64,000 bases of DNA, taken from contig OZ320321.1 of assembly GCA_976226885.1 (NCBI GenBank), positions 50,468,001-50,532,000 of the forward strand, in the 5' to 3' direction. The translations under genes were made by a program, and so were the position numbers. The notes beneath the pieces are model-generated. The model was not told the DNA's origin, did no database searches, and worked only from the letters and a program-made list of their open reading frames with translations. This stretch comes from Iphione sp. A-MEVVRFRX5. Its lineage: Eukaryota. How positions within the stretch are numbered: the first letter of the stretch is position 1; every line of letters begins with the position of its first letter. This document shows, one piece after another, positions 1 to 64,000 of the stretch.

Positions 1-1139
1 CTTTTCTCTTCGTACTGGACCCTCTCTGATTTGGCCCAAGCTATGTTCGACTGTTCACAACTGATTGAATTTGTATAACAAACATTCTTGCTATGAGAGA
101 AAAAAATGGAGAAGGACTCCATATTCTCAAGATTTAATACCCTATCTGCTATGTTCTATCTGCATATTTCGATGAAACATTGCGTGAAGGTGGTCTACTA
201 CATTTATTCGAATTTGATTTAATACAATCACGATTAAATCATGATTAAACGTGGAGCATACAAATATAGTAATACAAATATAGTAAGTGTACCCTAAATT
301 CCAGGGGGGCGCATACTGTGTACATGTATTTCTGTTTCATTTTCTTTCTTAAATCTGAATAGGATGCTTGAAATATTCTTTTCCTTTGTGGTTTGTCTCT
401 ATGAAGAATCTCAATCACAGGGAAGTTTGATTACACCTAGATAGATAAAAACCACAGATGTTGGTAGAGATAACGAATTATAGTTTTCTTTCTCTTCAGA
501 GGCTCCCGGGGAACCATAATAGTAACATCAAGGAGAGTAATGCTATAAAGCATTCTTCAAGGTTATATTTATATGGGTTATGTATATACGTACATTTGCC
601 TATTAGTCTTGCACAGAAATCAATATTCCTTCGATTACAAAAACGCGAACCTCAAGGAGCGCAAATTCATCTCAGAGTTGTTGCATAAAAAAGCAAAACT
701 CTCAAAAATATTACCTGACATTTGCAGTGACCCCCTGAGGCCAGTCATGTAACCCTATCGCATATAGTTAGAGTGCAGCTCAGTCGAGGCAGAAGGTCAA
801 CAGCTTAAGGTTACGTTCTCTCACTCAGTTGGCCAAGCAGACACGATTCAAACCAACGTCATTTGCTGGCTTACGGCGCTGTTGGTCATAAAGCATGGCC
901 CTACAGTAGCAATCTCATACGTTACCGAAGCAAGGAGGTCAGCATTGCTGGATCCCGCCTCTTTTCTTAATAGCGCTTCACATAAACATAGGTGGTACTA
1001 CACAGATACGGCTATGACCTTATCATGATAGGATTGATCGTCAAACGAGCAGATCGCATTAAACGTGGTATACATGTATACAATGATGCCCCCACCCGTC
1101 TATTCTTCTCTCTATTCTGATCCCTTTTCACAAACCATG

Positions 1140-1560
1140 TTGAAGATGGCCGAAGGGAATCTTTATCGCCAACATGGCGACTAATATCAATATCGTTGAC
1201 TTGACGAAAATCGTTAATTTGTTACATACTGTGTTTCTTTTTAAGAACTGTTCAAGGCAAAACCGTCGATTGTGTACGTGTTCATTTCAATTCGTTTTAC
1301 ACCTTTTTTTATTCGGGAGAGGAGCTTTGCTTATATATCAGGGGGATGGCCTCTGCTTGCACCGGAGTAGATGCCATGAACCCACGAGCGGCTCGCAAAT
1401 AAAGCCGCTCGTAACCACGCTAAGCTCTCGTTAGAACCACGTGGGCGCGATGACGGTCGCTGATTGGCTGTCGCTTGTGGTAGCGGCCAATCAAGACTGG
1501 TGTAGACCTAATGAACGGGAAAGATATACGGAGCGTAAGATTGGCTGAGTCACAGCTCTG
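1140..1560. promoter_or_regulatory. CpG-rich promoter-like island
   Basis: YY1-like AAGATGGC and AACATGGCG, three CCAAT/ATTGG boxes, and an 8-bp-stem hairpin GAGCGGCT...AGCCGCTC at about 1387-1411. Confidence 0.4.
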
Positions 1561-2049
1561 TCTTGAGCCCTGTGAACACATCTAGTCACCTGATAAATTA
1601 AATTTCCGATATCTAGTAGAACATAAGCCACTGAAATTGAATAAGCATCACAAAATGTTGTATGGTACACAGGCGGATCATCTAGTCGTCGCTTTTGTGC
1701 ATGAACATTCTTATTTGATCAGTATTAAGCTGAGTTGAATAGCCTGGTCCATATCTCGCAATTTTTCAGGGGCCATCCCCCTGGGGCCAATAAAAGGTGA
1801 CACGGTGTAATTTAATTAACGTTGGGGTCGCCCCTCCGCCGGGAATTGCATGTTAAAACACGATCGACTAGTATTTTAGTTCAGGCCCTCCAGCCAACAG
1901 CCTCTCTTCCACCAATACCAGCCAGACGCCACCCTGTTTGAATCCCATGGCCCCGACCATCCTCAGCGGCTACCCACACACCCTGGCAGGTCACTTGTCG
2001 CTTCGCGCCAAAGCTCTGGTCGTTTTTATCGCATTCTGACAGGTTGCGT

Positions 2050-2140
2050 TCTTTGTCCGCCATCAGTAAATAAGATCACGTGACCGGCGTCCGTAGGAGG
2101 CGGCGCCACGGGGTTAATGACGCAAAACGCCGCGTCACAA
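2050..2140 (-). promoter_or_regulatory. Promoter-like island with E-box and ATGGCGG start context
   Basis: TCACGTGAC E-box, ATGACGCAA CRE-like motif, and minus-strand ATGGCGG opening ORF 2063-1881 (MADKERN...). Confidence 0.35.
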
Positions 2141-5100
2141 AGCCTCCCACACGTGTTGGGGTGGGGAGTGTGGGGGTGGGGGGTTGGGGATTGGTTTAGA
2201 TAGTCTTTGCCATACATCGGGCCAATGGCTCCATACTGGCCCCAAGTGTTGGCAGTTGACTATATCTGAATGTGTACGTGCTGTGTATGCCACTTAAAAG
2301 ACGTCATTTTCTTATGCGTTCTGATAGCTTGGACAGGACAATGTCCTCCTCCTTGACTACCAACCATATCCAAACTTGCAAACCCGGAACTACAGCTTGC
2401 TGCATCTTGTGAAGAAACTGGCTTAAGGAGGTTAATTGAATTTGAAAAGAGGGAGAGCATAAAGATGCTAATCATTTGTTCACATGTGCATGTATATAGT
2501 TGATAAATCCTTAGTGCTGTTGTGGATGTCTTTACGCCTAGAATGGACCATAGTAAGCCGAGGACGATACAAACGAAGTTACATCTGCACTCGCTGTGTT
2601 CGAAAATCTACTGCCATTGGAAGTATCGTCGAACAAAAGCCTATCTGACTGCTCTGTAAAGCTTTGTGGAAGACTTGTTTCTTCGAACCGAACAATGCCC
2701 AGAAAAATAATTCACTGTATGTTATATCCCATACCATATTCATTCTTTAATTGACTCAGCCGTTAGGCCACCTCCATTTCTTAAGTAGCTACTTGGGTTT
2801 TTTTTTGTTCCGCTGGAACATCAGCTACATACGACCAGCCACGACAGATATTCTATTTTCCTACTCGTCAACTCATCCGTCATCTTTAACGTCTCAGTTT
2901 CGCTTCTCGCACGCACCATATCTTTCTACATTGAAGAGCAAAAGGGTTTTATGTTGCCATGCTAAGGGAAAAAAACACCGTTTTCTTAAAATATGCAGAT
3001 GTATTCATTAGAGGTACGGACTTGACGCTTCATACTGATTCATATTCCCTTGTCAAATCCAGCACTACGGAGGGTGAAATATTCAAGCAACAGTGTTTTT
3101 TCATCAAATGTTTCTTGCATGGACTGAAAGAACTGAAATCATTTCTTTATAAGTTTCTTATTTGAAATTTCAGATATACTCCACATGCATGTATTAACCC
3201 AGGAACGTCGATAAAAGTACCTTCCCAATGACGTTGCGCTGTTCTCGATAAAATTTCCTAGGTAAACATAGTGTGTTCCTAGCATGAAGTTTAACCCTCA
3301 TGATAAACTGTGTCGCATATTATTTCGTATTTGGAATGCGTCACTGATAAACAACCATTTAACAACTTCCCTGGACATGTTAGAAATTTCTTTTGCTATT
3401 AAGGACAAGAAACGCCAATGAAAAAAACCCAGACCATCAAGAGAAGACAATGATACACATTCTTTTCACCCGCCGTGCGTATCAATGCTGCGTGAGCAAA
3501 TGAGAGTTCGGGATTCGTATGCAGGGGTCGTTTACTCGGTGGGATTTACGAATGCACAACGCGATGCGCTGGTGAGGGTCGCCCGGTGGCAGACCGGAGC
3601 TGACTCTGCTCGACGTTGACAGAGAGCAACTCACCAATAAAGACGAGCCGCTCTTAAAGGGCTGATAAAACACCGCATGAACCGATACCCTTTAAGTAGC
3701 TGACATCATAAATATGGCGGTTCCATTCCAGCAGCACATTCACATCATAACATACGGTGCACAGTGAAACCGCACTAATTGTAACACTGCTTAGTACTCT
3801 TGGTAGCGAATGGTTATGTCTGCTATAGCGAGGATACTGGAATGAGGGGGGGGGGGGTGTTATATTAAAGAGTCTCCTCTGTACCAAGTGAACTTCTATG
3901 AAGTATATATAGTTCTTAACTGTTCGTTAAACTGGGACGACAGCTGTATAATGCTACCAGAATAGTCACAAAGGGATCAATTTTCTAGTATCGGTGATAT
4001 CATGTACAAACACAAGATCTTGCCATTGGAATATAGAAGCAGGTATTACTCGTTTCGTCTTAGCTACGACTCCCCGTATCCAAAATATTGTACATTACTT
4101 GGGAGCAGAAACAGAAAAAATCCTACAATATGATGCAAAAAAAAACTCGTCTTAACCAATTCAAGAAGTCTCCAAACTGCGTTTTGATTATATCGTGGAA
4201 TAGTCTCTATAAGAAAACTAAATTGTTACCAAAAACTAGGTACAAGAAGAGAATAAAAGAAATCCCCTTTAACAAATTAATGCAATTGGAGAGTCCCCTA
4301 GATTCAACAATGAGCAATTCACAATTTCTTGCTGTATATCGAATTATCTCCTATGTGTCATGTGGACATTTTCATCCTACATAGTCTGTACATGTTGTAT
4401 ATATGTTAGTCTTAAGCTTTGTACCTAGTATGTCATATCACAGAATGTACACGAAGCAAAATGCTGGCGCCACTTGAATTGCCAGAATTAATATTAATTT
4501 TTTTTTAATGTGCTTGGAATAGTTGGGATACTTGAATAGTGAAGTGTTACTAGAGCGGGTGGGGGGATATTTACACTAAATACCTTAACAACCTTTTTAC
4601 CTCATTGACTTGTCGATATTTTTGTTAACATCTTTGAAATTGTGTAATGAATTAATTTGTACAAGCAATATATCTACGCAGTACACACATTTTGCATTAC
4701 CTGTACATGTATTTCAACGTTATATGTTTTTTTCACACAAAATCATCTCAATAAGCTGACATTTTTACCACACCAGATCAAGCATATCTATTCTCACATA
4801 TTCGTTATTATTTATGCTTTTATCCAATTAAATTGTAAAAACTACTTTGAAGAAATACAGAAATGTGACGAAGGGGGAAAACGCAAAGTTTACCAACTGT
4901 ATGTGTTTTTTTAAGCGCATTGATTTCTCACATCCTCTTAATGGCCGCGTGGTTCTTGCGCCGAACATAGCTCCAAGCGTTTAAGGGGGCAACACGTTGG
5001 AACGCACCTGACCAGGCTACCCAAGGATGTGGGAACTCATGGTAGCCATAGCAACGTGCGGTAATCATAACACCGACCAAGCATTGATGCACTACTGCAA

Positions 5101-7699
5101 TCAATGCAAAGGAAGATAGTGAACGCCGATTACAGGTGGTATACAACACCATTTTAATTGTAGTTACGTCTGAGAAGTGTGATTTCAGGTTGAAGATGGA
5201 ACTGTATGTCCGTTTGATGTCTACCATTTAAAACGAACCGACGGCCATTCACTTTTGTAAACTAAATCACCCCTCTCACCAGTTTTTCTCTATGTTGCTA
5301 TCATATCCCCGATAACTCATAGTACATGTACATAAGTCTGCTGTGGACTAAAGTTTTTTGTGTGAACTCTTTCCACCCTGTCTAAGAAAATCATTCTGTG
5401 GGCTTGGTGAAACTCAAACCTGCGTCATCAGCCTGGCCCCTCTATACACCATCTATGTTAGGTCCGGCGCTGCTGTCTAATGTGCCACAATTCTTGCACA
5501 ATTCTAATGTGCCAAAATTCTGGCATTTCTTGTAGGTTTGTAGCAGAACTGTGGTTAGAAGTCTTCACATTAAAGGAGAGAAGTACATTTATAGAAAATA
5601 TATGGATTTTTGTGGAAATTAAAGCATATCTTCTGCGGAAATTGAGGCATTGGAAATTGTGCCAATTTCTGCAAAGATTAAAGTATCAGTGGATTTTATA
5701 CAGATTTTTGTCGACATTATAGCATATCTGGTTTTTTCTGGAAAGAGAAGGCATATCTGTAGAAACTGTGCAGTTTTTCTTACATTATAGATTCTATTCA
5801 GTCCTATATATATACACTTTATGTATTATTCCCTTTTATAAATCCTTTTATACCCTGCAGCTCGTCGGCTGTCCTTACACAATACACACTTGAAGACAGC
5901 CATCTCCGCATTTGCTTTGGTGGAAATCCACATGAAAGCCATTTCAACTTCAGCTCAATGGACCTAACCCTCTTGGCTGGGTAGGCAAATTGCTGCGTCG
6001 CCGGGAGGAGTCGCAATCAGATAAAGTCCTTACTCATATGATTACTTATTCAATGAACCCCTGACTGCCATCTCAAAGTTTACTTCATGTGATCATATGT
6101 ATTCGTACTTTATCACATATTGTCTTTGTTATCCATCACAGCCATCAACAACATCACATCATATCCATTTATCAACATACTGTAGATTGCAAAGTTTTCT
6201 AGCCTGGTAGAACTGGGGAGCAAAGAGTGCCATTGTATACACTTTCTGTTATTTATTACTCACTACCTTATGTCTAAAATGACACCTTAGTATTTACCCT
6301 CCTCCTAGCTTGCAGATTCCGTCCTCCTATTAAATTAACAGTGGGTTGATCTTTGGGTAAGGGTTGAGATATCTGGCTTAATGAACCTCCCAAACGTTCA
6401 CTGTGACTCTAATTTCGAAGTGTTCCCTGAGCAATTATCTTGGACTCCTCCTGACGCATATACTATCATGCGATTTTCCTCTGGGGTACCTCACCGTCCT
6501 CCTCGTCCATAAACTAGGCCCCTCTGACTCTATATATTACTCTGCCGTTTCTACTTCTATCAATTCCTGTCCTCTTCCCTTTGCCTTTACGCGCCTCATC
6601 ATTGATCCAAGTCCAGAGGTCGAGAGGCGACACACCACTAGTGCTATGATGGCCCACGTCAAACATGACCGTCCTCCAAGAAGAGCGACTGTGGCCACAA
6701 GTCGTGGTAACTCTAACGATTGCTCCTCATACACAATCCCTGAGATATACTCGTGTTCATGTACGCGGCAAGACATGCAAACATACCAACAGCAGCTAAG
6801 GCAAACTTAAGAGTCCATAGGGACGAAAAGGAAGAATTAATGGATTGGAAAACAAATCATGGCAAACGGTTAAATAGGATGGGACCTATAAATGATTGTT
6901 AGGATACAGCCAAGGCACGTGTTTTGCACTATATTATGGAGTGGTACAAATGATGTCTATTTTTTTCTATACAGGTATATATGCGTGAGTACATATTTTT
7001 TTTGAAGGAGAAGTGGGGTGACAGTAGTCTCAGAACACGAGGCCCTGGCCTAGAAAAAATCACTTGCATAGTGATAGAAGAATGCCTACAGCAGATAGAA
7101 ATAGACAAGCACAACATGAGAGAAGAGGGGCTTTCCTGCGAGCATATGCAAAAGTCGAGTGCTCAACCTGGATGAGCGATCCAAACATTCGCTCTATGAA
7201 ACACATGTAGACTTAGATATACAGTGCATGGCATAGGTTTTCTTATCCCAGGTATATTGTACTTGTATAGTGCATACGGTTCCGGGTGTCATTGAGTCAT
7301 GTTCCAGTCACACTAGCAGGACAATTATCTGATATTCCCATGGTATGGAACGTACTCAGGAAAAAGTAAAATGATGTTAGATTGTTTTACTATGCCCTTG
7401 GGCCCTCACGGGCTCGCCCCTCCCCCGCCCACAGAAGAAACTCTCAGCGGGACGCTTCCGAACCGAGGGCAACAAAAATAACAGGAGGTTGGCTCCTCCC
7501 ACCGAGCTCGTTTGAGATTGGCGTCTCTGTGGTGTGGAACCTAGGCCAAGTCTGACTTCATGTGTAAAAGTGCGTGGGTGTGGTATTCTGTGTGCATGCG
7601 TTCGATGCTGCGTGGAAGAGAACTGCCGGCAAACAGAGATATCTTATCCCCCGCTACTGTAGGCTGACAAGGAGGCACTCACTAGCATCCAAACGAAGT

Positions 7700-7990
7700 C
7701 AGACATTTCTAACATCATTCTGCAAGACCTCCCTCAATATCGATTCCTTTACGCTCTTTCCAAAGCTTCCTTTTATCTTTCTATACGTTTTTCCCCCTGC
7801 CGATAGCAGTACATCCCAACAGATAACGAAGGGCATAACATCTGTTGCTCGTGCTCTAACATTGGCGGGTCGGAGCAACTCGCGAGGTGGGCTTCCTTAT
7901 CAATAGCCCGATAGACAGTCTTTAGCACTTCCTGATAAAAAAAGAACAGCTCAATACCCGAGTGATTTCCGCAGAAACCGCACTCAGTGG
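7700..7990 (-). pseudogene. Possible decayed B-box/coiled-coil (TRIM-like) fragment
   Basis: FCGNHSGIELFFFYQEVLKTVYRAIDKEAH fits B-box spacing if two Cys have become Tyr (TGT>TAT). It is followed by the helical EALERVKESILREV. Confidence 0.3.
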
Positions 7991-8989
7991 GAACCGCTTT
8001 GATAGGATAGGCCTCCGAGGTGTTGGTGTCGCCTGAGTATACCACCCGTCAGCTATCTGGACCTTTGGAGATCCCCACAAAGTCTACTGGCTTTTTTTCC
8101 TTCTCCATCACTGCATGTGGCTACATAACCATTTTTCACTGACTTCGTGAAAACAATTCCCCCAAGTATACAGACATCAAAATAGCTGTTTTCTATGTCA
8201 ATAACATAAGTGCATCAGTGTCAACGCTTCTGCTCAGGCTTATGAATGTATGATAGTATGTTTCTATGATAGATCATATTAATTTATCTGCTATCATTTT
8301 AATATTACTGTAATTGTAAAGTTCTATGCAAACACGCCAATGTCACAGTATAGGACGCGTTCATTCACACGCCGTGAGCATACCATGCAATGGTTTGAAT
8401 GAAATATGCCAAATATTTTAGGGCTTCTTTTCAATTGAAAACTTTCAAGAGGTCACTACAGTGATCCTAGAGCCTCTTAGATTTACATTGAAGGGAGACG
8501 CTTCTTTTTAATTTTGACTTATAAGTTCTTAGAAGACGGTATCTGTGCACAAGAAAAAAAAACAACTCGCTCGACGTCTGAACGAGACAACTGTAAGGCA
8601 GTACATATATAGGGTTGATGTTACAAGTTGCCTATTTCCTGGTCGTTTATCTTTGCCTCCTATAAATAGATCTACTTACGACTCATGGTACCTCAGTAAG
8701 TTGTCAAACTGGTTGTAGTCATCAAGACAATGCCTGTTGATGATGAGTTCCATATCGGCTCCGCAGTTATCCTCCATGATGGTAGAGAGCCCTTTGTACC
8801 TGTGTTTTTTGTTATTGGTCCGGCCCCGGCCACCCACGGCCCCGCCCGGCCCGCGGGGCCCCGCCCGGCCCTGGCCCTCCTGGGCCGGCATGACCGGAGC
8901 GGGGGGATTGGACCCCGGAGGGATTCCGGCGGTTCACGCTGGGATTCTGAAGAAACGGTTGATCCTGACAGGTCTGACGCTGGAGGTCC

Positions 8990-9070
8990 TCCCGAAAGAC
9001 CAGCTAAGCTCTTAGGGGATAGACACCGAAATATTGCTTCCCAAACTTCCACATCTGTTGGCTTCTGCCA
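8990..9070 (-). pseudogene. F-box-like remnant
   Basis: RWQKPTDVEVWEAIFRCLSPKSLAGLS resembles the F-box consensus W..LP.E(I/V)...IF..L....L..(L/C)S. There is an in-frame stop upstream and it breaks off into a GC-rich insert. Confidence 0.4.
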
Positions 9071-12000
9071 TCTCTCGTATCTCTATGGCTTCCAGTTTGC
9101 TTCCATTGAAGCCACTTGATGATATAGGTCTCTCGAGGTGCAAATGTTGCTACTACTACAGCTACTACAGAAGCAAGTGAAGCCTCTCAGTCTGCAACCA
9201 TCGCATGGCTTTGTCACAGCACATTAAACATGCCCCTGTACGGTGGGCCGCGCCAGACGGTACCATCCGTTTGAACTGGAACCATTTAAGACCGCGAGAA
9301 GAACAGTGATAGTAGACTTTCAGCCTTATTCGAAAAAAAATTGCAACGAATTTCAAACAGTCCCTTCAATATGTCAGAGTTTTCCAATTGAAATGATTCA
9401 ATTGGACAGTAGTATATGTGAGACATCCGCAAGCGTCAAAAGTATCGATTCCTTGCTGCAGTCTGGACGGAACTCTCTCATTTTTACAAAAAGTGTGTCA
9501 ACAATATAAATAAGCGTTTTTTCTGAATAAATTCAAATATGAAACAACAACGCTCAAAAATCTGCCTTCAAGAGAGATGCGTTCAGCATGAAGCGCCCAA
9601 CGAAGATGGGTTAAAGAGTAGAATGAAGACCGCGCGGCTTTAAATCCACATGTCACCCGCCAGTCCACAAAGCCTATTGCCTTCCAGTGGTTGCTCCTCA
9701 AGAGTTGTCCTGATGTTCTAGCGTGGGAACTGGTCAGGGCGGTCGTAAATTAAACTCAGCATCGGCCCCGGTAGTAAACTAGACGACATCAAGGGAGGGT
9801 TTCCCCGGTCATGACCCTTGCCGCAGCCGTCAGGAGACTCTTCAAAACTACGGAGAGACGATGTGTTTACTGACGCAGGAATCCGGGTGCATGTACACAT
9901 GGGTATTGTACTAACGTATATAAATTTCAAGCAGCAAGATGCCTCGCGTGACAGACACATCCACTGAGGCTGCGCCCGGCTCCTGCAGGACTCCCATCAA
10001 ACTTTCACTTTGACGTACACTACATCCCAGGCGTCATGTTGTAGGCCTCAAAAGTAGCGAAGGCTTATGTCATGATCCTGCCCTGGCGTGTCGTCATGTG
10101 GCCTCCACGTCAGAGGGGTCGCCGGTCTCCATGGATCCCTCGTACCATCGGCTTCATCCTTCATGAGATCCCTCCTTCTCCCCCCCCCCCAATCCAAGGG
10201 CGACCCAACTACAGATCGGTGAGCCACACTTCTGGCGGGTAATGAACTTGAAACTGCCTTTCCGCAGGAGGCTGGGGGCTCGGCTCTGGTGGGAACGGGC
10301 GTCAAATGACCATCGATCCAATTGGCAAATCTGGGCGTGCCCTCCGAGCCGCCCGGTGCCGCAGCTGTCACGGCCTGGCCTGGCTCGCTGGCTGGCGCTG
10401 GTGCTGCTGACGAGGCCCGTCGCAACTGCTGGCGTGGACGCGGTGGTCGCTGGATCGTCCGTCCCACAGCCACGTTCTCCTCAGTGTCTCACCAGCAGTC
10501 TCCTGCCCCCAACCTCCACCCCCACCCCAAACCTCAGCCCCCACTGGCAAGATTGAACTGGTTCCGGACCCTTCCGATCAAGAGTGCGCAGTGCGGGACG
10601 GAAGAGAGGGAGGGAGGGCGGGAGGGAGGGAGACGTGCCGATCGACGATGGAACTGTTTGGCATGGGGGACATCAAGCCCCATCGTAGGTGACCAGAGTG
10701 GCGCCGCTGCTTGTCGCGCCTGTCTATTAATGAACCCCTTTCTAAAGCGAGACTGGGACAACGACTGGCGAAAAGATCGACGAGAAGAAATCGAAAGAAA
10801 AAAAGGAAATCATCAAGAAAAAAAGGAACCGCAAGGGGAAGAATAAGGAGAAAAAGAAGAAGGAAGTTGAGAGCATGAAGATATGTTGTGTTGATTGCTA
10901 ATGGATTCATATTTACATCTGATGCCGGCCCTTCAGCTGAGCTCGTGGATGCTCCCTGGCCTGCCAATTAGATCTGGGCTCTGGCCGTCCACGAGCGCCA
11001 GCCTAACTGAATTAGGCGCTTCCTGCGCAGGTTAGAATAACAACAGACGAATTACGAAGATGAGTGATGTGATGCTGTGGGTACTGCGCGCTGGGGATTC
11101 GATGAAGCGCGGACTAGGAGGGAGGGAGGGGGGAGGGAATGAGTGACGGTGGAGGGGAGGGTCTTACCTTACTGCCACGCTGTCGGCGGCTAAACTCAGG
11201 CCGGCCGATAGTAGCCGGACGACCACGTTATCTTCGGGGTCAGGTGTTGCCATGTTGGGTAGTTGGTCACACCTCACTGACCTTCTCTCGGGCGCTGAGT
11301 GTGCGGTGTTATCGGTAGTCCGCGGCGCGCCCTCCGCTATACGAGGGCGTTACGGCTCTGGTCAGGTGTGTAAATCCAACAGGTGTTCGCCTGCGTGCCA
11401 CGTTGGTGATAGCAGTGTTAGAAGACAAGGCGACGGTGTCGATGGCGGTGGCGGTGGTGGTAGTGGTGGCGATGGTGGTGGTAGCGATATCGGTGGTGGT
11501 GGTGGTGGGAGTGGTGTGGACAGAGCGAGCAGTTAGACTCCATTGAGTACGTCTGCGAGCAGGATGAACTGCTCTCCTGGATCCATCACCGCAAGACTTA
11601 ATCGGCACTGAGTACACCTCAACAAGAAGGGTGTGTGAGGGATGGGCGTGATGGTATCCTCATCATCCGGACCCCGTCCCCCGCCCCTATCTCCGCCCCG
11701 ACCTATCCCTGTCCTAATAGTAATCCTGCCCAGCTTCTGTTGGTGCCGCGACCTTCGCTGCCACGCGGTGCGTTCCTTAGGGACGAAGCCGTTTTCGGCA
11801 CCTCTTAGTTTGCCTAGACGTGGACGACAGCTACTGACGACGGCAGCCTTTGGTGATATGGGACTCAAAGGGGCCCCCCAAAAAGCTCCTGAAGCTCTAT
11901 CCCAACCGGTATCTGAGGCGAGCAGCTCGCTCTGAACACTTGTACATGCCCACCTGGCGCACCACCTCTGCTGCCTGGGTGTGTACATGTATATAGGCCA

Positions 12001-15000
12001 TCTCTCACGCCTCTGACTCGTCATCCTAAGTCATCCTTTCAAGGAGAGGGTCTCGCCTCGCAGTCTATGTGCACGATGAACACAAAAATCTCCCCAATTG
12101 GACCATTTGTGTGTCTTATATTCATAAATATATATGTCTATATATACAGAATCTAAACAGTCCATCGAAGCACAAATCCAATTATCAATCATTGCGCATC
12201 TGCCCGGACTTCATGGAGAGATAAATTGAATTCGGAGTATATATGAAGGCTTTACTGTGTCGATTGATTGACTGGGTAAGAGTCAGTGGACAAACGAATG
12301 CCTTAATTGTTTCATCCATCGTAGAAAGTCGTCATATCCTTTCTAGACAGTCTCAGGGACTACCCTCCGCCGTAACCCTGTCCCCAGTCTCCTCCCTGCG
12401 CCTTCTTGGTGCTATATAATATACTCAAATCACGCGGATGGCTTCACTCGAAAGCAGCTCACTAACCACGGCGGCCGAGCAATGGACAGCTTTACTGACT
12501 CCAATAGATGTTGAAGGCTCTGTGCCTATTGCACGCATATCGACTGAGTTCGGCAGGGAGTTTCTGGAGAGAGACACGGTGAAAGAGAGAGATAGAGAGA
12601 GAGACGGGCTCATTTTTTTGATATTTTAATTTTTGCATGAAATCTATTTCATCATATTAGAATTGTTAAACCCGTAACCAGCCAGGCAGTGCCTTGTTCC
12701 ATACGTATATAAATGTACATTACTAGAACAAACCTGCAAATCAAGAACACGTCTCGATACCGGATTGCCTTTGAATATTTTCGTTCGTAACTTCCCCTCT
12801 TGTTCACTGTCTTTTATCGTAAGGTCTTTCAACAGGCGGTGAACCTCTATTTCTAAATGAACGGTTCTGCATGATTCAATAGTCTTCCTGTGAGTCATTT
12901 TTTGCTATTAGTGTCTTTCCTAGTTTAAGATAACGGCTTTCAATGCTCATTGTCAATGTCTTGCAGAATTACCTGAGTGAATTATTTCAAGCGTTACACT
13001 TTGCCAAGTTTGCCGTCTGTACGAGTATATATTTGCATATAAGCACTGTGCCCAACAAGTTCTTTCGGTATGAGAGCGTACACACCACGTACTTAACAAG
13101 TTGGAAGTTATCCAGTCTCACAAACTGTCATAATGCTTGTAATATTTAACCCTCCACAAGCTTAATCTCAGTTCCTTTATAAAACAGGGCCAAGCAGAAT
13201 TCCCCCTGAGAACCTGGCGCATCTAATCATGTCAGACCTGCATCGTGCGATATCGGTTGCGTCTCGGGAGGAAATTCGACAGACTGGATCGCCCTACTAG
13301 CATCAAACCCGCCTACCGGAGCTCCTACATCGCAATACCCACCCATCCATCCTTCGACATCAGACAAAATGAGATAAGGAGATGGGATAGCTATGCAGAG
13401 AGGGAATCTCGGATTCCGAGACAAAAGAAATGCGTCAGGTGCTTCGAGAGGTGCATTGGGGGTCGGGGGTGGTGGTTCAATAAGAAAGGTCCCCAAAGAC
13501 GAGTAAAGGTCTCTAAACAAACGAGAGCACGTCTGAATGAGCTGCAAGATCCGGGTAGATACAGTGATATATGCTTCAAGGATCACCCATGTGTCTCCAT
13601 TGCGTAAATCTGGAAACACCAGAATTGCTCCAAAAAAACAAAAAAACGGCCCTTCCGTTTATATTTCGTACTAAGATGTACAGAAAATGTGTCCCATTTA
13701 AAGGGAGTATGTGATAGTATGTTCTAGAGGTTCCAAATGTGTAAATGTAGTAAAAGAGTATTTTCATGCTAAAAATCAATAATTAATCTCCAATTAAAAG
13801 AGTCGGCTCCTCTCATATTACACGTAAAATATATTCAGCTCTAATACCCTACAATAGTTCTTCCCCGCCAAAAGAAAGATGAACAAGAAATTACTTTTCT
13901 GTACATGTGTCGATTGTATGTGTTGGGTATAGTTTCTACTGCTTACCTTCAACTTAACACCGTATTTTCATTTAAACAGACACTCCCATTGGTTTCCTAT
14001 TTCACACAAGGGATTGTTTGAGTCTAGGGACGTAGCAGAAAAAAATGAAAGATTCTTTTTCGAGAGTTGGAGAGGATGACGCATTCAAACAAAATTATGT
14101 ATCGTCTAAAATCAATAAAAACTAAATTTGGCCCTTGACGTGGATTGATGGCAAATAAAAAGAACAGCAAAGGGGCGTTTCTTTTTGGAAATGCTTTACG
14201 AATTAGACAGAAATTCCCCTCAATAAACTGGATTTTATGTTTTATACGTCGATGTACATGAAACTGACCCATATGACAGAGCGCACATTTGAGAGGTAAA
14301 CGTGCCTAAAGTTGAATACTTGGGGTTGGCGCTAAAGGGAGACGTTTAACCCGGGAACAAGCGGCACAGTAATATTGAAGTGTGTGTCGTTGCGAATGGC
14401 AAGGGACAATAATACAAATGAAATGCGGTTTTAGGTCCGTGACCAGAGATGAATTCCCGCACTGACGCACGCTTCCAGTAAAACAGCCCGAGTGTCTGGT
14501 TTGCCCGACAAAGGGAAGGCCCATTGCTGCCGAGAAGGCGAATTTTGTCGAGAGGATGGGTCGGCTGGCAGTGGTTGGTGCCATTATCATGAGAAACGTG
14601 TTCACAAAAATAAGTTATATCACTATAACAACTTCATTAATTCGATTTGCCAGCATGTTTATTATTACATAGAGACGTTGTTAACATCGACGGTTTAAAC
14701 TGCTTCCATCCATACTTATGAATCTTCCTGCGTAATTTTGGTGTGAATGGGGGAGTGGACCCTATTAGTTATTTCATGCACACAGAACCATAAATCAAGA
14801 CACAGGTGTTTCAAGAAGAAACAAAACCAGTGCATAGATGCAAAGGAACGGTAAAACAGCGTGCATGTGATAGTGTGTGATGGTTCACTTGAAAACTATA
14901 TTGACTTCAAAAACAGACAGCTAACGCAAGTTTGCTCCAAGTGCATGTATCTTAAGTCAGTGCCATCAATGACATTTTGTCCGGTTACTTTAATTAAGCA

Positions 15001-16317
15001 GTTCAATGACACCATATGAATCATATATAATCCCGGTTCCCTTCATGACTTCAAAGTTCTGTGGTAACCAGGGAAGGAATGTAAAAGTACACGTACTACA
15101 GAAACAGATTCCAGCCTCTGATCTTTGAGGTAATATACAAATAACGACGTTTGGGACATGATAAAAGCATGCAAGATATGAAAATATCTATATAATCTCC
15201 CTTCAACGTGGAAAATCATCCATAGAACAGTTTCAAAATTACAATCTTGGTTAGGAAAATTAAAACTATTTCTTTAGGACAACATGAATTTGAATACATT
15301 CGCATGTATTTGGTCTGCTTACTAGGCGAATGTTAGTTTGCAATTAGGCGTCAGATACATGCATTTGTGTCTCATTTGTTTATTTGAAAGCGCCATGTCA
15401 TGTTCCAGTGCTCGCTGAACAATGGTTACAGTGATACCCCATTTCGTCTGACACAATATCATGTTTCCCATCACAATCAGACAGCGACTTTTTCGGGGCC
15501 CTTTGAAATTATTTATATGATATACTATGTTTTGGCACGCATTCTATACACAGATCAAAACATTATTACATCTAGAGATGGGAAGTTTTACAATTTTCTG
15601 AAAGAAGGTGAATGCGTAGAGTTGAGAGGAATTAGGTATGGATAAGTAATAGTATTAATTTTCGTGTACGGCATATAGGAAGAAGGTAGTCATATTTTAA
15701 CCTGCACACATGCCACACGGCCTAAAATGGCGTCAAGTGGGTGTTCGGTGAGGAAGGGTACTGAGCCAGTATATTTAGTTCCTGTCGAGGGACAAGGCAG
15801 ATTCAGAAACAAGACACGCGTGGCTTGTCCCCATATTGAAGGCTTTATAATGAGCAGAAAGCCTTGTCTGTCCGCACAGGGGACACGAAGGCCAACTAAA
15901 TACAGGATCGGGAGGATAATAAAAATGGGGAAAACTTTTAATCCATTATCGCAATTAACGTAGGCATTTTTCACCACAACAATCTCCCTGACAGCTGCAA
16001 CAAACATGGAGGCGAGTGGCATGAAAACAAATCCGTCCCATATTACAACACAATATCATTCGATCACAAGTAGTTTTTTTCTGGTTTTAGCAGCCCTGCC
16101 TGGCTGAATGTATCTGCAGATATCACTGTTTATCAGTTGTTATGAATAAACAAAAGAACCCCTTTTTCATTTAAAATAATTATGTTTTGGGGATAGGCAA
16201 TGTCAGTGGCTCTAATGAGTGATGCAGAGATGAAAAGAGCAATGTCACTCAAGATCCATCGAACCATGAACCCTTGGTAGTATTGGTTGTTCAAAACTGA
16301 ACCGCCCCTCTACTGAA

Positions 16318-16464
16318 NNNNNNNNNNNNNNNNNNNNNNNNNNNNNNNNNNNNNNNNNNNNNNNNNNNNNNNNNNNNNNNNNNNNNNNNNNNNNNNNNNN
16401 NNNNNNNNNNNNNNNNNNNNNNNNNNNNNNNNNNNNNNNNNNNNNNNNNNNNNNNNNNNNNNNN
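16318..16464. other. Assembly gap (147 N)
   Basis: Run of N. Confidence 1.
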
Positions 16465-18747
16465 TATATTTCACAAGTATCCAGCTCTTAAATTATTAAT
16501 GTTCAGCCATCGCCTCAAGCAAGACATGTCACTTCCACCTTCATGTTCCGGACTACAAACGGTTGACCTGACAGCAACGTGACTCTAATAATTAGCTCTT
16601 TGTTGGACTTTTGATTGTGTCACTCGTTCAGTTATTCTCTCCCCATTGCGCTCACATTAACTCATCAGCGAAAGAATTAAATCGGGGACTTTCGCTCCCA
16701 ACGTGCGTCGGTCCATTAATAGAGGCATTTTTTTCCTACCACTTTTCAGCATATTCCGATTGTGATGGCGAAGTCATTGTTGTATTGAACATTTAATTGA
16801 CACTGGATCTGCCCCGTGGCCGTCATGAGTCGCAAGAGCAGACGATCATATTGATTCAGACCTAGGCTTTTCGGATCAGCACCAATCGGAGGTAGCCTTG
16901 TAATAGGGGGCCTCTGAGTAAACAGGCTGAAACATGCGACAACATGGAGTGCCTTCCTCAAACAGACAGCCGCAGCCTTCATAGTCTGACTCTTACCCGC
17001 CCCACCCCCATCGAGTCTTTTATTCCCTCCCGCCTCTCCCTGCTGATCCCACACATGACTGGTGCGATGGCACTACGTGCTCGGCTCGTTGATTTTCATC
17101 CTGTCTGTTTTGCCCCCCCGACTACAAATGGCTGCGTTATACTGTGGCCTCTGTTGCTGGTCACCATCTCAAGGAAAATCTCATTAGATTGGTTTTTCAT
17201 CAAGAATGCCCGGCGTTATTCGATGCTAGGTATGATTATCATTCAGATCGTATGGCTGTACAGACAAATGAAATGATAGCTTATCGGCTTACGACAGACA
17301 GAAAAATTCGCCCAAGAATCTCTAACTTGCGTTTTTAGGTCTTCTCTGGTTCGGCCATCTCGCTGAGTCTAAATCAGAAGAGTCAGAAGCTATTTGATAT
17401 ACAACAATTTCCGGTTTAAAGCGTTTCAATCTGTCTTCTTTCCATGTAAATTCACAGGCAAGTTCAAATAAATCTTCCAAATATGTTCCATAGATGGAGG
17501 ATACTCTCTCATCTCTTCCTAATTAATGTACATGGTAAGTCCAGAGCTAAAATGAAATGATGAAATACCTTCACGAGAGCATTTCACCTAAAAGCCCGCA
17601 ATCTTCCTTACATCTACAATCAGACCTTATAGATCCAAATATCCAGAACAGCTCATTATTCTATCTAATTTTAGTTGATCAAATGCTTTTGTTGTGCTTG
17701 CCTAAACTTCGAAGAGAATTTCAGATAAATGAGATTTGGTTCCGGCTGTTCCATATCTATGTATCTCCTCATCAAATGTGCTAAAATGCTACTTCCTCCA
17801 TCGTTTGATATTGATCTAAGGTTGTATTAAAGGATACCCGCTGCATCCCAAGTGGCAGATGTATCACGTGCCCTTTAAGCATCTAACCGATGATTCACCG
17901 TTCACATGCTTGAACCTGTCTTGGTTGGTCGAGTTGAAATTGCATCCACTGCTTCAGTGACCACCCAACGCTGTACGGGTCTCGTAAATTCTTTGGTTTT
18001 ATGCTAAAATGACACCTTCATGTCATGCCTAGATTTTGTTGCTATTTCTTTTGTTGACCAGTCATTCTTTTACTCTCTAAGAGAGAAAATCGGACAACGT
18101 CATCAATATATTGCCTTACCTTATCTTCACGGGCGACTAGGAAAAAGATTTTTCAGTCGAAAGATGGATATCTTTATGCTTGGTCTGTGTCATTTGTATT
18201 CACAGTTAACAACAAAGCAATTATCCTCCAGTGAATACGCCTGTCTCGTTTTAAATTTAGAGCCATTTTCTATATGTGACAAGGGAACCAATGAACTATT
18301 AATTAGTCACGTGTCGAGTTCCTTCTTACTGAAACTGATTTCGATTTTTGATATTACTAAAATTTAGTATTACAGTCACATGTATACTTTTTCTTCTCAA
18401 GGAAAAGAGACATGATTCATATTGTGTAATATTAATTTACATATTTCTTTCTAAATTTTACTACCTATATCTATTAGAGAGAAGGAATACCAGATATTTT
18501 CGGACCCTTTCTCATAAATTGTGTTGCATGATTTAATGCTGACATTAATCGCACTTGAACAGACTCATAATAATGAGGACAAGCGCACAAAACGATTATC
18601 ACCAAAAAATCATTTTCTCTTGTATGTTGATACATCTGAGCTAAGATACATGGGAGTCAAGGCCCCTGTTATCAAGCAGTATTTGAAGTTTTGAAGACTA
18701 CAAACCATCGGAGGTCCGAACTTGATATAAAATTAGGAGCTGTAGCT

Positions 18748-19275
18748 TTAGACCAGGTTCCTAATTTTTTGGGGGGGTTACACTCAGATGAAAACTTAAG
18801 TTTTACAGCTATGGTCAATCATAAGAATTAGAAACTAAACCAAACTTCATATTTGGTGCGCAGATCAAACCATTTGTTACATAAGGGGCTGGGACAAAAA
18901 CTATTTCTAGCCTTTGTAACCAATCACCTGGATTATGGTACAAGTTTTCTCGTGGGTGCAAAAAAGAATCACTCACAGAGATTAAAATCAGCTTGGTATA
19001 GAATTATAAGGTCGTGTGTGATGGTAAATTGGACGGGCAAGGAATAAATATGTAACTGGTTAGAACTGAAGAGGATCAGGGATTTTGGGGATAGAATGAT
19101 GTATTATTTACTGTTGAACATTATCGTACCAAGCTGGGCTTGTCTACCAAGAAGGAATACTAAGACCAGATGTGGTAGTACAATGCAGTTGTATTTTGAC
19201 AGACCCATAATAATGTATATGCGAAAAGTTTTTTGATTGAAGGTATCAAATAGTGGAATATGTTACCCTCTGCTG
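18748..19275 (+). mobile_element. Degenerate 3' fragment of a CR1/L2-type LINE reverse transcriptase
   Basis: Manual translation across frameshifts gives LDQVPNF..G..DENLSF, FLAFVTNHLDYG, RLKSAWYRIIR and KSFLIEGIK*WNMLP. These follow the usual post-RT motifs of CR1-group LINEs (FLGV.LD..LSW, P.LDYG, F...G.KLWN.LP). Confidence 0.7.
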
Positions 19276-22200
19276 CATTATTTAACAGTTGTATGTTAAA
19301 CGTCACAGTAAACACTGAAACTGATTTTTGCGTATTGTAAAGACCATGTCACGCGCTGTCAAAGACATAAAGTGAGTTGCATGTTGAAAACACCTATGGC
19401 AGGTGACACTGTAGCTCAATAAAATTATTTCCAATTCAATTCAACATATACGTGTGATGGTCCTCCATCTGGCTCGGAGATACTGCAGCACACTAGGAGG
19501 CAATATCTCACTGAACAGTACAAAGCCATCAGCCTCTTCATAGTGGATCTTACTGCTTCTTTCTCACAAGTGCCATTTCTCAAATGAACCCGAATTTGCC
19601 CAGCAGCAGCTGCTTCTACCCCGAAGATTGCAGTAGGAAGGCAGAGGCCGCACCCATTCTCTCCTATATTAAAGTGTTCAGGGATTGGCCTGATTATTTC
19701 ATTCAAACATTTCTTCTCATTTTAATCAAATTAACAACAGCCAAGATATTATTGAGAATTCGTTGAAGATACATATCATCATGAGCAAGCTCAGGATTCC
19801 AGTTGTAGAATTTATTCTTGATATACATAGATATATTATCTTCCGTTGAGATATCGGACAGGGAAGCAGAACGTGGTATAGTTTGTGTTTGGAAATTAGG
19901 TCTTGGTAAATGGCTTTGTTCAAGCCAGGTACTCGGCAGCTTCCATTAGACAGGCCAATGTGGATCTCCAGCAGAGGCATTCGGGTAGCGAGACCGCAGG
20001 TTTGATACACAAGCTCGTTGTTTTGACGCGGCTGTTGACATAAGGGTTGTCGCCAGTGTGCACCCGTTTCTCCTTTGTTGACACCTTTCATTGGCCATCG
20101 ATTCATTTTCTGGTCCAATCCACGGTGCACTGAGCGGTAACACGTTGGGTTAGAAGGACAAAACAGCAATCAGGAGAAATCTTTCCAGCAGAGGTTAAGA
20201 AAATTCACAGGATGCGTGCTAGTCGACCGGAGCATGGTCGATCTGGCTTCGCGACATATTTTACAACGGGCTATTTACACGATTGGTATATGACCAGTTA
20301 GCTGTCCGTCATCTTGGCTCCTTGCTTCACGCTAATATCATTGACTCAGGACATAGACCTTCTAGATAGTTCCGTGCACAAAACGTCCATATGGCAATTT
20401 ATAGGACTGCTTTGAATATTTGTACCCCAGCTTCCTGCTAGACTACGAATATCGCCTATACATCGCATTTCCTATGAACACAAACAACAAAAACTGTTTC
20501 TGTTTTTCTTTCATGCGTAAATGGCGTCTGTTGATTCTGAATGACACCCTGACGCAATCAACGGACCCCAATTGATGCATGTTCGAAGAACACTAGTACA
20601 TGTATAGATGTGTTATATGCGGAGATGAAAACTGTCGATGCCCTAAGTACATGTACATTCTCTCTTTGGACAGTGATATCAAAGTACAGCTTAACGTGAC
20701 TATACATTATATATATTGCACACATGTATATAAATTTATGTGCTTGCATACAGCAGTATAGCTCATGAGAAATTAATATGCAACTACTCTAACTGCATGG
20801 GCTCGAAGTATTCCGTCTGACCCAAATGGACAGATTCAAAAAGCACCACGCTGATTTGTCATTCTTGCCCTCCTGATGAAGACTTTACGATGTTTGTTAA
20901 TCTATTTAGAGTTCAAAACAGCTGAACAGATTAACATTGAAATCTAGTGCCCCCAATAGCAAGCGTTTGCCCCCCCCGCCCTCCCGGGGCGTCCGTTGGA
21001 AATCGACCATAATCCGAAACGTCAATATGGATGAAGAATGTAAAAATCCCATCTCACTCAGTGGGGTAGAGGGAGCGGAGAAAGCTTCCAGACTCATGAA
21101 TAATCGCTCATTATTACGATGGCAGGATGGTTTGGTACTGCGCATGCCCACCCACCGATCTCATTTGCATAGCGGGAGACGCCAGCATTTAACAGGCCGT
21201 GTTCCTCACAGCGTGTCGCTGCATTGAGCGCCTTGCAGAGGCGAGAAAGTACTGTTTGAGTCAGTCAAAATGTTTAGAAACTTATTTTGCCGACAGATTC
21301 TTTTACATCGCTCCCATGTTCTTCGCCTCCATATCGATTTGTAACTTCTAATTTCGACCTAATGAGTGCAGATATTACGCCTCTTCTCTTCAACTAAAGT
21401 TTTTCATCAGGATTAAACTACGTACTTAAAACGCCCAAATTTAAATTATCTGTTTTGCTGTCTAGTAATACACATATAATATCCTGGATTTCGTGCACTT
21501 GATTTCATGAATGATAATGAATTATCTAGGAAAGCACAAAGAAAGTAAATACCCATAAACGATTTTAAAGTAATAGATAATGATAAAGGATAACTATAAA
21601 AATCACTATGAAGAAAGACTTCTATTCTCTAACTAACGCGCAGAATTGAAATTGTGTCTTGGTGTGCCATTTTGCATGCAGACCAGATATAATCGTAAGT
21701 AAAGGTTAATCTGCCTTGGTATCCGTGCCGGTTAGGTCAATTTCATCTTTTTTTTTAAAGGAAGCACCTTTATTTATATACTACTTAAGCCAAGAACGAC
21801 GTATGTAATTATCTCTGACTCGTGATCGTGAATTTCATTCTCAGAGACATTATGGTATGCGAAAATAGGCTGTACCTTAGCAGATTCAATGACGAGGTCC
21901 TGGGAAAGATGCGGGTGATATTAAAAAGGTTTGAATAAAAAAGTGTGAATTGTCTACGGCAGATGGCACGAGCAGTATAGGTGAAATGCATGTGCATTCG
22001 TAAATGCGTGTTATCTTCAGTACATCTTTACGATTGGCAGAAAGCGAGGAGAGTGCGGTGCATTTGGGAAGAGAGTTTGTTTTAAAAGAAAAAGGTAAGT
22101 AGAGTGGTTAGTCACGGTTACCTGAGGAGATTGAAGGAGGACGCCAAGAGGGAGGCAGTCGGGTTGGCCTCGGGTTTGTTGGGTGAACTGCTCCATGGGG

Positions 22201-23919
22201 ATCCATCGTCCTTTCCGGAGGACGGGCTGTATGGGAAAGAGTACCACATGATAGCTTGGTCAGTGACGTTGGAAAGAAGACGGTAACTCCATGGCCTCGC
22301 TTTTGGAAGGAAGTAGCGAGGCCGGCGACGACAAGCGCGAGGCCCTGGATGGGGCGGCGGCCTCGGGCCCGGCGACGAGGGTACCCGTGGTCTTGGGTTG
22401 CTTTCCTGAAGAAGCCGTCTCGGTAGCCGTCGCGGAGGGCGGCCCGGGCGCCCGGCCCTGCATTAAGATCCCGGCCGCACTGATTGCAAAACCCTCCGAA
22501 TCTCAACACCCTCTGGTGGCAAAAGGATTTGGCGTAATGATGCTCGTGGGCAACGAGTGCACACGCTGCCAAAGTGGGGAGTTGATGGGGGGAAGGGGGG
22601 GTGGGCCTAAAAGTAGGCGCTCCAACAGTCGAACAAAGCCGGTAGCGTTGACAGGCTGAGGATGACTTCTTAATTAGTTGGGTCGATCGTAGAACAAGAG
22701 CGACTGGTGCCACCTCCTTGTCCCACCAACCTAACCAGCGGCCGCTACAAGTGTGCCCATATAGTGGCACAGCCGATGTTCAGCCCTCCCGCCCATTCCT
22801 GATCAAACTCCCCTCTTTTGTCGTTCCGCCTGTTGCATATACGAACGGCCGTGCAGGGATAAGTTCTTGTCTCTTTGCTGGCAACATGCAACTCTACGCC
22901 TCTGGATATGGGATCAGGCTCCACTACAACCCCTGTGTTCTCTGCCCCCCGTTACCATTGCAGCCTCTCCCGCCTAAACGCCAACCCCCTCAGCCAACTA
23001 CCCGCCCACCAGAACGCCAACGCCACGGCACCCATACCCCACAGCATTCAGTCACACAACTGCCAAGACCACAATCGCTCAACATAAACGTATAATCTCA
23101 TGACTGATTAGGATGAATTAATCACTTAAGGTGTCAGATGCTTGGAGGAGATTATCTTTATTCGAACAAAGGGAATTATTTTAGCTACAGGATTAATCTA
23201 GACTTAATTATCACGAATGAATATTAAGAAGTAATGAGTTGAAACATTTTACAGTTAAATGATTTACATTTCTCCTTAACAGGTTAATTTAACCAATATC
23301 TTCTATCTGCAGTCGTCATGGAATCTTATAATTGTCTTATAATACTAAGAGATCATGCAGCAGTCTACTAAAAGCATGCCTAAATGCTCTCTTAAATCCA
23401 ATTATCTGATGTTCATTCCAATCATTCTTCTCATAAGCATCTCGTTAAAGGGCAAAAATCTGAATGGATTTAGCGACAATTAATTATAAAGACAATACAT
23501 GCATTGATGCATTGATGTGTTCCAAGTGTCTTTAATTTTGTCACTGACGAGCGGAAGTCCGTGTGAGAAAGCATTGCGTAAACAAGCCAAGACGGATAGC
23601 TTTTAATTTCTACCTATTGAGCTACAAGTACAAGAGGAAGGGAGGGAATATACATGTCTCCCTCCCCTGCGGCAAGGGGTGCCTTTGGGAATGCCAAAGA
23701 AGAGTTATCACGCTTTGCGCTCGAGACCCAGCTTCCATTAATGGTATTCGTGCATGATGTGTTGCCATAGTAATATCATGTTAGGCAAAAGAAGGTAAAT
23801 ATCTTCGGAAACACCAAGGAGTTTATATGTATTGCTGAGGATCCAATTATCTCAGTATGAAATGAAGAGAACTATCAAGACTATTGTGTCGCAATCGTTA
23901 TCTTCGGTAATATAATCAC

Positions 23920-24290
23920 TTGAATTTCACATCGGCATTGTATCTACCAGACTTAGATATCCTGGCCTAAGGGAAGAACCATAATTATTTTCATTAAAGG
24001 ACAAAATTCCCATGATCGTCTAAGATGGACCAAGATGTATCTAGTGTGGCACACGCATAAAAAAAGTAGAATATTCTGCAAAAAAGCCATTTCTTCCGTT
24101 GAATTTCACATTGGCAATGTAATCTATCAGACTTAGAAATCTTGCGATAAAGCAAGAATTATTTTCATTAAAGAACAATCTTCCCGTGATATTTGGGTTG
24201 AAACTGCATAATATACTAATGATATTTTCGAATGAGATATTTCTAGTGGACAACGCACATAAAACGTATAATATTCTACAAAAAGCACTG
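23920..24290 (+). repeat. Diverged tandem duplication (about 180-200-bp unit, 2 copies)
   Basis: TTGAATTTCACAT.GGCA.TGTA and AATTATTTTCATTAAAG recur about 178 bp apart. GTGG..CGCA.ATAAAA.GTA.AATATTCT recurs about 200 bp apart. Confidence 0.8.
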
Positions 24291-27200
24291 CATTCATTGT
24301 ACTCATGTTCATTTCGCACGGATAGATCGTTTAAGTCCCAGTGAAGGTAAATTATATATTTTTTATCCCAAGAAATGTCTTAAGTAATTGTCTTCCATAT
24401 AAATTACAATCGAAGTAAATTAAACAAGCGCGTTTACTGAAAAACATAAAAAATTTATTTCTGATTTGAGGAAATAAACCTTTTTCTTCTTTCCCGAATG
24501 CTTTGTTGGATGAAAAGTCCCAGTTTCGCCCGGCCTAACCTATAGGAGGCAAGCAAATACATGCACTATTCATATTACCATGGAGTTAGGTCAGAAAGTA
24601 GTTTTCAACTTCACTTCACTTTTTTTTGTTTCAGACTACACCCATCTGTCAGAGGGGGAGGCGCGAGTGGAGAAGATGTAACATGTCTGTAACCTTCCAC
24701 CTTCGACGCCAGAGCCACCTGGCGAGACTCCTCGGCCGAGACCGCTAGAGTAACCCTGGAAATTCGCCCCGACGCGGCAATCGGCCCGAGCCAAAGGTAG
24801 GTCCCCAGGGAGACAGTGTATGCAAGCATGCTCTCAGGTATCCCTGCCCTCTAGCTGATGTTTGCTACCACTTGGCCACACAGCCCTATCGACGTAAGAC
24901 GAACGGAGGAGGAATGCAAAACACGACTTCAGCGGCGGAGTGCTTGCCGCCCCGTGACGCTCATTGATAGAGAGGTGTACATGAAAGCACGATCTGCCTG
25001 TCTTATCGGGTGGGCCCCGAGATTACTGCACTGTTTGTTCCTCACCGCTCCTTCAATCTCCATTCGACCCAACTTCACTGTATTGCCCTCCCTATGCGTG
25101 TATATACGTTACGCTATATCTATCCTCTGGCGCCGCCGAGAGCAGTTTGCCGTCCCGTCTTATCAAAGGGTTGGACAGTTAGTTATTTGGGGCTTTTCGA
25201 TTTGCTTTGTATATCTAATTTCAGGCGGTGGCATTACCACTAACTGCTCTTGCTCTATTCGTCGTTCCCCGTTTCTGCTCAGGTTATAAGATTGCACGCA
25301 TTAAACACATGCATGCAGTCAAATGCCATAGTATCGACATGCCTTGCTTCTCAGTCAAATTGCCCACATTTCTGGAAATACCCACATTGTGACATTCAAT
25401 TGAAATAAATAATATTGTAAATATATTCTTTGCTGAAAGGTACTAATTCTTGTAATTCAGGCAAACAGTGTGATCTTGATCTTTCTCTGTCTATATAATC
25501 AAGAATACGAATATTAAATTATCAACCCTTCCAATGAAGTGGTGTAGCTGCAGCAACTCATACTCTTAGACATCAAATCCATATACTTTTTCCAGCAAAC
25601 ACCATTAATATCTTTTTATTGTATTGATGTCTTCTCATTGTATTATTTATAACATTGTTAAACCGTTTTTACAAATCTCTTTTTTACTATATTGTCGTAT
25701 AACACTTTAAATGTAAACCGCTTTTTCCCTTGTCTTCATGTTTGCTGGAAGAACTCTTTGTGTAATTCAACCGACAAGTGAATAAACTGCGTATACCTAT
25801 GTACTGACTACAGAAGTACACTGTACATTTATTAAAAGTCAATTTATCAGGAGTCCATAAATATGTTAATCAACTCATTTCTATTGAGGCATATTGGAAT
25901 TATTTTCTATTGACATATATGTCAAAAGTGTTAGAAAGTGTTTGAAACCCAAGAGTTACTTCACGGTGTACCCTTGGTTCTTTCAAAGAGAATCCTAATT
26001 TTGGAGGTGGCAAAATAAGTATCTCTTCTGAGTTACATATATATTTATATGTACATGTCTTGGTTATCAGGACCTACATCTGATTCATCTTAACATTCTT
26101 TCACCTCAGTGTGCATGTAGTGTGTTTTTATAGCTATAACACCATGAAAAGTAGACATCATGTTCATGACCTCACAGTGTAATAAAACTAGCATGGAACC
26201 TTGGATCAGCCTGGTAGATCACCACAGTTCCCATTGAAAACATGCCTAAACACATGTGCATAACCATGGAAATTGGGAATCTTCCTAAACCAAAAACACG
26301 GACATGCTACATGAAACACACTACACAGAACATGCTCAATACGCACATGGATACGCTCCTGCTCTTATCCTATGTGCACACTGAAAACACGCCATCATGA
26401 CCGTGAAAACACACATACATTAATATTTAGCCTTACCTGGTCAAAAGTTTATATCTCACAATCATTATCGGAAGTGTTGATGCTGTAGGACATCCCATAT
26501 CCTTCAGTGACCTAAATGATGCAAGTGTCTGTTTCTTGATCACCTTTATCGACACAAGAAGCACTTTCTTGAGGACATATTTGTTTTTCCCATTATGATT
26601 TCGGTGCTTATTTGTGCCCTGCACTTAATCACGCACCTAATGAACAGTGTGAAAGTCGGTGGAGTATTGACGCTGCAGGGGCTACCGTGGTCTACAGGGA
26701 AAGAGAGGGAGAGAGACAGAGAGAATGGTACGAAGGGAAGGGAAGGGAGGGAGGGAAACTGGGGGAGTAGGGGAGCCAACATGTATTCTCCTATCTGTCA
26801 TCAACACGGGCCGATTAAGCGGCCTCGACGGCTGGTGCCCGCTCGGCCGTAAGCTTTACAATACAATGGGTTCCAGCCGACCGGAACCAGCGCAACAGTC
26901 CGTTCTGTGCATGCGTAGTCACGTGATTCCCGTCCAGAAGTCGTCTGCTGAATATGCGTACGCTAAGGTAGTAAATGAAACTGTTGAGGTTGAGAAGCTT
27001 TCGTGCCGTGTCGATGTGCGGGTTTGCGTGTGAAACGGGAGATGTTTGTGTCAACTCTAATACATGTACTCCATTTTCATTACGCCTACCCGTATAAACA
27101 GCAGTGCACAAAGGCCATCGAAAGAGGGATTCCCATTAGACCATGACCGCCCTCCTGAAATGAAGCTTTGCGACAAGAAAGCTGGGCATCATATTAAAAA

Positions 27201-28206
27201 AGTTCCCCATGTGAACACAAAGGCATTGGCACATGAAGACTGAAATGCTAATCATACTAGTGGTCGATAATTAAGTAATTCTATGAACGAAGCATACGTG
27301 TAGATAGATATTAAAAGGAAACATATGCCTACCATTATCTATACTGAGAACAGCAGTCTGACTTGGCCTATCAGATTAGACAGCACGTAAATGACTCATT
27401 GCTGGGAGGCTTTCACATTGTCCATCACTCTTACTCATCTTTGATTGCACACAGTTCCTCGCTATTCATCAAAGAGTCTGCCAGCTAGGGTAATGTACAA
27501 ATATACAGCAAGGAAATGAATGACGTCTTTATCGGTGCCTTCAATAGAAGACAAGTAGGCCTACAACTTTACAAGTTCCGAGCCTGCCAGCGAAATATCC
27601 GTACTAATCTAGAGCGTATACATGAAAACGGCGAACAGACTTAATCATTAGAACACGAAATGGATTGTAAGCCCTCTTCCTTACGTATTGCAAACATGCA
27701 TAGAATAATCCCATGAATATGCATGCCTCGGAATCTTGAAACAGTTTTTAGAGCATTTTAACCGTATTATCTGTTGAATCTTCTTTATAATAGTGCGAAA
27801 ACACGAGCAGGGTACCTCAGAATTAAAGAGATGTCTATAATATTGATGGGGCAAAATCCCAGAGGAGTTTCTTTGTACTGACCCAACCTTGTACTTAGCA
27901 CTGAATAGATTTTGGTCATTGTGTGGGAGGTTCGAAATAGGATTTACTCTTTAGTATGGGACGGAATGTGAACATAATTTACTGATACTTTGTAATACTC
28001 AGCCATCTTGGAATCAACATTATATATGATTAAACAGACGATATGTCGGTGAATGATGAATAAAGAGCATAACTTTAGTAAATGACAACTGCAACTGCCT
28101 ATTGTTTCAACAACATTCCTGCTGTGGGTGGAGGAGTCACTTTAAGCCTGAGAGGGCCAGACCTGCTGCTATGAAATGGCGATTTTCATCACAGGGAGAT
28201 CACTTG

Positions 28207-28230
28207 TATAATATATATATATATATATAT
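28207..28230. repeat. (AT)n microsatellite at the element's 3' junction; a short (AT)n continues at 32543-32550
   Basis: Seen directly. Confidence 0.9.
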
Positions 28231-28284
28231 TGAAGGAGGACTCTGAACACACACAAATTGGGGTTTCCAATCACAATTTGAGGC
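28231..28284 (-). repeat. Split direct repeat B2 (54 bp, 3' terminus of the element)
   Basis: Exact copy of B1, abutting the host (AT)n tract. Confidence 0.97.
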
Positions 28285-28290
28285 TTTATT
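28285..28290 (-). terminator. Putative polyadenylation signal AATAAA in the A2-B2 spacer
   Basis: Plus-strand TTTATT reads AATAAA on the element's sense strand, immediately 5' of B2. It is absent 5' of B1. Confidence 0.6.
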
Positions 28291-28302
28291 CAGCAAAAGA
28301 AA

Positions 28303-28450
28303 AAAGTTTTCAAGCTGAGTGTCGGTTGATACACAATATGTTCCATTCCAAGCTGCACGTCACTCTGACATGCAATGTTGGCTAGGTGACCAAGATGCAG
28401 TTGATGACGTCTCCATATCAATATCCCAATAAACTCCTTATTAGGCATAT
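28303..28450 (-). repeat. Split direct repeat A2 (148 bp)
   Basis: Copy of A1 at an offset of 4096 bp, lying between B1 and B2. Confidence 0.97.
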
Positions 28451-28504
28451 TGAAGGAGGACTCTGAACACACACAAATTGGGGTTTCCAATCACAATTTG
28501 AGGC
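28451..28504 (-). repeat. Split direct repeat B1 (54 bp)
   Basis: TGAAGGAGGACTCTGAACACACACAAATTGGGGTTTCCAATCACAATTTGAGGC, identical to 28231-28284. Confidence 0.97.
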
Positions 28505-29582
28505 CAACCCCCAAAGAGGAAGAAACAACCAAGTCATCTTTATACAGTTGTATACTATTAGGGCGAACATATCTATAAACTGCATCACTTTTCCAGTTAC
28601 CTTTGGCTTTGATAGAATAGAGTGGTATACCAAGACTCGCCATGTGTGAGGCCCCACCGCGACGTAGAGAATGAGAGGTAATCCTCCCTTTGATCCCAGC
28701 TAACTCACAAACATATTTCAAAGAAGACTGGAATCTACCATATTCAAAAAACTTAAGTTCATCATTGATGCAATGGCTCAGAATAGGAACCTTCCTGGAA
28801 ACTTTAACCATTGAAAAAACTGATTTTAACCAATGAACCAAACAAAACCTCCAATCATCACATTTAGTGACTACAACTTCATGTGGATTAACACCAAACT
28901 GGTCAGTCTTCGATTTGACCAACCTCACTACTACACCATTACCACGAAAAATTACATCCTGTCTCCTAACACCATCCGAACCGGTGAATTGTCTCTTCCT
29001 TAAGAGGCACCTGAATCCTAGGAGAATCGCACACCAGAAAAGATAGTCATAAAGTTCTTTAAACTTCAAAACTCTAAAAATAGACTTTAAATCATCAAAA
29101 GTCAAACCCTTAGAGACCATGGTAGGACCTTCATAACCTCTTTTCAAGCCTGCTATCATCCATTTAATATTGTAATCCTGAATCACTGGACAACTCAAAC
29201 CCCTTTTCTTGTGCTCATAAATCACACCACACAAATAGTTCATGACAGATGAAGGACACATAACAAAAGAAAGGTAAGCACAGTACCGCCTAAACTGAGT
29301 CTGATCACATGGGTATGCATGCAAACCAAACCTTGAACAGAAACTTAAATAAACTTCCTCCTGTCTGTCCCTTGTCTTCAAGGTATTCTTGGAAAAAGCT
29401 GAAGACTTAAGCACCACCATCCTTTCGTCCAGCCTCCTCAACTTCCCTGAAATCAACCAAAAATTCTTTACAACAAGCTTCATCTGCCCAAGAAGACCAT
29501 CTGACATCTTCAACATGTACATCTGTAGACAACCGCGACAAGCCATCTGCCACCACATTATCCTTTGTGTTGATGTATTCAC
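28491..29582 (-). CDS. Tyrosine recombinase (ORF3) of the Ngaro element; probable start at ATG 29420 (MVVLKSSAFS...)
   Basis: Catalytic set LLRK (R), KSKTDQFG (K), HSLRRGGA (HxxR) and GNWKSDAVYRY (W...Y). It overlaps the 3' end of ORF2 by 176 nt in the +1 frame, and its stop lies inside repeat B1. Confidence 0.96.
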   Translation of the reverse strand: MNTSTQRIMWWQMACRGCLQMYMLKMSDGLLGQMKLVVKNFWLISGKLRRLDERMVVLKSSAFSKNTLKTRDRQEEVYLSFCSRFGLHAYPCDQTQFRRYCAYLSFVMCPSSVMNYLCGVIYEHKKRGLSCPVIQDYNIKWMIAGLKRGYEGPTMVSKGLTFDDLKSIFRVLKFKELYDYLFWCAILLGFRCLLRKRQFTGSDGVRRQDVIFRGNGVVVRLVKSKTDQFGVNPHEVVVTKCDDWRFCLVHWLKSVFSMVKVSRKVPILSHCINDELKFFEYGRFQSSLKYVCELAGIKGRITSHSLRRGGASHMASLGIPLYSIKAKGNWKSDAVYRYVRPNSIQLYKDDLVVSSSLGVGLKL

Positions 29583-31377
29583 AGCTCAAATGGATACCAT
29601 AGACCATACAAGTCCAGAAAATTTCCCTCAGCCATGCCATACAAATTTTATTCACACTGCATCCTGATCTAAGCATGTACATGACCTGAGTGTTATCCAC
29701 CCTGAACAATACGTTACTCTGTCTCCATGATTTACACCACCTTTTCAAAGACAGAACTACTGGCCACAACTCCAAAACGTTGATATTCTTGCTTCCCAAA
29801 TCCATCACTGGCACATTCTCATAATGACCACATCCTATACTAATAGGCTCTTTATCCCAGAAACCCAAAAACCAGTCTGTACCACAAGATCCAGCATAGC
29901 CAGAAAAAGATGAGTCAGTGAAACAAACAAAGTCAGGAACTCCTGATTTAATAATTCTTCCAGAACCATTAAAAGTCCTAGCGAAGGCTAACCACCACTT
30001 GAGATCATCCATCACCAATGCACTGACTTGACATCTCTTGTTGTTCCTTGGAAGTGACTCCACAAAATCATACAGATTCCTCGAAAAAGTCCTGCCACCC
30101 CCTATAATAGTAGAGCAGTGGGCTAAATAGCCAGTTAACTTTTCTCCTTCTTTTCTACCTAACTTACCATCTTTGATAGTAACCTTCAACAGCTCAGACA
30201 TTTTATCCAACTTCCCTTCAGGCAGTCTCAAACACATATCCACAGAATCTATTTCAATGCCTAAATACACACAAATCTGACTGGGATCAGTAACTTTCTT
30301 CCAAGAGACCTCAAAGCCCAAACCAGAAATTATATCAGTCAACACAGATCTATTCTGCATGCAAGACATATAATCCTTCCCCACCACTAAGAAGTCATCT
30401 AGATAATTAATTATGCCTGGACCACAAATCGACCTGAATTCATCAAAAATGAAGTTAGACAACTGAGTGAAAATATATGGAGCACATTTCAAACCAAAAG
30501 TAAGAGTGTTACTCACAAAAAATTCTCTATTGCCATCCATGACCCAAGAAAAACCCTGGAATTTTCTACACCTCGGATCCACTGAAACTGAACGGTAGGC
30601 ATTGCTGATGTCCACTACCGCCATGTAATCTCCAGGACACAGAAAGTCTGAGACATCACTAACTGATTTATATGAGAACTCATCAAACAAACCCCCCATA
30701 AAGTTATTAATGGAAGCATTTAAGGGTCTAGAGCAATCCGTTATGGGGCGAAGAGAACCATCTGCTTTAGGTACCCCTCCCATGGCATGAACACATTGAG
30801 GAGTCTCTACCACTTTACTCACAAAGCCTAAATTCATCTCATCTAATATTTTTCTTGTCATCTCTTCACAGAAACTGCCTGTCTCAATGGATTTATAATT
30901 CCGACAAAAGTAGCTACCATCGAAATCATCATTAACTATTTTAAATCCATTACAAATGCCAGACCAAATATAACTTCTGTACTCAACTTCATTATTACCA
31001 AAAGCACATCCACTAAAAAATCTGCAAGGCAATAATTTAGAATTCACACCATCCAAAACGTGAACACAAGAGCAACAGTTGTTTAGGCATTCATCATAAA
31101 TACGTACAGCCTTCACATCGTTAAATACAATATATTTTGGCATAGACTTGACCTCAGCGGGGTCACAAAATTCATCATTCACACAAACCTCACACACATC
31201 AATAATAAACCACTTGATGTCATTCAAACCATGCAAGGTAGAAAATTCATTAAGTTTAGTATAACTTTCGCCATAGAGCTCCTTACAACTCAAACTCAAT
31301 TTTGCACACTTCTCATATAATGGAAAGCTATAAACCTGAAAACAGGATTTATCATCAACAGTTGACTCCATCTCCAC
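29407..31377 (-). CDS. pol: Reverse transcriptase-RNase H (ORF2/pol) of the Ngaro element, 656 aa
   Basis: RT motifs GVPKADGSLRPITDCS, VVDISNAY, LTFGLKCAPYIF, NYLDDF, YLGIEIDS. RNase H acidic residues in FTDSS, NINVLELWP, VDNTQV, DNVVADGLSR. No internal stops. No aspartic-protease D[ST]G motif seen. Confidence 0.97.
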   Translation of the reverse strand: MEMESTVDDKSCFQVYSFPLYEKCAKLSLSCKELYGESYTKLNEFSTLHGLNDIKWFIIDVCEVCVNDEFCDPAEVKSMPKYIVFNDVKAVRIYDECLNNCCSCVHVLDGVNSKLLPCRFFSGCAFGNNEVEYRSYIWSGICNGFKIVNDDFDGSYFCRNYKSIETGSFCEEMTRKILDEMNLGFVSKVVETPQCVHAMGGVPKADGSLRPITDCSRPLNASINNFMGGLFDEFSYKSVSDVSDFLCPGDYMAVVDISNAYRSVSVDPRCRKFQGFSWVMDGNREFFVSNTLTFGLKCAPYIFTQLSNFIFDEFRSICGPGIINYLDDFLVVGKDYMSCMQNRSVLTDIISGLGFEVSWKKVTDPSQICVYLGIEIDSVDMCLRLPEGKLDKMSELLKVTIKDGKLGRKEGEKLTGYLAHCSTIIGGGRTFSRNLYDFVESLPRNNKRCQVSALVMDDLKWWLAFARTFNGSGRIIKSGVPDFVCFTDSSFSGYAGSCGTDWFLGFWDKEPISIGCGHYENVPVMDLGSKNINVLELWPVVLSLKRWCKSWRQSNVLFRVDNTQVMYMLRSGCSVNKICMAWLREIFWTCMVYGIHLSCEYINTKDNVVADGLSRLSTDVHVEDVRWSSWADEACCKEFLVDFREVEEAGRKDGGA

Positions 31378-31383
31378 ATTTAG

Positions 31384-32340
31384 TCACTTTCTACTTGCTT
31401 TCACCTCTTTCGTTCTATCCAAATTATTCACATTGTTAGGACATTCATACGCCTTATGCTCTGAATTGCCACAAACAAGACAAGCATGTTTAAAATTGCA
31501 ATTATTATCTGCACATGTACCATTGTTGAAGCGATAACAAACTTTGTCAGTCTTCCTTGAATCACTTACACGCTTTGTTTTTGCTTTCTGGTTGCCAGGG
31601 CGATTGCTTGAAGCACCCACCATCATATCAAAAGAGAAATGACTCCTGATTAATTCATCATCTCCAAAAGTAAATGAACTAATACCTTTCTTCTCCGCTC
31701 TTTTCCTTACGTCCCTATCATACTCAATAAAGGAACCATCTTTATAAACATTCTGGACCCTTTTCTCGAGCATGAACGTCAGGTGACTAAGGTAACCGGA
31801 AATGTCACTTCCTTTTTTAAGGTGGCGCTGAGCCAACTTAATCGAGCCGAGTAAAAGTTCATCAAATGTCTTAATATCTTTCACTTTGGCCGCTGCAGAC
31901 ACATTGAAAGCTCTCTTCTTACCAGAAGATTTCTTTTTCCTCGATCTCTCCTCCTCCTCTCTCTCGGAATCGGTTGAAGTCGTTGAGGAATCATCACTCG
32001 AACTACCAGTTTCCGCTCCCATCTTAGAAACTGGCTCAGTCGTCTCCTTTGACAACGAAGCTTTACTCGCACCATTTGACGACAAAAACATGGAAAACAT
32101 ATTCTCCAGTCTACCCATTCGAGCTGAAATATCCTCGATATCACCATTTCTCGGCTGAGATTCATTCTCAAAGCCTGAAGACACATCATTTCCCTCAACA
32201 ACAGAGGAAACACCAGGAAATTCCAACGACGTAGTACCAATTTCCTCGACAAACTGACAATTTTTGCCCACCGGGGGGCTATGCCTGCGATGACACTTAG
32301 AACAATGCCGAGCCATGATATTCTTGTCAGAAAATACCAA
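31384..32340 (-). CDS. gag: Gag-like ORF1 of the Ngaro element (318 aa from TTG; first ATG at 32316, MARHCSKC...)
   Basis: N-terminal CSKCHRRHSPPVGKNC Cys/His knuckle, Ser/Glu/Lys-rich linker, C-terminal CYRFNNGTCADNNCNFKHACLVCGNSEHKAYEC (CCCH followed by CCHC-like finger). It is the first ORF after repeat A1. Confidence 0.9.
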   Translation of the reverse strand: MVFSDKNIMARHCSKCHRRHSPPVGKNCQFVEEIGTTSLEFPGVSSVVEGNDVSSGFENESQPRNGDIEDISARMGRLENMFSMFLSSNGASKASLSKETTEPVSKMGAETGSSSDDSSTTSTDSEREEEERSRKKKSSGKKRAFNVSAAAKVKDIKTFDELLLGSIKLAQRHLKKGSDISGYLSHLTFMLEKRVQNVYKDGSFIEYDRDVRKRAEKKGISSFTFGDDELIRSHFSFDMMVGASSNRPGNQKAKTKRVSDSRKTDKVCYRFNNGTCADNNCNFKHACLVCGNSEHKAYECPNNVNNLDRTKEVKASRK

Positions 32341-32398
32341 TCAAGCACCAATAAGGTAAGTGACCGTCGTTATCAACAGTACCACGTCTTAACACTTC

Positions 32399-32546
32399 AA
32401 AGTTTTCAAGCTGAGTGTCGGTTGATACACAATATGTTCCATTCCAAGCTGCACGTCACTCTGACATGCTATGTTGGCTAGGTGACCAAGATGCAGTTGA
32501 TGACGTCTCCATATCAATATCCCAATAAACTCCTTATTAGGCATAT
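32399..32546 (-). repeat. Split direct repeat A1 (148 bp, 5' terminus of the element)
   Basis: Identical to 28303-28450 except one base (32470 T vs 28374 A). Confidence 0.97.
32453..32510 (-). promoter_or_regulatory. Two CRE/ATF-like TGACGT motifs in repeat A1 (candidate element promoter)
   Basis: CACGTCACT (TGACGT on the minus strand) and ATGACGTCTC within A1, also present in A2. Motif match only. Confidence 0.35.
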
Positions 32547-33544
32547 ATATGCGTATTGCTGGGTCGCTGGTGTTTAGTGCGTTCTTCAGGTTAGTGGAGT
32601 ATTAGAATACGGTATACACATAAAAATTCATTAGTGTTATATTTAAATCCTACCGTATATATTTCATTTATCACAGTCCTAACGGAATGATTAATCAGAA
32701 AAAATATAAATGTGTGTAGCAAATCTTTTCTGACATTCCTCAGCCATGACGTGTAGCGACTCCTAATAGAAGTGATGTTTAGTAGTCCCTAAACTGACTA
32801 GTTTGCAGAGCAATGGACTACGAATCCAGCGCAATATAACACACATATTCAACCTCAACATAAAACCGATTGCTGCGATCGAATTGAAAACCAAATGTTT
32901 TTGGGGGCGGGGCACATTTAAGAAATAGCAAAATATGCAGTTCGCTGCCATTGACTGATCTGCTAATATTTGGACAGATTATTGTATCCTATTAAAACAG
33001 TTCAGGGGTCTTCTAGTTTAATGCACCGCTTGTTGAACAGAACATACTAGGGAGAGGACAAGGTTTATTGAATTATATGGGAAGGTCGCGGCCGTTGTTT
33101 TCTCAATAGTAGGAGCCTCGGAGAGGTCTGGGACATCGTGCTTGCATCGAAAGTTGTTGTACAACATGAAAGATGTTGGCGCATAGTCAAACATTGTCGG
33201 TGGCGCCGTCGCCCTCCCAGCCCGCCTACCCCCCCAACAAGCAGTGCCATACCTATCTCCCAACGCTTGTATCGGCAGCGTGTACACCCGGGCTACTCGG
33301 CTAACATTGAGGTATCCTACCTGCGCAAAATCCATTTCTGAACATGGAGCACGGCCCGCACCGTGCATATACATGTAGTAACTCATGGGAATTTACGCAT
33401 TCTTCAATGAGCGAGAAAATAAGACCGTTCGATATGGGGAATAAAACGTAGAAGTTACCAAATATATAGGTCTCTGTGTGGAAAGTGATTCCCTTTGGGG
33501 GATCAATTAGACAAATAACGAAGAAAATGGATATGCCAGTAAAG

Positions 33545-34700
33545 AGCAAGTGGCATAAGCATGCGCCAAATAACGTACTCGGCATGATTTATGTGGTGCT
33601 CAGGCCTTGCTCCGCTATCAGCAAAATGTGTTGTCAGTGGTATTTCCGATGGACTGAAGAAGGTTAGAAAACTATTCAATGCAATCCTGAAAGACCGTCT
33701 GACCTTTCCTGAATCGCCTGAGTCGCCTGATTTATATATTGTGAAAAAGAAAATCACCAGATACAAGAAGATCTTTTGTAAATGACCTTCTTACGACATC
33801 TGTGAGCTGAACATCCTTTAGAAACTTGGACTTTTTATGCAAATAAAGCACACACACAGATTTGGTATGTGAATATATAGCCGACCGGAGGTGGGCTGTA
33901 ATGCCTTGTGGCAGCATCAGTTCATCTCACACTAACGCGTATATTTGTCTGCTGTTATCGAAGGCCATAGGTCGTCTCAAGTATGAAAACCTAACTAAGC
34001 ATAACCTGATCTGTGGCTGACTTCACCTATGATTTTTATGCTGGCTCCTGCACACACAAGCAATCTACGGATCATTAATAATCGTGGCCGTTTTCTTAAC
34101 TCACCCAGCCACACAGTAAGTGTAACTTTCATCTCCATTGGGACTTCCTTGGGCGATGAGAATATTTATGTATACGAATGAAACAGAAGGAAACAGATAT
34201 CGTGTGGCAAAGACATAGAAGGTCTTTGTTAATCTTTCTGTTGTAACTGTCTAATTATATAAATCAGATGTATGGTTTATGTGTTGCATTTGCCAATACA
34301 GTGGTAAGAGCCCGAAGCATCTTTATATTTCCATCCACAACACCACTGAACAAATCAATCCTGAAAATGAAGAACATTCGGGAAAACCACCCATATAAGC
34401 AACCAGGGTGTTATAATAAAATTGAATTATTCTTTTTCTAACATTTATTATACGCATTTAATACGGGCAGTGCAGAATCCTCCACAGGTATTTCTCAACC
34501 GCTTGCAGGTGATAGGTGTAATTTGAGGAGGTTGTGATTCTAACTTCTGCTACACACCTGAGGAATTCAACCGTCGATGGTTCTAGGTAACATACCAACA
34601 AAACAGCACATCCACCATATGGTTGCTGGGAATCGAGAGCGCCTTCTGGATCCCCCGGTGTGGCCAACGCCATTGTTGCGATATCTATGGCGACCATGTA
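33545..34700 (+). pseudogene. Possible decayed F-box/LRR gene
   Basis: KWHKHAPNNVLGMIYVVLRPCSAISKMCCQW (F-box-like) and, downstream, GDRCNLRRL*F (cysteine-containing-LRR-like). Multiple stops; manual judgement. Confidence 0.3.
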
Positions 34701-34739
34701 CGTAGTTCTAGCTAATGTATACTTGTACTTCTATACGTG

Positions 34740-34790
34740 AGTATGTATGTATGTATGCATCTATTTATGTATGCATGTATGTATGAATAT
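34740..34790 (+). repeat. Imperfect (TGTA)n microsatellite
   Basis: GTATGTATGTATGTATGCAT... seen directly. Confidence 0.8.
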
Positions 34791-35582
34791 GCAGTCCAAC
34801 CTCCCTTTCCAACATTAACTGGATGCACTTGTTTCGGTCGCCCATATGGAAATTGTCCGACGGTGCATACTCATTCTACTCCAAGAAATTCATATTAGAA
34901 ATGCTGGTTTAGTCGGTTATCAAGTTGTGAGTTAGTGAGGGATGACTGTGCTATATGCACATGTTTACAAGTAAGAATACATACATATATGTATATGTGT
35001 GTAGTGATTGTCAGTACAGCTCCATAGAAAGAGATTTCAGGATACAATGCATGTCCAACGTACTCGATGGAAACACACAGTTATTACAGGTCAGTTATAA
35101 ACACTTGATCCGTTCATTTAGAATAACGAAATGATCTACCAGCGTATTTTCAGGACGTATTAACATGATGTATTCAAACTGAATTTACACTTGCCTGTGT
35201 CATGTCATTACTAGGAAATCTTACAATTAAAACATTTCAGACCATCGACAATAAGAAAAAGGGTCAATGTGTTTTCTTAAAGTATTCTTAAAGCTTATAT
35301 TGCTCTCTACTTGGATTATGCATAATAGTCCTCCAACTTAGTGCTTAGCAATGCCTAGGAATCTCGACCACTGATGATTGCATGTTCTAGGAGCTGTTTG
35401 TACAGTTACTGATGTTTATATAGCCAGTACTGTCATCAGTGAATACACAAAATTCCAGTTAGACTAGTTGCTGTCTGATATGTGTGTATCAATATTGTTT
35501 TCATTGAGGTATTTATAATATTAGTTATTACTACTCAGATATACAAACACTTGATTTAATACCAAATTAAGCATACAGTTAA

Positions 35583-36063
35583 ACGTCCCGATTGCAGAAA
35601 CCATCAGTTCTCAAATTGTCCGCATTTCAGATGGGACCAGATTATAGATCTGTTTAAAAGTGACTGAGGCCTCCCTGGAGCCCCAAAGTCGCACTAAAAC
35701 ACATGGTCTGTGGGGTATACCAAGTGAAATGTGTGAAAATGACCCCTAAGGCCTCCCTGGAGCCCAAAGTTTGTGCTAAAACACGTTGTCTGTAGGGGTA
35801 TACCGAGGGAAATGTGTGAAAAAGACTCCTAATGCCCCCTGGATCCCCAAATTCATGCTAAAACAATTTGTCTGTAGGGGTATACTAAGGGAAATGTGTG
35901 AAACGGACTCCTGAGGACTCCCTGGAACCCTAATTTGCCTAACAACACTGTCCATAGGGGGATGCTTTCTCCAATGAGCTGCCCTGATTGGAGACGTCTC
36001 CTTATAATGGTTATATATGGCAAAAGAGTCGGTTCTTTGCTGAATCATCTGCAATTGGGACGT
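35583..36063. mobile_element. Putative MITE (16-bp imperfect TIRs) enclosing the 82-bp minisatellite
   Basis: ACGTCCCGATTGCAGA (35583-35598) and TCTGCAATTGGGACGT (36048-36063) are inverted copies with 1 mismatch. No clear TSD. Confidence 0.55.
35661..35962 (+). repeat. Minisatellite, about 82-bp unit, about 3.6 copies
   Basis: Unit starts CT(G/A)A(G/T)G.C.CCCTGG at 35664, 35746, 35829 and 35911. The units share TGTCTGT.GGGGTATAC and GAAATGTGTGAAA. Confidence 0.92.
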
Positions 36064-38134
36064 GTCCACATCCCAGACAAGTCTGCGAGGAGACGTCGCA
36101 CTTTACACTTAGTCTTTTCTTACACTTTTGGCTTTACATGTCACATTTTTTCTTAGCATCATGAAAAACTTTGTATTTGGATGTGGAAAGATGATAACAA
36201 ACAACTTCAACTTCAACTTTAAAATAATCATGTGAGCAATCATAAAGTGGTTAAGGAAAGAATACCGTATCTACCTATATGCTGATATAAGTTGCAGTTG
36301 ATATCACTGCAAGAAATCTTCGAACGTCATATTCAGTTCAAATTATTGGTTGCTAAAGTTTGTTACACCAGACAGTTCAGATGCGGGCCAGATGGTCGCC
36401 ATGTGCCATATGTTGCACAGTATATCGAAGTAGGAAGCCAAACACGTTGCCTCAGGTTAGAGTTGGGACGACATGCTCCACAACATGAAGCACTGGCCAA
36501 GGAGCTAAGTATTAACAGCTTACCTTGATGTTACGAATTTGTGCCAGATCTAACAAGGCTGATGAGAGACTGATTGAGAGGGATGCTATTTTAGATGACA
36601 TAACGTAAACCTGAGATGAGTCGAAATTCTAACCCCGCTCTGAACGGGATGAGGTTCAGAGTGTAAATCGATCATAAGAAGCTTCTGCAGGGATGCTTTG
36701 AGGAACTACCTCTATTAGTTACCAAATTCATGCAAGGGAGAATGTGCTTGAAGAAATAAGTCTGAATGGTGCACTGTATCGTTATTATCCAGAGAGCTAT
36801 GCCTGATTCAGACAGACCTTGAACTACTCCTATCTGAAGTGGGACATGTATTCAAGGAATCAATGGAAATATGCTAGAAAATGTGACTTCAAAGGAGGAC
36901 ATCTCTCTAAATGTAGACTGTTATCATCAGACCTATGGGTGTTCGTTTTTCATGGCGACCACTGTAGAAGACAAACTGCAAAAATGTCTGAATAATGGTA
37001 TATTATGCGTGTGTGCAGACTTCACGCCTTACAATCACTCAGTGACCACCGATCACCGAACATTTTTAAGTGTAGGTGAACCATTTTGATCAAAATATTT
37101 TCACTGATGTGGTTAACTTATATTCTGAGGTGGTCCATTAGCCGTTGTCTGCTTTTCTTCTCTTTCCATTTCTTCTCTCCTCTCTTTTCCCCTCAGGATC
37201 AACAAAAATGCTCCCGTGTTTGAGTGATTGGACCAAATGGTCAAGTTACGGTCTATCCCTGGGTATATGTGTTTCTATCACTGCAGGAAAGCAGTCTTTA
37301 GTCCAATATTTGAAACAACATATAAATACACCCCATGCACCTTATGCATTGAACAGCGTACTGTCACTTCTGCTGACAATATTTGACAGTGCCTATGACC
37401 CTGATCCTAGCCAATTATTGTGAAATCACCAATGACCGTATTCTAGGCATTATTTTTGGCATAATATCTATTTGGTCTGAAAGACAACAAGCTAAATAAA
37501 TGAATACTAAGGTGAAGTTACTCGGAGGCTGACTTGTCACCAAATCATATGTAAATATCCTACCCACCACACGGTTGAAAATTCATTCATAAAGGGATCA
37601 AAGGTAGACAACTCCAAATGAATAATACATATTTTTAAAAGGCACTATAGCAAAATATTACATAGCTCATTAGTTAGTGGGCTATGCCTTGATAGAGGCA
37701 CCTAGGATAAAATGATCCTGAATCCTACGGAAACCAATGTGGATCAGTCAGGTGATGGTAACCACAGAAACCCAATTTTCCGAATCACTATTTTGGAACA
37801 ACACAACACTTGGTCGAGTAATGTATCTACAACTAGATAACTATATGGTAATGGCCAACTCTGAATCCCCAGCATGATATAGTGGTATAAATAGCGATAC
37901 CTGAGGTAACAGAAGGTGATCTAAAATGTTAAGGGTGTGATGATAGTTGCGACAAAATGATTGGAACAATCATTTTACCTCACTATGAATACAGGAGTCG
38001 TCTTTTTTTTAAACAAACTCTATCTTTAGTTGCTGTAAGGGTGGTTTAAATTGGAAGAAACACGTACAAATTATGACTAGGAAAGATTGGACACTGAACA
38101 GCATAGTGGAAAAAGAGACATGCCACATAACATG

Positions 38135-38830
38135 CCCATCCGGGCCCTAACTGGGAACTGGCTGGGATAGCTGGGTATAGGTGGGCTGAAGTAACAGGTG
38201 GGCTTTGGCATGGGTCACAGCTGGGCCCCAGCTGGGCTAGCCCTGAAACTCTCCTGTAAGGAAAGCAATATAAGTGCTTCCTGTTTCACCACCAAAATGG
38301 AGCCATTATTGTTCCTTCACTTTCTCCTAATTAAACCCTACATATACTACAACTGGAGATGAGTTTGAATGTATCATTTGCAAGGGAGAAGGAGAGATGC
38401 TGATTGAAAAAAAACAACTTTCTCAAGGTAGGATATTGTCTAGACTTTGAAGGTAAGGTGACAGAATTTTGCAGTTATCTGGATGGCTGAATCAGGAGGT
38501 TTGCACACAGTCAGCAGTGATTCTGAGTAGTGTTTGCTTGCAGATTTACTGAGGTTTGGTGAAATCTTGCACTTTTTGCCAATTTTGGACAAATGGGGAG
38601 ACACTGACAACTTTACCAGTAGTTTCTTCATGTATAGCCCATGAACAACCGATATAAAACCTATATCTAACCTTCCTGCGGCCCATGTGGGACCCACCTC
38701 ACACCCAGCTAGGCTTGCCCATGTGGGGCCCAGCTATTTCTGGGGGACAAATTTTGCTGGGTCCCAGGTGGGCTGCCCAGCTGGGGCCCAGCTGACAACC
38801 CTCTTTGGGCCCAGCTGGGACCCAGCATTG
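38135..38830. mobile_element. Foldback/MITE-like remnant with two clusters of CCCAGCTGGG/GGGCCC palindromes
   Basis: Clusters at about 38135-38250 and about 38670-38830 flank an unrelated AT-rich core. The motifs are self-complementary and repeated several times. Confidence 0.5.
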
Positions 38831-40139
38831 AATGTTATACAGGATTAAAATATGTCTATTGATGAGCAGCTATAGATCTAAAGAATTTGCCCCAACATGA
38901 AATTTGGCCCAAAACACCAGAACCAGAGATACATCCCAAATTGTAGTTTACCTATCCACAGTTTGTTGAAGTCTTCTAGGATCACGATTGTACTTTGGGA
39001 AAAATGCTTGGTTCAAAGATGAACCGACAACAATATGGATAAACACGAAAAGCCTCAAAGCATTTTGTGAATGAAAATGGCATGAAGACGAGAAAGGCTG
39101 TTTAAGATTTGACACTTCAGAAGAAAAAATCTTTCTGAATAAGTCTGAATATAGGTAAAACGATAATTCTGTCTGTGTCTAATGCACTCCATCTGCACCC
39201 AAAGATGAGTTCGGATTGTATTTGTCTATAGGTTTGCTAGGGGGAAATCATAATATGAATGAAAAATACGAAGCTCTGTGTAAATCCAAATGAATAAATA
39301 AAAGCTGAAAAAAGGTTTCCACTTCGTACGGATACCGTAAGTAACCAGTTAATAGGGTAGAACCCAAATAGATGAAAGGCATAATGGAAAGGAAAAGTCA
39401 GTAATGGCCTGGTTTGGGCGTCACCCTGGAGACGTGTCGCCCAAATGGAAAGAACATGAAGATTGATTTAAGGGATGGAAACTGGGGCACGGCCTGCACT
39501 GGGGGATGTAACCTTGCTTGCTGTCCCCAAGTCAGTAGCGAATGAAAATGTATTCAAAAGACCGTTCAGAATAATATTTTTAAAAAGACTTTTACATAAG
39601 CATGAATAACATTAACCCGGTCGTATGTCTGACATTTTGAACCGATGGAACTGACACCTACACGAATCAGTGAAAACGAGAACTGACTTCTAGATACACT
39701 CATTCCGTGCAATACTGGACTGTAGACTTTGACAATAATAATTATAGCGGAGATGCCAATCGTGGTCGTAACAGTCCACAAGAATGTATATACAAAACAT
39801 GAAAAGAAGCCATCTCAGAGGTAACAGTTAGCATTTCTATGGTCAATAATGGAGCTGTACACACTTAATTTTACAGAGCAGTGTTTAGGCACTTTAAAAA
39901 GCTTTCGTTGTACTGACAATTCTGTCAAACAGCTATTAAATTCCAAAAGATAAGTAGGCTACGTTTCCATACTTTATAACTATTTTAAAGTATCCAGCTT
40001 TCGTGATTATTCTCATCTACAAAGAACTCCATTCAACTTCACATTACACAGCGAATAAAACTCCAAAACTGTACACGAAAAATCGTACATTTAATTGTAA
40101 ATACACATCGAGAGGCAAATAACCCATGGACGATTAAGC

Positions 40140-40452
40140 AGTTTGTATTGATAGAAGTCCTATATTCGGTGGGTAGGTTGGTGAGTTTTTCATTTTATTT
40201 TTTTTCGCTGTTAATGGACCTTGAAAGCAACAGATGTATATGGTATTGTAACTTCTGCGGCTCGGACTTTAATGAAACCTATATAAAATTAAAGCTAGTG
40301 ATGTAAGGAAAACATTGATGTATACTGTAACATTCTATCATAATTTATTCTGAAGATATTTACAAAACAAAAAAATCAAATAAAAAGTGTCAATACCCAC
40401 AAAAGTAGGGTCGGTTAGGTTACCGGAAACATATTTCTTTCTAGGCTTAATT
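40140..40452. mobile_element. Possible degenerate TTAA-ended MITE
   Basis: GGTGGGTAGG... at the left and GTAGGGTCGGTTAGGTTACCGGAAAC...AGGCTTAA at the right resemble short non-autonomous DNA elements common in marine invertebrates (from recollection, not a database match). Confidence 0.3.
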
Positions 40453-42204
40453 TCTTTCATGCATATGCCAGAGCAAGGTGTTTATGTACAAAATTCTTCA
40501 CCTGAATACACGTCATGAATGGTTATTTCAGAAATAAATGTTCAAATCAAACAACAGGCGGTCAGTAGCAATGGGCGTTCTCATTTTCACAGGTGGTGCC
40601 ACCGTGGATCGATGTTAGTACCACCTAGGTAGTTCAAGTCATTGCCGCAGGTGGCAGTGCAGACTTGCTGATGAGCGCGTCTACCAGTGATTCAGAAAAA
40701 AACGATATATCTTCACTAGTGAATGTAAACTTCTAGCCCGCCCTTTTCTTATCATTCATATCAAACAGAGTCGCGTGGAACTGACGGACGGAGATTAATA
40801 GTTCATCAATAGACCAAAACACACAGATACAAACATACACAAATACCCTGCTTACGAGACCAAAGATACTGATTGCTAAGACACATCCGGGTTTTCATCC
40901 ACAAGGAGACAGACACAGATATTATATTAATATTAAGCAGTTATTCTTTCTCAACGTACGTCTGTTAATAAAACAAACGGTTTGTATAATAGCTCCTACA
41001 CAAAGATGTCCACTTTGTTTAACAGGAAAACTTCATCATATTATACTCAAACCTTTCCGGCTGCTAGTACGCTTGGCTTGGCAGTTCGAGTTTGCCGAGG
41101 CCTGTCAAAGTACACAATTACACAGCTTAAACTGTTTACATTTATCTCCTATCGGAAATCGATGAGCCATTCCGGAAGCATACTACTGCTTTGATTTCTG
41201 GTCTTATTCTAGAGAAGTGGCGTGATGTGTTTTTTTTTTGTGGAGTGATAGACAGTGTAAGCGGAAAACAAACTGACGGGAAGGCAATCTCTTAAGACTT
41301 GACCATTTGATTGAATCGAATTAGCGGGGCGGCCAGGCGTGAAGAGTAGAAGGACCACTGATACTGCTGGGAAATCAGGCCCACAGGAAGCCAGAGGCTT
41401 GCAACTGGGAGAGTACGTGAGAATTTTTTTCGAGCGGCTAACTGTATAATATCCGTTGTATTAATCTTCCCACCTTTATCTTTATCTATTTAATGATATA
41501 TGTAGGAAGGATGCACCAAGATGAAATACGACTTAGGCAGCAGAATGTGTTGTTATATTCATTGCAACTCAGTAACCTGCCATTTGCCCCTAACCCAATC
41601 TAAATTTCTTTTTAAAACACGCTTATTGCAGTAATCGTGAAGTTTCCTCGAACCTCTTTAATCATTCAAGGACGTTAACTTACAAGGCTTGGGAACAGTG
41701 TCGCACCCTAGTGTCATTGACCTGAACACTGCCAAGCCTCATAGTGCACCCCTGGCCTCCACCTAATAAGAAATCTCATTATAATTCATTGTTGCCATAT
41801 ATTTCTCTATGTTAAACATGGCTTCCATAGATGATAAGACAGATGGGCTCGCCATAAATTAACAAGGACACTGGACAAGTCAACACCATGCACGCTGTGC
41901 TACACCTCTGGTCTGAATGAGGGATTGTTAGATAAATTAGTCGAAATGTTATCTTCCAGAAGTGAAATAATTCCCTTTTCTTCTCAAGGAAACTTACATA
42001 AAGTTTTATCTTTCCTACTTGCTGTTGCATGGATCGTTTCTTTCCGAAAAGGATCACCTATTTTCAGTCGGCTTTCTATGTTTCCTTCTGCTGCTGTCTG
42101 TCTGCCTACCTGTGTGTCCATCTGTTCACACACCCTCCCCACTGTTCCTCTCTCTATGTTTCTCTCTTTCACTGCCTCTCTCTTTCCTCTCCCTCACTCT
42201 CCAC

Positions 42205-42207
<3 letters not shown>

Positions 42208-42238
<31 letters not shown>
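42208..42238 (+). repeat. (TC)n microsatellite within a pyrimidine-rich tract
   Basis: Seen directly. Confidence 0.95.
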
Positions 42239-42241
<3 letters not shown>

Positions 42242-45200
42242 CATATCCAGCTCCCTGTGTGTGTTATGCACATGCGTGTAATTAAGTAGTATGTCCTGGA
42301 CGCCTTACGCTACCTCACCCCTTCGCCCACTTGTGTACAGGTTAACGTATCTGCACACTTACACTTAACGCATAGCACCCCCTCTGCAAGCACCATTACG
42401 CAGGGCACAGAGTGGTCTACCTGGGAACCAAAAGGTTAAATACCACCACTATCGAGCTTCTGCCTTCAGAGTAAGCTGCCCGGGAGAGAGCGTGGCTCCG
42501 CTGAGCGATGGCCTACTACCCTGGTGGAGGCGACCGCATAGATCCTCCTGGCGCCACCTGTTGGGCTTGTTTGTTAACTGTCCGAGTGGCCCCCTGACCG
42601 AAACAAGCCCTTGAGACCTCTACGACCCTGCCAGCGGTTTCTGGCCAGTCCAATATTCTCCCCCTATTTTTCATCCTTCTTAGTTTGTTCACCCAACAAA
42701 CAAGTCATGCAACCTGAAGGTAGAGCTGCGACGCCATTTTGAAATTTGGTGATTTGGAGAATTTACAGAGCAAGTCTTCACTGACCCTCTATACCAGGCT
42801 CAATTAGTTTTGAGTAGTTTTTTCCACTAACCATTTTAACGGAATATAAGGTACATGTTATAAGCTGGTTCAAGCCTGTAGGTGAAAGAAGTGCTATCAA
42901 TTTGTGATATGACAGTATCAGACTCTTCTGTGATTTAAAAAATAGCATACTCCGCATGAAAAAGTCGCTTGATCTAAATGCTAGGTCCATTGGAAAACTA
43001 GCTTATCCTATAGGGAGTGTTTCTTGTTAGATAGATGGTATATTCTTCCTGATGTTGAATAGAATCCCAGGCTGAGATATCAGTAACCCCCTTTTTGAGT
43101 TCAGTTAGACGCGGGCCAGGTGGCAGCACTCCTAGTTACGACATGCGAAAAGGTAAAGGTAACATAACTGAGGATAGGGTGGAGCGAAGCGCGGGAACCG
43201 AAAAGGCAAGTCTACATAAACATCTCAGGAAACAGATTTCTTATCATACAACGAGAAAAAGAACGACTTCAAACAGCCACAAACGTAAGGGAAAAATTCG
43301 TTTCTTCTGGCAACCGAGAAATGATAATTCTGTCCCATTTCATTGTACATGCACGTGTCAAGACGTGCGCCACTCCGACATGGCACGCTTGTGGCTGGAA
43401 ATACACACGTGGAATGATGTCATCACAGGAAGGCTGTATAACGCTGGCTTCCAAGGAAGATACAACGGTTCACCATTGGAGGGATGGTAGAAACAATTTA
43501 TCGAATAACTAGTTGTGGGGAATTCCATTAAAACCAAGAATTAAATGTACTGCTTCTCATGATACAAAATAGGTGTTGCCACCCCAAAGGGTAATGATAA
43601 TGGTATTTCCAAACGTGTATGGAAGAATTTGTTTTATTCAATTTTATTTTTCAGATGATGTAGAAACACTCCTTAAGATATTATGAAAGCTTTTAATGGC
43701 ATATTGGAGAGGGGGGAAAGTATCAGCGTCTGGTACCTACCTAGCAAAACAGATACATATAAACGGTAATTGTATCTCGATATCTAAGGATAGGTGTGTA
43801 TAGTGCATTAATGCATGATTTTTTTAGATTAGAAGTATACCTTTACCACATACTTTTTCTCTAACACGGGTAGTTTAGTAACATCCAGTGATAATATGTT
43901 CACAGTCAGGAAACTAAACGTGTTCTACCATTTAGCCTCTTGGTATATTGTAAGATCAGGAATTTCTGATGCATCTCTGTATAAGTTTCTTTGATCATTA
44001 TGTAATCACTGGATGCCAGATCCCTGACTTATCACTGTAATTCTGTTTCTTTTCCAGTGGACTCCTCTAGCTAAATCTATCATCTCACTGTACAGGATTA
44101 TGTCCAACGACTTAATAGTCTTGTCTGCTACAAGACGTGTACCTCCTTGAACTGGAAGGCTGGGTACTTCCTACGGAAAAAAACAGTAGACTAGATTACT
44201 TCACAGACATTTCGTATTTTTATTTATTGTGAGCTGTCTATATCAAACATAGTCATGGCTAGAATAACAGTAAGAGAAACAATGAGGCACCTTCAGCAAG
44301 TAGTTGGGTGCCAATGAAGTACACGTACAATGAAACAGTTACCCTGTGCTGAGTTTATGTATAAATGTGGGGATGGCCTGCCCAAAGGGCTACTTAGTTT
44401 TCCTTAATATATGGTAGAATCTTAGTTTTAGTGTAATCTGTGTATTATTTATAAATGATTCGTGATGTTAGTTATTGATTCAACTTTGAATTGAAGTATG
44501 AATTGTAGCCTCACTGTATTATTCAATGATGATGGTTTTTAACTTAAGCATTATGACTGCTACAGAGTGATTCCAATATAAGTTGACCATTTGCCGTCAA
44601 TTCAGTTAGACAAACAAAGTTGATATCGATGGATTTTCCATAGGTTCAGTCTGGTACATAAAGTAAATACTTACATATGTATCTTCTTCAACTGCATCTT
44701 TACTTCACATGGCGCTACAGCAGAGAGCTAACACAAACTGATCTATCCTATCTATTTTGCGACTAGTGCAACTGAAGCCCGACCTTATTCTGCGAGTTGT
44801 TCTCTGGGTCAACCAGGTCCAGCTCACCGGTGGAGCTGCTCACTAGCGCGAGTAATAAAGAGCCTGAGAGTGACATTGATGCATGCATGAGCTACTCCTT
44901 CGCCGGTTAAAATGCTCGGCAGGATGCTAACTCCAGTTTTATCCTGGCCATTTACTAAACCCCCGCCGCGTCTACATATTGTTATTCTATCGAATTATGA
45001 AGGGTTCTTTTTGCCTTCCAACAGTGTGGCTGTTTCGAAAAGTTGTAAGTTTGATTCTGACGATATAATGTATCGTCAGGAATAGCAGGAAAGGTATGAT
45101 CGTCATTCTGGAAATCGTGTAGTCAGTTTAGGTCAAGCACACGGACAGCATCTTGAAAGTTTCCTCTCTGCACGCAGATTATGGTGAGGAAACATTTATA

Positions 45201-48200
45201 TAACAAAATCATACCAAAAGTTACATAATTATTTATCAGCATTCTATGCGTACACTTTGTTGCCTTCCTTCGGCTCCCTGCTTATACGACAGGTTACGCT
45301 GAGTTTTTTTCAAGTAGCAGCAAAGCTACTTTCAACGGTTTAAGAGGCAGTGCTAGGGTTGAGAAAACAGTTCATAGAATACTGTAAATTACTGGTGTTG
45401 TTATCCTGAACGGTGCCTCTTCAATCCTCTTTCTTCCCTCATTTTCTCGTGACCTTTATCTTTTAGACATTTCTGTCTTGTTTGCCTCATCATTTCTACT
45501 TTTATCTCCCTCTGTCTCTCTCTTTATCATTCCCCCTCTCTTTCTTATTCGCTTAGGTCTCTTTACGTTCACCTCACCTCCTTATCCAAGGATCCCCTGC
45601 TGACGGAGGAATCCAGAGCAGCTCCCTGCGCACCTGAGCAACTCGTGACCGCCTACAGAGTTGTCTGGTACCTGCGGCGGGAGGGTGGCGTAGCAAACCA
45701 GGGTACTTCCAAGCATCTACACAGGTGGCTCGTGTACACGAAGCGGTCGGCTGCCTTGGGCAAATAGACAACTGCCCCTTCTTTATCATAGATTACATTT
45801 GGGCTGCAGAAAACGTTCCAATTTTGGCCAAAGCAGCTTTTCGCTTTTCACGCGCTCGACTTACGTTCGCTTATACAATTCTTGACCAAACATAGCTTGA
45901 TGTACTTAGGGAGTCAATTAATGGGTTATGAATTTGGCCATCTTTGCATCGCAGACCGATTGCTCTCCTCATTTGGTAACGTTGTAAAATGCACCTGACA
46001 TTCGCGATATGTCTTGAGTGCTGCGACTGACATTCATTTCGAGTAACAGCCGTTCTGACAGATCACGGAATGACCGGTAATGAGCACTGTGGGATGTCAC
46101 GGCACCCTGTAGCTTTCTGGGTGGTTCCGCATTCAATAGCTCTACAACTGGGTTGAACAGTAACCAGGTAGTATTGGACGCGACAAGAGGTGAAGGATAG
46201 TCTCGAGGAATTTCATTTACATGTATACATATATACACATAATCATGTGTAATCACAAGCAAAGACATATACCCATGCCTATCGTACTGCACCTCTCTTC
46301 TACATCACATCTCAAATTTTGCGTCAGTCCTATCTATCAACTGCAACTGTTTTATACCAGTCTCATCCATGGACGTATGTAATGATTATCCTGAACTGGT
46401 ATGAGGTACAAGGGCACTGCACGGTCGTGAGGTAAATTAGCTCTGGGGGGTTAGTGGTATATGAGACGGCTGTAGAGTCCATCTATATCAATTCAACAAA
46501 CATACTCTCATCTCAGATCTTCATTTTACTCTTCTCATTTATCACTTATTTAGTTACTAAGATCTGAAATTTTAGCTAAATACTCTAAATGGATTTAGAG
46601 ATAGCACCAGTTTTGTAGTCAAAAGTGGGGCAAAATGTGTTGAACCCAGTTCTTGATTAAAGTTTAAGGTTCATGATAGCAGGGAATAATGAAGAAACAG
46701 AGAATACACACAGGAAAGAATGAAGGTTCTTTCTTCATTGTTCATCCCTAAGCCAACTCCTAAAAAATTCTCCTTACCTTCGTCTACTAAAACAGTGATC
46801 TCAATTCCATTAGGAGTTTTAACAAAATATGGCCTAAGGCTAAACGTAATCTAGAATATGTCCCTGGGATGTAACGCAAATATTAGATAAAAGTGCATGG
46901 GATCCCTAAAGCTGTTGACTTGAGATGGAAAAGCCTTTTCCAAGAAGCAGATCTCGGCGGCAGTGATGGCACAAAATGTCCTTCTCCCCTCTGATATTCA
47001 CAACCCTATGATTAAAGATGATTTCTGCAGACACACACAGAGTAAAGCTTACTGCAGAAATCCAAGACAGAGGAACACACTTAGACTGAAGATACGTTTT
47101 ACTCGAACAGTTTTATATTTTGGCTCTACATGGTACCATCCAGGACCGATGTTATCCAAGAAATTGCGATACTTTCACTCGGAAGAGATAACCTAGGATG
47201 TCTCCACTTGCGAGGTTCTACTGCATCTCTTTAGCGACGGTAAAAGGAATAAAAGGAAAGAAATGCAGGATGAAAGATCCTCTCTATGCAGGAGGACTTT
47301 CACCACAGAACCCCATTCTCCGGACGTATTAATCACCTCACGTTGTCAACCACCGGGCCGCCTGCCTTTGACATCCTTGACGACCTGCGTGTACCTCGTG
47401 ATGTTTGATCTTTATTGAGTTAGTAGAGAATCGATCTTGCAATCGCTTTTTATCCTATACTAGACAATTTTAATTATAAACAATGTACAATATATTATTC
47501 TTTGTCATGCTTGTTACTCCACAGACTATAGCCTGCGCTGCCCTTTGCCTGTCAACTAAGTCGCAAAAGTGCGGCTCCCTCTCAGATATCTGCCCATGCC
47601 AGAGTGTATATACCAGTCAATGCGTATACTACCTCCTGATTGTTGCTGTGAACCTAAAGAGCCAGTACCACACCATGGAGTCCACATATTGGAATGAAGC
47701 TCTATGTATCAAGGTCAACAGCATTCTGTTGGGGATGAGGTCCCACAGTCACAGCTATTTATCATCATCTGACGGGACTGAAACCAAAGGTTCTCTTTAG
47801 TCTCAAAAGATTAAGCCGATAGTAGATAAAGCTTGTTAATATTTTAAGAATCTGGGCTATATGCCCGTTTAGGGGATCGGAGTCCTTCACTTATATCCAC
47901 AGTGATGATATTGGCAAGTCTGTACTTTGGGTACAAAGAACTCTTCTTCCCGGTATTATACCCGGTGTTTACCCCGACTGGATCTTCGGGAGTACCCTGA
48001 ACACCTTTGGGACTGCGTGACATATATTCCCTTGTGTACATGTATATATTCTCTTTCCTTCATTCATGGCTTTTCAATATCTTGAATGAACTGTCATTAT
48101 CAGGTGAGAGACATAACCCTTCTTCCCTTTCCTGTCCAGGTATCCCTGCCTGTATCATCAGTGACACCTAGCCTCGATACGTGTTAATGTAAAGTGTGCC

Positions 48201-48409
48201 CTACATCAGCAGGTACGAACAGCAAAGCATTACCAATGTCCAGAACTACTAGGGTTTACCTTGATGCGGAAGATCTCCTATGTTACACTTGCAGAGTCTC
48301 AATAAAAGTTCTAAATTCTTGATTCATGACTGCCGCCCTTGTGTGGAGCCATCAACACGACTTCTGAATTTTAGTTGAGGGTTGCCCTGCTATCCATTAT
48401 TATGCCAAC

Positions 48410-48610
48410 TACAGTAAAACCTCACATCTAGGGACACTCGAGACTTGGGACACCTTTAGAGTGGGGATCCTGTTGGCTGGAACAGCATCATATTTTGGCC
48501 ATACACAACACCAGCTAGGACTAGAGATATGCCCTGACTCAGGGCGCATGTACCTGCTTTCCCCCTCAGACACAGCTATACAGTAGAACCTCAGAACTAG
48601 GGACACCATA
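48410..48610 (+). repeat. Two head-to-tail copies of a pogo/Tigger-like terminal motif
   Basis: TACAGTAAAACCTC...AGGGACAC at 48410 and TACAGTAGAACCTC...AGGGACAC at 48579. TA|CAGT.RAACCTC is a typical pogo-family TIR start. No inverted partner found. Confidence 0.4.
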
Positions 48611-49059
48611 GCTTCCCACCAGGTCCATCATGCTTGGTAGTGCAGAGGTGTAGGTGGCCTGTGTTAGTTGACTGCGGTCCCCGCAATCTGGTCTGGGGCA
48701 GCAAAGTAGTTAGATAGAGTTCTTCTCGTATAACATTGTTCAATTGCATTAACTTTGTATTGGATAGACTGAGAAGATAAAAATAATGAAATGCGATATA
48801 CAATCACTATCTCGCTTCTTGTGATAAGGATAGTGCCCTTAGTTCGAAGGCCAGACCACTATGCTATTATTCTTTCCAAAGTAAAACAATGTCTATAGCT
48901 GGCAGTGCTGAATGAGTTGTTTACATCCTAAGTAAAGTACAGCCTCTCATCAGGACACCCTTATCACTTGCCCAAACTGTTTAAATAGTAAACATAATTG
49001 GTACAGAGTAGAGCAGTGCATATCAGCCTCCGGACATACTCAATTAACAGTGATAGAGA

Positions 49060-49310
49060 TTAGCGAGAACTAATAATGTTTACCTTTTAGAAAAGCCTTA
49101 CAAAAGGGACATTAGCTCAGGAATACCCATAGCATCACAGTTAGCTCTAACCTCTCTAAGTACTACAATTATCTATTAGACTTACCACAGACGTATAACC
49201 TGGTACCTCTCATACAACTACCAGCTTAATATAACATTGCTCCAATCACATGCCTAACTATTCCACTGTACAAACTTTCCAGAAATCAGGATAGACCAAT
49301 ATGATAATGA
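49060..49310 (-). mobile_element. Possible highly decayed LINE RT core fragment
   Basis: AMGIPELMSLCKAFLKGKH resembles the YGI.G.LL.WI.SFL..R motif of CR1-group RT. Many stops; judged by eye only. Confidence 0.3.
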
Positions 49311-50131
49311 AATCATCCCTGGCACTAACCTATGATAATTTCTGGCCTTGTATTGTGTGCTTTCCTCATAGCTGAACAGAGTCTACTGCAGCCTCAGATG
49401 GAATGTTTCTCTCTGAATATCAGTCTTAACTATAATTCATTTGGTCTGACTGGAAGGCCCTGATTGCCACTCATTGCATAAGCATGTTAAAGTATGAATT
49501 ATAGTTCTCCTTGTTTGTTTTCTTTTTATTAAGAATGCAGATGACGTGGCCTGGGTAGTCACAGGCTCCGGTCCAGAGGAGTTGAAACAGCATGCTTAAA
49601 GCATATGGTTTCCTGGTGTTAGATAAATGCACTGATCCTAAATGTAAATAAAAGTGGAAACCTCCTGGTTGGCAAAATGCAACCGGCCATTGGGGACATC
49701 ACATTAGGTACTGTCACGAAAAAGAAACTCCTAGGGTACGTGTTAGGCAAATAGTTGAGTTGGAGCAACTCAGCTAGACGAAGTATGTCGTTAGCATCCT
49801 ATAACCTAGGAAAATCAGGAAGTTATTGCCAGAAAGAAACAGACTGTTACTATTCAGAAGTATGGTTCTCTCGCATCTGTCTATATGTCTCTTCACTGAC
49901 ATGAAAAATCAACAAAGGCGCTATATGCGGCAGCTAGACCAAGCATATATATGTGCTCACTGAACCTGTTGTCAGTAAAAAGAAACACATTCATAGGCTA
50001 ATATTAGAGAAGCAAATAGATAATATGTCTGGCATGATTATTATTGACATCCTTGCTGACATTCATGCACTGCAGCTGCATGGTCTGATTAAACAGGAAG
50101 TAAAAGGTAGGCTAGACACAGTAAAAAGATA

Positions 50132-50270
50132 AGACTAACTGTACCAAAAACCAAGAAATCAATTTTTCATAGGTCTGTATTTCACTATGGTGTCAAATGG
50201 TTGAACAAATTACGTGAGAACTGGAAGTGCTGTAAAACCATAAAATCAATCAAGAGAGTCCTTCAGAATA
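50132..50270 (+). mobile_element. Extreme 3' fragment of a CR1/L2-type LINE ORF2
   Basis: RLTVPKTKKSIFHRSVFHYGVKWLNKL...CKTIKSIKRVL resembles the L.VP..RT.....SF...G.K.WN.L.....S...FK..L terminal motif. Confidence 0.6.
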
Positions 50271-50634
50271 TGTAACAACAGTGCCAGGATACCTTTACTA
50301 TGCCCAAGAATGTCTATGCTTCTATTATGTCCAAGAATTTCTACACGTTAAGATATTGTATATGTGTGTTACTTTACCCAAGTTTATGTATCATTCTGAA
50401 AAGCTTTATGTATCCAGGAAGAGAATTAGAAATAAATATATATGTAAACTATTACTGACCAGAAGTACCTATATAGACTGTTCGCATGAAGTGAATAATC
50501 AATGTTCTTTCTAAATATTGCACTGCGAACATGAAGCTCTTCTCTTCTTTGTCCTTTGTCATTAAAAGATGACCATGATCTCTGTTTCCTTTTCTTCATG
50601 CTATATGAGTTTTCATGTGACATATGAGGCCAAT

Positions 50635-51000
50635 TCATACATGAAATGACCTGCTACAGTGAGAACATTTTATGGGGGGGGAGTGTGTCTCTTTGGCTTT
50701 GCAGAATTTCAGAGCAGCTCTTGCAGACTGTGCAGAGGAAATCCTTTTTTCCTCAAAGTCCTCTGCTCTCTTGTGAATGGTGCTCCTCCACTTAGTATGA
50801 TCTGTAGAGCTGGATTCCCAGTTTGATTTAATGATGTTGAAGTCTTTGAGGGAGTCTTTGTAACATTTCTTTGAACCACTGCATGATCTTGCTCCAGTGT
50901 TCAGTTCCCCATAGAGAAGTATTTGGGGAAGTCTTGTGTCAGGCATTCAATAGACATGACCAGCCCAGCATAGCTGAGTTTTCTTGAGCAGAGTGAAGAT
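50635..51000 (-). mobile_element. 3' fragment of an RTE/BovB-type LINE ORF2
   Basis: QLCWAGHVY*MPDTRLPQILLYGELNTGARSCSGSKKCYKDSLK...WESSSTDHTKWR...CSHCSRSF matches the RTE C-terminal pattern (LRWAGHV.RM.D.RLPK..LYGEL..G.R..G..KKRYKD, then CxxC). Confidence 0.88.
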
Positions 51001-51299
51001 GATGTGGAGCTAGGGTACTGTTGTTTGTGCCCAGGGTGTAGCTCGCAAGGGCTTTTAATCCCTATGATTTTTAACACCTTGGACTCTTTTGTAACTCAGG
51101 GGTATGTAGAAGAACAGTAAGTCCTAGGAGATAAGGGATGGTAGGAAGTGCCATAGCTCATATGAGTAGCAGAGGATGGTTGGAAACATCGGGGCAGCCA
51201 ATGGTGAAAGTAAGTCAGGACATCCAGTAACCCTTTTCATATGCCTTTACCAGAAGCTGTAGGGGGCACTGGTGTAAGCCATCTGTTATACCAGAACTT

Positions 51300-51366
51300 G
51301 AAGGAGGAGGAAGAGGAGGAGTAAGAGGAAGAAGAAGAAGAAGAAGAAGAAGAAGAAGAAGAAGAG
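51300..51366 (+). repeat. (GGA)/(GAA)n purine microsatellite
   Basis: About 12 perfect GAA units at 51328-51363, preceded by GGA units. Confidence 0.95.
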
Positions 51367-54300
51367 AAACGGACATGTTGAGGACACGTGACTTACAATT
51401 TATAGGAGCCAAACTGCCTTCGTGCCTTACTAAACAATATGAATCACACTATTATGTGAATGTCTCCATGGACAGATAATCAAGGATAGAAGTATGTAAA
51501 GAACGAAGTTAGAGATAGTGCTGTGAAGAAGAATGTCATGAAAATGCAAGGCCGTGCTCACGACTTAATAGGTTCAGTGCGTTCCTCAACATGGGATAAC
51601 AAACATTTGTATTTGGAATCGTCATGCATCTTAATGTACATTTTGTACTTAATCTGGAATGTCTTGAACAAGACTTAGTCATCAGTCTTTGTGTATCTGT
51701 CTCTTATACTTCTATCCTGTTTGCTATAATACTACTTATACCTACTTCCCAAAATAACAGCATACCCACATAACCACGTATCCTGTGGGAGCGAAAGTGT
51801 TAGACAGCTCCTTGTCCAAGAGGGCAACTGCCCTACAGGATCAAATGAGGCAAACGTCTATATTCCTTTTCTGCTCTGAATTAACTCTGCTAACTAACTT
51901 TGTCACAGCCATTTGGTGAACATGCATGTATTTTTTATTTTATTCTTTTGCAATGTTTTATTCTACCAAAGTGTTTTTGCATTCTTTGACTTAAATAGAA
52001 TGACTTCAAAAAGCAGATGAGTTGGACAGGATTTATTTTTTGTGAAATTCATCGTAGGCTATATTTATCACCTTTAGTTAACTCCTCCAGATATTTCGCA
52101 GATAATTAAGAAACCCTCTTGTAAGTGTTAATTCTAAGGCATGCGAAGAAACGCTTTAGAAGATTGCTTTGACTATAAACAGCTCCCGCATACACTCTCA
52201 TACGAAACACAGGGCTTTTGAATCTTAAACCTTAATGTGTTTCTTTACCTAGCAAAAGTTTCCTGTAGTTGGAATAGCTATAGAGGGAATATGGCTCGGT
52301 CTGCTGATGACGGTTTTTCTAAGCCTTGGAGTGGCTGTGCCTAATTTTCATCTTGATATTTAACTAAATACTTTCTTAACCAGTAGCCATCAACGCCTTT
52401 TCCTGCATTTATTAATACGGGAACGTCGTCCAGTCGATAAACATAAATACATACAGCTGCTTACAGATCCCTACCTGCTTACAGCGGGAATATTGTGAAT
52501 CAAGTCCCCACTATGATCCAACGTTTTGAAATGTCACACATGAGGAAATGGTTACCTTCTGAGCCGCTCTGCTTCAGTGCTACACGCTTTGGACCTTTCA
52601 TTAAGACATATAACTACAAACACTTCAACAAACGCTGCAGGATTTCGGATATTACTTGCCAAACACAAGATCGGTTATAAACCCCTGCAACCTGTCAGGT
52701 TACCTCTTCTGACCGAACAAGTCACATCAGGTATGCCAGAAGCCAATTTGCATTTCCCTCGGGCTTACGCTGTCAGGATACTACCAACTTCACGCTTCAG
52801 TCCTAACTCGCAGGGAAGACGGGGTATGGGATATGTTTACCGCTCTGTACACAATAGGTCAGAAGTAATAGGGTATGTGGAAAAGCTGCCCAGGAACGGT
52901 GGGTCTATAGGAGGCAAAACTTGTGAAAGTCCTTTTTCTGTGCTGAAGGTGCCTACGTCGAATTTAGGAACAGAAAAACTTGTAGTTAATGCAGACCAAT
53001 TAAATTGAATTACATCTGATTAGATATATGTATTAAATTTATATATCTATAATCCTCGGGCTTTGTTTACCCGCTAAGACAAGAAATGTCCAAGATATTC
53101 CTCAAAAATTGAAACTGATGCTTAGATAGGCTTGCTATTGTAACGCGCATGCAGCTGGCTCACGCGGCACGAATCTGTGGATTTATCGCAGGTACGACCT
53201 TTACCAGCTTCTAGCTGCTACTTATCCAGATTTCGGAGCTGCTTGCCATGGAATTTGACAAAGACGGGTATTGGCAGCGGCGCACAGTGGCCTTCTGACC
53301 GGCCGCAGCCTGGCTATATTACGGGCTCGGTCGGTGGTAAACCCTCCCTGTACCCATCCTCTAAACCCTTCCTGTACCCAAAAGCTATAGTATGTCCTCT
53401 GCTGTATTTTTTGGGGGTGGGGGGTGGGTTCTTTCCAAGAAAACGGGGGAAAGAGTCAGGCGAACTATGATGTAAAAGACCCGGTGGCAGGGAGAGGAAG
53501 ATGTCCTGGTGAACCAAGGTCACTGGAGGCCCATTAACAAGATTTCCTATATTTAGAAAATTGAATCCTAAACCTCTCTTTGACTGATTTCTGCTAGATG
53601 CAATAGAGTAGCCTCCAAGGAAGACTTACATAATAGAACTTGAGGCCAGCGGGGACTGCAAATGTTGTCCTGCCGGAGAAAAGTGGTATTTATCAGGTCG
53701 TTACACAAGGCTACGATTATTATATCTTTTATAATAAAAATGTGTGCTCAGAATGGAGGCTGCTACTTGTGTAGGTTTCATAGATTCATGTGTGAAGTGC
53801 AACAGTCAAAATACTACTGGATGAAAGAACTGTATTAGCTAGTAGTAATCCTCCATGTACCAACTATGTGTAAAACTACTTGACTGTATCATTAATGTCT
53901 CCAGGAATATCTATATCTGTCATTGTCTGCAAAGCTAGCTACCGTTTATCGAATTCTACCATATACAGTTTGTACATGTATGAATATAGCATCAGAAAAA
54001 AAGTGATTAGCGAACACGTACAGTAATACCCTATCGACCAAATAGTAACTGCTCCTGGCGATTTCATTGACTTGATACATTTTGGGATAAGGAATCTGCT
54101 CATGGTAATGCATGGATTAAACCCATGTTGACATTCAAACACCTAGGAATTTAGCATATTCAGACAGAAGAGCGACTCAGAATTAAGGGCAGATGTGGCT
54201 AGTTCCATTAGTTTATCTTCCATAGTGCATCCAACCTAAGTAGCAGGACAACACACAGTGTAGGGTTAAAATGTATGCTCCCTTGATTTTGATTTTGCTA

Positions 54301-57300
54301 CTGTATGATAATTCAACAGATGTGTAGGTTCATCCTACTATAAAATCGCTAATTGATAACAGCAAAAAGGTGCCTACATTTGGTTAATGAGATGATTTGA
54401 ACACAACAAATTGCAGTTTGTATCAAACACAGCATGAGAGGTAAGGGTCGAGACATCAAACCATCGTGTGACTGTTACTGACTCTTGTTAGCTCAACTTT
54501 TGAAATTTTCCCTTAAAAAATTGCTTATCGTGGAAGCAACGCATTTACACTAAAACCCTGGATTTCTGACTCTAAACATTCGAATGATATGTTGTTGCGT
54601 CATTACCATAGCAACTGAGTTAATGTCACTACGCTTTACGTCTTTTCTGAAGTGCTGATATCTTAGGGGCGGCCTTATTTCTAGAAGTAAGCAATAAAAA
54701 ATATATTCAGTCCTCTTGGGGCATAGTGTCAATGAAGGCCTGTCCTTATTAGAGGTTCGAATTACAATTTAGGGTCTACTGTATATTATCCGTATGATAA
54801 TATTTGCTCCATTTAAACTTATGTTAACATGACAGTTTGACAAAATTATATTCTTGCGATATATTGACTTCGGTGGATGAATGATGACAAATTCTGAGAC
54901 AAAGGCAGTCTGATATACGGTTACTAACAGTGTTGCTCATTTAAGACCCTTACAACTTCAAAAGAATTAGACATTGGGTTAGTTGGTTGACAATGTTCAA
55001 GAATTATTTTGTTATTCGATTTGCTTCTGTAAGATCATTTCTTTGTAAGGTTTTGAATGCTGCCATCAGTGTATGCTTTCCGATTTGAGATATTGGTGTA
55101 CAGGCCCCTTAAATTTATGTAGACACATTTAAATTCCTTCACAAATTTTTATTTCTAAAAGGAATATATTTAGTCTGTTAGGTTTGATTAAGCTTTAACA
55201 TTAGCCCTACAAATAGGACTAATGTTTGCGCATTCGCCGGCTGGACCCACCAAGGGAAAGAATGCACTGATATTTCTTGTGGGTAATTTCAGAACAATTT
55301 CTACCATTACTGGTCATCTTGTGACCAAAACTACTCCCACTATGACCAACGTATGCCATGAGCAATTCATATCGTCATCTTTGAGTCCGACTAGCTTTAT
55401 TGATTTTCATTAGAACTTCTTGGTATATGAGATAAACTGGAAGAAATTGTTTATTTGTTATGTAGTAATAGTAAAAGTTAGTAATGGATGCCTACCCTAC
55501 AACTAACTTGCTATATTTTTGGCCTGATGGATTCATCATAGATTTATTGATGGAGACCTAAAAGACATATTGGCACTTCTGGTGGTAAAGTGTCCCCTTC
55601 CATTAAAAATATAAAAACTGTGTTGCTTCAAGGCCTCTCTCGAATGCCAAACGCACGTACCCCTTAGAATTCATCTATTCTCTATTCTATTGTCTTTCCC
55701 TATTTAATTCAAATTCTCTCTACCAATATAAATGTCTGGTCTAACTTGTGTATAACTGCATGAAAATGGTATATACAGGTCTGTATTTATGCAGGAGTGT
55801 ACTTATACAATACATCATGAGGTCAAGGATATTGGTTCATTGTGGGCCATCAAGGAATATAGGCGATCTCTTTAAAAAGTCATTTAACAAGATAACAAAT
55901 GGAGCTCTCAGCTGTTTCCATACCACTCATAACCATTTTAACTATAACCATGTCGGCTATAGATTATTCCATAATGTAGTATGGGGGAGGCAACTGCCAG
56001 GAGCACGGTTGACTCTATTTCTTTCTCCAGCAGTAATACTGCTCAAAACATAGCAACGGTTTACTTTTGGATGATACTACTGAACAGGTCACAATATCCG
56101 CCAGTGCAACTAGGTAGTCGATACCATCCATCGATATCATCATCAGTTTGGGGGCAAAAAAAATTCTCAAAAAGAATTGCTCGCTAGGAATTCTGTGGTT
56201 TACAAAACATTCCTGATACCTGTGAAGTAGAATCAATGCAGCAAGGCAGATATATTTCAGTTCATACTGCTGTGTGTTACAGTGATCTACTTACTTGTTG
56301 CGTCTCCTTGGAACTCTAGAGAGCGAAAGAGAGGGCTCTGGTTGTTGTGCAAGTGCACAGCTTGATTTGGCAACTTACTTGTAAGACATACATTGTAGAG
56401 AAAATTCCAATCAGTAGGCCTATATACCTCCACTCCGGACAGTCAAAAGGAGCTGGCCCTTGCATCCAATTTCCGTGTGCGCATATTTGGAAGCGATTTT
56501 TTGCTGACACAACAAGAAGTCCATTTTCCTTTGATTCGGTTATAATCTGTTCTACAGAACATGGACTGCATGTTGTCTCAGGGGAAACATGGAAGGCAAC
56601 ACGGGTAGTGGGAGACCAGGGCTTACAGAGACGGGGAATTCCATCGGTATTTAAGTGCAAGCATCAAGAGTGGTTCAGTTAGGTAAGACAAAAGGAATTT
56701 CTTTATTTTGTAAGAAGTCACACAACAAAAACTACCACGCTCTGTTCTTAGGTGGTCTTTAATTGAGTCTATAATATACAGCACACAACGGTTCTATTAC
56801 TTATTGCACTTCCATCAAGGGCCATTAACTCAGAGGTGACTTGATGGCCTAATTACATCACTAATTGCGGAAACTTTGACGACATGGGTAAAGTTTAAAT
56901 GACAAAGGTCAATAACAACAGTTTCATTCCGATATAGAAATTATAGATAAATAGGTATAACTCTGAACAATGCAGAAAACTGGTTTTACTTTTATGATGA
57001 TAACAAAACCACCGATGAATACAAGAAAAGTAGCATTCCCGGCATCCAGTAAGAGATCATCGTAACCTCTCTGACGAAATAAACACCTTTCACTGGGACA
57101 TTGTCCAAACTTCTGTTGTCTTTGAGTGATGGAGCCACTAATCCTTTGTGTATTTCCTCGTTGTAGGCACGCTTTCATTGATCAGCAAAGGTATGCCGCC
57201 AGGAAATATTCCTTGGGGTACAAAAATGAAGACGAGTGAACATGGACGATGTCCAGGGATGCCACCCATTATCAATTGTCACTTTGTTTCCATGGATGGG

Positions 57301-57459
57301 AAAGTGCACAAATTCCATACCAATTCCAGGTGTTTGAACGAAAATTGAAATGGCCCTTGCAGTTTTTGTATTGTCTCTCTGTGTAACTTTTTTTTCTAGT
57401 GGGCCAGAAGCAGCTTCGGAACGCCAACAGCCACTTGGGTATGTTGGCTCGTTTGGGTA

Positions 57460-57730
57460 AGTCACGTGGTTGCGGCCGTGGGTCACGTGGCTGCGGCTAG
57501 GATAGCGATTGGGCCGGGCCGCGCTAACATAAAGCGGATGTTGATTGCGACCCCATGTGGAGCTGCGCCGTCGTTTATGGAGGCGGCTGCGCGCGCGTCG
57601 GGCGGGCACGTGGCCCTGCTTCATCATGATTAAGTCATGGGCGAGGCGTCAGAGGGCGCCGTGTTTCACGCTCACGCGGTGCCCGTTGACCCAGCCGTCC
57701 CGTCCTGCCCGCAGTCAGTCCCTCAAACGT
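57460..57730. promoter_or_regulatory. CpG island with tandem GTCACGTGG E-boxes
   Basis: GTCACGTGG twice about 22 bp apart, plus GCACGTGG, GC boxes and a GCGCGCGCG tract, in an otherwise AT-rich region. Confidence 0.5.
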
Positions 57731-60700
57731 ACCAACTACCAGAGCGGGAGTTCTCACGTAAGCCTAGCGTGTAACTTAATGAAATACTATCCTACCATCG
57801 GGGCCGGGGCCAAATTGCATTTGAATGTTCAAATGGTTGTTATATTGAATCACTTTCCTCTGACCATGTGTCTCTCAAACATTTCAGTGAGATGGCTCCA
57901 TTTGGGGAAAGGGGAAAACATGCATCACACGTTGAGCATGTCATCGAAGGCTGATACTTCAATCCAGTATCTTCCATGTTACGGCTGTGGTTGCTTGCGT
58001 AGCAAAACACCGAAAAACAAATATTTCCACGTCAGTCCTATCCTTTTTCTCATCATTTTCTCTCCCCTCTCATGTTGAACATTCTGGTATGCCCAGGTTA
58101 AAGATATACCCACGTTGAGGCGTTTCTCAAGGTGGAAAACGTGTGAACCTATGAACCCAAAGTGAGACTTCTTATCTCGACCCCTTATTCCTCCGGACAT
58201 ATTCTTAACCACTGTACGAATACGTTAAAGAACGCGCATCCGGTTTTGACTGGGGATCCTTTTACAAAATGTGTCATTGATAATACGGTAAATTCAGGGA
58301 AAAGCACCGTTTTAGAGATGAAAAAATCACGAATGCTGATAAGAAACGTAAGGCATCAAGTCCTCATTAAAATCCTTCAAATATCTGGCATTCGGTATGA
58401 ATCTCCTATCTCTGTACCTACTAGAAGACCAGCTTGATGTACGTGTTGTGATCAAAGGAAAGCCAGAGGATATCATGCTGGTTGAAGCTCATATCAGTAA
58501 AATACATATGCATATAATTTTCATTTCCACGCTGTCCTCTTCAACATTTCAGTCCTTATTTCAACAGTCACAACGACGTATGTTGTAATTGCCAATATGG
58601 ATTTCGCCTGATTATCACAAATCATTTTGTCAAAGTCCCATCATGTCACTGAAACATGTATATATCATTTACCATATGCTACCATCATGCTAGAGCACTT
58701 ACAGAACATTAACTATGTTTCTTCGCGGTAAGAAGAAATTTTGCGAAAGGTTTTGAATGTAGCAATTCGTTCAGAATATACTCATGCGACATCTCCATCA
58801 AACTTACCTGCCTACCCAAGAACTGTACTCTTTTTTTTAATTTCTCAAGCCTGCAGCGGTAAGCAAAGAAGGAATATGTATTATCTCCAGCGTGGCACTG
58901 TCTAGGGACCTTGACAACCCATAACCCCAAGATTTATCCTCACTTTATGATTAACAGACGACAAGTTCTGCAAATGAGGGAATCGATATCAAATAATACC
59001 CTTCTTGTTTTATTTGCTTCCTTCTGTTGCATCAAATACCACCACAAACATGGACGTATACATACAATTTCACATGCAACAATTTCTCAACAACAATCAA
59101 CTTACATTCATGAATATAAACGGGGATCTTTACAGGTATTGGTAATTGGATACGTCGATGTTGATCTGTTAATTTACAAATCTATCCGAGGCATTCAAGT
59201 CTAACATGCAATGACTTAATATATAATGTAATACAAAGAATTGTCGAAGATTATACCAAGATACGTGAGCTTTGCCCTACCTCTAGTAATTTGTCTAGTA
59301 TCATCGTAACAGTATTCTAAGTAGAGAGAGTAGCCTAACGTGTCGCTAATTTTGAGATCAACCTCTCCGATTTCTTTTTTTAAAAAAATACTGTTTCACA
59401 GAGCAAAGATCACAATATGTCTTCTGTACAGAGATATGTCTCATTAATCAAACATTTTCAAAGGAAACATGTTTGTATTATATTTTCCGTTTGTTATTCT
59501 GCACTAGACGCCATCACAATGGTCACTTGTGAAACTCCTTGCCAGAGGTGTTGGTCAGTGTTGTGGCAGTCTTAAATGACGTGTCATTTTCTAGTGAACG
59601 TGCTAGTTGGATGGTGCACCACAGGAACATTGCAGTGGCATAGAATCATCAGTGTACTGCGCTGCAGTAGTGTGAAAGCACCGCCCTGGTGTGTGCACAC
59701 CCCTGCACTTTGCGGTGGAGCATGTGGTGGGCCATCCCATACTAGCTACACGGTGCAGCAAAAGAGCACCACAATGGTGTTGAAGCACTGGTGTACTCCA
59801 CTACAGTGGTGTGAGAGCCCCGCTACACCATGCAGTGGAGCATACAGTGCAGCATTAACCCTATCCCATTCATGAAAAATTATATTTTTGGAATTGGGAA
59901 CTCTATAGTTTGATAGATTATGTTTACTGTAGGGTTTAAAACAAAAGATACTTTTTAATGTTATACATCAAGTGAAAGCACTTGAATTGTATGTTATTTT
60001 TAAAATAAAGCAGGATTGAAAAGGAGATATAATTTAGAACATTTGCATTTAATTTACCCTAATTTACGATACTAGAAGGTTAACATTGGTAAATATTGCT
60101 CCTAGAAGAAAATGTTCAATTAAGACAGTATTCAGCAGGTGATTTCCTGTGTTATGATACTTAATTTGCAAAAATAATGCATCACTATATGCATCACCAT
60201 TACTGATGCAAATTTGATGCATTATGGGATGCATAAAGAAAAGACATAATCATAATTGGTAAAGAGCGCTAGTCAAATATGGCTCCCAATAAAACAATCT
60301 ATGAATTTACTCATTATTTGTATGGCAGAAATTGACAAAAGGCAGTCTCTATTATATAAAAGCCATATGTAATAATAGGAAAATATTATCTTATAAAATA
60401 ATGTAATTTGATATATAAATAAAGGAAGGTATACAACATCATGTGCCATACTTCAAGTAATGTTCCCCCTAATGATTCATAAAAAAACTTCTGAAAGTTG
60501 TAGGGATAAACCCTCTGATATTTCACAGAAATACTTTTTGAATATAACATTTATTTACCGGTTATTTAGAGTTTTAGGACATATTTGTGTTAATATGTCT
60601 ATAAACATATGTAAATATGCTTAATTTTGAGATTCTCCTAGGTCATGTGACTGTCTCTCTATGGTAACTGAATGATATTTCCAAAATTTGATATGCCCAT

Positions 60701-61436
60701 AAGTTGGCCAGAGTATTCATTTATATTTTCACTAAAATTGATTGAAATGGATACAAGGGTTAATGTAGCACATCACACATTGTTACCATCATGCAAATAT
60801 GCACGATTGTATAGGATTAAAGGTACATCACACATGAAGAATGTAAATATCTTAACATCAAGTTTTGTAATATATAAACACATTTACAAATGTCAGAATA
60901 AACTTTAGCTCTCTTGTTTCTCTTCTCCCTCTCCTCACACAGCTTTGTGTTGAAGCTGTGGTATATATGAATGATGAAAGTGTTACAAGCATTATGTAAA
61001 TCTTTTTATGATGTACTGTAGTCTGTTGACAATTCCCACTTGGGTCAAGTCAGCTATTGCTCTAATTAATCCAAAGTGAGTTATTCCTCTATCTACTACC
61101 AGTGTTACTCCTACGTGAATCAGTCCAAGTAGTAATCCTTAATGAAATTCCAAGGGGTTAAGTTCAGTTAACATCCCCAGAGGGACAAGCTGCACAAAGT
61201 AGCTTCAAGTGCAGACTGATTTATTGGCTACATAAGGCCCATATTTATAGCAAGTGTGAATGTCATGTGACCAGTTGATGTATCAAAGTGGATACAATAT
61301 TACTTGTGTTAATTTTCTGCACTATTCAGCTCACAGAAAGTAATTACAAAGTATCAGGTGCCTGGATCACGAGCATTCAAGGTCATCTTTAACCCAAATC
61401 TTAGGTCACTGAGTACACTCTTTACCTGTGTCTGGA

Positions 61437-61625
61437 CATGGCACCATGAGCACTTAGCCAAGTTAGGGTCATAGGGTATAATCTACTTATACAACAGCTA
61501 CGGCTCCATGACTACTTAGTCAAACCAAGGATTACACAGTACAACCTACATGTACAGTAGTCATGGCACCATGACCACCTGATCAAACTGGGGTCACAGC
61601 TTACAGCTTACATACACAGATGGTC
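61437..61625 (+). repeat. Degenerate minisatellite, about 62-bp unit, 3 copies
   Basis: CATGGCACCATGA at 61437 and 61562 and TACGGCTCCATGA at 61499, each followed by a similar CACTTAG.CAA...GG.T.A stretch. Confidence 0.75.
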
Positions 61626-61703
61626 AGGGGCCTTGCCCATTACCAGTGTATGTTAAATCATGCATGCATCATGCAGCTCTTTCACCAGAGTGGTGTACCT
61701 TCT

Positions 61704-62467
61704 CACTACTAAGGGTACAAGTGGTGAAAGTACCTCCAGTGTACCAGTGGTAACTGTAGAAGCTGTGATTCTGCAGCCAATGCAGTTGCACCATGAACAT
61801 GTGGTATGAGAGAGAGCCACAAACAGAGACAGAGAGACAAAGACACAGACAAACAGAGAGAGGTCTGTAATGCACTGCAGTGACATTAAGTGACATACTC
61901 TGACGGACAATTACACTCAGTGACACACTGTGATACACGCAGTGATACACAATGACATAACATAACACACAATGCCATACAGTGACACTGACATATTTAA
62001 ACTGTGACACACTGACACTATGAAACACAGTAACACAGTGGCACACTGTGACATATCACGATACATTAAGATACATATTGACACTCACCACGTGATTCAC
62101 TGTATATTTCACCACACGGTAAACATTGCTTCTACAAAATTGAACCTTGACTGCCATCTGCCAGAGCAGACATAGTGCATAGCATCCTACCACAATGATG
62201 CACAACACTGCACCACAGCAGTCAACAAGCACTGCAGCAGTACATGCTAACACAGACATGCATGATGTTAAGTTCACTGTTGGCATTGGCACGTTCGCTC
62301 TCATAGAGCACTGCACCAATACACAGCATTGCATCCAGTGGCATGACTTGTTGTTGAAAAGGAAGTCAGTTTTCAGGTGACAGGCCCGAAACCCCCCCGC
62401 CCATCCCCTGCAGTCCACCTATGCTTTCACCGCTTGTACCCTCAGGGTACCACCTTTCTTAGGAGTG
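61704..62467. mobile_element. Putative non-autonomous CACTA/EnSpm-like element
   Basis: The left end CACTACTAAG-GGTACAAGTGGTGAAAG matches the reverse complement of the right end, CACTCCTAAG...AGGGTACAAGCGGTGAAAG. CT flanks both sides (61702-61703 and 62468-62469), consistent with a 2-bp TSD. The interior is low-complexity. Confidence 0.5.
61870..62060 (+). repeat. Low-complexity (TGACAC/ACACAGTG)-type short-period repeat
   Basis: Recurring TGACACACTG / ACACAGTG units. Confidence 0.8.
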
Positions 62468-64000
62468 CTACAGTGGTGCCGTACACGTGCACAACCTCCC
62501 ACATTCAGGGCAAAGAGAGGGAGAGAGAGACTTATCATTTCATCCGACAAAAAGCTTAAAATAACAAAACCTTCGAGACAGTCCTTTTTAACTTACAACT
62601 CTTGTTGCCGTGATTCCTAAATACCATAATTCCTTTCAGTGTGTTCACTTTTGCGCTGATCTCTGGTCTGAAGACCCCGTAAAACAGCACCGATAGACGT
62701 CATTTGGCAAAGCGTAAATGCGCAAAAACAAGCCACGAGACGTATCCGTTCAACTGAAGGTGTCTGGCCAGTCTAAAAGCCCAGCTGCAAGGGAGGTAAT
62801 GGTGGAGGAAACCTTTGAAGGGGAGAGGAGGTGTCAGACGTACTTCGATAGTGACGGCCTAAAACTTGGTCATTTCGCTCTTGGGTCATTTCTGTGGATG
62901 CAATGCTTGTCACCTTTTTACCGAATGTTCCTGATAACACTGTGTTTACTCAAGAGCGTAAAACCAATATTAACCACAGTATGGGCGACACCTGCTACTG
63001 CACGAGCGACCTCCCACTTACTCTAAAGTCCTGGACTGAAAATGGTAGTATTTTGCCATCTGGCCACTTGAATTTCTGAGGAATTGCAAGTCCCTTGGTG
63101 TTATAGTGACATCTAGTGTCCCAGATTTCTCAGGAGAAGTAAGAGTTGCTTAGCGTTTCAAGAATCGGTGCTTTGTATTAGCACCACAACTACACCAAGT
63201 GTAATCCATTTCCGGTCAACTTCCTTCAAGATGTACACTACAGAAATATTTAAGTGACCAGTCGTCTGGGGGCTGAGGGATGTTATAATCTCAATCTCAT
63301 TGCTACGCCAAAAAGCCAAAGCTAGTGGTGTCTAAGGTTGTAAACTAAAACTTGGTAAATATCTAAAGAGCTGACAGGAACTAGCAGATGTAAATAGGGT
63401 TGCCTAGCATATATACTCAAATACATTCTAGACTTTTAAAATTACTTGCACGTTACCTTAAGTTTCATCTCAATAAGTTTTCATTAGTTCCGCTATCCTG
63501 GAGTAACCTTTACAAAAACTTAATGCTTTACAGATAGTATAGATATGCAAGTTCAGTGTCACTATAAGTATATTAGCTCAGTGTCGCTATCTAGTGATCA
63601 ATGCATTTTTTAAAGATGAGCAGTAAATAGGTTTAGAACATCTTCCAGCTACATAGGAAACAAACCTGTCTAAAAGAGCCTTGCTCTCCAGTGGGTAGGC
63701 TTCGCTGTGGGCAGCGCTGTGGTTCAAGGGTTTACAATCAGACACATTCACGTGAGTCGCCGCTAAAGAAAGTAGAGATCCGGTGTGCTAAATGTATTTT
63801 GAATGATAATCCCTAATGTGGGAGCCAGTCAATCTCTATGTTTACTTGTAGTGTTACTTTAAACTTTCGCAAGTTCTCCTAGGAGGTGATTTCTAGGGAA
63901 GCCACCCTGCAAACAATTTTCGTTATTCTTCCAACGAAGGATAAGTTATTTTCAACTTGCAGGTGAATACGAGCGCAACGGTGACGGCCTAAATAACGGA

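What the first reader, a model, noticed from the sequence alone, without database searches (positions are those of the whole stretch)
31369..31392. gag and pol of the Ngaro element are in one frame, separated by a single leaky-type stop (TGA-CTA-A): candidate programmed readthrough
Seen: the minus strand reads ...AGA AAG TGA CTA AAT GTG GAG ATG GAG...; the gag stop (31386-31384) is followed by two sense codons and then the 656-codon RT/RH frame, all in the same phase. Readthrough from ATG 32316 would give a 969-aa Gag-RT-RH fusion. The nearest downstream ATG (31379) is out of frame and opens only a 27-codon ORF, which argues against simple reinitiation. Established: UGA-CUA is the alphavirus nsP3/nsP4 readthrough context (Sindbis UGA-CUA-A), and UGA-CUAG is the mammalian readthrough motif; gammaretroviruses also make Gag-Pol by readthrough. 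As I recall, DIRS-order elements are usually described with overlapping or separate ORFs, and I know of no described readthrough in Ngaro elements. Inference: this family may set its Gag:Pol ratio by stop-codon readthrough.
Basis: partly seen in the sequence, partly recalled or inferred. Interest (0 to 1): 0.88.

Follow-up and report, generated by a model that had tools for sequence, protein, structure and literature searches.

The report
Jumping gene reads through its stop
A large family of recombinase-using jumping genes keeps a leaky-type stop signal between its coat gene and its copying-enzyme gene, so ribosomes likely read through it now and then, and a predicted splice would make its third protein; this would explain how one RNA makes all three.

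Summary
Confirmed. The window holds an intact Ngaro-type tyrosine-recombinase (YR) retrotransposon whose gag and pol share one frame, split by TGA-CTA. This is no private mutation. Of 119 relatives in the genome, with synonymous sites near background, 118 keep TGA and 116 keep CTA/CTG; conservation collapses from +7. None of 55 pol stops or 71 YR stops has TGA-CTR. The variable linker stays in phase and nearly stop-free, and its first ATG wanders from codon 3 to 176. A sister clade keeps the TGA (19 of 20), mostly lacks CTR, and has a covarying pseudoknot-like structure downstream; the window's clade shows no conserved structure. Nine metagenome relatives also have in-frame gag-TGA-pol; others overlap instead. 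A conserved phase-1 donor in gag (69 of 80) and an acceptor before YR (54 of 55) predict a spliced Gag-YR protein. Best reading: programmed UGA readthrough (0.85), inferred from conservation only; no RNA or protein data. The mechanism is known in LTR elements (Tj1/Tosmo, same TGA-CTR). My searches found no report for YR elements, but three key papers were not held. This scan noted both features before in other genomes.

The parts
32399..32546 (-). A1, 5' split direct repeat (148 nt)
   Evidence: 99% identical to A2
31384..32316 (-). gag-like ORF, 310 codons plus TGA; Cys/His motifs at both ends
   Evidence: zf-CCHC_3 only at E 0.069
31917..31925 (-). predicted splice donor CTG|GTAAGA, phase 1, in gag codon 132 (intron would start at 31922)
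   Evidence: same position in 69 of 80 clade-A elements
31381..31389 (-). candidate readthrough site AAG TGA CTA
   Evidence: TGA 118 of 119, CTR 116 of 119
29407..31383 (-). pol frame (variable linker, RT, RNase H), 658 codons, in phase with gag, no conserved ATG
29447..29463 (-). predicted splice acceptor, pyrimidine-rich tract and CAG; next exon would start at 29446
   Evidence: same phase in 54 of 55 elements scored
28491..29585 (-). tyrosine recombinase frame (364 codons stop to stop), overlapping the end of pol by 176 nt; predicted Gag(1-131)-YR product 449 aa
28447..28504 (-). B1 repeat (58 nt), sharing ATAT with A2
   Evidence: 100% identical to B2; junction
28303..28450 (-). A2 repeat
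28227..28284 (-). B2 repeat, followed by an (AT)n run

Best explanation
This Ngaro-type retrotransposon has gag and pol in one frame separated by a conserved UGA-CUA, and likely makes its reverse transcriptase as a Gag-Pol fusion when a small share of ribosomes read through that stop. Shown: anatomy, phase, conservation of TGA and CTR, an open in-phase linker, lack of a conserved ATG. Inferred: most ribosomes stop and release Gag (310 aa); a near-cognate tRNA decodes UGA in a few percent (1.5-2% is the level reported for UGA-CUA alone in mammalian reporters), giving a 969-aa Gag-RT-RNase H that would be packaged through its Gag part. A sister clade likely replaced the CUR signal with a downstream RNA structure. 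A predicted 2476-nt intron from gag codon 132 to the start of YR would remove the stop and pol and give a 449-aa Gag-YR protein, so one promoter would yield all three proteins.
For: (1) 119 clade-A loci: TGA 118, TAA 1; next codon CTA 105, CTG 11, CCA 2, CAA 1; in the 89 that came from the RT search only, TGA 89 and CTR 86. (2) In 106 dereplicated loci information falls from 1.6-2 bits at +1..+6 to 0.05-0.65 bit from +7; CTA is only 339 of 3796 Leu codons in pol. Synonymous identity elsewhere is near background, so recency does not explain it. (3) Controls: pol stops TGA 21, TAG 21, TAA 13; YR stops TAA 49, TGA 20, TAG 2; none TGA-CTR. (4) Codons +2 to +20 hold 5 stops in frame against 68 and 327 in the other frames (106 loci); clade B 0 against 38 and 107 (18 loci, 40 codons). 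(5) Stop to pol anchor is in phase in 99 of 106 with 20 different lengths. (6) First in-frame ATG lies at codon 3 to 176, beyond codon 20 in 54 of 73. (7) Clade B: TGA 19 of 20; two crossing helices 91.7% paired, 35 double changes against 12 in shuffles, 0 of 500 shuffles as high, slid controls at most 47%. (8) Nine metagenome loci on several deep branches have TGA with an open in-phase run to RT, including CTA, CTG and CGG contexts. (9) UGA-CUA/CGG is the Type II readthrough motif, and Tj1/Tosmo use TGA-CTR between gag and pol.
Against: No RNA, ribosome or peptide data were available. No 3' structure in the window's clade (fold z -0.77; no covarying helix in 66 sequences), so the predicted rate rests on a weak signal. 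Three of the nine in-phase metagenome loci have TGA-ACG and 18 of 20 clade-B loci lack CTR, so the motif is not universal. In Tca2 a gag-UGA-pol junction alone gave no readthrough in yeast and held a minor promoter (abstract). Clade B has a conserved in-frame ATG at codon 41 (14 or more of 18) inside the structured region, which could serve initiation. The clade-B helices were picked from these same sequences, and the shuffle control ignores relatedness. The splice donor is missing at its usual place in 11 of 80.
Confidence: 0.85

Rival explanations
1. Pol is made separately, by reinitiation after the gag stop or from an internal promoter or internal entry site, starting at a downstream ATG.
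For: The window has an in-frame ATG 12 nt after the stop. Clade B has a conserved ATG at codon 41 within a conserved structure. The Tca2 junction held a minor promoter.
Against: First ATG within 10 codons in only 10 of 73 intact clade-A loci. Codons upstream of any ATG are kept in phase and free of stops. It does not explain why TGA and CTR are fixed. CTA is not a known start codon (recalled).
Confidence: 0.06
2. Alternative splicing joins the gag donor to an acceptor in the pol linker and skips the stop.
For: A phase-1 AG follows the conserved Phe-Pro motif in 38 of 105 loci, above the 66 of 679 rate for Pro codons in pol. A strong phase-1 donor exists in gag.
Against: The window has no phase-1 acceptor-like site in 560 nt after the stop. 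The rate in the linker (46 of 64 loci, 78 sites) equals that in the RT core (47 of 64, 80 sites). A GT donor at the stop itself is absent in the 41 of 119 loci with AAA before TGA. It leaves TGA-CTR unexplained.
Confidence: 0.04
3. The UGA is decoded as selenocysteine, or edited A-to-I to a tryptophan codon.
For: The stop is always TGA. One unnamed protein from another genome has gag and pol fused with Trp at the matching place (P0125); its DNA was not seen.
Against: No SECIS match in Rfam for the window element or 14 full copies; a crude SECIS pattern hit 1 of 47 against 0 of 47 shuffles. The site lies in a basic, low-complexity linker. No conserved duplex covers the stop in clade A. Fixed CUR fits plain readthrough.
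Confidence: 0.04
4. A private nonsense mutation in a fused gag-pol ORF, or a host that reads TGA as sense.
For: None found here.
Against: No sense codon at this place in 139 loci. 55 pol frames of 620 codons or more contain no TGA, and TGA ends 21 pol and 20 YR frames.
Confidence: 0.01

Closest known systems
Ngaro-like tyrosine-recombinase retrotransposons (order DIRS)
   Same: A1 - gag - RT/RNase H - YR - B1 A2 B2 with split direct repeats and YR overlapping the end of pol (definitions from passages of PMC6681497, PMC9210276, PMC3783388).
   Different: Those papers describe separate, often overlapping ORFs (all frames overlap in the Xenopus families) and the passages I searched do not mention readthrough or an in-frame stop. 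No extra hydrolase ORF here.
Fission-yeast Ty3/gypsy elements Tj1, Tcry1, Tosmo1-3
   Same: gag and pol in frame, separated by TGA followed by CTA or CTG; the in-frame stop of Tj1 is reported as essential for transposition (passages of 10.1101/2022.12.06.519325).
   Different: LTR elements with protease and DDE integrase in fungi. Here a YR element with no protease, so the fusion would stay uncut (inferred); the codon before the stop is Lys, not Glu.
Type II readthrough signal (alphavirus nsP3/4, tobra-, furo-, coltiviruses; mammalian UGA-CUAG genes)
   Same: UGA-CUA or UGA-CGG (passages of PMC3159437, PMC4132726). Clade B's long-loop stem resembles the extended 3' stem-loop of alphaviruses.
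   Different: Clade A shows the motif without a conserved stem and without a fixed +7 G; clade B shows a structure, with a crossing second helix, mostly without the motif.
Candida Tca2 and gammaretroviral gag-pol readthrough
   Same: An in-frame stop between gag and pol (abstract of PMC2194720; MuLV in search listing).
   Different: MuLV uses UAG-G with a compact pseudoknot; in Tca2 the junction alone did not give readthrough.

Membership tests
Ngaro-like retrotransposon | Split direct repeats A1...B1 A2 B2 | tested here: met
   both repeat pairs found in 73 of 80 full-length loci
Ngaro-like retrotransposon | gag-like ORF, then RT/RNase H, then tyrosine recombinase | tested here: met
   RVT_1 E 7.5e-18; Phage_integrase E 6.3e-6, slightly below cut-off, HSLRRG motif present. 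RNase H got no Pfam hit in the window protein, only weak hits in two relatives; read from motifs.
Ngaro-like retrotransposon | No methyltransferase, protease or DDE integrase domain | tested here: met
   No such Pfam match to E 0.1; pol ends about 40 residues after the RNase H end motif
Ngaro-like retrotransposon | RT groups with named Ngaro references rather than PAT-like or VIPER-like elements, which also have split repeats | not testable with these tools
   No named reference sequences came from any call; the tree holds unnamed relatives only
Type II programmed readthrough site | UGA followed by CUA or CGG, conserved | tested here: met
Type II programmed readthrough site | Coding constraint continues in phase beyond the stop | tested here: met
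Type II programmed readthrough site | Extended 3' stem-loop (frequent, not obligatory) | tested here: not met
   Not found in clade A; found in sister clade B
Type II programmed readthrough site | Measured readthrough product | not testable with these tools
   No RNA holder listed; needs reporter, ribosome profiling or mass spectrometry
Selenoprotein UGA | SECIS element in the 3' region | tested here: not met

The most novel reading that the evidence does not exclude
Ngaro-type YR retrotransposons run a retrovirus-like three-product programme from one RNA: Gag by termination, Gag-Pol by UGA readthrough, Gag-recombinase by splicing. Readthrough is old in the group, and lineages swap its trigger: a bare UGA-CUR in one clade, a new long-range pseudoknot in its sister clade, and a frame overlap in others.
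Probability: 0.6. Interest if true: 0.82.

Novelty: new variant of a known kind. Interest (0 to 1): 0.7.

Why it matters
How DIRS-order elements express three ORFs that lack their own promoters and start codons is not addressed in the papers I could read. This gives a concrete, testable answer for one large lineage and extends gag-pol readthrough beyond retroviruses and LTR elements. About a hundred diverged families with one fixed six-base signal, beside a sister clade that uses a covarying RNA structure, form a natural experiment on what makes UGA leaky and supply a candidate new readthrough stimulator. It also means pol and YR in these elements are mis-annotated when called from the first ATG.

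Tried and rejected
Public RNA runs: no RNA holder was listed, so no reads were laid; this says nothing on expression. The single-protein metagenome scan and the viral-contig scan confirmed no relative. A search for longer proteins containing this gag found none at E 1e-5, which is weak evidence. Rfam: no meaningful match for the element or the clade-B structure. A 3' stimulator in clade A was not found by folding, covariation scan or duplex test (mean z -0.26 in 106 loci against -2.29 in 18 clade-B loci); whole-region fold z was only slightly low (-0.87 against -0.17 control, 40 loci), and a structure at variable spacing could be missed. A first candidate donor, AAA GGT at gag codon 211, was dropped: GGA in 7 of 66 and variable in clade B. 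A GT donor at the stop was dropped. A ribosome-hop idea for clade B (Asp codons before the stop and 8 codons later) was dropped because the downstream bases adjoin the covarying helix. The careful tree did not finish; the quick tree is used only for clade grouping. Papers not held: Goodwin and Poulter 2004, Gao et al. 2003, Poulter and Butler 2015 (the ids were recalled). No supplements were read.

Full report
Observation. The minus strand carries a complete element: A1 (32546-32399), gag from ATG 32316 to TGA 31386-31384, a 658-codon pol frame in the same phase, an overlapping recombinase frame, then B1, A2 and B2. Pfam gives RVT_1 at E 7.5e-18 and Phage_integrase at E 6.3e-6, slightly below its cut-off. 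The repeats are 99% and 100% identical, so the insertion is recent (inference).

Relatives in the same genome (G000, 1.18 billion bases). A DNA search across the junction scored 40 of 135 candidates and returned 30 loci, the nearest other copy at 76% identity; all 30 had a stop followed by CTA or CTG. To avoid bias from the query I searched with the RT core alone (150 of 13053 candidates scored): 30 came as loci, 100 more were fetched, and 20 were not (14 already held, 2 partial, the 4 weakest). Of 160 loci, 8 were duplicates and 7 had no gag end, leaving 145. Six have a frameshift inside the gag end and were set aside; 5 of them still show AAR TGA CTR nearby. The rest form two well-supported clades (quick tree): A, with the window (119 loci), and B (20).

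Clade A. Stop TGA 118, TAA 1; next codon CTA 105, CTG 11, CCA 2, CAA 1. In 106 dereplicated loci positions +1 to +6 carry 1.6-2 bits and later positions 0.05-0.65 bit; CTA is 9% of pol Leu codons. Synonymous identity over gag and the conserved part of pol is near the codon-usage expectation in 66 aligned loci (mostly 0.9-1.4 fold), and the CTA codon is among the five columns that stand out. Controls in the same elements show ordinary stops: pol TGA 21, TAG 21, TAA 13; YR TAA 49, TGA 20, TAG 2; TGA-CTR in none. These controls also show that the host treats TGA as a stop.

Translation appears to run through the stop. The linker is highly variable in sequence, yet the distance to a pol anchor is in phase in 99 of 106 loci, with 20 different lengths, and stop-free in 93 of those 99. 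Codons +2 to +20 hold 5 stops in frame against 68 and 327 out of frame. The first in-frame ATG lies anywhere from codon 3 to 176 and beyond codon 20 in 54 of 73 intact loci, so ATG 31371 is a feature of this copy. No conserved structure was found 3' of the stop in this clade.

Clade B. The in-frame stop is kept (TGA 19 of 20) but CTG follows in only 2. A helix scan found two strongly covarying helices, +24..29 with +109..114 and +94..99 with +145..150, which cross each other. On an 18-sequence alignment 91.7% of cells pair, 9 of 12 pairs change on both sides, no shuffle of 500 reaches this, and slid controls reach at most 47%. RNAalifold independently recovers the first helix and extends it into a long-loop stem from about +9. 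Caveats: the helices were chosen on these sequences, the sequences are related, and whether both form at once is untested. A conserved in-frame ATG at codon 41 lies in this region, but the 40 codons before it hold no in-frame stop in 18 of 18, which favours readthrough. The structure matches no Rfam family.

Other genomes. An alignment-based scan gave 70 metagenome loci. A gag-end motif was found in 27; 22 end in TGA, and 9 have TGA with an open in-phase run to RT (contexts CCT 2, ACG 3, CTA, CTG, CCA, CGG). Those placed in the tree lie on several deep branches. Others (L164, L169, L171, L173, L179, L183) have pol overlapping the gag end in another frame, the arrangement described in print; many remaining loci are decayed. 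So readthrough is widespread but not universal. The midpoint-rooted tree does not fix the ancestral state.

Third protein. YR has no conserved ATG (first Met at codon 1 to 99 in 34 frames). A pyrimidine tract with YAG lies 41-47 nt before a conserved YR motif, in one phase, in 54 of the 55 loci where the motif was found (of 80 full-length). It is kept where pol has already ended (L062, L080, L097, L100) and occurs in the same phase in five distant metagenome loci. A donor G|GTAAR of matching phase sits at one position in gag in 69 of 80 clade-A loci; 69 of 70 Gly codons there are GGT against 47% overall; the best local donor is phase 1 in 13 of 14 clade-B loci. Eleven clade-A loci lack it at that place. 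In the window the intron would be 31922-29447 and the product an open 449-aa Gag-YR. This is predicted, not observed.

Rivals. Reinitiation or an internal start, splicing into the pol linker, selenocysteine, editing and a private mutation are each weighed in their sections; none explains a fixed TGA-CTR together with an in-phase, stop-free linker.

Comparison with print. UGA-CUA/CGG is the Type II readthrough motif; with only 3 nt of 3' context it gave 2.0% in cells for Sindbis (passages of PMC3159437), and UGA-CUA alone 1.5% (abstract and passages of PMC4132726). Tj1 and Tosmo elements have TGA-CTR between gag and pol (passages). Tca2 is a caution (abstract). For YR elements, searches with Ngaro/DIRS plus readthrough, read-through, in-frame stop or spliced listed no paper on this. 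Passage searches found no mention of readthrough in four DIRS/Ngaro papers and nothing on how ORF2 is translated in a fifth. Three central papers were not held, Repbase notes could not be seen and no supplements were read, so an earlier remark on the in-frame stop cannot be excluded. This scan noted a gag-UAG-pol junction (e1-7365551) and a Gag-YR splice (e1-7561852) in other genomes; I did not check those claims on their DNA.

Verdict. Real, strongly conserved feature; programmed UGA readthrough is the best explanation (0.85), untested at the bench; a new variant of a known mechanism in an order of elements where I found it unreported; interest 0.70.

Noticed in passing
window 31922-29447 (minus strand): Predicted 2476-nt phase-1 intron joining gag codon 132 to the ATG-less recombinase frame; conserved donor and acceptor across the family.
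   Followed up: yes
L132, L136, L140-L142, L144-L147, L149-L154, L156-L160, +9 to +212 after the gag stop: Clade B carries a covarying pseudoknot-like RNA structure and further conserved blocks (CCAT, TGG, ATGCWAAT) up to about +205; a third helix CCATG/CATGG is nearly invariant and so unproven.
   Followed up: partly
window 32546 and 28227; L061-L160 ends: Elements begin and end in ATAT, share it at the B1/A2 junction and mostly sit in (AT)n runs: a likely recombination core and target preference.
   Followed up: partly
G000, whole genome: About a hundred diverged families at low copy number, many with intact frames and identical repeats; the window element had no copy above 76% identity among the 40 scored.
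   Followed up: no
L009, L025, L061, L067, L073, L075, L083, L086: A group that lacks the usual gag donor; those checked keep the YR acceptor. Their donor is unidentified.
   Followed up: no
L164, L169, L171, L173, L179, L183: Distant relatives whose pol frame overlaps the gag end in another frame; candidate frameshifting lineages. L164 still ends gag in TGA-CTG.
   Followed up: partly
P0125 (cluster of P0002): One of 15 listed members is a 1100-aa gag-pol fusion with Trp at the junction; could be a TGA-to-TGG copy or a gene-calling code effect.
   Followed up: no
window 35664-35936: Tandem array of about 82-nt units, 71-83% alike, unrelated to the element.
   Followed up: no
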